From Gemmatimonadales bacterium (GTDB taxonomy: Bacteria; Gemmatimonadota; Gemmatimonadetes; Gemmatimonadales; GWC2-71-9): 64,000 bases of DNA. This document shows, in pieces, positions 1-64,000 of this stretch. The notes beneath the pieces are model-generated. The model was not told where the DNA came from and did no database searches. It worked only from the letters and a program-made list of their open reading frames with translations. The position numbers were made by a program, and so were the translations under genes. Location: assembly GCA_038321865.1 (NCBI GenBank), contig JBBQFH010000002.1, positions 64,001 through 128,000 of the forward strand. Reading direction: 5' to 3'. Within the stretch, counting starts at the first letter, position 1, and every line of letters starts with the position of its first letter.

Positions 1-1481
1 TTGCGGGTGGCGGCTGACCAGTTGAGCAGGAGCGGAATTGCCGCAAGCGCGAGCACGCCGCCGGCCGCCCGCCTCCGCCACCCGCCCCGCGCGAACATCT
101 CTCTGGCCAGGGACGCGAGTCCGATCCCCGCCCAAAGGCCCCAGATCACGAAGCTCACGACGAAGAAGTAGTCCCGCTCCCGCACCTCGTGCTGCTCGCC
201 GTTGGGATAAAGATCGTATCCCAGGCTGAACCCAGGCCTGAAGTTCATATACGCGACGAGCCCGAAACCCGTCACCAGGAAGATCATGAGGAAGAGCCAC
301 CAGGCGCTCCGGTCGAGCCGGCGCTGCACGACGAATCCCCTGATGCCGAGCGAGGCCGCGGCCAGGGTGACCGCGAGCCGCGCGGGCGACGTGATCGCGT
401 TGACGGCGGCCAGCCCCTTGGCCCACTGCCAATCGAAATAGAGAATGTAGTTCTGCAGCTGGAGCCCGACGATGGCGAGACTTCTGCCAGGATTGTCCGG
501 CCCGTGCATGACGGTTGGGTCGTCGAGTGGCGTGCGCACGGGATACTGCGCCCTCCGGATCACGGCCAGCAACGCGTCCCAGTTTGAGGGCGCCGCTTCA
601 TTCAGTATCGGGTGCTGCGCGGCGCGGATGAACAGGAAGAGGTATGGAGTCAGGCCGATGGCGGCCACCGCCAACGCCACGAAGGCGAAGCTCGCCGTTC
701 CAGCCGAGCCAGCGTATAAGGCCGCCGCAACAAAGCAGGCCGCGCCGAGCGCGGTGAGCGTCGTGCTGCCGAGGCCGCTGCCGATCAGCAGCGCCCAGGT
801 CCCCGCGACGACGGCGGTCTGCGCCCACTCGCGGCGGCGTACGTTCGCATCCGCGGACGGCGCAAGCCGGAGCGTGGAGATCATGAACGCGACGATGCCG
901 GGACCGGCCAGGAGCGCGAGCAAATGGTTGGCGACAGAGACACCGCCGAGATACAGAATCAGCAGCAACACCCGTGAGCCCGATTCCGTACCCCGCCGCG
1001 CGCGCCAGACGTGGCAGAGCCAGCAAACCACCGCGATCGTAAACGTGGCGACCGCGTAGACCTCCGTCTCATTCGAGTTCTGCCAGTTCGTAAAAGTGAA
1101 GGCCCCGATAACGGCCGCGGCGAACGCCCCGCCGGTCTGCGTCACGAATGCCGCCCGGGAATCGAGCCCGGTGGCAAGCGCGCTCAGGGAGGACCGGACG
1201 ACCAGGAAGAAGCAGCCGGCACCGAGCGCACTCAGCAGTGCGCTGAGCAGGTTGGTCCGGACCGCATACTCTCCGACCGGAAGCAGCGCCGCCCACACGT
1301 GTGCGATCATGACGAACAGCGGGGTGCCGGGCGGATGCGGAATGCCGAGGACCCGGGCCGCGGCGATGAATTCGCCGGCGTCCCAGAACGTGACGGTCGG
1401 CGCCAGCGTGAGGATGTAGACCAGCCACACGAATCCGGCCACCGCGAGCGCGGCGAGGTACGGTGAACGACGCATGCGCAT
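1..1481 (-). CDS. DUF2723 / TMEM260-like GT-C membrane glycosyltransferase (3' end runs off the window)
   Basis: Not in the ORF track because there is no stop in the window. Manual translation from ATG 1481 gives MRMRRSPYLAAL...LTLAPTVTFWDAGEFIAAARVLGIPHPPGTPLF...HEVRERDYFF, with many TM segments. Paralogous to 37049..39205. Confidence 0.85.
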   Translation of the reverse strand, partial: MRMRRSPYLAALAVAGFVWLVYILTLAPTVTFWDAGEFIAAARVLGIPHPPGTPLFVMIAHVWAALLPVGEYAVRTNLLSALLSALGAGCFFLVVRSSLSALATGLDSRAAFVTQTGGAFAAAVIGAFTFTNWQNSNETEVYAVATFTIAVVCWLCHVWRARRGTESGSRVLLLILYLGGVSVANHLLALLAGPGIVAFMISTLRLAPSADANVRRREWAQTAVVAGTWALLIGSGLGSTTLTALGAACFVAAALYAGSAGTASFAFVALAVAAIGLTPYLFLFIRAAQHPILNEAAPSNWDALLAVIRRAQYPVRTPLDDPTVMHGPDNPGRSLAIVGLQLQNYILYFDWQWAKGLAAVNAITSPARLAVTLAAASLGIRGFVVQRRLDRSAWWLFLMIFLVTGFGLVAYMNFRPGFSLGYDLYPNGEQHEVRERDYFFVVSFVIWGLWAGIGLASLAREMFARGGWRRRAAGGVLALAAIPLLLNWSAATR

Positions 1482-1483
1482 CT

Positions 1484-2652
1484 TCAGGAAGGATCGAGGG
1501 AACGAACCAGCGCGAGCGCTTCGCGCGCGGCGCGGACATCGTGAACGCGGAACAGCCGCGCGCCGCGCTCCCAACCGACGGCGCAGGCGGTCGCCGAGCG
1601 TACGTCCCGAGCCGCGGGCGAGTCATCAAGCTGCCCGGCCAGGAATCGCTTGCGGGATGGCCCGATGAGCACAGGATGGCCAAGCACGCGGAGAGAGGCC
1701 AGCTCATCGAGCAGCAGCATGTTCTGAGGCACGGTCTTCGAGAAGCCGAACCCGGGATCGATCACGATCGCGTCTGCGCCGACTCCGGCGGACACGGCGC
1801 GGGCCAGTGACTGACGCAGGTCGTCGAGCACACCGGCGATGACGCCGGCCGGGTACTGCGCGTGCACGTACGACGCGATGTCGAGAATCCCACCGCGCGA
1901 ATGCATCACTACCACGCCGGCACCGGCCCTGGCAACGACGGCTGCCATCGCATCATCGAGCCGGAGGCCGGACACGTCGTTCACGATCGCCGCGCCGGCG
2001 TCGATCGCCGCGCGCGCCACCTCGGCCTTCACCGTATCTACCGAGATGAGCACCGCAGGGGCTTCACGAGCGAGTGCCGCGATCACCGGGATCACCCGCG
2101 CCAGCTCATCCGCGGGCGCGACGGGCGCCGTTCGGCCCGGACGGGTGGATTCCCCACCGACATCGATGATGGCGGCACCGCCCGCAGCCAGTTCTACGGC
2201 ATGAGCCACCGCCGCCTCGGGCCCCGCGAAGCGGCCGCCGTCGCTGAAGCTGTCCGGCGTGACGTTCAGGATCCCCATCAGCACCGGTTCCGTCAGCGAC
2301 AGCGCACCCCGCGCTGTCCGCCAGGCCACGGACTGCTCGGCCGGGAGCGCCATGCCGAGCTCCACGGCGACATCACGCAGGGAATCGGGCACGACCCAGG
2401 GTCGGGCGAGGGCGCTCAGGCGTGCCTGGCTGCCCGCGACGACAGCCCAGTCGTCACCGGTCACGACATTGAGCCCGAGCTTCCCACCATGCAGCACCAG
2501 CGCCTCGAGCGTCGCCGGCTGCAGCGCGGACAACAGAAACGCGGCGGGGTGAATACCCCCTGCCGCGTCTCTCGCCAGCCCCGCATCCCAGCCGTGGGCG
2601 CGAAGCGCATCTTCAACGGCCCGCGGCGAGTGAACCGCCAGCGGGACGACCG

Positions 2653-2656
<4 letters not shown>
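1484..2656 (-). CDS. folP: Dihydropteroate synthase with N-terminal extension
   Basis: MGILNVTPDSFSDGG, IIDVGGESTRPG, DPGFGFSK, SRKRF, RVHDV motifs. Follows ftsH, as is common. Confidence 0.95.
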
Positions 2657-4638
<1,982 letters not shown>

Positions 4639-5199
4639 TTATTCCAAGTCCCCGATGAACGGGAGGTGTCTGAAGTTCTCGGCGTGGTCGAGACCATACC
4701 CGACCAGAAACGCCGGCGGTGCGCTGAAGCCGACAAAACGGAGCTCGGCTGGAGGCTCCGGTGCCAGGTGCTTGTCGAGCAGCGCGCAGATGGCGAGGCT
4801 CTTCGGCTTTCTGGCGCCAAGCAGCACCATCAGGTGCTGGAGCGTCTTGCCCGTATCAATGATATCCTCGACGACCAGGATATGTTTCCCCTCCAGCTGA
4901 GTCGCCGGATCGTAGAGCAGCCGCACGCTGCCGCTCGATACCGTCCCCGCCCCGTACGAGCTCGCCACCAGAAAATCCACCTGCAGCGGTCGCTCGATCT
5001 TCCGGACGAGATCGCTCAGGAAGATGAAGCTGCCCTTCAGCAGCCCGACCACGAGCAGCTCGCCGTCGGGATACGCCGCGGTGATTTCGGCCCCGAGCTC
5101 GGCGACCTTCTCCGCGATGGCCGCCTCGTCGAAGATGATCGATTTCATGTTGCGCCCGCCAGTGCGGCGCAGGACCTCAGGGGTACGCGACTTCGACAC
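4639..5199 (-). CDS. hpt: Hypoxanthine phosphoribosyltransferase
   Basis: LLKGSFIF, VVEDIIDTGKT (PRPP loop), VGYGLD. Start is GTG 5199 or ATG 5148; tilS-hpt-ftsH order. Confidence 0.95.
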   Translation of the reverse strand: MSKSRTPEVLRRTGGRNMKSIIFDEAAIAEKVAELGAEITAAYPDGELLVVGLLKGSFIFLSDLVRKIERPLQVDFLVASSYGAGTVSSGSVRLLYDPATQLEGKHILVVEDIIDTGKTLQHLMVLLGARKPKSLAICALLDKHLAPEPPAELRFVGFSAPPAFLVGYGLDHAENFRHLPFIGDLE

Positions 5200-6493
5200 G
5201 CAACGCCTCCGCGCCTTCCGCTGGAACCAGCCGGTCCGCCCGGCAGACACCGGGGACCCAGACCGCCGAGCCGTCCATCTCGAATACCGGCCACACACTA
5301 CGGCGGCTCCGCGGGATCCGCGCCTCCTGAAAGCACTTGGCCACCGGCCGCCGACCGTTTCCCCGAATAGGCCGGATCATGTCGCCAGGGCGCGCCGGCC
5401 GGATGGTGAGCGGACCGGGGACGAACCATGCCGTCATCGCATCGCGCTCATGGCCCGCCGGCGCCCGCCCGTAGCTGCACCGGTATTGCCACGGTCCCCA
5501 GTTGCCGGATTCGGCCGAGAGGGCGACTGCTGATGGCCCCGGCGATGGGGACCGCTTCATGAAACGCAATCGGCCGAAGGAAAGTTCGGCCTCCCAGCCG
5601 CCGCTGATCGGGGTGACGCGGCCGCTGGTTGCCCGGCTGGCCAGCTCCAGCACCCGGCCTGCGGCGCGCTCGCCGACGGTGCACCCCGCCCGCCGCCCCA
5701 TCGCACGCAGGAGCGCCGCCGCGACTGCTGAATCATACCCGAGCAGCGGAGCGGCGGCAACGGAAATTTCGCCTCCCTCCTCTCGGCATTCGAGCGCCGG
5801 CAGGACGCTGAGAAGTCGGTCCCACGCGTCGCGGTCCGCGGCAGCCATGCGCGCGCTGCGCAACAGGTTGGGCGTCAGATCGGGGATCCGCCGCTCGAGC
5901 ACCGGAAGCACAGCGGTGCGGATCCACGAGCGGAGGTGAATCGGATCGGCGTTCGCCGGGTCGCTCCACGCGCTAAGGCCGCGCGCTTGCACGTATTGCG
6001 CCAGCTCGGAGCGCCGAAACGGCAGCAACGGGCGGGCAATCGCGCCCCGCCGCCGCTGCATACCGGCGAGTCCGGCCGGGCCCGAGCCGGCGAGCAATCG
6101 CATCAGGGCCGTCTCAGCCTGGTCGTCGGCGTGATGCCCAGTCAGGATCGCCTGGGCGCCAAGGCGCGCGGCCACCTCTTCCAGCCACTGGTAGCGGGCA
6201 CGGCGAGCAGCCGTCTCTCCGGCCAATGGACCGAGTCGCAGCTGTCCGACCTCGACCGGCAGCCCGTACGATGCCGCCGCCCGCACGACCGTCGCGGCCG
6301 CGTCGCCGCTTCGCGGGTCGATTCCATGATCGGCATGGGCCACGGTCGGCAGCAGCCCGTGCCGGGATGCCGCCGCGGCGACGAGGTCGAGGAGCGCGAC
6401 CGAATCGGGGCCGCCCGATACCGCGACGACGATCGAGCCCGCCTTGAGCGCCAGCGAGTCGAGCTCGGCCTCGAACCGGTCGGAGATGGACAT
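5177..6493 (-). CDS. tilS: tRNA(Ile)-lysidine synthetase
   Basis: AVSGGPDS PP-loop, HHADDQAET, DPAN. Start set at MSISDRF (6493). Confidence 0.93.
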   Translation of the reverse strand: MSISDRFEAELDSLALKAGSIVVAVSGGPDSVALLDLVAAAASRHGLLPTVAHADHGIDPRSGDAAATVVRAAASYGLPVEVGQLRLGPLAGETAARRARYQWLEEVAARLGAQAILTGHHADDQAETALMRLLAGSGPAGLAGMQRRRGAIARPLLPFRRSELAQYVQARGLSAWSDPANADPIHLRSWIRTAVLPVLERRIPDLTPNLLRSARMAAADRDAWDRLLSVLPALECREEGGEISVAAAPLLGYDSAVAAALLRAMGRRAGCTVGERAAGRVLELASRATSGRVTPISGGWEAELSFGRLRFMKRSPSPGPSAVALSAESGNWGPWQYRCSYGRAPAGHERDAMTAWFVPGPLTIRPARPGDMIRPIRGNGRRPVAKCFQEARIPRSRRSVWPVFEMDGSAVWVPGVCRADRLVPAEGAEALRVEVAYP

Positions 6494-6575
6494 GCCGAAG
6501 GATAATGGCGGGTGCGACTTGCGAGGACCGGGAACGGGATCGATCTTGCGCTTTCCCCCAGCGAAATTCGGCCAG

Positions 6576-8342
6576 ATGCGCTTTCCGTCAGTCACGGCCT
6601 TGTTGCACCGGGCGTATGCGGTCCTGCTTCGGTTCCCCTGGACGCTGGCTGCCGCGGCGACGGCGGCGGCGGTGGCCTTCATCGGCATCGGGCTGCATGA
6701 TCCCGGCGACGAATGGGTGCGCGGAGCCATGTCCGCGATGCTCGCCGTACCGCTCAGCGCGACAGTCGCCTTCGCGGCTGAGCGGTGGCGCTGGCGAGTT
6801 CCGCTCAGCATCGCGCTTCAGCTGGCCGGCCTGGCGATCGTCACCGGTTTCTATCTGACCTGGCGCGGCCCGGACGACCAGTGGGAGATGGTCCGATACC
6901 TCCAGTTCAGCGCCGCGCTTCACCTGCTGGTCGCCGTGGCCCCGTTCGTCCGCGGCGCCGAGACGGTCAGCTTCTGGGAATACAACCGCCAGCTGCTGCT
7001 GGCCTTCCTGCGGGCGGCCTTCTTTTCGGCCGTGCTGTTCGTGGGCCTGGCGGTGGCCCTCGGCGCACTCGACAAGCTCTTCGGCATTCATGTGCCGCCC
7101 AACACGTACCTGCGGCTCTGGGTGGTGATCGCCCTGCTGCTCAACACCTGGATCTTTCTGTCCGGGCTGTCCGACGATGTGACGGCGCTGAGCGATTCGC
7201 AGTCCTATCCCCGCGCGCTCAAGATCTTCACCCAGTTCATCCTCACGCCGCTCGTCTCGGTTTACCTGGTGATGCTTACCGCGTACCTCGCCAAGATCCT
7301 GCTGACCCGTCAGTGGCCAAGCGGATGGATCGGCTGGCTGGTGGGGAGCGTGAGCGTAGCGGGCATTCTGGGATTTCTCCTCGTTCACCCGCTCCGGCGC
7401 CGACGTGACGAAGGCTGGATCGGCATCTACGCCCGCTGGCTGTTCGTGGGGCTGATCCCGGCCGCGCTCATGCTGGTCGTCGCGCTGGCGAAACGGATCG
7501 GGCCGTATGGGCTGACGGAGCTTCGAGTGATCGCCCTGTCGCTCGCGGTCTGGCTGCTGGCGATCGGCTTGCTGTACACGCTCCGGCGCGACACCGGTAT
7601 TCGCACGATACCGCTTTCGCTGGCGGCGCTGCTGCTCGTCCTGCTCGCGGGCCCCATGAGCGCGACCGCACTGTCGGTGCGCAGCCAGACCCGGCGCCTG
7701 GTGCGCATGCTCAGGGTGCTGGCAGAGGCGCCCCCGCCCGATGCCAATCCCGACGTCCGGCGCGAGACGAGCGCGGCCGTTCGCTACCTGCTCGCTCGCC
7801 ATGCGGGCGGGCCGCTCCAGGCCGTCTTTGGCCGAACCGTGGCGTTCGATGACCGGCGCATGTGCTGCGACCATGCCGACACCGTCGCAACCGGCCTTCT
7901 GGCAACGAAGTCGATTGCGTACGTGAGGGATGGCGGCGGGCCCGGCGGCCGTTTTCGCTACGCGCAGCGTCCGGCGCTCCCGGTCGAGACCAGTGGCTTC
8001 GACTGGATGGTGGATGTCGCGTCACGCGACACGGGGACGGTCGTGCTTGGCACCGATACGCTCGGCTTCCGGACCGACTCCGCAAGCGGCGCGCTGGTAG
8101 TCGCCGCCCGGAGCGGACGTATGCTTCACTTCGACCTCGCGTCCGCGTTCGCGGCACTCGGCGCCGAACCAAATTCGCAGCCCGACTGGCGCTCCGGGCA
8201 AATGCGCCTTCGGGCGGAAGACGGCGGCCTCCGCGGGCTGCTGGTCCTGACCTCGATATCGCAGAGCGGAGACAGTTCGAAGGGACGTGCCTGGGGTGGG
8301 CACCTATTCGTTGTGATGGCGCCGGATACTGCCGGCCGCTGA
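6576..8342 (+). CDS. DUF4153-like multi-pass membrane protein
   Basis: About 12 hydrophobic segments with YPRALKIFTQFILTPL, WPSGWIGW and RIGPYGLTELR motifs, then a soluble C-terminal domain. Start MRFPSV. Confidence 0.75.
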   Translation: MRFPSVTALLHRAYAVLLRFPWTLAAAATAAAVAFIGIGLHDPGDEWVRGAMSAMLAVPLSATVAFAAERWRWRVPLSIALQLAGLAIVTGFYLTWRGPDDQWEMVRYLQFSAALHLLVAVAPFVRGAETVSFWEYNRQLLLAFLRAAFFSAVLFVGLAVALGALDKLFGIHVPPNTYLRLWVVIALLLNTWIFLSGLSDDVTALSDSQSYPRALKIFTQFILTPLVSVYLVMLTAYLAKILLTRQWPSGWIGWLVGSVSVAGILGFLLVHPLRRRRDEGWIGIYARWLFVGLIPAALMLVVALAKRIGPYGLTELRVIALSLAVWLLAIGLLYTLRRDTGIRTIPLSLAALLLVLLAGPMSATALSVRSQTRRLVRMLRVLAEAPPPDANPDVRRETSAAVRYLLARHAGGPLQAVFGRTVAFDDRRMCCDHADTVATGLLATKSIAYVRDGGGPGGRFRYAQRPALPVETSGFDWMVDVASRDTGTVVLGTDTLGFRTDSASGALVVAARSGRMLHFDLASAFAALGAEPNSQPDWRSGQMRLRAEDGGLRGLLVLTSISQSGDSSKGRAWGGHLFVVMAPDTAGR

Positions 8343-8433
8343 CCGCCGAGCGCGTGGTATGGGTCACGGCGGGACCGGCTGGCGAGCGGCATGTTGGTGA
8401 GCCGTTTTCGCATGTCCCCTGGCGGAGGCTCAC

Positions 8434-10116
8434 TTGACGATCTCGCTCAAGCCGGCGCACCTGAAACGATACAAGGACATCGCACTGCTGCTGCTGAAGT
8501 ACGGCCGCGGTGACCTCGTGGCCAGCAGCGGGCTCGACGCCGACCTCGGCGAGGGGACTGAACCGGTGGCCGGATCGGGCAAGGCCGAGGAGCTGGCCGC
8601 CGACCTGGAGAAGCTCGGTCCCACGTTCATCAAGCTGGGCCAGCTGCTGTCGACGCGCACGGAACTCCTCCCGGCGGCCTACATCGATGCGTTGTCGCGG
8701 CTGCAGGACAACGTCCAGCCCTTCGCGTTCGAGGACGTCGAGCGCATCGTAACCGACGAGCTCGGGGTGCGGCTTTCCAAGGGTTTCACCGACTTCGACC
8801 CCACCCCCATCGCCGCTGCGTCCCTCGGCCAGGTGCACAGGGCGACCCTGCGGGACGGCCGTCCGGTCGCGGTGAAGGTGCAGCGGCCGGACGTCCGTCC
8901 GCTCATCGTCGAGGACCTCGAGGCGATCGAGGAGATTGCCTCCATGCTCGACCGGCAAACCGATGCCGGGCGCCGCTACCAGTTCGCGACCATGGTGCAG
9001 GAGTTCCGGAAGGGGCTGCTGGCCGAGCTCGACTACCGTCGCGAAGCGCAGAACCTGAAGCTGCTGTCGGAGAATCTCGGGGAGTTCCCGCATATCATCG
9101 TCCCGCTGCCGGTCGACGATTACACCACCTCACGTGTCCTCACGATGGACTTCGTGACTGGGCGGAAGATCACGGCCCTCAGCCCGCTGACGTTGCTCGA
9201 GGTGGACGGCGATGCACTCGCGGAGGAGTTGTTCCGCGCTTATCTCAAGCAGATTCTGGTCGACGGCTTCTTCCACGCCGATCCGCACCCCGGCAACATC
9301 TTCCTCACCGATGATCATCGCGTCGCGCTGATCGACCTGGGGCTGGTCGCGCGCGTGGCCCCGCGCATGCAGCAGTACCTCCTGCAGCTGGTGCTGGCCA
9401 TCAGCGAAGGCCGCGGTGACGAAACTGCTGACTTCGCCCTGAAGCTCGGGCAGCCGATGGCCGACTTCGACGAGGGGTCGTTTCGCCGGAAGGTGTCCGA
9501 GATGGTGGCGGAGCATCACCTGGCGCGCGCCGAGGACATCCAGGTCGGCATGGCGGTGCTCAACATCAGCCGCGTTGCCGCCGATACCGGCATCCGCCTC
9601 GCGCCCGAGCTCACCATGCTCGGCAAGACGTTACTCAATCTCGACATAGTCGGACGCACGCTCGCGCCCAAGTCCGACCCGAACGCGACGATTCGGCGCA
9701 ACGCCGCCGAACTGATGAATCAGCGGATGCTCAAGTCGCTGTCGCCCGGGAACGTGTTCGCCGGCATGCTGGAGATGAAGGATCTGACGGAGCGGCTGCC
9801 CGGCCGCGTGAACAAGATCCTCGACACCGTGGCGGCCAACGAGCTCAAGCTCCGTGTGGACACCGGTGTCGACGCGGGCTCGCTGATGGAAGGCCTGCAA
9901 AAGGTCGCGAATCGCATCGCGATGGGGCTGGTACTCGCGGCGCTGATCGTGGGCGCTGCGATGCTGATGCAGGTGCGCACGACCTTCACGATCTTCGGCT
10001 ATCCCGGGCTTGCGATGGTATTGTTTCTCGCTGCCGTCGCATTCGGGCTGCTGCTGGTGATTTCCATCGCCCGCAGCGACTATCAGGATCGCGAGCGCGC
10101 CCGACAAAAACGGTGA
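8434..10116 (+). CDS. AarF/UbiB (ABC1) family atypical kinase
   Basis: LGPTFIKLGQ, AASLGQVH, VAVKVQRP, FFHADPHPGN, IDLG; two C-terminal TM helices. Confidence 0.93.
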   Translation: MTISLKPAHLKRYKDIALLLLKYGRGDLVASSGLDADLGEGTEPVAGSGKAEELAADLEKLGPTFIKLGQLLSTRTELLPAAYIDALSRLQDNVQPFAFEDVERIVTDELGVRLSKGFTDFDPTPIAAASLGQVHRATLRDGRPVAVKVQRPDVRPLIVEDLEAIEEIASMLDRQTDAGRRYQFATMVQEFRKGLLAELDYRREAQNLKLLSENLGEFPHIIVPLPVDDYTTSRVLTMDFVTGRKITALSPLTLLEVDGDALAEELFRAYLKQILVDGFFHADPHPGNIFLTDDHRVALIDLGLVARVAPRMQQYLLQLVLAISEGRGDETADFALKLGQPMADFDEGSFRRKVSEMVAEHHLARAEDIQVGMAVLNISRVAADTGIRLAPELTMLGKTLLNLDIVGRTLAPKSDPNATIRRNAAELMNQRMLKSLSPGNVFAGMLEMKDLTERLPGRVNKILDTVAANELKLRVDTGVDAGSLMEGLQKVANRIAMGLVLAALIVGAAMLMQVRTTFTIFGYPGLAMVLFLAAVAFGLLLVISIARSDYQDRERARQKR

Positions 10117-10146
10117 GGCGACGCCGGTCGCGTCGCCTCACCGTTT
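10108..10146. terminator. Bidirectional intrinsic terminator
   Basis: Perfect 17-bp inverted repeat AAACGGTGAGGCGACGC-cggtc-GCGTCGCCTCACCGTTT with T-runs on both strands. Confidence 0.8.
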
Positions 10147-10162
10147 CGATCGCCCGACGTGC

Positions 10163-10208
10163 ATAGCAGGGGCGGGACTCGAACCCGCGACCCCGGCATT
10201 ATGAGTGC
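10163..10208. repeat. att core, left copy (displaced 3' half of tRNA-Met)
   Basis: ATAGCAGGGGCGGGACTCGAACCCGCGACCCCGGCATTATGAGTGC, identical to 13440..13485. Confidence 0.95.
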
Positions 10209-10291
10209 GGGCACACCCCCCGAGCCCCCTGCCCCTCCCCCAGTCGACGCGGCTTAGAGCGGCACGACTCGGCAGGGAAGTGCCTGACTAC

Positions 10292-10313
10292 TGTTGCCAC
10301 CCGTTTTGCCATT
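10292..10313 (+). repeat. Putative integrase arm-type sites (left arm)
   Basis: TGTTGCCACC at 10292 and degenerate TTTTGCCATT 12 bp later. The same decamer occurs twice at 13348/13360. Confidence 0.65.
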
Positions 10314-10604
10314 GAATTGCCGCGCGGTAGCCGGGCTGCGTCCGCTAGAGCGTGCGCCAGCCGACTGAATCTCCCCACAAGACTCCCCACACGCCTTCGA
10401 AGCACATTCTGGAATTGGCGGGAATGAAACCAAGGGCGGCAGTGCAGTCACGAGTCCGGCGTGGTGCCCGGCTTAAGCCCATGCGCGCTGCAAGCCTTTG
10501 GATCTTTGCGACGCCGTGACGAATCCCCCTGTGGCCCCCTTACGCTTTCCCGGGGCGGCGGCCCCATCGGCGTCGGAAAGGTCAGCATCGCCTGCGATTT
10601 CACG

Positions 10605-10841
10605 TCAGTTCCACATCTCCTGCGCCAGCGAGGCGAGCGTATGCCCGGCCAGTTCGATCTCCCGCGCCGCCTTCCGCATAGCCGGCCAGTCATCCCCGTG
10701 GATGGCAGTATCGAGGAGGACGGTCGTCCACCTGAGCGTGGCACAGGCGTCGTTCACGTCATCAGTCCACTGGACCGCCATCCTGGTGCTCGGCGGGTCC
10801 GAGCGGGGCTCAGGACCGACCGTGGGGTTGCGGTATCTCAT
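10605..10841 (-). CDS. Hypothetical 78-aa protein of the element
   Basis: GGGAGG RBS just before the ATG; TATAAC -10-like box about 33 nt upstream; helical-looking C-terminal half. Confidence 0.55.
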   Translation of the reverse strand: MRYRNPTVGPEPRSDPPSTRMAVQWTDDVNDACATLRWTTVLLDTAIHGDDWPAMRKAAREIELAGHTLASLAQEMWN

Positions 10842-11122
10842 AACGCCTCCCAGCTATTCCTGGTCCACTTCGGGTTATACGCAACTGTGATGTAGGGGTG
10901 GTTGCTGCGTGGCGAGCTTTTCTGACGACCGCAGCGTTCACCCGTGGTGTGATGTAGATAACATCGGTGTGATGAAGGCAGACCGAGCAAGAGTGTGAAG
11001 TTTTCTTTGGTCGCTCGACGTCAGGACACCGCACGACTCGCGGAACGCGGCTAGCTGATGGGCGCCGGCGGCTGAGAGCCTGACACCTCATTTGTTCACT
11101 CGTTCCCATAGGCAACGATTCC

Positions 11123-11563
11123 ATGGCAGAGATCAAGACTCAGCGCACGAAAGCTAGCGTCTCGGACTTCCTCAGCGCGATTCCAGACCCGATCCGCCGG
11201 AAAGAGGCTCGCACCCTCGCAGCCCTGATCCGCAAGGCTACGGGGAGCTCTCCGGCTATGTGGGGGGCCAGCATCGTGGGGTTTGGTGCGGTGACCTATA
11301 CCGGGACCCGGGGACGGACCGTCGATTGGTTTCCGGTGGGTTTCTCGCCGCGCAAGGCAACCCTCACCATTTATCTCATGGGCGGCCTGAAAGCTCATTC
11401 AGACTTGCTCAAGCAGCTTGGTCCGCACAAGGTCGGCGGCGGCTGCCTCTACCTTTCGAAGCTGGCTGAGGTCAACACCAAGGTCCTCTCCCAACTCATT
11501 GTCAGGAGCGCGGCGACCAATAGCCAAACGAACCGGCCGGCGCAGGCGAAGCCGCGAAGATGA
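11123..11563 (+). CDS. DUF1801 (YdhG-like) protein, element cargo
   Basis: MWGASIVGFG, WFPVGFSPRK, LGPHKVGGGCLY motifs; codons visibly less GC3-biased than host genes. Confidence 0.85.
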   Translation: MAEIKTQRTKASVSDFLSAIPDPIRRKEARTLAALIRKATGSSPAMWGASIVGFGAVTYTGTRGRTVDWFPVGFSPRKATLTIYLMGGLKAHSDLLKQLGPHKVGGGCLYLSKLAEVNTKVLSQLIVRSAATNSQTNRPAQAKPRR

Positions 11564-11600
11564 GGGGATCGAACCCCCGACCTCGCGCATGTAAGGCGGG
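11557..11600 (-). pseudogene. tRNA-Val(TAC) 3'-half relic
   Basis: Minus strand reads CCCGC-CTTACAT-GCGCG-AGGTC-GGGGG-TTCGATC-CCCTC-ATCTT: anticodon loop, variable loop and T arm in tRNA register. No 5' half is present. Confidence 0.7.
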
Positions 11601-11728
11601 ACAGGCGCGTTGACTGGCGTTGGCGTGCACTCATTCTCCCTCTAGAGAGCCGGAGCAACGTGCATGAGCGTCGGCCGGCGCGTACCGCTGTTGGCACCAC
11701 GAACGGCACCACGAAGAGCTTTCCGCTC

Positions 11729-11872
11729 CTACCCCTGCATCATGTCGATGCCCTTAAGCGCCAGCACCGCCTCGTACAGCGTCGGGTAGTCCCGCTTGAA
11801 GTAGAGCAGTCGGTTGCCGTCGATGGTGTCCACTGCGTGGCAGAGATTCCGCACTGCGTCGTCGCGGGTCAT
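11729..11872 (-). CDS. Hypothetical 47-aa protein (below the ORF-track cutoff)
   Basis: MTRDDAVRNLCHAVDTIDGNRLLYFKRDYPTLYEAVLALKGIDMMQG*. GC3-rich codons; its ATG overlaps an upstream TGA (TGATG). Confidence 0.5.
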   Translation of the reverse strand: MTRDDAVRNLCHAVDTIDGNRLLYFKRDYPTLYEAVLALKGIDMMQG

Positions 11873-11986
11873 CACAGCGGCCCCGGAATATCGCAGGTCC
11901 ACCGCTCCGTCGTCGGCTCACCAACCTCACCACCACCGGCCTGGGTCGCGATCGCACGGAGGATTCCCCGCGAGCTCCTGCTTGCC

Positions 11987-12241
11987 TTGCTGGGCGAGGC
12001 GGCATCCGCCGGCGTCGGCCCCAATCTCCCCGACTACCTGACCCAGCAGGAGGCCGCGGCCCTTCTCCGCGTTTGTCCCCGCTTCCTTCGCGGCTCCTCC
12101 TGCCCCAAGCAGCTGCTGCCGTCTGGCGGCCCCCGTGGTCGGCCGCTCGTGCGCTATCTTCGCTCGGAGGTGCTGGCGTGGGCCAGTGCCCGGGCGCTCC
12201 GTCCCCTGCCCCACGTCGCGTCACACCGAAAGGCATCGTGA
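11987..12241 (+). CDS. Excisionase/RDF-like winged HTH protein (start uncertain; frame open from 11660)
   Basis: YLTQQEAAALLRVCPRFL...RPLVRYLRSEVLAW is a Xis/HTH_17-like pattern, directly upstream of the integrase. Confidence 0.7.
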   Translation: MLGEAASAGVGPNLPDYLTQQEAAALLRVCPRFLRGSSCPKQLLPSGGPRGRPLVRYLRSEVLAWASARALRPLPHVASHRKAS

Positions 12242-12349
12242 TGGTCTTTCGCCGGCGTCCCCGCCCCCAAATGGTATCTCTACCTCCCGACCCGGACCGG
12301 CTGGGTCCAACGCTCGAGCGGGACCACGGACAAGGCGACCGCACGGGCG

Positions 12350-13495
12350 ATGGCGCAGATGCTCGCCGCCCTGGGGCCGCGGGGCACGCCCGACTGGGAA
12401 CTGCTCGATGCCGTGCTGGCGGACACGGTCACGATCGGCACGCTCTACGATGCCTGGCAGCACGATGATCTCGCGGGCCTGCGCGCCCGGCTCACCGATA
12501 TTGACGTCACCGGCCATATCGACGGCTGGCAGAGGTGGCTCGGGGATCGCGTGGCGCCGGACACCGCCCAGCATTACCTGGTGTACCTGACGACGCTCAT
12601 GCCGTCGGGTGAGCCGTTCTGGCGGTCCGCCCTCAGCGCGCCGACCGTCGCCCGCTGGCTCGCCGCGCGGGCCGGCGTGTCCGCCGGGACGAAGCGGAAG
12701 TACCTAGCAGCCGTGCAATCGTTCGCCAAGTATCTGCTTGAGGTCGGCGTGCTGGCCGAGCACCCGCTCCGCGACGTGTCGCCGCCGCCCGCGGCGGATC
12801 CCCGCTGCCACTTCCTCGAGCTGCCCGATGTCCGCCGCGTGGTGGAGGGGGCGCCGCAGCCGTTCCGGGCGATGTACGCGCTCGCCTATGGCGCTGGGCT
12901 CGAGGTGAGTGCCATTCTCGGGCTGGTGGACGCCGATGTGGATCCCGTCGCGCGCCAGGTCCGCGCCCGCGGCACGAAGGCGTGGACGCGCGACCGGCTC
13001 GCGCGGGTGGCGGATTGGGCGTGGCCGCACGTGGCGGAGCACCTCGCGGCCGTGCTGCCGGGCAGCCGGGTCTTCCTCGGGATGGATCGCTGGATCGTCG
13101 GTGAGGCGCACCGGACCCGTGTGCGAGCACTGGGGCTCGACGGCTACCGCCTGCACGACGCACGACACCACTGGGCCGTCCGGATGGCGCGGGCTGGCGC
13201 GCCGCTCGAGCTGATCGCGCGCCAGCTGGGGCACCGGGACACCGCGATGTGCTCGAAAGTCTATGCCCGCTTCACGCCGAACACGGTGGAACGCGACCGC
13301 TGGGAGGGTGTGGCGGCGAGCTCGGATGAGGCAAAATGGGGACGCCTTGTTGCCACCAGTGTTGCCACCGAGATGGATAACCGTGTGGAGTCACGCGAGG
13401 ATAGCGCGGGAACAGCTGACGATGCAGCGAGTTATGTCAATAGCAGGGGCGGGACTCGAACCCGCGACCCCGGCATTATGAGTGCCGTGCTCTAA
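12350..13495 (+). CDS. Tyrosine recombinase/integrase (probable true start 12241 via a +1 frameshift)
   Basis: SAM-like domain (SAGTKRKYLAAVQSFAKYL), GTK, HDARH, LGHRD and KVYARF catalytic motifs. The ORF crosses the att core and stops inside the tRNA. Confidence 0.92.
   Translation: MAQMLAALGPRGTPDWELLDAVLADTVTIGTLYDAWQHDDLAGLRARLTDIDVTGHIDGWQRWLGDRVAPDTAQHYLVYLTTLMPSGEPFWRSALSAPTVARWLAARAGVSAGTKRKYLAAVQSFAKYLLEVGVLAEHPLRDVSPPPAADPRCHFLELPDVRRVVEGAPQPFRAMYALAYGAGLEVSAILGLVDADVDPVARQVRARGTKAWTRDRLARVADWAWPHVAEHLAAVLPGSRVFLGMDRWIVGEAHRTRVRALGLDGYRLHDARHHWAVRMARAGAPLELIARQLGHRDTAMCSKVYARFTPNTVERDRWEGVAASSDEAKWGRLVATSVATEMDNRVESREDSAGTADDAASYVNSRGGTRTRDPGIMSAVL
13348..13369 (+). repeat. Putative integrase arm-type sites (right arm, inside int)
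   Basis: TGTTGCCACC twice with a 12-bp period, ending 70 bp before the att core. Confidence 0.7.
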
Positions 13496-13514
13496 CCAGC
13501 TGAGCTACCCTGCC
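13441..13514 (-). tRNA. tRNA-Met(CAT), probably elongator; CCA not encoded
   Basis: GGCAGGGTAGCTCAGCTGGTTAGAGCACGGCACTCATAATGCCGGGGTCGCGGGTTCGAGTCCCGCCCCTGCTA folds as a cloverleaf; lacks the initiator GGG/CCC anticodon stem. Confidence 0.95.
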
Positions 13515-13526
13515 GAAGGAGGGGCA

Positions 13527-13552
13527 ATCCTAGCCCGTGCGGCGGCGGTGCG

Positions 13553-13556
<4 letters not shown>
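13527..13556 (-). promoter_or_regulatory. Putative sigma70 promoter of tRNA-Met
   Basis: TTGACG-N18-TAGGAT, 12 nt upstream of the tRNA. Confidence 0.55.
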
Positions 13557-15135
<1,579 letters not shown>

Positions 15136-15160
15136 TCACATGAGTACGGCGGACGCGGGC

Positions 15161-15189
15161 AACCTAGCGGTCGCCAGCGGAGGCGTCAA
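15161..15189 (-). promoter_or_regulatory. Putative sigma70 promoter of eno-ftsB
   Basis: TTGACG-N17-TAGGTT upstream of eno. Confidence 0.5.
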
Positions 15190-15204
15190 CGTGGGCTGTG
15201 ATGC

Positions 15205-16170
15205 CTACGCAAAGTGATCAAAGCCGGCCGCGCGCACCGGATGGCCATCGAGCGACATCACCACCGTGCCGCCGTCGGTCACGCGACCGATTCGGGTCAG
15301 CGGGAGCATGCAGTCGCCGCGAAACGTCGTGGCCTCCGCCACGCTGAACTCGGGCGGCAGCACGACGAGCAGCTCATAGTCCTCGCCCCCTCGCGCGGCG
15401 AAAACGGCAGCCTCCTCGCCGGCCCGAACGGCGGCCGCGCCGACGGACTGGGCGAGCGGCAGTGTGCCCAGGTCCAGCTCGAGTCCGACCGCCGACGCCG
15501 CGGCGAGATGGCCGGCGTCCGATGCCAGGCCATCGCTCAGGTCCAGCATCGCCCGCGCCCCGTGAGCCGCAAGCCAGCGACCTGCGCGCAACCGCGGCAC
15601 CGGGTGCGCGAAGGCGTCGCGGGCAACGCTGTCCGGCTCGCCACCCGCGGTCCACGCCTCGAGCGCCGCGCGCGCGGCGCCGAGGGAACCGGTGACCCAC
15701 ACACCATCTCCGGGAACCGCGCCGGTTCGCGCGACAGGTGCCACGGCTCGGCCCAGCGCCGTGACGGCGATTGTCCAGTCCGTGCCGACCGACAGATCCC
15801 CACCGAGCACCTGGCCGCCGGCGGCGGTGGCGGCCAGGCCGACGCCACGCATAAGGGCGGACACATCCGACTCGGGCGCCGCGCGTGGCGCGGCAACGGC
15901 GGCCAGGACTCCCAGGCAATCCGCACCCTGTGCGGCAAGGTCGGACAGCGCCGCCGCGGCTGCCCGCCACCCGCTCTCCTCCATGGTCAGCCAGTGCCGG
16001 CGGAAATGCACGCCCTCGACGGAGAGGTCGGTACTGACGACGAGCGATCCGGCGAACGGAGGAACCACGGCACAATCATCCCCCAGCGACGCCGCGGACG
16101 GTCCCAGTACCTGTGCGATAGCGCGAATTCGATCGAACTCGACACCCGGGCCGAGCGGCGTATGGCTCAC
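15205..16170 (-). CDS. thiL: Thiamine-monophosphate kinase
   Basis: GDDCA, STDLSVEGVHF, SDLAAQG, GGDLS, DLSDGL, GGEDYELL. Confidence 0.93.
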   Translation of the reverse strand: MSHTPLGPGVEFDRIRAIAQVLGPSAASLGDDCAVVPPFAGSLVVSTDLSVEGVHFRRHWLTMEESGWRAAAAALSDLAAQGADCLGVLAAVAAPRAAPESDVSALMRGVGLAATAAGGQVLGGDLSVGTDWTIAVTALGRAVAPVARTGAVPGDGVWVTGSLGAARAALEAWTAGGEPDSVARDAFAHPVPRLRAGRWLAAHGARAMLDLSDGLASDAGHLAAASAVGLELDLGTLPLAQSVGAAAVRAGEEAAVFAARGGEDYELLVVLPPEFSVAEATTFRGDCMLPLTRIGRVTDGGTVVMSLDGHPVRAAGFDHFA

Positions 16171-17747
16171 GGCCGGATGGCGTCGAGCCGAAAACGGACC
16201 AGACCGGCGGAGGTAGCGACCCAGAGATAGTCGGGGTCGATGGCAAGATCACGGATGTCGCCGGGGATGTCCCCGGCAAGGAACGATCGAAGCGGAGGGG
16301 AGTTGAGCCGCGCATACCCGAGCCCGCGATCGCCGGCGATCCAGAAACCATTCCCGTCGGCCCGGAGGGCGCGGAGGGTGCCGAGCTGACCGGACAGCGA
16401 TGGACCGAGCGACCAGCCGCCGTGCGGAGCCCGCCAGAGCAGCTGATCGGGCGTCAGCGCGACGAGGGTATCGGCAAGCCACGCGAGGCCGACGACAGGG
16501 ACCTGCAGGCTCGCGGTATTGAGCGCAGCGGGTCGGACGAGCTCCGCCGAATCACCGACCGCAAACAGGAGCCCCGACTGCGTACCGGCCCAGACCGTGT
16601 CCGCCGACATTCCGACCGCGAACGCCACGCCGTCGAACGACCGGGCCACCCGATGGATCCGCAGCGAGTCATCGATGCGGACGATGCCGCGGGCGGTGCC
16701 CGCGGTGACCTGGCCGTAGCGTGACACCAGCGAGAACACGCGCCCATCGGGAAGACCGGCCGCCTGGTCGAACAGGCGTACCCGCCCGCTCCCCGGCTCG
16801 ATTCGCGCGACGCCGTAGTCGGTGGCCGCCCACAGCGCCGCTCCCTGGCCCACCAGACGGCGCGACTGGGTAAACGGCAGCCCAGTCGCGCCCGGCCCCT
16901 GTATGGTGGTGAATTCGCTCAGGTCCGACGCCACGAACGTCAGGCCGACGTCGGAATTCTGACTGCGGTCGGTCGCCGCCCACACACCGCCGGGCGCGGC
17001 GAAGAGGGCTCCCACGACGTCACCAGGGAGGCCGAAGGCGAGCCGCTGGGGCAGCGCGGTGCCATCGGGCAGGTAAAGCAAGCCACGTCCCCAGGTGCCG
17101 ATGAACCATCCCCGCCGATCGAAGGCCCGTGCCGCCGCGGTGTACTGAGCGTTCCGCAGGCGTGCGTCGAGCAGAATCTGCGCGCTGTTGGCCTGCAGCG
17201 TCGGGTTGGCGCGCAGCAGCTCGGTCACCGGCGTCGGCCCGACGGGCTGCGCGGGCGGAAGCGAGGGCTGCGAGGCGAAGCCACCCCGCGGCACGTTCTG
17301 CCATCCGGCGGCCGTACGGATGAAGAGCCCACGCATTGGGGCGGTTTGATCGATCGCGATCTCCAGCACCTGGCCCGCAGCAGTGCCGCGCGTCCACGAG
17401 TCGAGATCAGGCTGATAGTGCACCCAGCCGTCGGGCCGGCCGAGCCAAAGCGAGTTGTCCAGCGGATCGATCAGGGCCCCGAATACCCGGAGAAGCACGC
17501 CCGGCTCAGGTGGCTGGAACGGTCCCTCCCACCGCTGGAACTGGGGGCGCCAGATCAGCAGCGCGGACTGAGAGGTGACGAAGACGCGGTCGGATGCGGC
17601 GGCCACCGACGTGACGTGCGAAAAATCGCCGACCACGGTCCGGTCGGCGATCTGCCAATCGCGGCTCGGCCGCACCGGCGTGACCTGCGCACGTGCGGGT
17701 GCCGCGATGCAGATGGCAAGGCCGAGACCGGCAAGTCGAAGCGTCAT
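16167..17747 (-). CDS. Secreted beta-propeller-like protein
   Basis: Signal peptide (MTLRLAGLG...ARAQ) and repeated lW.aT..Gl blade-like motifs. Confidence 0.7.
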   Translation of the reverse strand: MTLRLAGLGLAICIAAPARAQVTPVRPSRDWQIADRTVVGDFSHVTSVAAASDRVFVTSQSALLIWRPQFQRWEGPFQPPEPGVLLRVFGALIDPLDNSLWLGRPDGWVHYQPDLDSWTRGTAAGQVLEIAIDQTAPMRGLFIRTAAGWQNVPRGGFASQPSLPPAQPVGPTPVTELLRANPTLQANSAQILLDARLRNAQYTAAARAFDRRGWFIGTWGRGLLYLPDGTALPQRLAFGLPGDVVGALFAAPGGVWAATDRSQNSDVGLTFVASDLSEFTTIQGPGATGLPFTQSRRLVGQGAALWAATDYGVARIEPGSGRVRLFDQAAGLPDGRVFSLVSRYGQVTAGTARGIVRIDDSLRIHRVARSFDGVAFAVGMSADTVWAGTQSGLLFAVGDSAELVRPAALNTASLQVPVVGLAWLADTLVALTPDQLLWRAPHGGWSLGPSLSGQLGTLRALRADGNGFWIAGDRGLGYARLNSPPLRSFLAGDIPGDIRDLAIDPDYLWVATSAGLVRFRLDAIRP

Positions 17748-17871
17748 GGGGTGAAATCTATCAGCAGCGGCAGCCCGCAGCCGCGGAGGAGCTAACTTGC
17801 ACGGTGTTTCCTGCAACCATCCATCACTCGCGCAATGGCTTACGGGGCGCCCTTCATGTTGCGTCTCAGCC

Positions 17872-19425
17872 TCAGGTGGTCTGCGGCGCGGCCAGAGTGA
17901 GCAGAATTGGCGGTCGCTCGTCGAGGATGAGGCGCGAGGTCAGCGCCCACTCGCGCCAGACGTCCGGCAGCGCAGCGATCACGTCCATCGGACGCATCGC
18001 GCGTGCGGTGTGCCGCCGCGCAGCGATGTCCGCCGCGTGACCGAGGGCCTGGGCCCCCACCGCGCCAGCAGCCGATGCATCGAGCCCCTGCGCCACGAAA
18101 GTCCCGATCAGGCCACTCAGCAAATCACCGCTACCGCCGGTGGCGAGCCCGGGATTGCCCGCGGCCACCGACACGACTGCACCGCCCGGGTTCGCGATGA
18201 CGGTCGGTAATCCCTTTCGAAGGACCGCGCATCCTGCTGCGTGGGCAGCGGCCGCGGCCGCGCCCCACGGGTCCACCTCGGCAGTTCCGCCCAGCGCGGG
18301 GAACAGGCTCCGGAACTCGCCTGGGTGTGGAGTGAGAATCATCAACCGTGCACTGGCCAGCCCGCGGAGGACCTCGACCCGGCCATTGAACGCGTGGAGG
18401 CCGTCGGCATCGAGCACCAGCGCGCGGGCCCGGGACACGATCTCCGCTGCAAACGCCGCGCGCGCCTCGCCGCGGCCGAGCCCCGGGCCCAGGATGACGC
18501 AGTCGGCCCGATCGATCAGATCCCGCAGTGCCGCGGACAGCAGTCCCTCGAACGGATGCAGAAACGTCTGGACATCCGGCTCAGCCTCGGCCACGACTGC
18601 AATCGTCTCGGCTGGCGCGACGACGTGCACCAGCCCCGCGCCGGCGGCGAATGCCGCTCTGGCCGCCATGCGGGCGGCTCCCGCCATTCCCGGCGCGCCG
18701 CCGACGATGACGATCCGGCCGCGGTCGCCCTTGTGGAAGTTGGCGCGGAACCGGGGAAGCAACGCTGCCGCGGCGGCGTCGGTGACCAGCACCGGCCACG
18801 AATCGGATGGCGCTGAATGGCCGATGTCCACCACGATGATGTCGCCGGCCTCGTCGCGACCCAGCAGGTGTCCTCGACGCACGCCGCCGAACGTGATCGA
18901 GAGCGCGGCCTGCGCGGAGCCATGCACCACACCGGTGTCCAGGTCGAGACCGGTCGGGCCGTCGACGGCCACGATCGGAACGCTGAGGTCCGCCAGCCGC
19001 TCCACGAGCGCTGCGACGGCGGGCCGCGGCGCGCCGCGGGCGCCGGTGCCGAGCAACGCGTCGACCGCGATGCCGACGGCAGGCCACGGACCGTCTGGCG
19101 GGACCTCGCGCACGCCGTCAGCCACGGCCAGCTGCGCGGCGGCGGCACACAGCAGGCTCCTCTCGCCGGGCCCGCACGCCACCCACACCGGAATCCCGGC
19201 CCGATGGAGTGCCCGGGCAGCGACCCAGCCGTCACCGCCGTTGCTCCCCGCCCCTGCCGCGACAAGGACCCCCCGGGCAGCCGCGGCCGGGTAGCGCCCG
19301 GCGAGGATCGACGCGACGGCGCGCCCCGCGGCGCTCATGAGCGCGACGCGGGAAATGCCGGCTTCGTCGGAGCGGCGATCCCACTCGTCCGACTGGCTGG
19401 GAGAGAGAACAGGGATGGTTGGCAT
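17872..19425 (-). CDS. nnr: Bifunctional NAD(P)H-hydrate epimerase/dehydratase
   Basis: GSNGGDG, DALLGTG, HKGDRG, LDADGL, TPHPGEF, LATGGSGDLLSG. Confidence 0.93.
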   Translation of the reverse strand: MPTIPVLSPSQSDEWDRRSDEAGISRVALMSAAGRAVASILAGRYPAAAARGVLVAAGAGSNGGDGWVAARALHRAGIPVWVACGPGERSLLCAAAAQLAVADGVREVPPDGPWPAVGIAVDALLGTGARGAPRPAVAALVERLADLSVPIVAVDGPTGLDLDTGVVHGSAQAALSITFGGVRRGHLLGRDEAGDIIVVDIGHSAPSDSWPVLVTDAAAAALLPRFRANFHKGDRGRIVIVGGAPGMAGAARMAARAAFAAGAGLVHVVAPAETIAVVAEAEPDVQTFLHPFEGLLSAALRDLIDRADCVILGPGLGRGEARAAFAAEIVSRARALVLDADGLHAFNGRVEVLRGLASARLMILTPHPGEFRSLFPALGGTAEVDPWGAAAAAAHAAGCAVLRKGLPTVIANPGGAVVSVAAGNPGLATGGSGDLLSGLIGTFVAQGLDASAAGAVGAQALGHAADIAARRHTARAMRPMDVIAALPDVWREWALTSRLILDERPPILLTLAAPQTT

Positions 19426-19494
19426 GGTCAGTCGACAGGCCGGAGGCGCTTCAGACGGAGCAGCCCCTGCGCGGCCGCCGACGCCGGGGACGAA

Positions 19495-19881
19495 TCACGA
19501 ACCGGAAGTATTCTGCCAGTCGTAGTCCGAGCCGAACGCGTCCGCGAAGTCGAACACCCCGGCGAAGTCGGCCTCGCGGTCGCCTGGCTGCGTGACCAGC
19601 AGGCCGACATCCACCAGCGTGAAGACGATGCGGCCGATGTCGTCGGTCCGGGTAATGCCCCAGTGACCCAGCACCGAGCCCGCCATCAGCCCGAACTGCA
19701 GCCTTGCGAAATCGCGGCATGCCCGCGCGAGCTCGGAGCCCGTGACGTGCCGGCGGACGTCGAGCTGCGACTGGAGATACTCGATCGCCGCGAGCACGAA
19801 CAGATACCCGCGCTCGTGGTACGCTCCGCCGCGTGCGCGGATCCGCGCCATGACATCGTCGGCGAACTGCAGCTCGTTCAT
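19495..19881 (-). CDS. Minf_1886-like conserved protein
   Basis: [34 protein letters not shown]. Confidence 0.75.
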
Positions 19882-21155
19882 CGGCCGGCCACTCCACTGA
19901 CTGCGGCGGCCTGGTAGAGCGGAAACTCATCGCTCAGATCTTCGACCTCACCGCGGACGGCGGCCAGCGTGGCGTCATCCGGCTGCGTGAGCGCGCGGTC
20001 GATCAGGCCCGCGATCCGCTCCATCTCGGGCACGCCCATGCCGCGAGTCGTGAGGGCTGGCGTGCCGATCCGGATCCCGCTGGTGACGAATGGCGATTGG
20101 GGATCGTCCGGAATGGTGTTCTTGTTGACGGTGATCGCCGCGCGCCCGAGCAGCTGCTCGGCGGCCTTGCCGGTCAGGTTCTTGGGGCGGAGGTCCACCA
20201 GCATCAGGTGGGTGTCGGTGCCGCCGGAGACGATTGCAAAACCGCGCTCCGTGAGGGCATCGGCAAGCGCTTGCGCGTTGGCCACGACGGCCCGCGCATA
20301 CTGCCTGAAGTCGTCGGTAAGGACCTCGCCGAATGACACGGCCTTGGCCGCGATGACGTGCTCCAGCGGCCCACCCTGGGTACCGGGAAAGACCGAGCGG
20401 TCCACCGCCTTGGCGAGCTCCGCGCCGCACAAAATCAAGCCGCCTCGTGGACCGCGCAGCGTCTTGTGCGTGGTACTGGTGACGATCGCGGCGTGAGGCA
20501 CCGGAGACGGATGCACCCCGCCGGCCACGAGGCCGGCGAAGTGCGCCATGTCCACCAGAAGCTGTGCTCCCACCTCATCCGCGATCGACCGGAAGGCGCC
20601 GAAGTCGATGATGCGAGAATAGGCACTGCCGCCGGCCACGATCAGCCGCGGCCGCTCGCGCCGCGCCTGATCGCGCACCGCGTCGTAATCGATGCGGCCG
20701 TCGGCCGGGTTGACTCCGTAGTGGACTGCCCGCCAGATAACGCCGCTATGGTTCACCGACGCGCCGTGCGACAGGTGACCGCCGTGCGGCAGCGACATCC
20801 CCATCAGCAGCTCACCCGGCTTGATGAGGGCCATGAACGCCGCGAAGTTGGCCTGCGCGCCGGAATGCGGCTGCACGTTGGCGTGTTCGGACCCAAAGAT
20901 CTGTTTGAGCCGGTCGATCGCGAGCTGCTCGACCTGGTCCACAATCTCGCACCCGCCGTAATACCGCTTGCCCGGGTAACCCTCGGCGTACTTGTTGGTG
21001 AGCGGCGTGCCCATCGCGTCAATCACCGCGCGGCTGGCGAAATTCTCGCTCGCGATCATTTCCAGACCGCGCCGCTGGCGCTCCAGCTCGGCATCGACGA
21101 GGCCGGCGACGGCGGAATCGGCCACGCGGAGTGGCGCGTTGTGATCGAACGTCAT
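19878..21155 (-). CDS. glyA: Serine hydroxymethyltransferase
   Basis: [33 protein letters not shown]. Confidence 0.98.
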
Positions 21156-21595
21156 GCCGGCACCGCATCGATCCGCGCGACCCGGGAGGCGTGGCGCCCG
21201 CCTTCGAATGGCGTCGCCAGCCAGGCGCGCAGGATGGCGCCGGCGGCGTCCTCGGACAGGAACCGGGCGGGCAGTATCAGGATGTTGGCATCGTTGTGCT
21301 GACGGGAGAGGCGGGCCACTTCCTCGTTCCAGACCACCGCGGCGCGAACGCCCGAATGTCGGTTGGCGGCATACGACATGCCGAGGCCGGTTCCACAGAT
21401 CAGAATGCCGCGGGCGACCTCCCCCGACTCCACTCGTGCCGCCACGGCGTGTGCATAGTCCGGATAGTCGGTCGAGGCGGTCGAGTCGGTGCCCAGGTCG
21501 AGCGGCTCGAGCCCGGCGGCCCGCAGCTCGCTGAGCAGCGACGCCTTGAGGGCATATCCGGCATGATCGGATGCGATGGGGATCACTTCAGGCAT
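21152..21595 (-). CDS. rpiB: Ribose-5-phosphate isomerase B
   Basis: ASDHAG, DYPD, ICGTGLG, HNDAN, FEGGRH. Confidence 0.95.
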
Positions 21596-21627
21596 GATCC
21601 AATGTAGGGCAAACGCCCCAAAGCGAA

Positions 21628-21654
21628 CAAGACGCCGCAGGCTGCGGCGTCTTG
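21628..21654. terminator. Hairpin downstream of the amino-acid dehydrogenase gene
   Basis: CAAGACGCCGCAG-g-CTGCGGCGTCTTG inverted repeat. Confidence 0.55.
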
Positions 21655-21680
21655 CGCAAAGCTCTTGACAACGCGCCTGG

Positions 21681-22748
21681 TCAGCTCCTGCTGCCCATCC
21701 ACATCTTGTCCAGGCCGTTGACGGCGGCAATGCGTTGCTCGGCCAGCCGGTCGGCCGCCTGGAAGCTCGGGATGCCGTCGCGCCGGGCGATCTCGAAGAT
21801 TCGTGACAGCGTATCGTAGATCTCGCCGGCCTTTTTCTTGGACCGCTCCTCGGGCCAGCGGTGAAGCTCGCCGTACACGTTGATCACGCCGCCGCCGTTG
21901 ATGACGTAGTCCGGCGCGTAGGTCAGCCCCTGCTTCTCCAGGGCGTGGCCGTGCCGCTCTTCGGCCAGCTGGTTGTTGGCGCCGCCGGCGATGATCTCGA
22001 CCTTCAGCCGCTTCAGTGTGTCGTCGTTGATGGTGGCACCGAGCGCGCAGGGTGCGTAGATGTCCGCCTTCTGGTCGTAGATCGCGTCCGGGGTGACCGC
22101 CTTCGCCCCGAACTCCTCGACGACGCGTTTCACCTTCTCCGCGTCGATATCCGTCACGATCAGCTTGGCGCCTTCGCTGTGAAGGTGGCGCGACAGGTAG
22201 TAGGCGACCTTGCCGCATCCCTGCACTGCCACCGTCTTCCCGGCGAGGCTGTCGTTGTGCCACCGGGCGTTCGCGGTGGCCTTCATCCCCATGTAGACGC
22301 CGTAGGCCGTGATCGGCGACGGATCGCCGGAGAGCCCCATCAGGCCGGCCACGTGATTCGTCTCCAGCCGGATGAATTCCATGTCGGCGGGACTCGTGCC
22401 CACGTCCTCCGCGCTGATGTAGCGGCCATTAAGCGTTTCAATGAACCGGCCGTGGGCCCGGAACAGCGCCTCGCGGTCGGTGCGCTTGTTGTCGCCGATG
22501 ATGACCGACTTGCCGCCGCCCAGATTCAGGCCCGCCACGGCCGCCTTGTAGGTCATGCCGCGCGCGAGCCTCAGCGCATCGGTGATCGCCTCGTCCGTGC
22601 TGGCGTACTGCCAGAATCGTGTGCCACCGAGCGCGGGACCAAGAGTGGTGTCATGAATGGCGATGATGCCGACGTACCCGCAGGAGGGGTCATGTCCCAG
22701 TACGAGCTGTTCGTGTCCCAGCGACTGCATGACCGCAAAGGTGTCCAT
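21681..22748 (-). CDS. Glu/Leu/Phe/Val (leucine-type) dehydrogenase
   Basis: [44 protein letters not shown]. Confidence 0.93.
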
Positions 22749-22803
22749 CGAAGCGCGACTCCGGTTGAGGCGGAACGTCAGTTGGGGCGGCCGTGCGCGA
22801 CGG

Positions 22804-23655
22804 TCACCGGGTTTCGTAGCTGTAAAAGCCCCGGCCACTCTTGCGACCGAGATGGCCAGCGGCAACCATCTTCCTGAGCAGCGGACAGGGTCGGTACTTG
22901 TCGTCGCCGAGGCCGCGGTGCATCACCTCGATGATTGCCAGACACACGTCGAGCCCAATGAAGTCCGCCAGCGCCAGCGGGCCCATGGGATGGGCCATCC
23001 CGAGCTTCATGACCGTATCGATCGCCTCGGGCGTGGCGACCCCTTCCATCACGCAGAAGACTGCTTCGTTGATCATCGGCATCAGCACGCGGTTGGCCAC
23101 GAAGCCGGGATAGTCGTTTACCTCGACCGGGGTCTTGCCCAGTTCCCGGGCGATCTCCATGACCGTTGCCGCCGTCGCATCGGTCGTCGCGTGACCGCGG
23201 ATCACCTCGACCAGCTGCATCACCGGCACCGGATTCATGAAGTGCATGCCGATCACCTGGCCCGGGCGACCCGTGCGCGAAGCAATCTCCGTGATGGAGA
23301 TCGAGCTGGTGTTGGTCGCCAGGATCGCCTCGGCGCCGGTGATCCGGTCGAGTGCCTCGAAGATCGAAAACTTGACGGACGGGTCTTCGCTCGCGGCTTC
23401 GATCACGAGCGCGGCCCCAGCCGCGCTGTCGAGGGCGGTCGCGGTCGTGATGCGGCCGAGGATCCGGTCGGCCGACCCTTCCGGCAGCACGCCCTTCTTC
23501 ACCTGGCGGTCTACATTGCCCCGGATCGTGGTCCTGGCGCGTTCAAGGGCGGCCGCCGCCGTGTCGATCAGCGTCACCTGCCATCCATGCTGCGCGAAGA
23601 GATGCGCGATGCCGTTGCCCATGGTGCCCGCGCCGATCACGGCCGCCTGCTTCAT
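22804..23655 (-). CDS. hbd: 3-hydroxybutyryl-CoA dehydrogenase
   Basis: [39 protein letters not shown]. Confidence 0.93.
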
Positions 23656-24497
23656 GACGTCGTCCTCCGGGTCCACCGCTGCGTCGCCAGGATCGCCGCC
23701 GAGATGGCGATCGTCGCCACCAGGCCGCCTTCCGGGCCGAATCGGCCCCCGGTAAACCATCCGGGCGTGCCGGGCAGGTGATCGATGAAAGGGATGCGGA
23801 ATGGCAGGCCGCTCACCGGCGCGTCCGCTGCCGCCAGCGTGAGGTTCCAGCCGAGGTGCACGCCGAATGCAGTCCAGATTCCGCCGGGCGCGAAGAATGC
23901 CACGCCGAGCAGCACGCCGGCGAGCGCGATGTTGGCGAGTCCGAGCGTGGTGGCATCGAGATTTCGGGCATGGGCCGCGGCGAACAGCAGGGAGAGGACA
24001 ACCACCGGCTTCCAGCGTCCAAAGGCGGCAGCGAGGAGCACCAGCGGCAGGCCGCGGAAGACAACCTCCTCGCTCAGGGCCGCCGGCGCCAGCGCACCGA
24101 GCGTCGCCCCCAGCCGCACCAGATATTGCCCGAAGGAGCCGGCATCACGGGTCCAGAGTCCGCCCGCCGGGACGGCGAGCAGCAGCGCGCCCAGCGCGGC
24201 GGCCAGACCGAGCGTCATGCCGAGCCCGAAGCCCCGCACGCGCGGGCCAACCGCCCGCCAGCGAAGGTCATCCGCGCCGAGGTGCAGCACCCGACGGCCG
24301 ATGAGCCAGGTGGCGAGCCCGAAGCCGAGCAGCTGGGACACGCCGGCGACGAGCAGCTGCTCCGCGCCGATCACCTGGAGTGTCGCCAGCCCGGTCTGGA
24401 AGTCGGCGAACCGGAGCGCGGCATACGTGCAGTAGCAGATGACCGTGAACACAAAACCGATGAGAAGGAAGGCGATCGACCAACCGATCGCCTTCAT
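23652..24497 (-). CDS. CPBP (CAAX/Abi) intramembrane protease
   Basis: EEVVFRG, FAAAH, HLGWN and GPEGG motifs; multiple TM helices. Confidence 0.88.
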
Positions 24498-24541
24498 GCG
24501 GGAGGGGCCGGCGGGACGCCGCTGAGGCTGGGTCAAGCCGA

Positions 24542-25732
24542 TCAGACCCGCTCGACGCTGAGGGCCACCGCGTTGCCACCGCCGAGGCACAGCGTGGCCA
24601 GGCCGGTGGAGGCACCCCGGTCCTGCAGCGCGTAGAGGAGCGTCGTGAGGACTCGTGCCCCGCTGGCACCGATCGGGTGCCCGAGCGCCACCGCGCCGCC
24701 GTTCACGTTCACGCGATCCCAGTCCCAGCCCAGGGCGCGCCCATCGGCGAGCGCCTGCACCGCGAACGCCTCGTTGGCTTCGATGAGGTCATAGTCGCCG
24801 ATCGCGGTGCCCGCTTTCGCCATCAGGTTTCTGACGGCGACGATCGGGGCGAAGAAGATCTCCTTCGGCTCACCCCCGCCCGTGGCGTAGGCGGTGACCC
24901 GCGCCATCGGCGTGAGCCCGTGAGTCCTGGCGAACGCGAGCGAGGTGACGACCAGGGCGCTGCCGCCGTCGTTGAGTCCGGGCGCGTTTCCGGCCGTCAC
25001 CGTGCCGCCATCCCTGCGAAACGCCGGCTTCAGCTTGGCCAGGGTGTCGGCGGTGGTGTCTTTCCGGGGTGACTCGTCCGCCGACACGACAGTGGGGCCG
25101 CCCTTGCCCGGCACGCTGACCGGGAGGATCTCGGCGCTGAACCGCCCGGCTTCGGCGGCGGCGACCGCCTTGCGGTGGCTGTCGACCGCGAACTGATCCT
25201 GATCCTTCCGCGAGATACCCGCCTTCTCACCGGTATACTCGGCATACTCGCCCATGTGATTGCCGCCGAACGAATCCCAGAGTCCGTCATGGATCATGCC
25301 GTCCACCATCGTCTGGTTACCGGCCTTGATGCCGTTGCGCATGCCGTAGACGTAGTGGGGCGCGGTCGACATCGATTCCTGACCGCCGGCCACGACGCAC
25401 TGGCGGTCACCGGCCCGGATCGCCTGTGCCGCCAGCATTACGGCCCGGAGGCCGGAGCCGCAGACCTCGTTGATGGTGACTGCGGACGTCGTCGCGGGAA
25501 TCCCGGCGCCGATCAGCGCCTGGCGAGCCGGCGCCTGTCCGGATCCGCCCTGCACGACCTGGCCCATGAACACCTCATCCACGGCCTCGACGGGAATGCC
25601 CGCGCGTCGCACCGCCTCCCGGATCGCCATGGCGCCGAGTTGCGGGGCACTGAAAGACGAGAGGCCGCCGAGATAACGCCCGATGGGCGTACGAACGGCG
25701 GCCACGATCACCGGGGTAGTGCTGTCGCTCAC
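24542..25732 (-). CDS. Acetyl-CoA C-acetyltransferase (thiolase)
   Basis: [24 protein letters not shown]. Confidence 0.95.
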
Positions 25733-25801
25733 GGATTCCGACTCCAGTAAGGGTCCGAAACGACGGCAAGATAGCGGGGGCGAGACCCCGCTTCAATTGC
25801 C

Positions 25802-27742
25802 TCAGCCCGTCAAGGCCCTGGTGCGGACTTCCTCGCGCACGCGGGCGATGAAATCGTCCGCCGTCATTACTTCCTGTTTCTTCCCCGCCCCACGGCTCCG
25901 CAGGGCCAGGCCGTCCGCCTCAGCCTCCCGCTGGCCGGCGACGGCCATATAGGGAACCTTCTGCATCTCGGCTTCGCGGATCCGGTAGTTGAGCGTCTCG
26001 GTCCGGTCATCCACGTGGACCCGCAGGCCGGCGGCCTTGAGCCGCGCCGCCAACCGCCGCGCGTAGTCATTCTGGTCGGCCGATATCGGGATGACGCGCA
26101 CCTGCTCGGGCGCGAGCCAGACCGGGAAGGCGCCGGCAAAATGCTCGATCAGATTGCCGATGAATCGCTCGAGCGTGCCGTAGATGGCCCGGTGGATCAT
26201 CACCGGACGGTGCGGCCGGTTGTCGGGGCCGGTGTACTCCAGCTCGAAGCGCTCCGGCAGCTGGAAATCCAGCTGGATCGTCGGCCCCTGCCAGAGGCGC
26301 CCGATCGCATCCCTGAACTTGATATCGATCTTGGGGCCGTAGAACGCCCCGCCCCCTTCGTCGATCCGGAACGGAATCGCCTTGCGGGCGAGCGCGGACT
26401 GCAGCATCGCCTCGGCCCGCTCCCACGTCTCGTCGTCGCCGAGCCGCTCGGGCGGGCGGGTCGAGACCTCGAAGTCGAGCTCGAAGCCGAAGGTCTGCTT
26501 GACGAGCCGGTCCACCTGATCGAGGCAAAGGAAGATCTCGTCCTCCACCTGGTCCATGGTACAGAAGATGTGCGCATCATCCATGCACAGGCCGCGGACG
26601 CGAAGGAGCCCGTGGAGGACACCGGACCGTTCGTTCCGGTAGACGTTGGCGACCTCGGACAGCCGCAGCGGCAGGTCGCGGTAGCTCCGCTGTTGTGTGC
26701 GATAGATCAGGCTGTGCATCGGACAGTTCATCGGCTTGACGCGGTAGCGCACGTCCTCCGACTCCTCGTGTCCGGCGGCCATGGCCGGGTATTGGTTGGC
26801 CTCGTACAGCGGCAGGTGTCCGGAGATCCGGAACAGCTCCTCGCGGGTGATGTTCGGCGTATACACCAGATCGTACCCGCTGGCGACGTTGTCGTCCTCC
26901 ACGGCGCGGGACAGGAGCCACTTCACCATGGCGCCCTTGGGATGCCAGAACACCAGGCCGGGACCCACGATCTCCTGGATGGAAAACAGGTCGAGCTGCT
27001 TGCCGATGACACGATGATCGCGGCGCCGGGCCTCTTCGAGCCGGTGCAGGTAGGCGTCCAGGTCTTCCTTCTTGAACCAGGCCGTCCCGTAGATGCGCTG
27101 CAGCATCTGCCGCTTTTCATCGCCGCGCCAGTACGCGCCGGCGGCATTGAGCAGCTTGAAGTGCTTCAATCGCCCGGTGCTGGGCACATGGGGACCGCGG
27201 CACAGGTCCACGAACGGACCATCGGTGTAGACGCTGATCGTGTCATCCTCGCCCAGCTCGCCGATCCGCTCGAGCTTGAGCGGGTCGTCGGCAAAACGGC
27301 GATTCGCCTCCGCACGGTCGACCACCTCCCGAATGAAGGGGAAGTCGCGCTGCGCGACTTCGCTCATCTTCCGCTCGATCTGCTCCAGATCCTCGGGGGT
27401 GAACGGGCGAGCCACCTGAAAATCGTAGTAGAAGCCATCCTCGATCGCGGGCCCGAATCCGATCCCGGCTCCGGGATACAGCTCTCGCACCGCGGTCGCG
27501 AGAATGTGGGCCGCGGAATGACGCAGGAGCGCGAGGGAGTCGGGATCTCGATCGGTGAGGAGCGCGATCCCAGCGTCGGCGGTGATCGCGCGATCGAGAT
27601 CCCACACCGCGCCATCGACCCGCGCCGCGAGGGCCGCCTTCGCGAGCCCCGGACCGATCGCCTCGGCCAACGCTCGCCCCGTGGTACCCTGCGGCATGTC
27701 ACGGACACTGCCATCGGGCAGGGTCAACCGGACAGTGCTCAC
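25802..27742 (-). CDS. thrS: Threonine-tRNA ligase
   Basis: TGS domain, HSAAH, DLCRGPH, RDHR, KPMNCP, FYGPKID, HRAIYG. GTG start at 27742. Confidence 0.97.
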   Translation of the reverse strand: MSTVRLTLPDGSVRDMPQGTTGRALAEAIGPGLAKAALAARVDGAVWDLDRAITADAGIALLTDRDPDSLALLRHSAAHILATAVRELYPGAGIGFGPAIEDGFYYDFQVARPFTPEDLEQIERKMSEVAQRDFPFIREVVDRAEANRRFADDPLKLERIGELGEDDTISVYTDGPFVDLCRGPHVPSTGRLKHFKLLNAAGAYWRGDEKRQMLQRIYGTAWFKKEDLDAYLHRLEEARRRDHRVIGKQLDLFSIQEIVGPGLVFWHPKGAMVKWLLSRAVEDDNVASGYDLVYTPNITREELFRISGHLPLYEANQYPAMAAGHEESEDVRYRVKPMNCPMHSLIYRTQQRSYRDLPLRLSEVANVYRNERSGVLHGLLRVRGLCMDDAHIFCTMDQVEDEIFLCLDQVDRLVKQTFGFELDFEVSTRPPERLGDDETWERAEAMLQSALARKAIPFRIDEGGGAFYGPKIDIKFRDAIGRLWQGPTIQLDFQLPERFELEYTGPDNRPHRPVMIHRAIYGTLERFIGNLIEHFAGAFPVWLAPEQVRVIPISADQNDYARRLAARLKAAGLRVHVDDRTETLNYRIREAEMQKVPYMAVAGQREAEADGLALRSRGAGKKQEVMTADDFIARVREEVRTRALTG

Positions 27743-27891
27743 GGCGTGAGCTCCTGGCCTGCCGGCGGCACCACCGCGCGAGTAGTCGGCGCCAGCCACA
27801 GGTAGAGAACCACGCCGGCGATCACGACCGCCGCCATGACGATCCAGCGCAGCAGTTCCGGCAACGTCGCGTCGACGCGTTCTTCGGCCAT
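27739..27891 (-). CDS. 50-aa single-TM small protein upstream of thrS
   Basis: MAEERVDATLPELLRWIVMAAVVIAGVVLYLWLAPTTRAVVPPAGQELTP*. Its stop overlaps the thrS GTG (GTGA). Confidence 0.65.
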   Translation of the reverse strand: MAEERVDATLPELLRWIVMAAVVIAGVVLYLWLAPTTRAVVPPAGQELTP

Positions 27892-27989
27892 GCGGATACC
27901 CGGTTTCTGGGAGAAGCGAAGTCGTGCACGCCGTGCGTGAACGATGTTAAGTTAACGCAATCCGCAAACTTTTTGCATGAGGATTCGCA

Positions 27990-28424
27990 GTGTCGAACAA
28001 CGATCGTCTCTCCCTCGGTGAATCGGTGATCTGGAGCGCGCTCGGCCTGACCGCCGGCGTCGTGGCCGGCGCGGCGCTGAGCCAGTGGATCGGCGGGGTC
28101 AACCGACCCCGAATCAGGCGCGCCGCCTCGCGCATCCAGCAGCCAGAGGCGGTGGGACGGATGCCCCTGCCGACCGCTGCTCGCGCGGCGGCGGCGGCAC
28201 TTCTCGCCGATGCGCGCCTCAAGGGGCTGGGCCTCGAAGCCATACCGGTCTCACGCGGCGCGGTGGAGCTCCGCGGCTGGGTGGATGACCGCGCCGCACG
28301 GGCGCGCGCCGCGCGGGCGGTCCGCGCGCTGCCGGGAATCGACACCGTCATCAACAGCATCCTGGTGCGAGGCGAGGATGACCGCCTTTCCGCGCCGGGC
28401 CAACCGACCGACCTGCTCGCATGA
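27990..28424 (+). CDS. BON-domain membrane protein
   Basis: N-terminal TM helix; GAVELRGWV...VRALPGIDTVINSI BON pattern. Stop overlaps the valS ATG. Confidence 0.75.
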   Translation: MSNNDRLSLGESVIWSALGLTAGVVAGAALSQWIGGVNRPRIRRAASRIQQPEAVGRMPLPTAARAAAAALLADARLKGLGLEAIPVSRGAVELRGWVDDRAARARAARAVRALPGIDTVINSILVRGEDDRLSAPGQPTDLLA

Positions 28425-31090
28425 GCGAGCCGCTCGCGCCACAGTACGATCCCAACGCCATCGAAGCTCCGCTGTATCGGCAATGGAAGGCCGATCGGCT
28501 GTTCGACGCCGGCCGCGCCGGGGATCCGTACGTGCTGATGATGCCCCCGCCGAACGTGACGGCGCAGCTGCACATGGGACATGGTCTCAACAACACCGTG
28601 CAGGACGCCCTCGCCCGGTTCGAGCGCATGCGCGGTCGCGACACCCTGTGGCTGCCTGGCACCGATCACGCCGGCATCGCCACACAGAACGTCGTGGAGC
28701 GGCTGCTCGCGAAGGAGGGGCAGACGCGGTTCGATCTCGGACGCGAGGAGTTCGTCGCACGCGTCTGGCAGTACGTCCGCGAGACCGGTGCCACCATCCT
28801 CGAGCAGCTGGAGGCGATCGGGTCGAGCTGCGACTGGACCCGCACCTATTTCACGCTCGATGAAGGGCTGTCCCGCGCCGTGCGCGAGGCGTTCGTGCGC
28901 CTGTACGAGAAGGGCCTGATCTATCGCGGCCATTACATCATCAACTGGTGCCCGCGCTGCCTCACCGCGCTCTCCAACGAGGAGGCGGAGAAGGAAGAGG
29001 TGGATGGACATCTGTACCACCTGCGCTATCCCCTGGCGGCCGGAGGTCATCTCACCGTCGCGACCACGCGTCCGGAGACGATGCTGGGCGATACCGGCGT
29101 CGCCGTTCACCCGGGCGATGAGCGCTACCAGCACCTGATCGGCACCGAGGTCCTGCTTCCGCTGACCGGCCGGCGGATTCCGATCGTCGCCGACGACGCC
29201 GTGGATCCCGCGTTCGGGAGCGGTGCCGTGAAGATGACCCCGGCGCACGACCCGACCGACTTCGACATCGGGCGGCGGCACGGGCTGGCCACCATCGACA
29301 TCATGACGCCGGAGGCGCGCATCGCCGAAACGGCGCCCGAACGCTTCCAGGGGCTCGATCGCTTCGAAGCCCGCAAGCGCGTCATCGCCGAGCTCGAGTC
29401 GCTGGGCCTGCTGGAGAAGATCGAGCCGCACCGGCACGCGGTCGGCCACTGCTACCGGTGCGGCACCATCGTCGAGCCGAGGCTGTCGGATCAGTGGTTT
29501 GTGCGCATGGCCCCGCTCGCCGAACCCGCGCTCGCGGCATATCGCGACGGCACGCTCCGATTCATCCCCGAGCGCCGCGGCGACGAGTATGTCCAATGGC
29601 TCGAGAGCATACGTGACTGGTGCATTTCCCGGCAGCTGTGGTGGGGGCACCGGATTCCGGTCTGGTACTGCGATGCGCCCGAGTGCGGACACCAGACCGT
29701 GAGCCGGACCGACGTCACCGCGTGCGCGGGCTGCGGCGGCCGGGTGCGGCAGGATGACGACGTCCTCGATACCTGGTTCTCGTCCTGGCTGGTGCCGTTC
29801 TCAAGCCTTGGCTGGCCCGATCGCAGCGCGGATCTCGATCGGTACTATCCCGGCGACACACTGGTGACCGCGCCCGAGATTCTTTTTTTCTGGGTGTCGC
29901 GGATGGTGATGGCGGGGTGCGAGTTCATGGGGCAGTCCCCGTTCTCCACCGTCTACCTGCATGGTACAGTGCGCGACACGCAGCACCGCAAGATGTCCAA
30001 GTCGCTGGGCAACGGCATCGATCCGCTCGATGTGGTGGAACGCTATGGTGCCGACGCGCTCCGCTATACGATCCTCGCGGGCATGACGGTCGGCACCGAC
30101 CTGATCCTGGATCCGACCGACCTCGAGTCCTCGTTCGCGGCCGGCCGGAATTTCGCCAACAAGCTCTGGAACGCCGGGCGATTCATCGTGTCCAATGTCG
30201 ACGGACCGACACGGCCGCTGGCCGGGGTGCGGGCCGACGTCGTCCGGCACGAGGAGCTCACGCTCGCGGATCGCTGGATCATCGCCCGGTGCGATGCCAT
30301 CGTCATCGAAGCCACCGACGCGTATGAACGCTATCGACTCAATGACGCGGCCGCGGTGCTGTACCGGTTCCTCTGGAGCGACCTGGCCGACTGGTACATC
30401 GAGCTGATCAAGCCTCGGCTCTACGGCGACATCGCCGGAGGGGACGTGGCGCGCGCGGTAGCGGTCTCCGTGTTCGATGCCGCCCTGCGGTGCCTTCACC
30501 CGGTGATGCCGTTCATCACCGACGCCTTGTGGCGCCGGATCCCGGGTCGGGCCGCCGAGGCCACGATCATGCGCGCGCACTGGCCGCGCCCCGATCGCCG
30601 CGCGCCCGACGAGGAAGCAGTGCGCGACTTCACCCTGGTGCAGGAGCTGATCGGGACAATCCGCGCGATCCGCGCCGAGTACAATGTCCAGCCCGGCCAG
30701 CAGGTGCGGGCGATCGTCACGGGACTCTCGCCCGCCGCGCGGCGGGGATTCTCCGCGGAACTCGGCACGATCGTCCGGCTCGCGAGACTGGCGTCCCTCG
30801 GCTTCGAGGCGACCGACGAGCGGGTGGGCGGACATGCCGCGTTGTCCGACGGCAGCTCGCTGTTCGTCCCGCTGGGTGACGCGATCGACCTGGGACGCGA
30901 ATGTCGGCGTCTCGGCGATGAGGTCACGCGCCTGCGACAGCTCATCGATGCACAGGAAAACAGGCTGGGCAACGCGCAGTTCACCGCACGTGCCCCGGCG
31001 GACGTCGTCGAACGGGAACGCCAGAAACTGCGATCTTGGACCGATCAGGCGGGCGTCCTGACTGCGAAGCGCGAGTTGCTCGGGTGCTGA
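28421..31090 (+). CDS. valS: Valine-tRNA ligase
   Basis: PPPNVT..LHMGH, DWCISRQLWWGH, KMSKS, C-terminal coiled coil. Confidence 0.97.
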   Translation: MSEPLAPQYDPNAIEAPLYRQWKADRLFDAGRAGDPYVLMMPPPNVTAQLHMGHGLNNTVQDALARFERMRGRDTLWLPGTDHAGIATQNVVERLLAKEGQTRFDLGREEFVARVWQYVRETGATILEQLEAIGSSCDWTRTYFTLDEGLSRAVREAFVRLYEKGLIYRGHYIINWCPRCLTALSNEEAEKEEVDGHLYHLRYPLAAGGHLTVATTRPETMLGDTGVAVHPGDERYQHLIGTEVLLPLTGRRIPIVADDAVDPAFGSGAVKMTPAHDPTDFDIGRRHGLATIDIMTPEARIAETAPERFQGLDRFEARKRVIAELESLGLLEKIEPHRHAVGHCYRCGTIVEPRLSDQWFVRMAPLAEPALAAYRDGTLRFIPERRGDEYVQWLESIRDWCISRQLWWGHRIPVWYCDAPECGHQTVSRTDVTACAGCGGRVRQDDDVLDTWFSSWLVPFSSLGWPDRSADLDRYYPGDTLVTAPEILFFWVSRMVMAGCEFMGQSPFSTVYLHGTVRDTQHRKMSKSLGNGIDPLDVVERYGADALRYTILAGMTVGTDLILDPTDLESSFAAGRNFANKLWNAGRFIVSNVDGPTRPLAGVRADVVRHEELTLADRWIIARCDAIVIEATDAYERYRLNDAAAVLYRFLWSDLADWYIELIKPRLYGDIAGGDVARAVAVSVFDAALRCLHPVMPFITDALWRRIPGRAAEATIMRAHWPRPDRRAPDEEAVRDFTLVQELIGTIRAIRAEYNVQPGQQVRAIVTGLSPAARRGFSAELGTIVRLARLASLGFEATDERVGGHAALSDGSSLFVPLGDAIDLGRECRRLGDEVTRLRQLIDAQENRLGNAQFTARAPADVVERERQKLRSWTDQAGVLTAKRELLGC

Positions 31091-32390
31091 GCCCAGGCCA
31101 TCAGCGCTTCCGCAGCCACGCGGCTCTTGGCCTGGCCGCGGCCGCGATCACGGCATGCGCCAAGATCGAGCTCCCGCCCGGCGCTCCCCCCGACCTGACT
31201 CCGCCGCAACTGGTGTCGGTGTTTCCGGACTCGCTGGCCGTGCTCCCGGGATTCAACGGTGAGGTGGTGTTCCGGTTCAATGAGGTGATCTCCGAAGGCA
31301 GCTCGCCCAGCCAGGGCACCGGCACCGGCGATCTCGAACGGCTGGTCCTGCTGTCACCCACCACCCGGCCGGCCGAGGTGCGCTGGCGACGCGATCGCAT
31401 CACAGTCCGGCCCCGCGAGGGCTGGAAGCCCAACCGGGTGTACCGCGTGGAGCTGCTCCCGGGTGCGAGTGACTTGCGCAACAACCGATCGACCGGGGGA
31501 AGCAGGATCGTCACCTTCACCACCGGCTCGCCCCGCCCGAGTCTGACACTCATCGGTGCCGCGTGGGACTGGCTCACCGGGCGGGCCTCGCCGGCGGCAC
31601 TCATCGAGGCGGTGCATACATCCGACAGCCTGGTCTACCGCGCGCTGGCCGATTCGTCGGGGGGATTCCAGCTCGGGCCGCTGCCGGACGGTCCCTACCT
31701 GGTCTACGCCGCGATGGACCAGAACCGGAACGGCGTGCGCGATCCCCGCGAGGCGTTCGACACTGTGCGCGTCGCCGCTGGTCGTGCGAACGTCGGCACG
31801 CTGTGGATGTTTCCCCATGACACGATCGGTCCGCGCATTCAGTCGATCACCATGCTCGACAGCGCGTCCGCCACCATCACCTTCTCGCAGGCAATCGACC
31901 CCACGCGCGTGATCGGCCGGACCGGCGTCAGCGTACGCCTGCTGCCGGACTCGACGCCGGTTGCGGTGCTCTCGATCCTCTCGCCCGCCGCTGACGACAG
32001 CGCGTTCGGGAGACGCCCGGCCGACAGCCTGGCCCGGCCCGCGCGTGACACGGCCATGGGGCGCTCCGTGCGCGACAGCGCAGAAGGCCGCCGAGGACGC
32101 GACACGACCGCCAAGGCGGTACCCAAGCAGGTTCCGGCCGTGGCGCGTCCGGACACGATTCCGCGCCGGCCGGCGGTGAGTGAACGACTGGTGCTCCGGG
32201 TGGCAGGAAAATGGAAGCCTGGGGGCCGCTACACCGTCCTCATTCGCGGCGTGCGCAACCTGAACGGAGTGGCGGCCGATGCGGTGGGCGTGCTCGCGGT
32301 GGCCGCCCCTGCGCCCGCGACGGGTGCCGATTCGACCGGTCGCCGGGTCCGGCCCGCGCCCGACTCGGGAGCGGTCCGCACGAAACCGCG

Positions 32391-32394
<4 letters not shown>
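31084..32394 (+). CDS. Lipoprotein with Ig-like (Big_5/SbsA-type) domain
   Basis: Lipobox-like ITAC, then PPGAPPDLTPP, F.FNE.I and DLRNN; start uncertain. Confidence 0.7.
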
Positions 32395-33749
<1,355 letters not shown>

Positions 33750-33768
33750 GCGGTCCCGCCTGAAAACT

Positions 33769-33806
33769 CAATCGACCCGTCGCGCGTTTGCGCGACGGGT
33801 CGATTG
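33769..33806. terminator. Hairpin between convergent genes
   Basis: 17-bp perfect stem CAATCGACCCGTCGCGC-gttt-GCGCGACGGGTCGATTG. Confidence 0.75.
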
Positions 33807-33825
33807 GCTCAGGGTCTGGAGCGGC

Positions 33826-34674
33826 TCAGTAGGGAAAGAGCCCGATCTCGGCTGGTGGATTGCTTCCGCTGCTGCCGACGAAGCTGCCCGTGAACGTTCG
33901 CGGGCTCTGTCCCTTCATCTGGACCGTGACGACGTAGTCCGACCGGGGGACGCCGCAATCGGCGTAGTAGTGGAGCACGACGCGATAGGTGCCGTGCGGC
34001 GCCACTCCCACGGGCCAGACGATGTTCTCGTTATTCACGTTGTCGATCGTGCAGGCCGGATTGGAGTCAAGATCGAGCGTGCCGCCGCTCGCGGCGGTCT
34101 TGTTGCCATAGTAGACCTCTTCACCGCTCGGATCGTACACGTGAAGGTCCACGTCCGTCGCGCCGCTCCACGAGACGCTCACCTGGATGTCGCCGATGCC
34201 GACATGCGTTACGCGAATCGTCTGGACGCCGTAGGCGCCCATGGCGCCGCCGCTGACCAGTCCGTAGCTGAGCTGGAACGTGCTGGCGGACAGCGTGGGC
34301 GAAATGCCGACGACCAGGTCGCTGGTCGACACGTCGGCCGGCAGGGTCAGCTCCCAGTAGTTCTGGAACCCGGGAATCGCGACGATCACCGTATTGAACG
34401 CGCTGCCGGCCGCGAGGCTCACCCGGGAGCTGCCGCCGTTGACCACGCTCCCGATGCCGGAAATAGTCGCCACGTTGCCGGTGCCCGCGACGGGCGCTGG
34501 ACCGGTCCGGAGGACGGCGGCGATCGCACCGTTCGCGGTAGTCACGCCGGGTACGATGTCCTCGATCAGCAAGCCTGGGCCAAGCTGCTTCGGCGCTTCG
34601 CAACCGGCAACCGCGATGCAGGCCAGCGCGGCGCCGAGCCGCATCGCCCGACCAAACCAGTGATTCGCCTGCAT
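33826..34674 (-). CDS. YfaP/DUF2135-like lipoprotein
   Basis: Lipobox VAGC; IQVSVSW..TDVDLHVYDPSGE, LDLDSN, NENIVW; AGGAG RBS. Confidence 0.8.
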   Translation of the reverse strand: MQANHWFGRAMRLGAALACIAVAGCEAPKQLGPGLLIEDIVPGVTTANGAIAAVLRTGPAPVAGTGNVATISGIGSVVNGGSSRVSLAAGSAFNTVIVAIPGFQNYWELTLPADVSTSDLVVGISPTLSASTFQLSYGLVSGGAMGAYGVQTIRVTHVGIGDIQVSVSWSGATDVDLHVYDPSGEEVYYGNKTAASGGTLDLDSNPACTIDNVNNENIVWPVGVAPHGTYRVVLHYYADCGVPRSDYVVTVQMKGQSPRTFTGSFVGSSGSNPPAEIGLFPY

Positions 34675-34736
34675 GGGTGCGCACTCCTGAATGGAAGTCC
34701 GTGGGCGTTACGAATGTTCGAGGCGACGAAACAAGG

Positions 34737-34750
34737 GCAACGTTCGTGCC
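34737..34750 (-). promoter_or_regulatory. Putative sigma54 (-24/-12) promoter
   Basis: GGCACGAACGTTGC (GG-N10-GC) about 60 nt upstream of the lipoprotein start. Confidence 0.5.
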
Positions 34751-34886
34751 CTGTGCCTGGCGAACAGGGGCAACACATTGTCGCACATTCGGTTGTCCGC
34801 CCCACCCGGGAACGGCGGCCCTGCGTGCCACATGGCATTCCGCAACCGCTAGGCGAATCCCGGGCCCTCGGTTAGTTTTTCCGCCC

Positions 34887-35492
34887 ATGCCGATGCGGGT
34901 AGCGGTCTGTATCTCCGGGCGCGGCAGCAACCTGGGTGCCCTGCTCGACGCGCTTCCCGGTGGCGCCCCCGCGGAGGTGGTGCTGGTGCTCAGCAGCCGG
35001 CCCGACGCCGCCGGACTTGAGCGGGCGCGGGCGGCGCGTGTGCCCGCCATATCCTTGCGGGATCCGGCGGACACGGCGGAGTGGATGTCGCAGCTGGAGC
35101 ATCACCGGGTCGAGCTCGTGGTTCTGGCCGGCTATCTCAAGCTGGTCCCCGCCGGCGTGATCGCCGCATATCGGGGACGCATCATCAACATCCATCCCGC
35201 GCTCCTGCCGGCATTTGGCGGGGCCGGGATGTACGGGTCGAGAGTACACCGCGCAGTGCTCGAGAGCGGCGTGGCCGAAACCGGAGCCACCGTCCACCTC
35301 GTCGATGAGGTATACGATCGCGGGGCAATCCTGGCTCAGGCGCGAGTGCCGGTCGTGGCAGGTGATACGCTGGAAACGCTGGCGCAACGTGTGCTGGTGG
35401 CCGAACACCGCTTACTCCCTGCCGCCGTCCTCGCGGCGGCGAGGGCCGGCCGCGCGGTTGCGCTGTCCTCAGAATCGGAGTCGAGACTGTGA
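34887..35492 (+). CDS. purN: Phosphoribosylglycinamide formyltransferase
   Basis: ISGRGSNL, LAGYLK, INIHPALLP, TGATVHLVD. Confidence 0.95.
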   Translation: MPMRVAVCISGRGSNLGALLDALPGGAPAEVVLVLSSRPDAAGLERARAARVPAISLRDPADTAEWMSQLEHHRVELVVLAGYLKLVPAGVIAAYRGRIINIHPALLPAFGGAGMYGSRVHRAVLESGVAETGATVHLVDEVYDRGAILAQARVPVVAGDTLETLAQRVLVAEHRLLPAAVLAAARAGRAVALSSESESRL

Positions 35493-35502
35493 ACGGACCG
35501 GC

Positions 35503-37032
35503 ATGCCGCGCGCTCTGATCTCGGTGAGCGACAAGCGAGGCATCGTGGGGTTTGCGCAGGGGCTCGCGTCCCTCGGGTGGGAGCTTGTCTCCACCGGAGG
35601 GACTGCGGCGGCGCTCCGCGCCGCTGGGCTCACCGTGACCGGGGTGGACGAGGTCACCGGATTTCCTGAAGTCCTTGACGGCCGGCTCAAGACGCTGCAT
35701 CCCAAGATCCACGGTGGATTGCTGGCGCGCCGGGATCTCCCGGAGCATCAGGCCGCGTTGGCCCGGCACGGCATTCTTCCATTCGATCTCGTCGCCGTCA
35801 ATCTGTATCCGTTTCAGCTGACGATCGCGCAGCCTGGGGTCAGCTTCGCCGACGCCATCGAGAACATCGATATCGGCGGGCCCTCGATGCTCCGCTCGGC
35901 CGCCAAGAATCACGAGTTCGTGCTGCCGGTCGTGGACCCGACCGATTACGACCCGGTGCTCCAGCTGCTTCGGAGCGGCGAGATCCCGGCAAGTATGCGA
36001 CGAGAGCTCGCCGCGAAGGTCTTCGCGCATACCGCCGAGTACGACAGCGCGATCACGGGCTTCCTGACCCCGCGCGAGGAAGGCCTGCCGAGCCGGCTGG
36101 GGCTGTCCATGGAACGGCTGCAGCCGCTGCGGTACGGCGAGAATCCCACCCAGCGCGCCGCCCTGTACGTCACCGAAGAACCGCGCGGCATGCGCGACCT
36201 CGTGCAGCGTCAGGGCAAGGAACTCTCCTTCAACAATCTGCTCGATATCGACGCGGCAATGACGGCGGTTGCCAACTGGTCGGCGCGGCCGGCGTGCGTC
36301 GTGGTCAAGCACACGACGCCGTGCGGCGTCGCGGTGGCGGGCACGGCCGCAGAGGCCTTTCAGCGCGCCCGCGCCACCGACCCGGTCTCCGCGTTCGGGT
36401 CGGTCGTCGCGTTCAACACCGTGGTCGATGACGCAACGGCGCAGGCCATGCGTGACCTCTTCGTCGAAGTGGTCGCAGCGCCGTCCTTCCACGAGGAGGC
36501 GATGGCCGTCTTCGCGGCGAAGAAGAATCTCCGGGTGGTGGAGCTCCCCGTCAGCCACGCGCCAGGCGCGCTCGATTTCAAGCGGGTGCGCGGCGGCTTT
36601 CTGGTGCAGGACGCCTTCCTGTACGACCCATCTGAACACGGGTGGGCGGTCGTCTCTTCCCGGGAACCGACCGAAGATGAGCGGCGTGACCTTCGCTTCG
36701 CGTGGGCGGCGGTCAGCACGGTCAAGTCGAACGCCGTACTGCTCGCCCACCGGGAAATGGCGATCGGGATCGGGGCAGGCCAGATGAGTCGCGTCGACAG
36801 CTCGTTCCTGGCGGTGCACAAGGCCCGGCAGCAGGGACATGCGACCGCCGGGAGCGTACTCGCATCCGATGGATTCTTTCCATTTGCCGATGGCGTCGAC
36901 GAAGCCGCGGCGGCTGGCGTGACGGCCATCATCCAGCCCGGCGGCTCGGTGCGGGATCCCGAGGTGATCGCCGCGGCCGACCGTCACAACATCGCGATGG
37001 TCGTCACCGGCCGCCGCCAGTTCCGCCACTAA
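35503..37032 (+). CDS. purH: Bifunctional AICAR transformylase/IMP cyclohydrolase
   Basis: RALISVSDK, STGGT, KTLHP, IDIGGP, LRYGENP, SDGFFPF, IQPGGS. Confidence 0.97.
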   Translation: MPRALISVSDKRGIVGFAQGLASLGWELVSTGGTAAALRAAGLTVTGVDEVTGFPEVLDGRLKTLHPKIHGGLLARRDLPEHQAALARHGILPFDLVAVNLYPFQLTIAQPGVSFADAIENIDIGGPSMLRSAAKNHEFVLPVVDPTDYDPVLQLLRSGEIPASMRRELAAKVFAHTAEYDSAITGFLTPREEGLPSRLGLSMERLQPLRYGENPTQRAALYVTEEPRGMRDLVQRQGKELSFNNLLDIDAAMTAVANWSARPACVVVKHTTPCGVAVAGTAAEAFQRARATDPVSAFGSVVAFNTVVDDATAQAMRDLFVEVVAAPSFHEEAMAVFAAKKNLRVVELPVSHAPGALDFKRVRGGFLVQDAFLYDPSEHGWAVVSSREPTEDERRDLRFAWAAVSTVKSNAVLLAHREMAIGIGAGQMSRVDSSFLAVHKARQQGHATAGSVLASDGFFPFADGVDEAAAAGVTAIIQPGGSVRDPEVIAAADRHNIAMVVTGRRQFRH

Positions 37033-37048
37033 CCGCGAACTCGAGCCT

Positions 37049-39205
37049 ATGACCCCCGTCCCTCCCGTCCGGCGTACCCGCCCGCCTTACCTCGCCGCCA
37101 CGGCGCTCGGGGCGGCCGTCTTTCTGGTCTACGTCATCACGCTGGCGCCGACGACGGCGTTCTGGGACACCTCCGAATACATTGCCGCCGCGAAGGTGTT
37201 GGGAATCCCCCACCCTCCCGGGAATCCGCTCTTCACGCTGCTGGCGCACGTGTGGGGCCTGCTGCCGCTGGCGGCCTCGTACGCGGAACGCATCAACCTG
37301 TTCGCCGCCGCGACCAGCGCCGCCACCGCCTCGCTGTGGTTCCTGGTGGCCGATCGCTGGCTGCAGCCGGTCGTGCAGGTGCGCTGGGCCCGACTCGCCG
37401 CGGCCGCCGCAGGAGGGCTCGTCGGCGCCTTTTCCTGGACGGTGTGGAACCAGTCCACCGTCAATGAGAAGGTGTACACCGTTTCGCTCCTGTCGGTGGC
37501 GCTCGTCATGTGGCTCGCCGTGCACTGGGCCGATGACGAGCCCGGCCCGCACCGCGACCGCTGGCTCGTTCTGATCGCCTACGTCCTCGCCCTGACATCG
37601 ACCAATCACATGATGGGCGTGTTGGCGACCCCCGCCGTCGTCATCTACGTGTTGTGGACCGATTGGCGCGTCTTCACCCGGCCGTGGGTGCTGGTCGGCA
37701 TCGCGACGGCGGTGCTGGTGGGCATCTCGCTGAACTACATCTATCTCCCGATGCGCGCGGGGCAGTTCCCCGCCATCAACGAGGGCGAGCCGATCGGTTT
37801 CTTCAGCAAGGCGCTGAGTGACGTGCTCGGGCGCGTGCAGTACGGCAAGCCGCCCGTACTCGACCGGCAGGCGGACTTCCTCGCCCAGATCGCCAACTAC
37901 CTCCAATACTTCAGCTGGCAGTTCGGACGCGACTGGAGCGTGACGAGCATCGCCGCCGCCTTCTGCTTCGGCGCGCTTGGCCTGTACGGCATGGTGATGC
38001 TGTGGCTGCGTGACCGGCGCGCCGGATTGGCGGCGGCGGCGATGCTGGGGACACTGACGCTGGCCCTCGTGACCTACCTGAATTTCAAGTACGGTTTCTC
38101 ACAGCACCTCGAGCAGGCCGAGCACGAGGTCCGCGAGCGGGATTATTTCTTCATCGCCTCGTTTTCCTATTTCGGCGTGCTGGTCGCGGTGGGCTTCGGC
38201 GCACTGCTGCACGCCATCGTGGGTCTGCTGCGGGACCGCGGCACCGAGGGGAGCCGCTGGGCCCTCGCGAGCCCCATCCTTGCACTCGCGCTGATCCCGC
38301 TGTTCGGCAACCGGGTGACGGCCAGTCGCGCGCACGAGCGGCTGGCGCGCGATTTTGCGGTGGACCTCCTCGAGTCCATCGAGCCCTACGGCATTCTGAT
38401 CACCGCCGGCGACAACGACACCTTTCCCCTCTGGTACGCGCAGGAAGTCGAGGGCGTGCGCCGCGATGTGACGCTGGCGAATCTGTCGCTCATGAATACC
38501 GACTGGCACCTCCGGCAGCTGCGCCGGCGCGTGACGCCGACGTTCGATCCGAACTCGGCCGCGCCGATCTGGCGGCTGGGTCCTGCCGAAGGGGGCGTCG
38601 CGCTCACCGACACTGCGACCAGGCGGGCACCGGCGGTCTGGCCCAAGCCGACGACACCGGTGTTCTCGCTCACCGAAGCCCAGCTTGACAGCCTGCCGGA
38701 GGTCCAGCCGGTCCAGAAGAATTCCGGACTCCAGCTCGACAGTCTGCAGATCGCCTTCGGGACCGAGTATCTCGAGCGGAAGGATTTCGCCGCGATTTTC
38801 CTCATCAAGGACAATCTCGGCAAGCGGCCAATCTACTTCGCCTGGAGCGACGGCGGCTACCCGGATCAGACGCTGGGGCTGACCGGCTATCTCGTCAGCG
38901 CAGGTCTGGTGCGCAAGCTGATGCCGGTGCCGGTCGTTGCCAGGGACTCCATCGTCCTGTCCCAGGGGCTCGGCTACGTCAACGTGCCGCGAAGCAGCCA
39001 GCTGCTGTGGAACGTCTATCACTGGCAGAGCGCGGCCCGCCGCCGGCCGCTCGGCTGGGTCGACCCGCCGTCATCGTCGATCCTGCAGCTGTACGCGGTG
39101 GTCTACGGCGGGATGTCCGAAGTGCTCGCGCAGAAGGGCCAGCGGACCGAGGCCGTGCGGGCCGATTCCATTTCCAAGGCGGTGATGGCCAACATCCGCC
39201 GCTGA
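37049..39205 (+). CDS. DUF2723 / TMEM260-like GT-C membrane glycosyltransferase
   Basis: LAPTTAFWDTSEYI, GIPHPPG, HEVRERDYFF, GDNDTFPLWYAQEVEG; many TM helices plus a C-terminal soluble domain. Confidence 0.87.
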   Translation: MTPVPPVRRTRPPYLAATALGAAVFLVYVITLAPTTAFWDTSEYIAAAKVLGIPHPPGNPLFTLLAHVWGLLPLAASYAERINLFAAATSAATASLWFLVADRWLQPVVQVRWARLAAAAAGGLVGAFSWTVWNQSTVNEKVYTVSLLSVALVMWLAVHWADDEPGPHRDRWLVLIAYVLALTSTNHMMGVLATPAVVIYVLWTDWRVFTRPWVLVGIATAVLVGISLNYIYLPMRAGQFPAINEGEPIGFFSKALSDVLGRVQYGKPPVLDRQADFLAQIANYLQYFSWQFGRDWSVTSIAAAFCFGALGLYGMVMLWLRDRRAGLAAAAMLGTLTLALVTYLNFKYGFSQHLEQAEHEVRERDYFFIASFSYFGVLVAVGFGALLHAIVGLLRDRGTEGSRWALASPILALALIPLFGNRVTASRAHERLARDFAVDLLESIEPYGILITAGDNDTFPLWYAQEVEGVRRDVTLANLSLMNTDWHLRQLRRRVTPTFDPNSAAPIWRLGPAEGGVALTDTATRRAPAVWPKPTTPVFSLTEAQLDSLPEVQPVQKNSGLQLDSLQIAFGTEYLERKDFAAIFLIKDNLGKRPIYFAWSDGGYPDQTLGLTGYLVSAGLVRKLMPVPVVARDSIVLSQGLGYVNVPRSSQLLWNVYHWQSAARRRPLGWVDPPSSSILQLYAVVYGGMSEVLAQKGQRTEAVRADSISKAVMANIRR

Positions 39206-39213
39206 GCGACCGT

Positions 39214-39654
39214 TCAGTCGATGCGCGTGCTGTCCGCCGGCTGAAGACCTTTGCCGATGGCCGCCCGGTCGCCCCGCCACGATGACCATGTCAACGGACA
39301 CTCGGGACCGAACGGCGGATCGGGATGGCCGGGGCGGCCGAGGAGCTCATGCAGCATCTCGTGCCGCACGACCAGCTCGTTCGCCTCATAGTCGCTCGCG
39401 AGATAGATCGCGTGGCCGGACTCCCAGCGCCCCGCGCACTGGCCGCCGGGACAATCGAAGCTGTGCCCCTCCACGACGAACCAGCGCACACGCCCGAAAT
39501 CACCGACGCGGCCGGAACAGGCCTCGGTCTTGGCCCACCATTCCCGGTAGAGGAGCGGTGGCTTGATCCTGGTATCGCCCGATGGTTCGAACCCGCAGGA
39601 AAGCAGGACCAACAAGGTGGTAATCGGTACGGCGCGGCGCAGGGCAGCGGACAA
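39214..39654 (-). CDS. Putative lipoprotein with HExxH motif
   Basis: Lipobox LLSC; RHEMLHELLG zincin-like motif. Confidence 0.65.
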   Translation of the reverse strand: MSAALRRAVPITTLLVLLSCGFEPSGDTRIKPPLLYREWWAKTEACSGRVGDFGRVRWFVVEGHSFDCPGGQCAGRWESGHAIYLASDYEANELVVRHEMLHELLGRPGHPDPPFGPECPLTWSSWRGDRAAIGKGLQPADSTRID

Positions 39655-39925
39655 GGCATCTCCAATTCAGCAATTGGCTGAGGACACCACTCCGAAGTGC
39701 ACCCCCTGTACCAACCGCCACGCCGCGCTCGTCAACACGGCCGTCAGTGCCACAACCGCTTGCATCTCCTCACGTTGGACGATCGACATGTGAATCGACT
39801 TGAGCTGTTGTTGGAGCGTCGCGGCTGGCGGCGTGCGGGTCTGTTTGCAGCACGCCGCAAGCGGCGCAGTCACGCGCAGGGGACGCGCGCCGGCTAACTT
39901 TTCCGCGTGCTCATACGGAGTCATC

Positions 39926-40426
39926 ATGAAATCCGCTCACTACCTGCTTGCTGTGTTCACCCTCGGCAGCGGCGGCTGTTTTCTCGATCCCGGGGCCTGC
40001 CAGGACGAGCATCGCACGCTCGAGCTCGCTGGCACCATCGTGACCAGCGGGTCCGGCACCCAGACGATTGGCGCGGCCGTCAGTCTCAACGAGTCCACCG
40101 GCAATCCGGGCTTCCGCGTCCTCAACCTCGTCCTCACGACCGCGCTCAACGGGGAGATTGCCTCCGCATCCCTGCTGGACGTCGCGGCGGGCGGAACACA
40201 GGTGCTCGCCACCTGGCCATCAGGAAATATCCAGCTGACCTCGCGGTGGGATGCCAACCTCGAGCTGGCGTCGTCGCCGCCGACGCACGAGACGCTGGCG
40301 CAGCTCGCCGGCGCCGGGCGCCTGCAGCTGCGTGTCGAATTTGAGGCGGCGAGTGGACTCACCTCGGCCGCCGGCCCCCTGCGAGTCACGACCGATGGCA
40401 GCTGGGAGCACCTCCGCTGCGACTGA
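39926..40426 (+). CDS. Putative lipoprotein
   Basis: GGAG RBS; MKSAHYLLAVFTLGSGGC signal/lipobox. Confidence 0.6.
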   Translation: MKSAHYLLAVFTLGSGGCFLDPGACQDEHRTLELAGTIVTSGSGTQTIGAAVSLNESTGNPGFRVLNLVLTTALNGEIASASLLDVAAGGTQVLATWPSGNIQLTSRWDANLELASSPPTHETLAQLAGAGRLQLRVEFEAASGLTSAAGPLRVTTDGSWEHLRCD

Positions 40427-40459
40427 GCGGCCATGACCAGTTCGAGCGGGTGGACTGCG

Positions 40460-40488
40460 TTGATCCCCGTCCCGGGCGCGCGTATGTT
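40460..40488 (+). promoter_or_regulatory. Putative sigma70 promoter of tRNA-Ser(TGA)
   Basis: TTGATC-N17-TATGTT, 13 nt before the tRNA. Confidence 0.5.
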
Positions 40489-40501
40489 GATCCGCGCGCC
40501 A

Positions 40502-40588
40502 GGCGTGGTGGCAGAGTGGTTTAATGCAGCGGTCTTGAAAACCGCCGTACCTTCACGGGTACCGTGAGTTCGAATCTCACCCACGCCG
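40502..40588 (+). tRNA. tRNA-Ser(TGA)
   Basis: GGCGTGG/CCACGCC acceptor stem, GCGGT-CTTGAAA-ACCGC anticodon arm, long variable arm, TTCGAAT T loop. Confidence 0.95.
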
Positions 40589-40626
40589 TCGCCCGCATCG
40601 TCGCGGGCGTTGTGAGGACCCTGCCC

Positions 40627-42804
40627 ATGAGCTGGACCATCTTTTCGAGCACAGGCGCAGCTGCGCTGTTCGCGGTGGCGCCACGCGCCGCTGCGCAGCG
40701 CCCGATGTCCCCCGTCGCATTCACCCCGCGCATGGTCATCACACGCTCCACGACCATCATCCCCGGGCGCTATGACGCGCCGGCGGGCGATTCCGGGGCG
40801 ATCGTCGTCCGCGGGCAGGGCATCGTGCTGAATCTCCGCGGGGTGGAGCTGGTGGGAACGGCGGATCGGACCCACCCCGATCGCTTCGCCGGCGTGGCGG
40901 TGCGAGTCGACGGCGGGCGTGACGTCGAAATCCGCGGCGCGCGCATCCGCGGCTACAAGGTCGCGATCCTGGCCCGCGGAGTCCGAGGCCTCACCCTCGT
41001 CGGCAACGACCTCTCGTACAACTGGCGGCCGGAGCTGCTCAGCGGACGCGAGCACGAGTCCCTGGTCGACTGGTTGTCGTATCATCACAACGAGGCCGAC
41101 GAATGGCTTCGCTACGGCGCCGGCATCTACCTCACCGATGTCATCGGCGGCGAGGTGCGCGACAACACGATCCGCCAGGGCATGAACGGCCTCCTGGCGA
41201 CACGCGCCTCCCGCCTCCGTGTGTGGAACAACGAGTTCTCCTTCAATTCCGGGCTGGGCATCGGGCTGTACCGCTCGACGGACAACGTGATTGCCCATAA
41301 CCGCGTCGACTGGAACGTTCGCGGCTATTCCCACGGCTTCTACAATCGCGGCCAGGACTCGGCGGCGCTGCTCATGTTCGAGCAGGCGTCCCGCAACGTC
41401 GTCGCCTTCAATTCGATGACGCACTCCGGTGATGGCCTCTTTCTCTGGGCTGGGCAGCACACGATGGACACCGGCGATGGGGGCTCCAACGACAATCTGT
41501 TCTACGGGAACGATTTTTCCTTCGCGCCGACCAACGGCATGGAGGCGACATTTTCCCGGAACGCGTTCGTGAACAACCGGGTCGAAGGCGGCTGGCATGG
41601 GCTCTGGGGCGGCTATTCCTGGCAGTCGACCGTGCTGGGGAACAGCTTTGCGCGAAACGTCGAGGGGATTGCGATTGAGCATGGTCAGGATATCCGAATT
41701 GCCGGCAACACGTTCACCGGCGACACGACCGCCGTGCATCTCTGGTGGAATCGCGTCGAACCGTCGGACTGGGGGTATCCCAGGCATCACGACACGCGAT
41801 CACGCGGGTACGCGATCGACTCCAATACGGTCACAAATGACCGGGTTGCGCTCAGGGTGATGGAAACGCAGGACCTGCGCGGAACCGGTAACGGTGTCAG
41901 CGGCGCCGACACGGCGGTGGTGGCCGGTGGCGATACGGCCCGCTGGGCCTTCGCCGCCCCGTCGTCGGGTGCCGCGCGGCCGGTCGCCGTCCCGGATTCG
42001 CTCCGCGTCGCGTCAATCCCCGGCGGGCGTGACGTCCTCGCGGCCACCGATATCCGGCGCGGGCGGGAGTCGATCGTCGTCGACCGGTGGGGCCCATACG
42101 ACGGCCAGTGGCCGCTGCTCTGGCCCGCGGGGCGATCGGATAGCGCTCCAGTCCGCCTTCGGGTGCTCGGTCCCCCTGGCCGCTGGGCCGTCGTTGGCCG
42201 GTCGGGCGTTGCGCGCCTCACCGGTGAACGTGGTCGCACGGGCGACACGCTGACGATCACGCCAGCGACGGACCGGGCGAGCCGCTTCTCAATCGAGCTC
42301 GAATATCGGGGAGCGCCGGCGGTCTCCGCCTTCGGCGAGCGGATTCCCCGGGGCCGGCCGATCAGGTTTGGCTGGTCGCGGTTCTGGCCCGGACCGTGGC
42401 GCGTCCGCTTCGTCCCGCTCGACTCCACGATGGCGGTGCCCGTCGACACGGCCGCTGTTCGGGCGATTCTGGCTCATCCGGCGGCGCTGACGCTGGACAC
42501 GGCCCGGGTGGACTACATGTGGTCGCGACCGCCCTCAAGGCTGATACCTGCCGGTCGAATGTTGTCCGAGGCCAGCGCGACCATCACGCTGCCCCCGGGC
42601 CGCTATCGCATCCGGACGATCGCCGACGACGCCATCCGGATCTGGGTCGACGGGCGACTCGTGCTCGACGACTGGACACCGGGCGAGTCGCGGGTCACAT
42701 CGGTCACCCTGCCGCTCGGCGGGGCGCATGCGATCCGGGCCGAGCATCTGCAGGTGGATGGATGGTACGAATTCCGTCTGGATATCGAGCCGGTCGTGCC
42801 CTGA
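40627..42804 (+). CDS. Secreted right-handed beta-helix (pectin lyase-like) protein with C-terminal PA14-like domain
   Basis: Signal peptide; N-rich parallel beta-helix repeats; ADDAIRIWVDGRLVLDDW PA14 signature. Confidence 0.8.
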   Translation: MSWTIFSSTGAAALFAVAPRAAAQRPMSPVAFTPRMVITRSTTIIPGRYDAPAGDSGAIVVRGQGIVLNLRGVELVGTADRTHPDRFAGVAVRVDGGRDVEIRGARIRGYKVAILARGVRGLTLVGNDLSYNWRPELLSGREHESLVDWLSYHHNEADEWLRYGAGIYLTDVIGGEVRDNTIRQGMNGLLATRASRLRVWNNEFSFNSGLGIGLYRSTDNVIAHNRVDWNVRGYSHGFYNRGQDSAALLMFEQASRNVVAFNSMTHSGDGLFLWAGQHTMDTGDGGSNDNLFYGNDFSFAPTNGMEATFSRNAFVNNRVEGGWHGLWGGYSWQSTVLGNSFARNVEGIAIEHGQDIRIAGNTFTGDTTAVHLWWNRVEPSDWGYPRHHDTRSRGYAIDSNTVTNDRVALRVMETQDLRGTGNGVSGADTAVVAGGDTARWAFAAPSSGAARPVAVPDSLRVASIPGGRDVLAATDIRRGRESIVVDRWGPYDGQWPLLWPAGRSDSAPVRLRVLGPPGRWAVVGRSGVARLTGERGRTGDTLTITPATDRASRFSIELEYRGAPAVSAFGERIPRGRPIRFGWSRFWPGPWRVRFVPLDSTMAVPVDTAAVRAILAHPAALTLDTARVDYMWSRPPSRLIPAGRMLSEASATITLPPGRYRIRTIADDAIRIWVDGRLVLDDWTPGESRVTSVTLPLGGAHAIRAEHLQVDGWYEFRLDIEPVVP

Positions 42805-42874
42805 GTACCAGCGCGGTTCGGCGCAAGCGTCCCTTGCGTCGCCTGTCCGCCCGGGCGATTTTCCGCGCACTCAG

Positions 42875-42964
<90 letters not shown>

Positions 42965-43027
42965 CTCTCGCGAGGGTCTACCGATCACGGTAGACCCTTC
43001 GCGCTTTGATCCCGAACCGTGTACTTC

Positions 43028-44449
43028 ATGACCGCTCCGCGCGTCCGCTTTGCCCCGTCACCCACCGGGTACCTCCACGTCGGAGGTGCCCGCACTGCGC
43101 TGTTTAACTGGCTTCTCGCCCGGAAGACGGGAGGCACGTTCATTCTCCGGATCGAGGACACCGATCGCGAGCGGAGCACCGAGGCGCATACGCAGGTGAT
43201 TCTGGACGGGCTTCGCTGGCTGGGGATCACCTGGGACGAAGGCCCCTTGTTTCAGGGTGCGTTCGGCGACCGGCACCGGGCCGATGCCGAGCGATTGGTG
43301 CTGGAGCGAACAGGATACCGCTGCTTCTGCACCCGCGAGGAGCTGGACGCCCAGCGCGCCGTGGCCGAGCGTGGCGGCGGCCGTTTTCGCTACAACGGCC
43401 GCTGCCGGGCGCTCACGCCGGATGATATCCGGAGCCGGCTCGATGCCGGCCAGCCCTTCACCATCCGCGTGCGCATGCCCGACGGCGAGATCGCCTGGGA
43501 CGATGCGGTCCATGGGCGCATCAGCTTCCAGGGCCACGATCTCGACGACTTCGTCGTGCTCAGAAGCGACGGCACCGCGATCTACAACCTCGCGGTCGTG
43601 TCGGACGACATCGAGATGCGCATCACCCACGTGATCCGCGGCGACGATCACGTCTCCAACACGCCCAAGCAGATCGTGCTGTACCGCGCCCTCGGCCACG
43701 AGCCACCGATCTTCGCCCACGTGCCGATGATTCTCGGCGCCGACGGCAAAAAGCTGAGCAAACGCCACGGCGCAACTGCCGTGGGCGACTACCAGAACCT
43801 CGGCATCTTCCCCGCCGCGATGCGCAATTTCCTCGCGCTGCTCGGCTGGTCGCCGGGCGGAGACCGGGAGATCATGCCCGAGGCGGAGCTGATCGCGTTG
43901 TTCTCCCTCGACGGGATTCAAAGCAAGCCGGCGGTGTTCGACACCGTGAAGCTCGAATGGATGAATGGCCAGTACCTCTCCGCCACCCCGGCGGAGGAGC
44001 TGCTCCCGGCCGTCGAGACGCAGCTGGGGGTGCTGGGCGTGAGCGCTGCCGGCAGGAGCCTGCTTCCGGTTATCGATGCCGTGAAAGCGCGTTCCCGGAC
44101 GATCGTCCAGCTGGCGGAGCAGGTCGCCGTGCGGGTCCACGGCCCGCGTGGCACGCCGGACGACAAGGGCGCGGCACTCATGCGGAAGATGGGACCCGCC
44201 TTCCAGGCCAATCTGCAGCTCGCGGCGAACGAGCTCGCCGCCATGCCGCCGGCCGAGTGGACGCCCGATCGCCTGCTGGAGCGGCTCAAGGCGGTCGCCG
44301 ACGGCCACGGCCTCAAGCTGGGTGACGCGCTTCAGCCGATCCGTGTGGCTCTCACCGGCTCGACCGTCTCCGAGCCGGTGAACGAGCTGCTGGCCATCGT
44401 AGGCCCGATCGCGAGCGTGGACCGCATGCGCGCCGCTGCCGTCGCCTGA
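43028..44449 (+). CDS. gltX: Glutamate-tRNA ligase
   Basis: RFAPSPTGYLHVGG, RIEDTD, KLSKR. Confidence 0.97.
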   Translation: MTAPRVRFAPSPTGYLHVGGARTALFNWLLARKTGGTFILRIEDTDRERSTEAHTQVILDGLRWLGITWDEGPLFQGAFGDRHRADAERLVLERTGYRCFCTREELDAQRAVAERGGGRFRYNGRCRALTPDDIRSRLDAGQPFTIRVRMPDGEIAWDDAVHGRISFQGHDLDDFVVLRSDGTAIYNLAVVSDDIEMRITHVIRGDDHVSNTPKQIVLYRALGHEPPIFAHVPMILGADGKKLSKRHGATAVGDYQNLGIFPAAMRNFLALLGWSPGGDREIMPEAELIALFSLDGIQSKPAVFDTVKLEWMNGQYLSATPAEELLPAVETQLGVLGVSAAGRSLLPVIDAVKARSRTIVQLAEQVAVRVHGPRGTPDDKGAALMRKMGPAFQANLQLAANELAAMPPAEWTPDRLLERLKAVADGHGLKLGDALQPIRVALTGSTVSEPVNELLAIVGPIASVDRMRAAAVA

Positions 44450-44475
44450 TCCGTTTCCCCCTATCGACGCCCCCT

Positions 44476-45078
44476 ATGGCCAACGACATGCCCGACGACC
44501 GCCCCCCGACACCGGCCGGCGAGGAGCCGACGCCAGTGGCACTGGCCGTCACCGATGCGCCGGTCGAGCTGCGGGTTGCGCTCGTCGAGGATGATCGTAC
44601 GCCCGATGGAATGGTCTGCATGGGCACCTACTGCGGCGAACGTCTCGTGGCGCGCTGTGTGATGCCGCCCGAAGCGTGGGCGCAGGTCGAGGAATTCGGG
44701 CTGTTCGAACAGCCGGTGAAGGTGGTACTGGTCGCCCGCGAAGCGGCGCCGGGGCTTCAGTGCCAGCTCTACGCGATGGTGCCGGTGCCGGAGGCGGAGG
44801 AGGAGGTTCCGGAAGAGCCATGGGCGTCGAGTGTACCCGGCGCCGGTTACGACGCTGCCGTCGCCGATGATGACGAGGAGGAGGAGGCGGAGGACGAGGA
44901 GGAGGGGCCGCCGGAGGACGTCACGCCGCTCCCGCTGGGCAACATCGTGCGATTCGCGCGGGATCGTGCGCATCCGGACAGTCTGCCGCACGAGGCGGCG
45001 GATATTCTGATGAAGGTGATCGAGGGAAAGACGTCGGAAGTGGTGGACCGGGCGCTGGCGGACCTGCTGGGGCTCTAG
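44476..45078 (+). CDS. Hypothetical acidic protein
   Basis: Host-like codon usage; Glu/Asp-rich tract; fills the gap after gltX. Confidence 0.65.
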   Translation: MANDMPDDRPPTPAGEEPTPVALAVTDAPVELRVALVEDDRTPDGMVCMGTYCGERLVARCVMPPEAWAQVEEFGLFEQPVKVVLVAREAAPGLQCQLYAMVPVPEAEEEVPEEPWASSVPGAGYDAAVADDDEEEEAEDEEEGPPEDVTPLPLGNIVRFARDRAHPDSLPHEAADILMKVIEGKTSEVVDRALADLLGL

Positions 45079-45085
45079 CGGTGCG

Positions 45086-45520
45086 CTACACCATCACCTC
45101 CATGCGGAATCGCCAGATGCGCCGCAGGAGATCGTCCAGATAGCCGTGCACCACGAACGCATCGACGGCGGCCGCGGTCGATGCCGCGTCGGTCCCCCAC
45201 AGGTTCACCCGTTTCACGTCCCCGTCCAGATCGGCCTGCACGAAGACCCGCTCATTCTCGCTGAATATCGTCGCCAGCTCACCCACGTACGCCTGCGTCA
45301 GCGCATTGGCCCCAGGGCCGCCGATGGCAATCGTCGGATTGTGCTGCAGCACGCCGTTGTCGAGGTACCAGTCGTCCACGACCGTCACCCCGCGACGATA
45401 CGCGTGCCCCTCGCCTCGGCGGTCGATCTCCTGCTTGAGCCAGGCGGCCAGCGCCAGGTCGCGGTCGGCCGCTGCGCCCGTGACCAGCACGATCGTCTCA
45501 TCCGTGTCGACCAGCTTCAC
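45086..45520 (-). CDS. Hypothetical protein
   Basis: Globular-looking (IAIGGPGANA); AGGAGG RBS; start overlaps the upstream stop. Confidence 0.7.
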   Translation of the reverse strand: MKLVDTDETIVLVTGAAADRDLALAAWLKQEIDRRGEGHAYRRGVTVVDDWYLDNGVLQHNPTIAIGGPGANALTQAYVGELATIFSENERVFVQADLDGDVKRVNLWGTDAASTAAAVDAFVVHGYLDDLLRRIWRFRMEVMV

Positions 45521-46410
45521 TGCTCCTCCTTCGGCGGGGTGCGCTGATTGCGCTCGAATTCCCGCTCCTGCTCCTTCCGGACGCGGATCTCGCGAATCTC
45601 TCGCTTGAAGTCTTCAACGTTCGCCGACCGCTGTGCGGCGAACCGCAAGTCCTCATACAGCCAGCCCGACCGATCGAACGCCTTTGATTCGTTGCCACCG
45701 GTCGGCAGGTGCAGCAGGCCGAGAACGGCCGCCGGAATTTTCAGCCCCGCAATGTAGATGTTCCGCGAGTCCAGCCCAAACTTCTTACCCGCAATCGTCG
45801 TCGTCCAGCTCGGCATCACGACGGCCCTCGATGCCGGATCGGCGGCGATGCTGTCGAGGAACGCCTGGATGATGCTGGTGACCGCACTGTCCGCCAGCTG
45901 CGCGTGGGTACGCTGCAGCCGCTCCGCCAGCTCGCGCGGCGGCAGCGGCAGTGGCGCAACCCAAAGCTTCCCGCGCGCCAGCCCAGGCCCGATGCGGCGC
46001 GGGCCCGCGTCGGGGCTCGCTGTATCGCCGCGCGCGGCGGGGGCCGGTGCTGCGGTCACGATCGGGCTCGGCAGTGCTGGCGGAGGCGGCGCGGGCGGGA
46101 CGGCGTGCGCGACCGCGACCGGCGCGTTCGACGCAGTAGCGCGCGAGGGGGCGGACATCCGGCCCCCTGGCGCCGCGCTCCGAAGTTGAGTGGTGCCCTG
46201 GGGGATGTCGCCGCCGGATGGAAGAGAGACCAGGATGACCGGCGCGGCCGGGGGAGCGATGTTTTGCGGAATCCACCCGCTGAACACCACGACCCGGAGC
46301 AGCACGAGGTGGATGAGTACGCTGGCCGCGACCGCGAGCCGCGGCCAGCGCGGAGTCGGCGGAACGCCAAGCTCAAAGCGTACCGGCAAGCGCTCCCCGC
46401 TGCGTGGCAT
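45517..46410 (-). CDS. Hypothetical membrane-anchored protein with Pro/Ala-rich linker
   Basis: SVLIH TM segment (TonB-like N-terminus), low-complexity linker, C-terminal domain; start uncertain. Confidence 0.65.
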   Translation of the reverse strand: MPRSGERLPVRFELGVPPTPRWPRLAVAASVLIHLVLLRVVVFSGWIPQNIAPPAAPVILVSLPSGGDIPQGTTQLRSAAPGGRMSAPSRATASNAPVAVAHAVPPAPPPPALPSPIVTAAPAPAARGDTASPDAGPRRIGPGLARGKLWVAPLPLPPRELAERLQRTHAQLADSAVTSIIQAFLDSIAADPASRAVVMPSWTTTIAGKKFGLDSRNIYIAGLKIPAAVLGLLHLPTGGNESKAFDRSGWLYEDLRFAAQRSANVEDFKREIREIRVRKEQEREFERNQRTPPKEEQ

Positions 46411-47569
46411 CGAGGACAGTGCCGATTCGTCGTACCGCTTCCGCGATTCGCTCCGGCCCGACCGTCAGGGCGATGCGGAAGAACCCTTCGCCCGCGGGAC
46501 CGAAGCCGCTGCCAGCCATGACGAGGGCACCGGTCTCCTCGAGGACCCGCCTGGCGAACGGACCCGACGCGACGCCGGGTGGAAGTGCCACCCAGAGATA
46601 CATCGCCGCCTTGGGCGACTCGAGCGTGAATCCAGCGGCCCGAAGCGCCGCTACACCGGCATCGCGCCGCCGCTCGAGCTCGGCGCGGATCGGCTCGACG
46701 ATCGCCTCGGAGTGGTCGAGCGCCGCCACGGCGGCCTGCTGAATGGCCAGGAAGGGACCGGTGTCGACGTAGGATTTCACCCGCGTGAGGGCGCCGATCA
46801 GGTCCGGCCTCCCCACCGCGAACCCGATCCGCCAGCCCGTCATCGAATAGCTCTTCGACAGCGAGAAGAACTCGATCGCGACGTCACGCGCGCCTTCGAT
46901 TTCGAAAATGCTGGGCGCGCGATATCCGTCAAAGGTCAGCTCGCAGTAGGCGTTGTCGTACGCCAGCAGAATGTCATGCTGGCGGCAGAGCGCGACGGTC
47001 CGCTCGAGGTATTCGCGACTCGCCACCGCGGCCGTGGGATTGTTCGGGTAGTTTACGAATACGATGCGCGCTCGGCGCAGAATCTCGGGCGACAGCGACG
47101 CCAGCTCGAGCAGAAAGCCGTTCTCCGGCCGTAACGGCACGATGTGCGGCTCGGCGCCGGCCAGGAGCGCACCACCCAGATACGCCTGATAGCCGGGCTC
47201 GGGCACGATGGCGACGTCACCCGGATTGATCACGGCGACCGGCAGGTGACTCAAGCCCTCCTTGGAGCCGATGAGCGGCAGCGTTTCCGTCACCGGGTCG
47301 AACCGAAGTCCGAATCGGCGCTCCACCCAGCGCGATGCCGCCTGCCGGAACGGAAGCAGCCCCTGCTGAAAGCCGTACTTGCTGAGTGAGGGGTCGGCGA
47401 GCGCGGCGTTCATCGCCTGTACGACGATCGCCGGCGGAGGGGTGTCGTTGTCACCCGCACCCAGATCAATCACGTCCATCCCGGACTCGATCAGCCTTCG
47501 CTTGATCGTCGGGATTTCGGCCAGGGGGTAGCCGGGCAGAGCCAGCAACCGGTCACTGAATGTGATCAT
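46373..47569 (-). CDS. Class I/II PLP aminotransferase (LL-diaminopimelate aminotransferase-like)
   Basis: GSKEG, NYPNNPT, DNAY, SLSKSYSMTGWRIG. Confidence 0.88.
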   Translation of the reverse strand: MITFSDRLLALPGYPLAEIPTIKRRLIESGMDVIDLGAGDNDTPPPAIVVQAMNAALADPSLSKYGFQQGLLPFRQAASRWVERRFGLRFDPVTETLPLIGSKEGLSHLPVAVINPGDVAIVPEPGYQAYLGGALLAGAEPHIVPLRPENGFLLELASLSPEILRRARIVFVNYPNNPTAAVASREYLERTVALCRQHDILLAYDNAYCELTFDGYRAPSIFEIEGARDVAIEFFSLSKSYSMTGWRIGFAVGRPDLIGALTRVKSYVDTGPFLAIQQAAVAALDHSEAIVEPIRAELERRRDAGVAALRAAGFTLESPKAAMYLWVALPPGVASGPFARRVLEETGALVMAGSGFGPAGEGFFRIALTVGPERIAEAVRRIGTVLDATQRGALAGTL

Positions 47570-48192
47570 CGTGGCCCTGCAGCTCGGACGGGATTGGACA
47601 GCCGGCCGACTTCGGGAATCTCGACTTCGACGATGTCGCCTGGCGCGAGGCGACCCACGCCGGCCGGCGTGCCGGTGAGAATCAGGTCCCCGGGCTCGAG
47701 GGTCATTACCCCGCTGATGTACGCTACCAGTTCGGGAATCGAAAAATGCATATCAGTGGCGGGCGCGCGCTGGCGCTCGACGCCGTTCACACGGGTAATC
47801 ACACTCAGCGCGCGCCAGTCGAGGCCTTCCACCACTCGCGGCCCGACGGGACAGAATGTATCGAACCCCTTGGCGCGCCCCCATTGCCCGTCCGGCTTCT
47901 GGAGATCGCGCGCGGTAACGTCGTTTGCACAGACGAATCCGCGGATGCCGGCCTCGCCCGACGCCGCGTCGGCATGCCGGAGCCTCGCGCCGATCACGAC
48001 GCCGATCTCGCCCTCGTACTCGACCTGGCCCGAAGCGGACGGGAGCTCGATCGGATCACCGCTCGCGAGCAGCGCGCTGGGTGGCTTGAAGAACAGCATG
48101 GGCCGTTCAGGCAGCTCGTTCCCGAGCTCCTTGGCGTGCGCCACGTAGTTGCGGCCGACACAGACGATCTTCGATGGTGCAACCGGGATCAT
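47566..48192 (-). CDS. Fumarylacetoacetate hydrolase family protein
   Basis: GRNYVAHA, FFKP, YEGE, NDVTARD, KGFDTF, LTGTPAGV. Confidence 0.93.
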   Translation of the reverse strand: MIPVAPSKIVCVGRNYVAHAKELGNELPERPMLFFKPPSALLASGDPIELPSASGQVEYEGEIGVVIGARLRHADAASGEAGIRGFVCANDVTARDLQKPDGQWGRAKGFDTFCPVGPRVVEGLDWRALSVITRVNGVERQRAPATDMHFSIPELVAYISGVMTLEPGDLILTGTPAGVGRLAPGDIVEVEIPEVGRLSNPVRAAGPR

Positions 48193-50693
48193 ACGCTTGC
48201 TCCGATGCCATAACGGGCGAAGAAGTCTTCACACTTGATGCGGACCTGCGCCCACGGCGCCACGATCCGCTCCGCCCGGGGAAGGCCGCTCAGCACCAGC
48301 GGGCCGTAGCGTTTGGTGATGACCCGGCTGTCCAGCAGCACCACCACTCCAGCGTCCTGCCGGCTCCGGATGAGGCGGCCGAAGCCCTGCTTGAGCTTGA
48401 GCGCGGCATGCGGGAGGAGATACCCCATGAAACCATCCTCTCCCTGCTCCGCCAGGCGTTCCAGCCGCGCCGCGGTGAGCGGCTCGGAAGGAACCTTGAA
48501 AGGTAGCTTGTTGAGCACCAGCGTTCGCAACGCACGTCCGGGCACGTCGACGCCTTCCCAGAATGAATCGGTGCCCAGCAGGATTGCGTTGCCCAGCTCC
48601 CGAAAGCGGCGCAGCAGCACATCACGCGGCGCGTCTCCCTGCACCAGGAGCGGCCAGCGCGAGCCGAGCGACTGCCGCAGCCAGCTCGCCGCCTTCTGCA
48701 GCGCCGCGTGACTGGTGAACAGCACGAACATCCCGCCGTCCGACGCATACGCCAGATCGCTCACGATCTGGGCCACCGCAGCAGCGTGACCTGCCTCGTC
48801 CTCCCGCGGCTCCGGTACGTCCGTGGGAATGCCGAACAGACATTGGGACGGGTAGTCGAACGGCGAGGGGAAGACCTCTCGCACCGTTACCGGTGAGCCC
48901 TCGCCGCCGAGGCCGACCCGAGACTCGAGGAAGCCAAAGTCACCGCCCGCGGCGAGCGTGGCGCTGGTCAGGATCGTGGTCTTGAGTCGGTCGAAAATCA
49001 GCTCGCGAAGGACCGGCGCGAGATCCAGCGGAACAGCGGAAAGCGATACGTCCTGGGACCGGCGTCCCGCGCGCTCCATCCAGCGCACCGTGGGCGGCCC
49101 GCCAGACGCCGGCCTCAGCGTCCGGTTGAGCGCATCGGCCACACCGTCCAGCCGCCGCATGACTCCGCGCAGCTCCTGCAGGAGGGGACCCCGCTTCTCG
49201 CTGTCCTCCGCCTGCCCCAGCCGGTCGGCGATCGTCTCGATCAGCTCCTTCAGGGCGCGGAAGGCGACCAGCGCCGCGTCGAGCTCTGCGCCGAGCCCGA
49301 GCGGCCAAACCTCGTGCGTGGCGAACGAGTCGTCCAGCCGGAGCTGTCCGCCTGCCTGTTCGGCCAGCAAAGAATGCAGCCGGACAAACAGCTGCTCGGT
49401 GCCCCGGCGTGCCGCCGCTACCGCCGGAAGCAACCGCTCACGAAGCAGGTCCAGGCTGGCCCGGCTCATGAGGTCCGCCCGAGCCGACAGCTCGTACGCC
49501 AGCGTGGGGGCCAGGCCGCGGCCGTTCCGCTCGAAGCGACCGAGGAGGCGCCGCACCGACCGGCTCGACACCTGCACGCCAAGGTGGCTGGCCGCGACGT
49601 CCTCGAGGTGATGGGCCTCGTCCAGCACCAGCCGCGAATACGGGGGAAGCACGGCGGCTTCAGTCCAGTTGTCCTGTTCCTTCCGCACGGCAAGGTCGGC
49701 GGCGAGCAGGTGGTGGTTGACCACCACGATATCCGCTTCCGCCGCACGCCGGCGGGCCCTGAACAGGAAGCAGCGATCGAAATGCGGGCACTTCATGCGG
49801 GTGCAGAGATCGGGTTCGGCACTGACCTCGTCCCACACTTCGGCCGTCGGCTGCACCGCAAGATCGCTTAGCGTCCCGTCAGGCGTATGTCCGGCCCACT
49901 CCGCGATTCCGTACAGCTCTTCCAGCTTCTCCTGCTCGAGCAGCGTGCGCTGCGCCGAGACGGCCTGATGCATGCGGGCGAGGCAGAGATAGTTCCGCCA
50001 TCCCTTGAGGAGCGCGAACGTGGGCGTGTAGTCCTCGTCCCCCAGCGCCTTGCGGAGCAGTGGCAGGTCCTTGCCGACCAGCTGCTCCTGCAGGTTGATG
50101 GTATTCGTGCTCACCACGGTACGCTCGCCGTTCATTCGCGCCCATGCCAGCGCGGGCACCAGGTATGCGAACGACTTGCCGACGCCGGTCCCCGCCTCCA
50201 GCAGCAGTGTGCCCCCATCGTTGTAACCGTCCACGATGTACGCCGCCATGTCGCGCTGGCTCTGGCGATCCTCATACTGGCCCATCAGGCGCGCGATGGG
50301 TCCCTGCTCTCCGAGGAGGTCGACGACGTCGAACGGGTCCACGCGCAGTACCGCGCGATCGTGCGGCACCTCGACCACTACGTACAGCTCCGTCGCGTCG
50401 TTGTTCAAAATCCCGAAGCCGACGCCGCCATCGTGCAGCCGGGCGGCGACCGACAGGTCCTCCCCGGAAGGATCGAGGCGCCCGCCGGGATGGTTGTGCA
50501 GGACCATCTCCCCGCGCTGGGCGGCGCCGGGGAGGGCAAGCACCATCTCCACGGTGCCGCGCGCTACGGCACGAGCCTCGGTCACGACGCCGTCGCGATC
50601 CACCTGCGCCACGAACGACACCTCGCGCCCGCCCGCCGCCGAAATCTCGGCGGCGAGGTAGGCGCGGACGCCGGGGGCAATCCGCTCACTCAA
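48189..50693 (-). CDS. DinG/XPD-family helicase with N-terminal JAB/MPN (RadC-like) domain
   Basis: HNHPGGRLDPSGED; EAGTGVGKS; Fe-S cysteines (NYLC, CTRMKCPHFDRC); DEAH; FWEGVD; QGFGRLIRS. Confidence 0.9.
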   Translation of the reverse strand: MSERIAPGVRAYLAAEISAAGGREVSFVAQVDRDGVVTEARAVARGTVEMVLALPGAAQRGEMVLHNHPGGRLDPSGEDLSVAARLHDGGVGFGILNNDATELYVVVEVPHDRAVLRVDPFDVVDLLGEQGPIARLMGQYEDRQSQRDMAAYIVDGYNDGGTLLLEAGTGVGKSFAYLVPALAWARMNGERTVVSTNTINLQEQLVGKDLPLLRKALGDEDYTPTFALLKGWRNYLCLARMHQAVSAQRTLLEQEKLEELYGIAEWAGHTPDGTLSDLAVQPTAEVWDEVSAEPDLCTRMKCPHFDRCFLFRARRRAAEADIVVVNHHLLAADLAVRKEQDNWTEAAVLPPYSRLVLDEAHHLEDVAASHLGVQVSSRSVRRLLGRFERNGRGLAPTLAYELSARADLMSRASLDLLRERLLPAVAAARRGTEQLFVRLHSLLAEQAGGQLRLDDSFATHEVWPLGLGAELDAALVAFRALKELIETIADRLGQAEDSEKRGPLLQELRGVMRRLDGVADALNRTLRPASGGPPTVRWMERAGRRSQDVSLSAVPLDLAPVLRELIFDRLKTTILTSATLAAGGDFGFLESRVGLGGEGSPVTVREVFPSPFDYPSQCLFGIPTDVPEPREDEAGHAAAVAQIVSDLAYASDGGMFVLFTSHAALQKAASWLRQSLGSRWPLLVQGDAPRDVLLRRFRELGNAILLGTDSFWEGVDVPGRALRTLVLNKLPFKVPSEPLTAARLERLAEQGEDGFMGYLLPHAALKLKQGFGRLIRSRQDAGVVVLLDSRVITKRYGPLVLSGLPRAERIVAPWAQVRIKCEDFFARYGIGASV

Positions 50694-51985
50694 GTTTTCA
50701 GTTCTTTCTTCTTCGCGGCCGGAAAGAGGACGTTATTCAGAATCAGCCGGTAGCCCGGCGAGTGCGGATGCAGGGACAGGTCGGTCGGCGCGTCGCCGAT
50801 CTGGTGCTGCGGGTCCTCCGGGTCGTGGCCGCCGAAGAACGTCCACGTCCCCTGCCCGCGCTCACCATGAATGTACTTGGCCCAGGGCGCGCCGGGCTCG
50901 TCGGCGAGCACCGTGTCGGATGGCTTGAGCGTACGCCGGGTGAAGGAGGTGGTGAGCCCGTAGAAGTCGGGAATGACCTGGCGGTGGTTCTGCACCAGCA
51001 TCGTGGCCACCGGATCGATCTTGGCGCTGAAGTTGAACAACGTGAACGACCCGAGGGGCTGGCGACGCTCCGGCGCGTTCACCTGATGACCGTCGATGTC
51101 GGAATACGACGGGGTCGTCGGGCTCAGCTCCAGCTGAGCATTCTGAAACGCGAGGGCCCGGTCCCAGTGCAGCTTCCCGCTGGCGTCCGGGTCCATCGGG
51201 CTCCCGTCGGCGTAGGAGGCGGCGATGTCGACCCCCTCACTCGCGAGCGCGAGATCGAGCGTCTCGGTCGCCGTGCACATGGCGAACAGAAATCCTCCGC
51301 GTTCGACGAATGCGCTGATTTTCTGGGCCACCATGCGCTTGGCCGCCGGCACCGAGGCGAACCCCAGCTGCCGCGCGACGGCGGTGTTGCGCTGAATCAT
51401 GTCGGACAGCCACGGCGCACCGGCGTAATTCAGCACGAACTTCGAGTATTGCCCGGTGAAATCCTCGTGATGGAGGTGCAGCCAGTCGTAGGTCGGGAGC
51501 TTGTCGGCAAACACCTCCGGATCCCAGACCTTCTCGAACTTGACCCCTGCGTACTCGAGCGCCATGGTGACGGCATCGTCCCATGGAGCTGCGTTCGGCG
51601 GGGCGTAGACCGCCACCTTCGGCGCCTTCTCCAGCGGCACGGCGTCCATGTTTCCCTGCTGGAGCTCGCCGCGAATTCGGGTGACCCGACTATCGTCCAG
51701 CGGTTCGGAGGCGACGCCCGACAGCGCTGCGTCCCGAACGGTGGCGGTCTCCGCAGGCACGAGAAAAGACCCGCCGCGATAGTTGGTGAACCACTCGACC
51801 TTCGTGCCCCGTTCCAGCGCCCGGTAGGCGAGACCGTAGGCCTTCAGGTGGTCGCTCTGCGTATCGTCCATCGGGATGAGCAGCCACGGCGCCGCCGACC
51901 GCAGGCCGCGAGGAAGCCAGATCCCCGACCAGGGCAGCAGCACCGCGGCACCCGCCGCGCCGCGCAGCAGATCGCGACGCTTCAC
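50690..51985 (-). CDS. Tat-exported class I glutamine amidotransferase-like protein (family often labelled 'asparagine synthetase B')
   Basis: MKRRDLL twin-arginine signal; HLKAYG, WLHLHHEDFTGQ, GGFLFAMC, GHDPED. Confidence 0.75.
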   Translation of the reverse strand: MKRRDLLRGAAGAAVLLPWSGIWLPRGLRSAAPWLLIPMDDTQSDHLKAYGLAYRALERGTKVEWFTNYRGGSFLVPAETATVRDAALSGVASEPLDDSRVTRIRGELQQGNMDAVPLEKAPKVAVYAPPNAAPWDDAVTMALEYAGVKFEKVWDPEVFADKLPTYDWLHLHHEDFTGQYSKFVLNYAGAPWLSDMIQRNTAVARQLGFASVPAAKRMVAQKISAFVERGGFLFAMCTATETLDLALASEGVDIAASYADGSPMDPDASGKLHWDRALAFQNAQLELSPTTPSYSDIDGHQVNAPERRQPLGSFTLFNFSAKIDPVATMLVQNHRQVIPDFYGLTTSFTRRTLKPSDTVLADEPGAPWAKYIHGERGQGTWTFFGGHDPEDPQHQIGDAPTDLSLHPHSPGYRLILNNVLFPAAKKKELKT

Positions 51986-53712
51986 GTGCGGGGCACGGCT
52001 CCGCGCGCCTCGTCGAGCGCCCGTCGCGCCTGAGGAACGAGGGCACTGGTCGCGTAGGTGAGAATCAGGTGCTCCAGCGTGGCGACAGCTTCCGGACGCC
52101 TTCCCAGCGCGATCAGCAGACGGCCCAGCTCGAGCTCCGCTGCCGGCGCCGTGGCCGGTGCAGCCTCGACATCGGCGGCCCGAAACGCCTTCTCCGCCTC
52201 CACCGCGCGGCCCCGCGCGGCCTCCAGCCGGCCCGTCCACAGGCGAAGCTCCGCTCCCCCTCGATCCGGCGCCAGCTTGCCGGCGAGCCGCGACAGCGCG
52301 GACACCGCCGCCGCGGTGTCGCCCTGTTCCAGATGAAGGAACGCGGCGCCGAGCGCGGGCAGCGAGTCGTCGTCGATCCGTTGCAGCAGCGCCAGCAGCG
52401 ACGCGCGCTTCGCCGCCTCCTCACGGGTGCCGGTGTAGGGACCGGCCGCACGAAGTCGGGCTACCGCACCCAGGATGTCTCCCCGCAGCATGGCGACCCG
52501 CCCCGACACCGCGAACCCTTCCACCGTACTGTCCGCGACGAGCGCCCGCTCCGCTCGATCGAGCGCGCCGGAGCGCGCCCAGCCCCAGGCAACGCGGCGG
52601 TTGAGGCTGAGGTACTCGTCGGCGCTCAGTGAGAGACGTGCCGCGCGCAGGCGGTCGTCCGCGTCCATCATTCGTCCCTCGTCCACCAGGACGCCGATGA
52701 GCGTGGCGGCGGCGCCGGTCATGGCTGCGGGCGCAGCGCCCCGGTCATCCGCCACGCCGTTCAGCATGCGCCTGGCGCTCTCGCGATCCCCGCCGTCCGC
52801 ATACGCCTGCGCGGCGAGCATGCGCGCCCGCGGCGCGCCGGCCCCCGGGCTCCGCGTGGCCAACGCTTCGTAGGCCATCCCCTCGGCGCGCCGTGAGTCA
52901 GGAGTCGCCGGCCGCGCCTGCAGCCCCTCGACGAACTGCTTGAGTCTCGCCGCCGCCTGGACGTTGTCGCCGGGGAGGGCGGCCTGGAACACCCGGAACC
53001 CGCCGACCGGGTCGCCCCACCGCGCGATCAGCGAGCCGGCGAGTGTGCGCCCATCGGCCGCCCCGTCTCCCTGCAGCAGACGCAGCAGATCGGCGTGCAC
53101 CTGGTCCGGCGCTGCGGACAGGGCCGCCAGCGCGGCGTACCGGAAGCCATCCACCTGCCGGATCGCGGCCAGCCACTCGTGGGCGGAGCCGGTCCAGTCC
53201 CGTTCGCCGATCGCAAGCTGCGCCGCTTCCGGGGCGAGGGCGTCGAGGCGCCCGACCCGCTGCCGGGCCAGCGTCACTCCCGCCCGCGCGGCGGCACGAT
53301 CTCCCCGCCCGATGGCCGCGCCGACCCACTCCCGATACGGAGCCTCGTCTCCCGGGGCAGACTGCGCCCAGCGATCCACAGCCGCCCGCACGCTGTCGGC
53401 CGCGCCAAGGGCGATCCACGTACGGACCAGCACTCCGTTTCCCACTGCGCTCGGCGCACCGGCCGCGAGCGCCGCCCGCGCCGCCGGCGCTGCCTCGGCG
53501 GTCCGGTTGAGCGGGAGCAGTGCACGCTCAAGGCCCAGCAGCGCGGCCACGTCGGCGGGCCGCGCCCCGAGGGCGGCGCGGTAGGCTTCCGCCGCGGCCG
53601 CGTAGCTGCCCTGACGCTCGAGATCGAGAGCGCGAGCCAGTCCGGGCTGCTGAGCCGCGGCGGATTCGCCGAGGGCTGGCAGCATCAGCAGCGCGAAGAT
53701 TCGGGTTCTCAC
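51982..53712 (-). CDS. Secreted TPR-repeat protein
   Basis: Signal peptide; Ala-rich TPR-like helices; GTG start overlaps the upstream stop. Confidence 0.75.
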   Translation of the reverse strand: MRTRIFALLMLPALGESAAAQQPGLARALDLERQGSYAAAAEAYRAALGARPADVAALLGLERALLPLNRTAEAAPAARAALAAGAPSAVGNGVLVRTWIALGAADSVRAAVDRWAQSAPGDEAPYREWVGAAIGRGDRAAARAGVTLARQRVGRLDALAPEAAQLAIGERDWTGSAHEWLAAIRQVDGFRYAALAALSAAPDQVHADLLRLLQGDGAADGRTLAGSLIARWGDPVGGFRVFQAALPGDNVQAAARLKQFVEGLQARPATPDSRRAEGMAYEALATRSPGAGAPRARMLAAQAYADGGDRESARRMLNGVADDRGAAPAAMTGAAATLIGVLVDEGRMMDADDRLRAARLSLSADEYLSLNRRVAWGWARSGALDRAERALVADSTVEGFAVSGRVAMLRGDILGAVARLRAAGPYTGTREEAAKRASLLALLQRIDDDSLPALGAAFLHLEQGDTAAAVSALSRLAGKLAPDRGGAELRLWTGRLEAARGRAVEAEKAFRAADVEAAPATAPAAELELGRLLIALGRRPEAVATLEHLILTYATSALVPQARRALDEARGAVPRT

Positions 53713-56700
53713 GGCCGGGCCGGCTGCTCCGACAGCTTGCGGAAGTAATCCATGACCAGCCGGCGCTCTTCCGGCGAGAGCTGCTGCAGCTGTTCCCACG
53801 ATGGAGGCCGAAGACCGTCGTCAGTCTGGAGCCGAGCGCGCAGTGCGGGCGGCAGACTGATGCTGTCTCCTGCGGCGGTCGTGCTCTGCCGTTCCTTCTT
53901 CTCGTCTTCCTCGTGCCCCTGCAGCGTGCGCCCGGCGTCCAGCATGCGGCGGAAGAGACGCTCCTGCCGCTCGACGGTCTGCCGATCCAGGCGGCCCGCT
54001 TCCAGCCGCCGGGCCAAATCCTTGGCTTCGTCGGCAAGTTCGCCTGCACCGGGCATGTTGCCCTGCGCACGGAGCCGCTCCAACTGCTCCGACAGCGCCC
54101 GCTGCTGCGCGCCGAGCCGCTCAAGCGCCGAGGCCATGCCGGAGCTTCCCGCCATCGGGAGCATTCCCCCTGCCTGCTGCCCAAGCTGCCCCTGTTGTCC
54201 CGCCAGCTCGCCCATGCGCTTGATCGCCTCGGCCATACCGCTGCCGGACTGCGCCCCCGATACATCGCCCCGGGCACGCACCAGCTCGTAGCTCGCCGCG
54301 TTCAGCGCATCGATCGCGCCGCCTGCCCGTTCTGCCGCCTCCCGGGAATTGGGCGCCGCCGACGAAACCGCCTCGCGCGCGCGCTCCATCTCCTGCTGAG
54401 CCGCAGAAAGCGCGGCCGAGATCTGCGGCGAGACGAGCGCGTTGCGGCCCGAGGCCTGCCGTACCTGATCGAGCAGCTTCTGCACACCCTCCTCCACGGC
54501 CCCCTGCTCCCCACGCGCGGCGGCCGGATCACCCCCCTGCTGAAACTGGCGCTGCACGCCAAGCTCACGCTCGGTCAGCCTCGTCGACTCGGCCAGCGAC
54601 CGGTCAAGTGCGTCGGCGACTTCCTGCCGCCATTCCTCCTGCATCGCCTCCCGGTCCTGGTCGATTTGGCCGCCGAGCGGCTTCAGCGACTGAGACGCCT
54701 TCCGGCCGTGGGCTTGGGCTTGCGGCCGCTGCCCGGACGCCGCGGCCTGCTGCGCCTGCTTCATCTGATCCGCCGCGTCCGCTGCCGCCCGTGACGCCGA
54801 CTCCGTCTTGCCGCTCCGCGCCGAATCCTCAACTGCCTCGGACGCCTGCTTCAGCCCGGCCGCCAGTGAGTCCGCCCGTGCGGCCAGCTGCCGCTCCTCC
54901 GCGGAGGCGGCGGCACTGTCCGCGCGGGTCGCCTGCTCGTTCCACTGCTCCTGGGCACGGGCGAGATCCTTCGCCTCCTGCGCCAGATTCGAGAGATCAC
55001 CCTCCAGCGCGGCACGCTTGAACAGCTCGCGGCTTCGCTCCAGCGCCTCTTTCAGTTGCTTCTGCACCTGCGCCAGATCCTGAAGCGCCTGCTGGGTGCG
55101 CTCAGCGTCCAGTTCCTGGAGCGAGCGCTGCAACTCGGCGAGTTTCTCCCGCAGTTCGGGTGTCAGGGCGCGATCGAGCTCCTGGCGGATTTCGTCGAGG
55201 TGTTTCTGAAACTCCGGATCGGTCAGCCCGGACTGCTTCGCGCTCTCCTGCAGCTGCTGCAGCGCGCGATCAAGGGACTCCGCGTCGCGCACCAGCTGCT
55301 CCTGTGACCGGGCGATGGCCTCCGCCTTCTTCGCCTGGTCAAACTGGAGACTGTTGTCGGCGCGCTGGGCACCGCCGTTCTGCGGGCGCGGTTGCTCGCG
55401 CGCGAGGTCCTCCGCCTGACGTTCCAGCCGGGCGCTCCGGGCGGCGATCGAGTCGAGCCGCCCGCCGATCGCCTCACTCGCTTCGCGTTGCGCCGCGCGC
55501 ATCTCCGTCGCGGTCGGCACGCGGATGACGAACTCACGCGATCGGCCGACGTGGGCCTGTGGCGCGTTGTCGGTCGCCAGGGCCACGTACCGCAGCGAGT
55601 CACCCGGCAGGAGTCCGCGGCGATCGAGTTGCAGCGTGTAGGACAGAATGGCGCGATCGGTCCGCTCCGCCGGGAGCGCGACCGACTCCCGCACCACCGA
55701 GTCCGCCACTCCCAGCCGGCTCACCCGGCGGCTCTCAAGCGTCACCCGCATCAGCGCATGATCGTCCCGCACGTCGAGCACCAGCGGGACCCGGAGATCG
55801 AGCGGCGCGACGGTGTCCGCGCCGGGAACGGGAATCTCGACCCGCGGCGCGCTGTCGGCCACGACACGAACCGGGAGCCGAACGGTGTCTCCGCCCAGCG
55901 CCGCACCGTCCGCCGTGACCAGCAGAAGCTCGTACGATGCCGACGCCGCAGGAATCAGACTGCCGGCGAACGTCGAGCTGGTCACAGCCAGCCGATGCAC
56001 GATGCCCGGCGCTTTCCAGGCAGCGGACCTGAGCGCGGCCGTCGCCTGGCCGCGGGTGTCCAGCCGGGTACCGGCCGGCACGACGATGGTGTCGCCACCG
56101 ACCGGCAGCGGTTCATCGTCCATATGCAGATACGACGGATAATGCGCCGTCACGCTGAGGGCGCCGAGGAAGACCGGAAGCCGCACCCGGACCAGTACGG
56201 TGTCGGACGACCGGGATGCGCTGGTCAGCCGGGCGTACAGATCGGCGCGGAGCGGACCGACTATCCGGATCGAATGGCCGGCGGAGTCGAGCTGCACGCG
56301 CTCGGGCCGCCAGGCCTCGCCCGGCGCGCGCAGCCAGAGGGTGGCGTCCCTGCGCCCCGGTGCATCGAGCACCAACGACACGCTCCCGCCCCGGTCGACC
56401 GCATCGGCCGACGCGCGAATGCGGACCGGCGCGATGGTCTCCTTCCAGGCGCGGAGGGGATGCCACAGCGCTGCCGCGGTGCCATGCACCGGGCCGGCCG
56501 AGCCGATCGCGGTGAGGCCGAGAGCGGCACACACTGCGCCGGCGGCGGCACGCTGGCGGATCGGGACAGCGACGGGGTCGAACGCCTGCCGGCCCCTCGA
56601 CTCGAGCGCCGCGGCCTCAGCGCGATCGGCCTGCGCGAGCAGCGAAGGGCTTCCGCCTGCGGCAGGCAGATCGAGCAGCGCGGTCAGCGCTCCCGAGCGC

Positions 56701-56978
56701 CACGCCCCACCAGCCTCGAGCCGCCGCGCCACACGCCGAAGGTGGAGCGCCGGCTCGGCCTGGAGGGCCGCCAGCACAGCGACCCCGCCGGCGAGCAGCG
56801 CGAGTGCCCAGGCCACGAGCACCCAGTACGGCGCATCGAACCAGTGCAGTCGCGCAACCCATGCGCAGCCCCCCAGCAGCAGGGCCACGGCGCCGACGGC
56901 GGTGGCCCCCCAGCCGCCTCGACTCAACCGGGCGACCGGAGCGATCAGGCGTGCCAGGGCCTCGCGCGTAGCACTCAT
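53709..56978 (-). CDS. DUF4175-like membrane-anchored coiled-coil protein
   Basis: N-terminal TM helices, Ig-like middle region (DDHAL, ATDN), long Gln-rich coiled coil, C-terminal YFRKL. Confidence 0.78.
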   Translation of the reverse strand: MSATREALARLIAPVARLSRGGWGATAVGAVALLLGGCAWVARLHWFDAPYWVLVAWALALLAGGVAVLAALQAEPALHLRRVARRLEAGGAWRSGALTALLDLPAAGGSPSLLAQADRAEAAALESRGRQAFDPVAVPIRQRAAAGAVCAALGLTAIGSAGPVHGTAAALWHPLRAWKETIAPVRIRASADAVDRGGSVSLVLDAPGRRDATLWLRAPGEAWRPERVQLDSAGHSIRIVGPLRADLYARLTSASRSSDTVLVRVRLPVFLGALSVTAHYPSYLHMDDEPLPVGGDTIVVPAGTRLDTRGQATAALRSAAWKAPGIVHRLAVTSSTFAGSLIPAASASYELLLVTADGAALGGDTVRLPVRVVADSAPRVEIPVPGADTVAPLDLRVPLVLDVRDDHALMRVTLESRRVSRLGVADSVVRESVALPAERTDRAILSYTLQLDRRGLLPGDSLRYVALATDNAPQAHVGRSREFVIRVPTATEMRAAQREASEAIGGRLDSIAARSARLERQAEDLAREQPRPQNGGAQRADNSLQFDQAKKAEAIARSQEQLVRDAESLDRALQQLQESAKQSGLTDPEFQKHLDEIRQELDRALTPELREKLAELQRSLQELDAERTQQALQDLAQVQKQLKEALERSRELFKRAALEGDLSNLAQEAKDLARAQEQWNEQATRADSAAASAEERQLAARADSLAAGLKQASEAVEDSARSGKTESASRAAADAADQMKQAQQAAASGQRPQAQAHGRKASQSLKPLGGQIDQDREAMQEEWRQEVADALDRSLAESTRLTERELGVQRQFQQGGDPAAARGEQGAVEEGVQKLLDQVRQASGRNALVSPQISAALSAAQQEMERAREAVSSAAPNSREAAERAGGAIDALNAASYELVRARGDVSGAQSGSGMAEAIKRMGELAGQQGQLGQQAGGMLPMAGSSGMASALERLGAQQRALSEQLERLRAQGNMPGAGELADEAKDLARRLEAGRLDRQTVERQERLFRRMLDAGRTLQGHEEDEKKERQSTTAAGDSISLPPALRARLQTDDGLRPPSWEQLQQLSPEERRLVMDYFRKLSEQPARP

Positions 56979-57661
56979 CCGCCGAACCCCACCGCGTAGG
57001 CGAACAGGTTCACTCCCATGCGGAGCGCGGCCTCGTGCTTTTCGGGAGGATCGTGGTGCACCTCTTCATCCTCCCATCCATCGCCGAGGTCGGACTGATA
57101 CGTGTAATAGACGACGAGCCGGCCATCGACAAAGATGCCGAAGCCCTGCGCCGGCTTGCCGTCGTGCTCGTGGATCTTGGGAACGCCCCGCGGCAAATCG
57201 TAGACGAGGTGGTAAATCGGGTGCGTCAGCGGCACTTCGACCAGCGGATGGTCTGGAAACAGGCGGGCGAGCTCCCCGCGGATCGACGCGTCCATCCCGT
57301 AGTTGTCATCTACGTGCAGGAACCCTCCCTGCTCGAGATACCGGCGCAACGTCCGAAGGTCCGCGTCCGACCAGTGGACGTTGCCGTGGCCCGTCATGTA
57401 GATGTACGGCACGTCCCAGAGGTCGTCGCCCGCCAGGGTCACGACTCTTTCCTCGCTCCCGACGCGGATCGGCGTCCGGGTCCGGATCGCCGCGAGCAGG
57501 TTGGGAAGGCTCGACGGGTTGGCGTACCAGTCACCCCCGCCCTCGTAATGCAGCCGGCCCACGGTGGCGCCCGGCGGAGCGCTCTGCCCGCCGAGTCCAA
57601 TGATCGGAGCGGCGACGGCGAAACCGCAGACGGCGGCAGCCCTGAGCCAGCCGCGCTTCAC
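56975..57661 (-). CDS. DUF4159 domain protein
   Basis: YEGGGDWYANPSSLPNL, YMTGHG, GGFLHVDDNYG, SDLGDGWED; signal peptide. Confidence 0.87.
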   Translation of the reverse strand: MKRGWLRAAAVCGFAVAAPIIGLGGQSAPPGATVGRLHYEGGGDWYANPSSLPNLLAAIRTRTPIRVGSEERVVTLAGDDLWDVPYIYMTGHGNVHWSDADLRTLRRYLEQGGFLHVDDNYGMDASIRGELARLFPDHPLVEVPLTHPIYHLVYDLPRGVPKIHEHDGKPAQGFGIFVDGRLVVYYTYQSDLGDGWEDEEVHHDPPEKHEAALRMGVNLFAYAVGFGG

Positions 57662-58494
57662 TGCATCTCCATGACGCGACGGTAAGCCTCGTTCCGCGGG
57701 ATACCCAGCATGCTGATCAACCGTTCGACCACGTCGCGGCGCGAGGTGCCCTCGCCCAGCCACCTCGCCGCCAGCTCCGCCGCTTCCGCGCTGCGGTCGG
57801 GGGCCTGAGCCGCGGCGTCCGTCCCCTTGAGCACTACGGTGAACTCGCCCCTGGGTTCCTGCGCGGTAAAATGTGCCGCAAGCTCGTCGAGCGTTCCCGC
57901 TCGGAGTTCCTCATGGAGCTTGGTCAGCTCCCGGGCGACGAATGCCTGCCGCTCGTGTCCCGCCAGCCCCGCCAGGTCTTCCAGCAGCGCAACCAGGCGG
58001 CTCGGTGCCTCGAAGAACACGACCGGCCACTCCTCCAGCGCCGCTCGACCCAGCAGCCGGCTCCGTTCGGAGCCCTTTCGAGGCACGAATCCGAGGAAGA
58101 GGTACCGGTCGCCCTCGAGGCCGCAGACCGACAGGGCCGTGGCGACCGCGGACACGCCCGGTATGGGGACGACCGCCGACCCGCGGGCGCGCACGGCGGA
58201 CACGAGATCGGCCCCGGGGTCGCTGACGACGGGCGTGCCGGCATCGGACACGAGCGCGACATCGCGCCCGTCGGCGAGGATCTGCAGGATGGCGTCGAGA
58301 CGGTGCTGGTCGGAGTGCTGGTGGAAGCTGAGCAGGCGGGGACTGGCGCCCAGATGGGTCAGCAGCCCGCGAGTCCGGCGCGTGTCCTCCGCCGCGACCA
58401 CCGGCACGCCGCGGAGAATCTCCGCGGCGCGCGGTGTCAGGTCCCCGAGGTTGCCGAGCGGGGTGGCGACGACGTAGAGCGTGCCGGTAGGCAC
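57658..58494 (-). CDS. rsmI: 16S rRNA (cytidine1402-2'-O)-methyltransferase
   Basis: LYVVATPLGNLGD, AEDTR, SDAGTPVVSDPG, RELTKLHEE. Confidence 0.95.
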   Translation of the reverse strand: MPTGTLYVVATPLGNLGDLTPRAAEILRGVPVVAAEDTRRTRGLLTHLGASPRLLSFHQHSDQHRLDAILQILADGRDVALVSDAGTPVVSDPGADLVSAVRARGSAVVPIPGVSAVATALSVCGLEGDRYLFLGFVPRKGSERSRLLGRAALEEWPVVFFEAPSRLVALLEDLAGLAGHERQAFVARELTKLHEELRAGTLDELAAHFTAQEPRGEFTVVLKGTDAAAQAPDRSAEAAELAARWLGEGTSRRDVVERLISMLGIPRNEAYRRVMEMQ

Positions 58495-58832
58495 TACCCC
58501 AGGTGCTGCTTGATCTTCCCCTCGAGCGTCGCCTTGGGCACGGCACCGACGACGGTGTCCACGTGCTGGCCGTTCTTGAAGAAGAGAATGCTGGGAATCG
58601 AGCGCACATTGAAGCGCGCGGCCGTCCGCTGGTTCGAGTCGACGTCCACCTTGGCCACCTTCACCTTGCCGGTGTGTTCGCTGGCGAGCTGGTCGAGAAT
58701 CGGGGCGACGATCTGGCACGGTCCGCACCAGGTGGCCCAGAAATCGACCAGCACGAGACCGGACGACTGCTCGATCTCGCCGGCGAACGTGGCGTCGGTC
58801 ACGTGAACGGTCTGCGTATTGGTCGCGCTCAT
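58494..58832 (-). CDS. trxA: Thioredoxin
   Basis: DFWATWCGPC, VRSIP. Confidence 0.95.
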   Translation of the reverse strand: MSATNTQTVHVTDATFAGEIEQSSGLVLVDFWATWCGPCQIVAPILDQLASEHTGKVKVAKVDVDSNQRTAARFNVRSIPSILFFKNGQHVDTVVGAVPKATLEGKIKQHLG

Positions 58833-58899
58833 CCTGTTATTCTCCATTCGTGAGGCCCGCACGGGCCTGCAAGTTAATCGTATGCGACCGGAGTCCCGA

Positions 58900-59295
58900 G
58901 TGACCGAGTCTCGTATCGCCCATGTCGGAATCGCCGTCGCTGACCTCGACGCCGCACTGGCCTTCTACCGCGACGTGCTGGGGCTGGAGCCGCCGCACCC
59001 ACCGGAGGTGGCGGACGGGGCAACGATCGTTTCGCTGCCCTTCGGCGATTCGGAAGTCGAGTTGCTCACGTCCTCGGACGAGGCAAGCCCGATCGCCAGA
59101 TTCCTGGCGCGGCGCGGGCCGGGGATCCACCACATCTGCTATCGCGTGCCCGATCTGGACGCGGCCCTGGCTGCCTGCCGGCGCGACGGCTACCGGCTCG
59201 TCGATGAAGTGCCCCGCATCGGCGCGGGCGGGCGCCGGATAGCGTTCGTACACCCCAAGGCCACCGCCGGCGTGCTCCTCGAGCTCACTGAATAG
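58900..59295 (+). CDS. mce: Methylmalonyl-CoA epimerase (VOC family)
   Basis: HVGIAV, GPGIHHIC, FVHPK, GVLLELTE. Confidence 0.9.
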   Translation: MTESRIAHVGIAVADLDAALAFYRDVLGLEPPHPPEVADGATIVSLPFGDSEVELLTSSDEASPIARFLARRGPGIHHICYRVPDLDAALAACRRDGYRLVDEVPRIGAGGRRIAFVHPKATAGVLLELTE

Positions 59296-59316
59296 AACAT
59301 CGGGCGGTTCCCGGCT

Positions 59317-59784
59317 TCAGGGTGACGTGGCACCCGAGGATTCGCAGGGGCGGCCGGGGCTTCCGGCGGCGCCCAGGTCTATCTGGTTGATGATCCAGGC
59401 GTTGCCCGACCTGACTACGGTAAACGGGACCACCTTGTCGCAGTGTTCGCGCTTGAGCTCGACCTGGAGCAGCCGTCGATCGGCCTGGCCCATGGCGGCA
59501 TCGTTGGACATGATGCGGTAGCTGGCGCCGCGGAGATACGCCTGGATCACGACGATGCGTCGCTCGTAGTCGGACGGCTCGTGCGTGACCGCCGCCGCCC
59601 CCTTGGCCGAGCCCCAGAGCTGCGCCATCTTGGCGACGTTGCTGTCGCTCACGGCACGCATGAAGTCCTGCACCGCGCGTTCGGCGGAGGGCGCCGTTTC
59701 GGGCGCCGTACTGGTCGGACGGTTGCCGCTGCAGGCGGTGAAAAGCACGATGGCGGCGGCGCCGAAATACGAGCGCTGGATCAC
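59317..59784 (-). CDS. Putative lipoprotein
   Basis: MIQRSYFGAAAIVLFTAC lipobox; GGAG RBS. Confidence 0.65.
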   Translation of the reverse strand: MIQRSYFGAAAIVLFTACSGNRPTSTAPETAPSAERAVQDFMRAVSDSNVAKMAQLWGSAKGAAAVTHEPSDYERRIVVIQAYLRGASYRIMSNDAAMGQADRRLLQVELKREHCDKVVPFTVVRSGNAWIINQIDLGAAGSPGRPCESSGATSP

Positions 59785-59843
59785 GCGGAGCTCCGGATCG
59801 AATGTGAGGCCGCGAACATAAACCTTGCGGCAGGCGCCAAACA

Positions 59844-60569
59844 ATGACCGCGTTGCGTCTGTACATCAATATCGACCACGTCGCCACGGTGCGGCAGGCC
59901 CGGCAGACCGACGAGCCCGATCCCGTGGCGGCGGCACTGGTGGCCGAGCGCGCGGGGGCCGATGGGATCACCGCCCACCTGCGGGAAGACCGGCGGCACA
60001 TTCAGGATGATGATGTGGAGCGGTTGAGCGCCGCGGTGACGACGGTGCTCAACCTGGAGCTGGCCACGAACGGGCAGATCGTGGACCTGGCGTGCCGCCT
60101 GCGGCCCTTCCAGGCGACGCTGGTTCCCGAGCGCCGCGCGGAGGTGACGACGGAAGGGGGGCTCGACCTCGCCGACCCATCGCGTATCGCGGCGGCGGCT
60201 CGCCGGCTGAGCGACGCCGGGTGCCGGGTGAGCCTGTTCATCGATCCCGATCCCACCGCCATCCGACGGGCGCATGATCTCGGCGTCGCGGCGATCGAGC
60301 TCCACACCGGACGGTACGCCCGGACCTGGCGGGAAGGCGACGCCGCGCTCAGGCAACTGACGGAGGCTGCCACGCTGGCGCGGACGCTGGGCCTGGCGGT
60401 GCATGCGGGGCACGGGCTGACCTATGGCAACGTACACGCCGTCGCCGCCATCGCTTCGATCGAGGAGCTGAACATCGGCCATAGCGTCGTCAGTCGCGCC
60501 GTGATGATCGGCATGGGGCGCGCCGTTTCCGAAATGGGCGAGCTGATTCGAGCCGCGCATCCGCGTTGA
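59844..60569 (+). CDS. pdxJ: Pyridoxine 5'-phosphate synthase
   Basis: NIDHVATVR, HLREDRRHI, TTEGG, ELHTG, HAGHGL, ELNIGH. Confidence 0.97.
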   Translation: MTALRLYINIDHVATVRQARQTDEPDPVAAALVAERAGADGITAHLREDRRHIQDDDVERLSAAVTTVLNLELATNGQIVDLACRLRPFQATLVPERRAEVTTEGGLDLADPSRIAAAARRLSDAGCRVSLFIDPDPTAIRRAHDLGVAAIELHTGRYARTWREGDAALRQLTEAATLARTLGLAVHAGHGLTYGNVHAVAAIASIEELNIGHSVVSRAVMIGMGRAVSEMGELIRAAHPR

Positions 60570-60627
60570 CCTGACCGGGCGCAACTCGTAGACTGCAGTC
60601 CGCACCCCCACCGTCCCCCGAGGCGAC

Positions 60628-62340
60628 ATGAGCAACCCGCTGGGCACCGCCGACTTCTTCGCGCTGGAGGCGGGAGAGTGCCTCGATCGGCTCGAGCAGC
60701 TGGTGACCCGACCCCAGGGGCCGCCACCCGACGAGATGCTGCGGTATGCGCGCGCGCTGCGCGGGTCGGCACTCATGGCCAGCCACTCGGCAATTGCCCG
60801 GGCCGCGGCGGCGCTCGAGGCGATCGCGCGCGGCCTTCGGGACGGCACCAGCGCGTGGGAGCCGGCGATGCGCGAACGAGCCGGACAGGCGATCGATGAA
60901 TTCCGCCTGCTGGTGCGCAACGCCCGGGAGTGGAGCTCCGCGGATGCCGTCCGCGCAAGCCGGATTGAAGCCGATCTACTCGCGCTGGCCGGCGAAGAGG
61001 CCGTCGGGACATCGCGCGCCATGCCCGCTCCGGCGGCGGAACCGGCTGAGCTCAACACCGGTGTCCGGGCGTTCGTGGCGCGGGAGGGCGCGCTGATCGC
61101 CAGTGCCCTTGACCGGGCCGCGCGGGCGCTCAGGGAAACTCCGGGCGCGCGGGAGCCGCTGTACGCGGTGCTCCGGCGGATGCAATCCCTCCGTGGCCTC
61201 GCGGAGCTGTCCGAGCTCACCCCGCTCCCCGAAATCCTCGACGGCATCGAGCTCGCCGTCGGCGACCTCACCCGGCTCTTCGCGCCGCCACCTGATGTCC
61301 ACCGGCTGCTGGAGTCCGCCGCGCAGGCGCTCACCCGGATCGCGCGCGACGTCGCGGGGAGCGGCCGTCCCGCCCCGGATCCGGACGAGGCACGGCTCTT
61401 TACCGAACAGCTGCTTCGGGCGTTCGCGGTCGAGCGCGACGTGGTTCCGATCGAGTCGCTGTACGTGGACGGCGACGCCACACCGTTCCACCGCTCCGAG
61501 AGCCAGCCACAGTTCAGCGCGCCGACCCCGCTGAGCGGCGTGGAGCTGGTGAGCTACGGCGAGCACCTTTTCCAGGCCGCCGACCGGATCGTCGACGCCG
61601 AGTCGGCGACGATCCGGGACCTGCGCCTCTACAGCCTGGTCGGAACCCTGCGCTCGGTCGCGACCGCGGGCGGCGACCCCGTCGCGGCCGCGCTCACCGT
61701 GTTCGGGCGCTCCGCGCGCGAGGCGATCGCGTCCGGAGCCGCCGCGGGCGGGGACGCCGAATTCGCCGCGATCCTTCGTGAGGCCGGGGCCCTGCTGCGG
61801 AGTCTTGCCGATGCGGCGGACCAGCATGAGGTGGGACGGCGGCTGCTCGATCTGGCCCATCGGCTCGACCAGTCGGTGGCTCAGAGTGAGGAAAAGGCTG
61901 CGGATGCCAGACCGGCCCCAGCGCCTGCGAACCTGGCAGACGCTGACATCGTACCGATCGAGTCGCTCGACTATGCGACCCCTGATGAGGCGCGACCCGC
62001 GACGATCCCGTCGCGGACGCCGGACGCGGCGGAAGTGAACAGTCTCGAGGCAACCTACGCGACATACGGCAAGCTGATTCGCGACCACGGCCTGGCGGCA
62101 TCCTCGGTGGACCAGCTCATCAGGCGCCCGCATGACGCCGGCCCTGACGGGGACACGGAGCGGGCCCCGGTCGACATCCGCGACCTCTGCTATCGCGGGC
62201 GGGCAGCGCTCGAGCGCGCCGTCGAGGTGCGTGATGCGCTGGCGGCACGGCTCTCCAGCCACAGCCCCCTTCTCCCGGGCGAACCGCTGCTCCTTGAACT
62301 GCTGGATCTCGTGCCGCTCGCGCTGGATCGGTCCGATTAG
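60628..62340 (+). CDS. Hypothetical protein with tandem His-less Hpt-like domains
   Basis: FFALEAGECLDRLE...ARALRGS resembles CheA P1/Hpt; GAGG RBS. Confidence 0.7.
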   Translation: MSNPLGTADFFALEAGECLDRLEQLVTRPQGPPPDEMLRYARALRGSALMASHSAIARAAAALEAIARGLRDGTSAWEPAMRERAGQAIDEFRLLVRNAREWSSADAVRASRIEADLLALAGEEAVGTSRAMPAPAAEPAELNTGVRAFVAREGALIASALDRAARALRETPGAREPLYAVLRRMQSLRGLAELSELTPLPEILDGIELAVGDLTRLFAPPPDVHRLLESAAQALTRIARDVAGSGRPAPDPDEARLFTEQLLRAFAVERDVVPIESLYVDGDATPFHRSESQPQFSAPTPLSGVELVSYGEHLFQAADRIVDAESATIRDLRLYSLVGTLRSVATAGGDPVAAALTVFGRSAREAIASGAAAGGDAEFAAILREAGALLRSLADAADQHEVGRRLLDLAHRLDQSVAQSEEKAADARPAPAPANLADADIVPIESLDYATPDEARPATIPSRTPDAAEVNSLEATYATYGKLIRDHGLAASSVDQLIRRPHDAGPDGDTERAPVDIRDLCYRGRAALERAVEVRDALAARLSSHSPLLPGEPLLLELLDLVPLALDRSD

Positions 62341-63367
62341 CACCGCCGCCACATCGCGCCGGCGCTGGTGGCCCCTGGTCGTCGGAACGCTGCTTTCGCT
62401 TGGCCTGCTGGTCTGGGTGCTGCGCGGCACCGACACCGCCACGCTGCTGCGTGAGATCCGGGCGACCCGGGTACTGCCACTCACCCTCGCCGTGGCCGTC
62501 GCAACTGCCACATTCCCCCTTCGCCTGATCCGGTGGCGCCTGCTGCTTCGCGCTGACGACGGCAACGGTCTTCCCGCGGTCCCGCTGTGGCACGCCATTG
62601 CGATGGGGTTCATGGCCAACAACGTGCTCCCCTTTCGCGCGGGGGAGCTGGTCCGATGCTTCGCGGCCGCTCGGCTCACGGGAGCCCGGCTCACGGCCGC
62701 GATCTCGTCGGTCGCGGTGGAGCGTGTCTTCGACGGCCTGACGGTGGTCGCGCTGCTCACGGGCGCGCTGTTGGCAGCGCACCTTCCGCCAACGATCACC
62801 GTCGGCGGCACCAGCGTTTCGATTGCGCATGCGGCCACCACGGCGGGGCTCCTTTCAGCGGCGGCCTTGCTGGTCGCGCTCGTGATCGTGATCTGGCCGG
62901 TCGCTGCCGAGCGCATCACCCGCTCCGTGCTGCCGGCTGGCAGGCTGGCGTCGGCCGTCGTGCAGGCCATCGAGGGATTCCGCCACGGACTCGCGTCGCT
63001 CCGCTCCCCCGGACGGCTCGCCGGCGTGGTGCTCTGGTCGGTGGTGATCTGGCTCGTCAACGCAGCCGCGTTCTGGATTGCGTTCGCGGCATTCGACCTC
63101 CCGGTCGGCTTCGGCGGTGCGCTGTTGCTGCAGGGGCTGCTCGTCTTCGGGATCGCGTTGCCGTCTACGCCTGGCTATATCGGGGTGTTCGAAGCCGTGA
63201 TCAGTGCGGTGCTCCTGCTCTATGGCGTCTCGGCGTCGCGCGGCGCGGCCTATGCGATCGTCTACCACGCAACGACGTTCGTGCCGATCACATTGCTCGG
63301 CGTCTGGTCGCTCGCGCGCACCGGGCTGTCGCTCGCAGAGATTCGGTCGTCTCGCCCCGATGACTGA
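62336..63367 (+). CDS. Lysylphosphatidylglycerol synthase TM-domain (UPF0104/flippase-like) protein; start uncertain
   Basis: RWRLLL, NNVLPFRAGELVR, VERVFDG, PSTPGYIGVFE. Confidence 0.85.
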   Translation: MSTAATSRRRWWPLVVGTLLSLGLLVWVLRGTDTATLLREIRATRVLPLTLAVAVATATFPLRLIRWRLLLRADDGNGLPAVPLWHAIAMGFMANNVLPFRAGELVRCFAAARLTGARLTAAISSVAVERVFDGLTVVALLTGALLAAHLPPTITVGGTSVSIAHAATTAGLLSAAALLVALVIVIWPVAAERITRSVLPAGRLASAVVQAIEGFRHGLASLRSPGRLAGVVLWSVVIWLVNAAAFWIAFAAFDLPVGFGGALLLQGLLVFGIALPSTPGYIGVFEAVISAVLLLYGVSASRGAAYAIVYHATTFVPITLLGVWSLARTGLSLAEIRSSRPDD

Positions 63368-64000
63368 TCGGATCACGATCCGGGCCCCTGCCAAGCTCAA
63401 CCTGTTCTTGCGCGTCCTCGCGCGAGAATCCGACGGCTTTCACGGGATCGAAACGGTGTACTGCCTGCTGGGGCTGGCGGATGACATCGCGGTGGAGCGA
63501 ACCGACGCCGGTGTGAGCCTGCTGTGCGACGCGACCGATCTCGGGCCGGCGGCGGACAATCTCGCCGTGCGGGCGGCGCAGCTCGTGCTCGACGCGACCG
63601 GCAATCGGTTCGGTGTCCAGATCCGGCTCACCAAGCGGATTCCCGTGGGCGCCGGCCTCGGTGGGGGGTCGAGCGACGCGGCCGCCGTCCTCGTCGCAAC
63701 CAACCAGCTGGCCAACTCCGCCGTGCCTCGCCACGAACTCCTCCAGCTCGCCGCGAGGCTGGGCAGCGACGTTCCCTTTTTCCTTTCGGGCGCGCCGCTC
63801 GCGCTCGCCTGGGGGCACGGTGAACGGATGCTTCGCCTCCCCCCGCTCCCGGCTGCACCGGTCCTGCTGGTCACCCCGCCTCGACCCATCGCAACCGCTG
63901 AAGCGTACGGATGGGTCGACGCGTCGCGCCAGACGGCAGGTCGCCGCGGTGGGCTCGCCCTCGACCTGGAGGCACTGTCCACCTGGGGTGATATCGGCCG
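63360..64000 (+). CDS. ispE: 4-(cytidine 5'-diphospho)-2-C-methyl-D-erythritol kinase (partial)
   Basis: Manual translation: MTDRITIRAPAKLNLFL...KRIPVGAGLGGGSSDAAA...LGSDVPFF; runs off the window. Confidence 0.95.
   Translation, partial: MTDRITIRAPAKLNLFLRVLARESDGFHGIETVYCLLGLADDIAVERTDAGVSLLCDATDLGPAADNLAVRAAQLVLDATGNRFGVQIRLTKRIPVGAGLGGGSSDAAAVLVATNQLANSAVPRHELLQLAARLGSDVPFFLSGAPLALAWGHGERMLRLPPLPAAPVLLVTPPRPIATAEAYGWVDASRQTAGRRGGLALDLEALSTWGDIG

Follow-up and report, generated by a model that had tools for sequence, protein, structure and literature searches.

Predicted exchange of the integrase C-terminal tail by recombination within the integrase gene in Gemmatimonadota elements at tRNA-Met

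Introduction

It has long been asked why some integrases span their own attachment (att) site, and examples are few (Mx8, Mx9, and SSV). This question is raised again by a small element in a 64,000-nucleotide stretch of a Gemmatimonadales contig (JBBQFH010000002.1; hereafter the window, to which all coordinates refer), where the integrase gene (int) reads through one of two att copies into a tRNA-Met gene. A preliminary description proposed that the excised form would thereby acquire a C-terminal Ala-Ala signal for the ClpXP protease, and that this minimal element would set the direction of recombination by proteolysis of its own integrase. The layout of the element, its relatives, and the tails predicted for their circular forms are considered here with respect to that proposal and its alternatives.

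The Element and the Tail Swap

The features of the locus are as follows (coordinates, strand, description).

10108..10146, no strand: host hairpin (perfect inverted repeat of 17 bp) directly flanking the element
10163..10208, plus: left att copy, a duplicate of the tRNA-Met 3′ part
10209..10257, plus: circle-form tail codons, encoding a Pro-rich stretch of 17 residues after the Met with a net charge of −2, ending -DAA, stop TAG
10246..10275, no strand: degenerate 10-bp-period repeat, containing the last two tail codons and the stop
10292..10311, plus: left arm-type repeat with a period of 12 bp, lying 88 nt beyond the anticodon loop
10605..10841, minus: 78-aa ORF of no family, which may not be a gene
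11123..11563, plus: DUF1801 cargo gene, its stop falling within the tRNA-Val fragment
11559..11717, no strand: relic second att end, matching the tRNA-Val(CAC) 3′ part at 39/40 positions, with its own 12-bp-period repeat
11660..12241, plus: excisionase-like gene (Pfam HTH_17), its stop overlapping the int start
12241..13495, plus: tyrosine integrase gene (Pfam Phage_integrase), integrated form ending -SAVL
13348..13367, plus: right arm-type repeat, within the int reading frame
13440..13485, plus: right att copy, translated antisense as a tRNA-derived peptide
13441..13514, minus: intact tRNA-Met(CAT)

The repeat search returned an exact 46-bp direct repeat (10163–10208 and 13440–13485, spacing 3277), by far the best repeat within 8000–16000 and identical to the 3′ part of the intact minus-strand tRNA-Met(CAT), which is probably the elongator, judging from the other CAT tRNAs of the genome and from tRNA identity rules. 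The int frame (12242–13495) crosses the right copy and ends ...IMSAVL at the TAA in 13493–13495; in the computed 3,277-bp circle the same frame runs on via 10209–10257 and ends ...PPVDAA, the circle-form protein being 13 residues longer (394 vs 381 aa, counted from ATG 12350). Recomputing the repeat and the frames thus reproduced the att copy inside int, both protein ends, and the circle size given in the preliminary description. The crossover lies about 70 codons past the catalytic Tyr, probably in 7 bp at the anticodon loop (10199–10205 on the left, 13476–13482 on the right), and in relatives the identity to the tRNA stops right after this loop. Read from these frames, recombination is predicted to trade a four-residue hydrophobic -SAVL end, set by the tRNA, for a 17-residue acidic, Pro/Ser-rich end, and residues 375–417 of Int are predicted to be disordered. 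The 13485-to-10209 joint was not found among contigs from three runs of one sample, only one of which covers the element, and such contigs show presence and not absence.

Between the att copies the element carries more than an integrase, and the word minimal does not apply to it: it also has an excisionase-like gene, a pair of arm repeats, and the remnant of a second att end. The HTH_17 gene has a weak PHROG excisionase match and homologues in dozens of related loci, and its true start probably lies later, homology being confined to the last ~85 codons. The left arm repeat matches the right one at 90%; in most relatives such repeats stand 83–90 nt past the anticodon loop with an element-specific sequence, and in about 9 of 15 complete elements an automatic pick recovers them on the opposite side as well. 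The 10-bp repeat is clear in relatives and degenerate in the window copy. Repeats of these kinds are known from lambda-type systems as integrase and excisionase sites, and the arm repeats may correspondingly be candidate integrase sites and the 10-bp repeats (10246–10275 here) candidate excisionase-binding sites. The relic att end comprises a tRNA-Val(CAC) fragment (11559–11598) and a 12-bp-period repeat (11694–11717). DUF1801 homologues occur in 7 of 40 related genomes, and the idea that this gene is a usual neighbor of tRNA-Val was rejected, none of the seven homologue loci adjoining a tRNA. No relative of the 78-aa ORF appeared among the related loci compared, a promoter scan returned no site within the element, and a second tRNA called by ARAGORN (10164–10233) is the att fragment and not a gene. 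The hairpin just outside probably terminates transcription of both the tRNA and the ABC1-kinase gene that converges on it, a role assigned by inference; it was not among the terminators predicted by a terminator scan. In the same genus, the tRNA is present in three of five genomes, the element in none, and a right-end remnant in one.

The window copy is itself damaged, a point absent from the preliminary description. The natural int start, ATG 12241, overlaps the stop of the HTH_17 gene and is out of frame with the integrase; since intact relatives begin in frame with the same ten residues (the closest, P0002, is 69% identical), an extra base at 12264–12271, causing a +1 frameshift after about codon 10, is indicated. 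The next in-frame ATG (12350) omits the predicted N-terminal strands. The extra base is also found in the Logan contig of X1, the sole run with the element, and assembly error was rejected as its cause because this contig shows no difference over 11906–12607, although the run may be the source sample. A programmed frameshift is not favored either, given that relatives are in frame at this place and that 15 of 80 metagenome loci have split frames at scattered positions, integrase decay being common. With this frameshift the copy does not have the intact integrase of an active mobile element, and it is probably a decaying 3.3-kb family member, immobile on its own.

A Family of Read-Through Integrases

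Int scores above the Pfam PF00589 cut-off, and its predicted structure matches XerA, lambda Int, and Cre. Its named relatives are Gemmatimonadales or Gemmatimonadota, with matches in 41 of 401 genomes of the order (E 1e-15); the search query contained the tail, so that rankings favor read-through members, although distant early-stopping ones were still retrieved. Among the 287 proteins collected, the tRNA-derived peptide is followed by a final S(A/V)VL in 101, a count that includes near-duplicates and the window's own protein, and 17, in 12 clusters, bear another tail. A tree built from 166 catalytic regions groups 88 integrases (53–76% identical) in one clade, with support 0.91. Of these, 77 continue through the tRNA-Met site, 9 carry a long tail of another kind, and 2 stop early (one a cut protein, the other a frameshift); 14 of 22 members of a second clade also read through. 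Read-through has been lost in some side branches, and the remaining members mostly stop 25–35 residues after the catalytic Tyr with an unchanged att layout; over the 166 leaves the state changes 6 times, vs 46 with shuffled labels. The linker has 19 different lengths in 91 proteins and keeps the frame in all of them. An open linker is in part a matter of DNA architecture, since in 11 of 13 elements lacking read-through, four of these being frameshifted read-through relatives, the core frame of the linker is likewise free of stops.

The picture from these comparisons is one family of integrative elements and prophages of Gemmatimonadota type. On the evidence of their sequences, they insert into tRNA-Met at its anticodon loop and carry lambda-like equipment, namely an integrase with an arm-binding domain, an excisionase-like protein, and arm repeats. 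Unrelated phage integrases use the same tRNA frame, which is the sole frame across the crossover point as read from sequence; three circle tails from one such group are basic and Ala-ending, one of them in -AA. Searched against viral sequences, the integrase of L264, a member of this phage group, matched only itself, and the ESM Atlas gave generic integrase clusters only. Circle-form proteins present in databases were rejected as proof of excision, because assemblers can join across the 46-bp repeat; the best case (L191) is a 54.5-kb viral contig with a terminase gene.

Circle Tails and the Ala-Ala End

For the tails, 72 distinct non-tRNA att ends were assembled, of which 9 belong to read-through integrases, 22 served as controls, 18 had no assignment, and 23 viral ends were dropped as belonging to other or unidentified integrases. 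The controls are att ends of integrases that stop early or point away; ends were assigned to an integrase of the same locus or, for four ends, of the same genome. Together with database proteins, the att ends yielded 20 distinct circle tails (one from L228 in genome G117; the right end of L085 is damaged). Exactly 17 residues follow the Met in 11 of these 20, and 28 or fewer in 18; control lengths range from 1 to over 200, with none of 17. In the comparison of the first 17 tails with the 22 controls, length 17 was found in 10/17 vs 0/22, net charge was lower (p 5e-5), and hydrophobics were fewer (p 1e-5), p-values that overstate the case because kin share descent. Three tails added after the test have 17, 15, and 115 residues, none with an -AA end, and four unassigned att ends show the same 17-residue acidic design, three ending -AP and one -EA. 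The acidity is specific to the int frame, and the stop, be it TAG, TGA, or TAA, falls at the same codon, while codons 1–13 are only 52% identical in DNA. Selection on the tail as protein can be inferred from frame, length, stop, and composition, and the claim that recombination swaps the Int C-terminus is borne out, the swap being kept and apparently selected across a family.

Selection does not appear to act on Ala-Ala. When attP was reconstructed for the homologues, the in-frame -AA end proposed in the preliminary description was found in 1 of 20 circle tails, that of the window; six end in Pro, and the others in AE, EA, EE, KD, DA, EG, KS, LA, RS, or LD. The -AP ends of relatives arise because the last two codons fall within the 10-bp DNA repeat, whose next unit carries sense bases at the stop position. 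The window -AA corresponds to a two-base change in this repeat, and probably reflects drift in a gene already broken near its start. A conserved, ssrA-like ClpXP tag on the circle form is therefore not supported, and control of directionality by proteolysis alone is weakened by the excisionase-like gene adjoining int here and in many relatives.

An unstable circle form, tagged directly by -AA in the window and through tmRNA at the Pro-stop in the -AP relatives, is accordingly a very doubtful explanation. It gains something from the enrichment of xxDAA tags in ClpXP-positive E. coli reported in one screen, from the host tmRNA tag, which ends -MAA, together with reports that Pro-stop ends draw tagging, from mycobacteriophage BPs, described as tagging both its repressor and its integrase (PMC3694055), and from the Ala-ending phage tails above. 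Nevertheless, at least 8 tails end in EE, AE, EA, KD, DA, or EG, the screen is reported to find Ala-Ala alone insufficient and neutral or basic, hydrophobic tags favored, and where the window tail has Pro, a hydrophobic or aromatic residue occupies that position in the DAA tags that were enriched; the excisionase-like gene and the frameshift in the window int also count against it. An -AA C-terminus is common in the host (54/1708, from crude and noisy ORF calls).

The swap may, on the other hand, be a by-product, with int overlapping attP for compactness or by history, selection only keeping a disordered extension short, soluble, and harmless in both states, and excisionase alone setting directionality. 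The predicted disorder of residues 375–417, the early stops with the same att layout in most of the wider family, the tail ends that track a DNA repeat, and the sharing by unrelated phage integrases of the only frame that crosses the crossover point are all compatible with this explanation, which is nonetheless considered unlikely, as a neutral extension should often be lost through a stop or a frameshift, and an early stop is seen in only 2 of 88 clade members despite 53–76% identity.

Active Site and Known Systems

Where XerA and XerD have the box-I Arg, the alignment shows Glu in Int (residue 221 of the 12242 frame), and 269 of 270 aligned family proteins carry Glu or Asp at this first catalytic Arg position. 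The Lys, the second Arg, and the Tyr are nearly invariant, the first His is variable, and the catalytic Lys is closely followed by two invariant Arg; the fold and the sequence profile are those of tyrosine recombinases, and the full R-K-H-R-H-Y set is not present. That the family is active is implied by its many intact, site-specific members. IntCTnDOT and IntDes likewise have the Arg missing or shifted at box I (PMC8138268), but not the Glu/Asp with two invariant Arg after the Lys; the passages of that paper considered contain no such subgroup, and Gemmatimonad- is not mentioned in it.

In terms of layout, the closest precedents are the Myxococcus phages Mx8 and Mx9, where attP occupies the 3′ part of a tyrosine integrase gene and integration gives a new C-terminus while leaving the enzyme whole (PMC6070905, PMC4383910). 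The crossover here also falls within int, with the catalytic domain kept and the C-terminus replaced. The window swap differs in exchanging 4 residues for 17, all in the predicted disordered tail, in its tRNA-Met target, and in the absent first catalytic Arg. In Mx8 the exchanged stretch is said to be far longer. A search of the phage collection at E 1e-5 hit 15 records, none of them Mx8 or Mx9, so that sequence kinship to Mx8/Mx9 Int is not indicated. The "suicidal" archaeal integrases of SSV1, pTN3, and pT26-2 also translate an att site in the 3′ part of a tRNA inside int (PMC7253208), but those integrases are split into two inactive halves, whereas in the present family the exchange is limited to the tail and leaves the catalytic domain whole. 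In BPs, recombination similarly alters the C-terminus of a protein, with attP in the repressor, a constant integrase tag, and neither excisionase nor arm site (PMC3694055); the window element, in contrast, has its site in int, an excisionase-like gene, arm repeats, and no repressor. The predicted N-terminal strands and helix, the paired element-specific repeats, and the HTH_17 gene agree with a lambda-like arm-binding system, whose three-strand N-terminal domain would bind the arm repeats; in the window copy this domain is out of frame. A literature search covering few subscription journals returned no account of a Gemmatimonadota integrase family or of state-dependent integrase tails at tRNA-Met.

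The Mx8 precedent also bears on the possibility that the tails act on the enzyme rather than on its lifetime, altering synapsis, DNA binding, or excisionase contact so that each form prefers one reaction. A review describes Mx8 integration as shifting integrase site preference without inactivating the enzyme (PMC6070905), a constant tail length and charge would suit a contact surface, and the family has an altered active site; however, no motif is conserved besides the charge and the DNA-derived end, and the tail is predicted to be disordered, which makes an effect of this kind decidedly unlikely.

What the Swap May Do

The preferred reading, to which a probability of about 0.4 is given, is that the swap tunes integrase level or activity, the -SAVL integrated form being shorter-lived or weaker and the acidic circle form being stable and driving integration. 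Integration would provide a hydrophobic Leu end dictated by the tRNA, and integrase level or activity would fall; the weak integrated form would keep the element in place until excisionase is made, and in the excised circle the acidic tail would give a stable integrase and integration again. In a Mycoplasma pneumoniae study, reporter decay was described as fastest with a C-terminal Leu and slowest with Asp, a 3.6-fold difference (PMC7246954), and the tail swap of Mx8 is reported to alter the enzyme (PMC6070905); PMC3082878 was a further literature source. The E. coli DEtox table (PMC10862746) is less favorable: none of the six -AVL-ending tags among the rows listed (14 of 25 AVL matches) is enriched in wild type, and all 12 -DAA rows among those listed (12 of 19) are enriched solely in ClpXP-positive strains. 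Because -DAA tags are enriched and -AVL tags are not, the window's own tail could be a modest tag by accident. PVDAA and MSAVL are absent from supplement file media-3 of that work, and its other supplements may contain the exact tags. The tagging by tmRNA that Pro-stop ends are reported to draw, such ends being found in 6 of 20 circle tails, also counts against a stable circle form, and the constancy of -SAVL shows nothing, because the tRNA dictates it.

A broader proposal, speculative and unlikely, is that in this Gemmatimonadota family with its rewired active site the antisense strand of the tRNA acts as a built-in off-signal, integration adding a tRNA-encoded hydrophobic end that lowers the enzyme level and excision restoring a selected acidic tail, and that the unrelated phage integrases, with their basic, Ala-ending tails, converged on the same device. 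Swaps templated by a tRNA might then be a general control of recombinase lifetime that evolved repeatedly and operates in either direction.

Significance

The layout is known from Mx8 and Mx9, and the family-wide, selected tail swap at tRNA-Met adds a Gemmatimonadota variant to it. The family offers about 100 natural variants together with built-in controls, namely relatives at the same site with an early-stopping integrase, and selection is seen on a tail that exists solely on the circle. What the swap does could therefore be tested directly, with no more than two short tails. Absence of the first catalytic arginine throughout the family would also give tyrosine-recombinase chemistry a further variant, and these elements might serve for integration in a phylum where genetic tools are scarce.

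Integrase active site and variants of the tRNA-Met locus

In the aligned family of the window integrase (12241-13495), Glu or Asp occupies the place of the first catalytic Arg in 269 of 270 relatives, and two invariant Arg are found after the catalytic Lys; the alignment makes these two residues candidate stand-ins for the missing Arg. Among the relatives that enter the same site with a frame ending before the att core, the loci L051, L052, L055, L056, L131, and L135 have a linker open in the core frame, with the same one-base offset in all, a combination for which the architecture of the DNA, ancestry, and a frameshift signal are each possible explanations. At locus L279 (genome:contig G358:C3), one tRNA has two left att ends and, judging from this arrangement, is the site of elements in tandem at tRNA-Met, and the loci L199-L206, all from one genus, have a different tRNA-Met D-loop, so that their predicted integrated end is longer by three residues (-SAVLSPG).

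Other tRNAs and probable target switches

The window also carries the following feature, inside which the stop codon of the DUF1801 gene falls:

11559-11717: att end left behind as a relic by a tRNA-Val element, own arm repeat included

The fourth tRNA with a CAT anticodon (G000:C93:2229-2303) is unlike the other three, and is possibly foreign or misbinned. Long tails ending at sites other than tRNA-Met occur in clade members L113 (8337-8460) and L139 (1999-2122), and likewise in clade proteins P0017, P0030, P0059, P0065, P0069, and P0073; as read from the sequences, these are probably target switches in which the read-through was retained. The frames of proteins P0021, P0096, and P0137 and of locus L057 run into tRNAs other than tRNA-Met.

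Read-through in distant phage integrases

The tRNA-Met frame to -IMSAVL is also crossed by distantly related phage integrases on viral contigs (L232/L255, L237/L238, L246, L236, and L264), and the three circle tails seen in this group are short and basic, with the ends -KRRA, -KSAA, and -KKKA. The proposal of the preliminary description, that the tail acquired on excision (-AA in the window copy) makes the integrase unstable, may better fit these phage enzymes.
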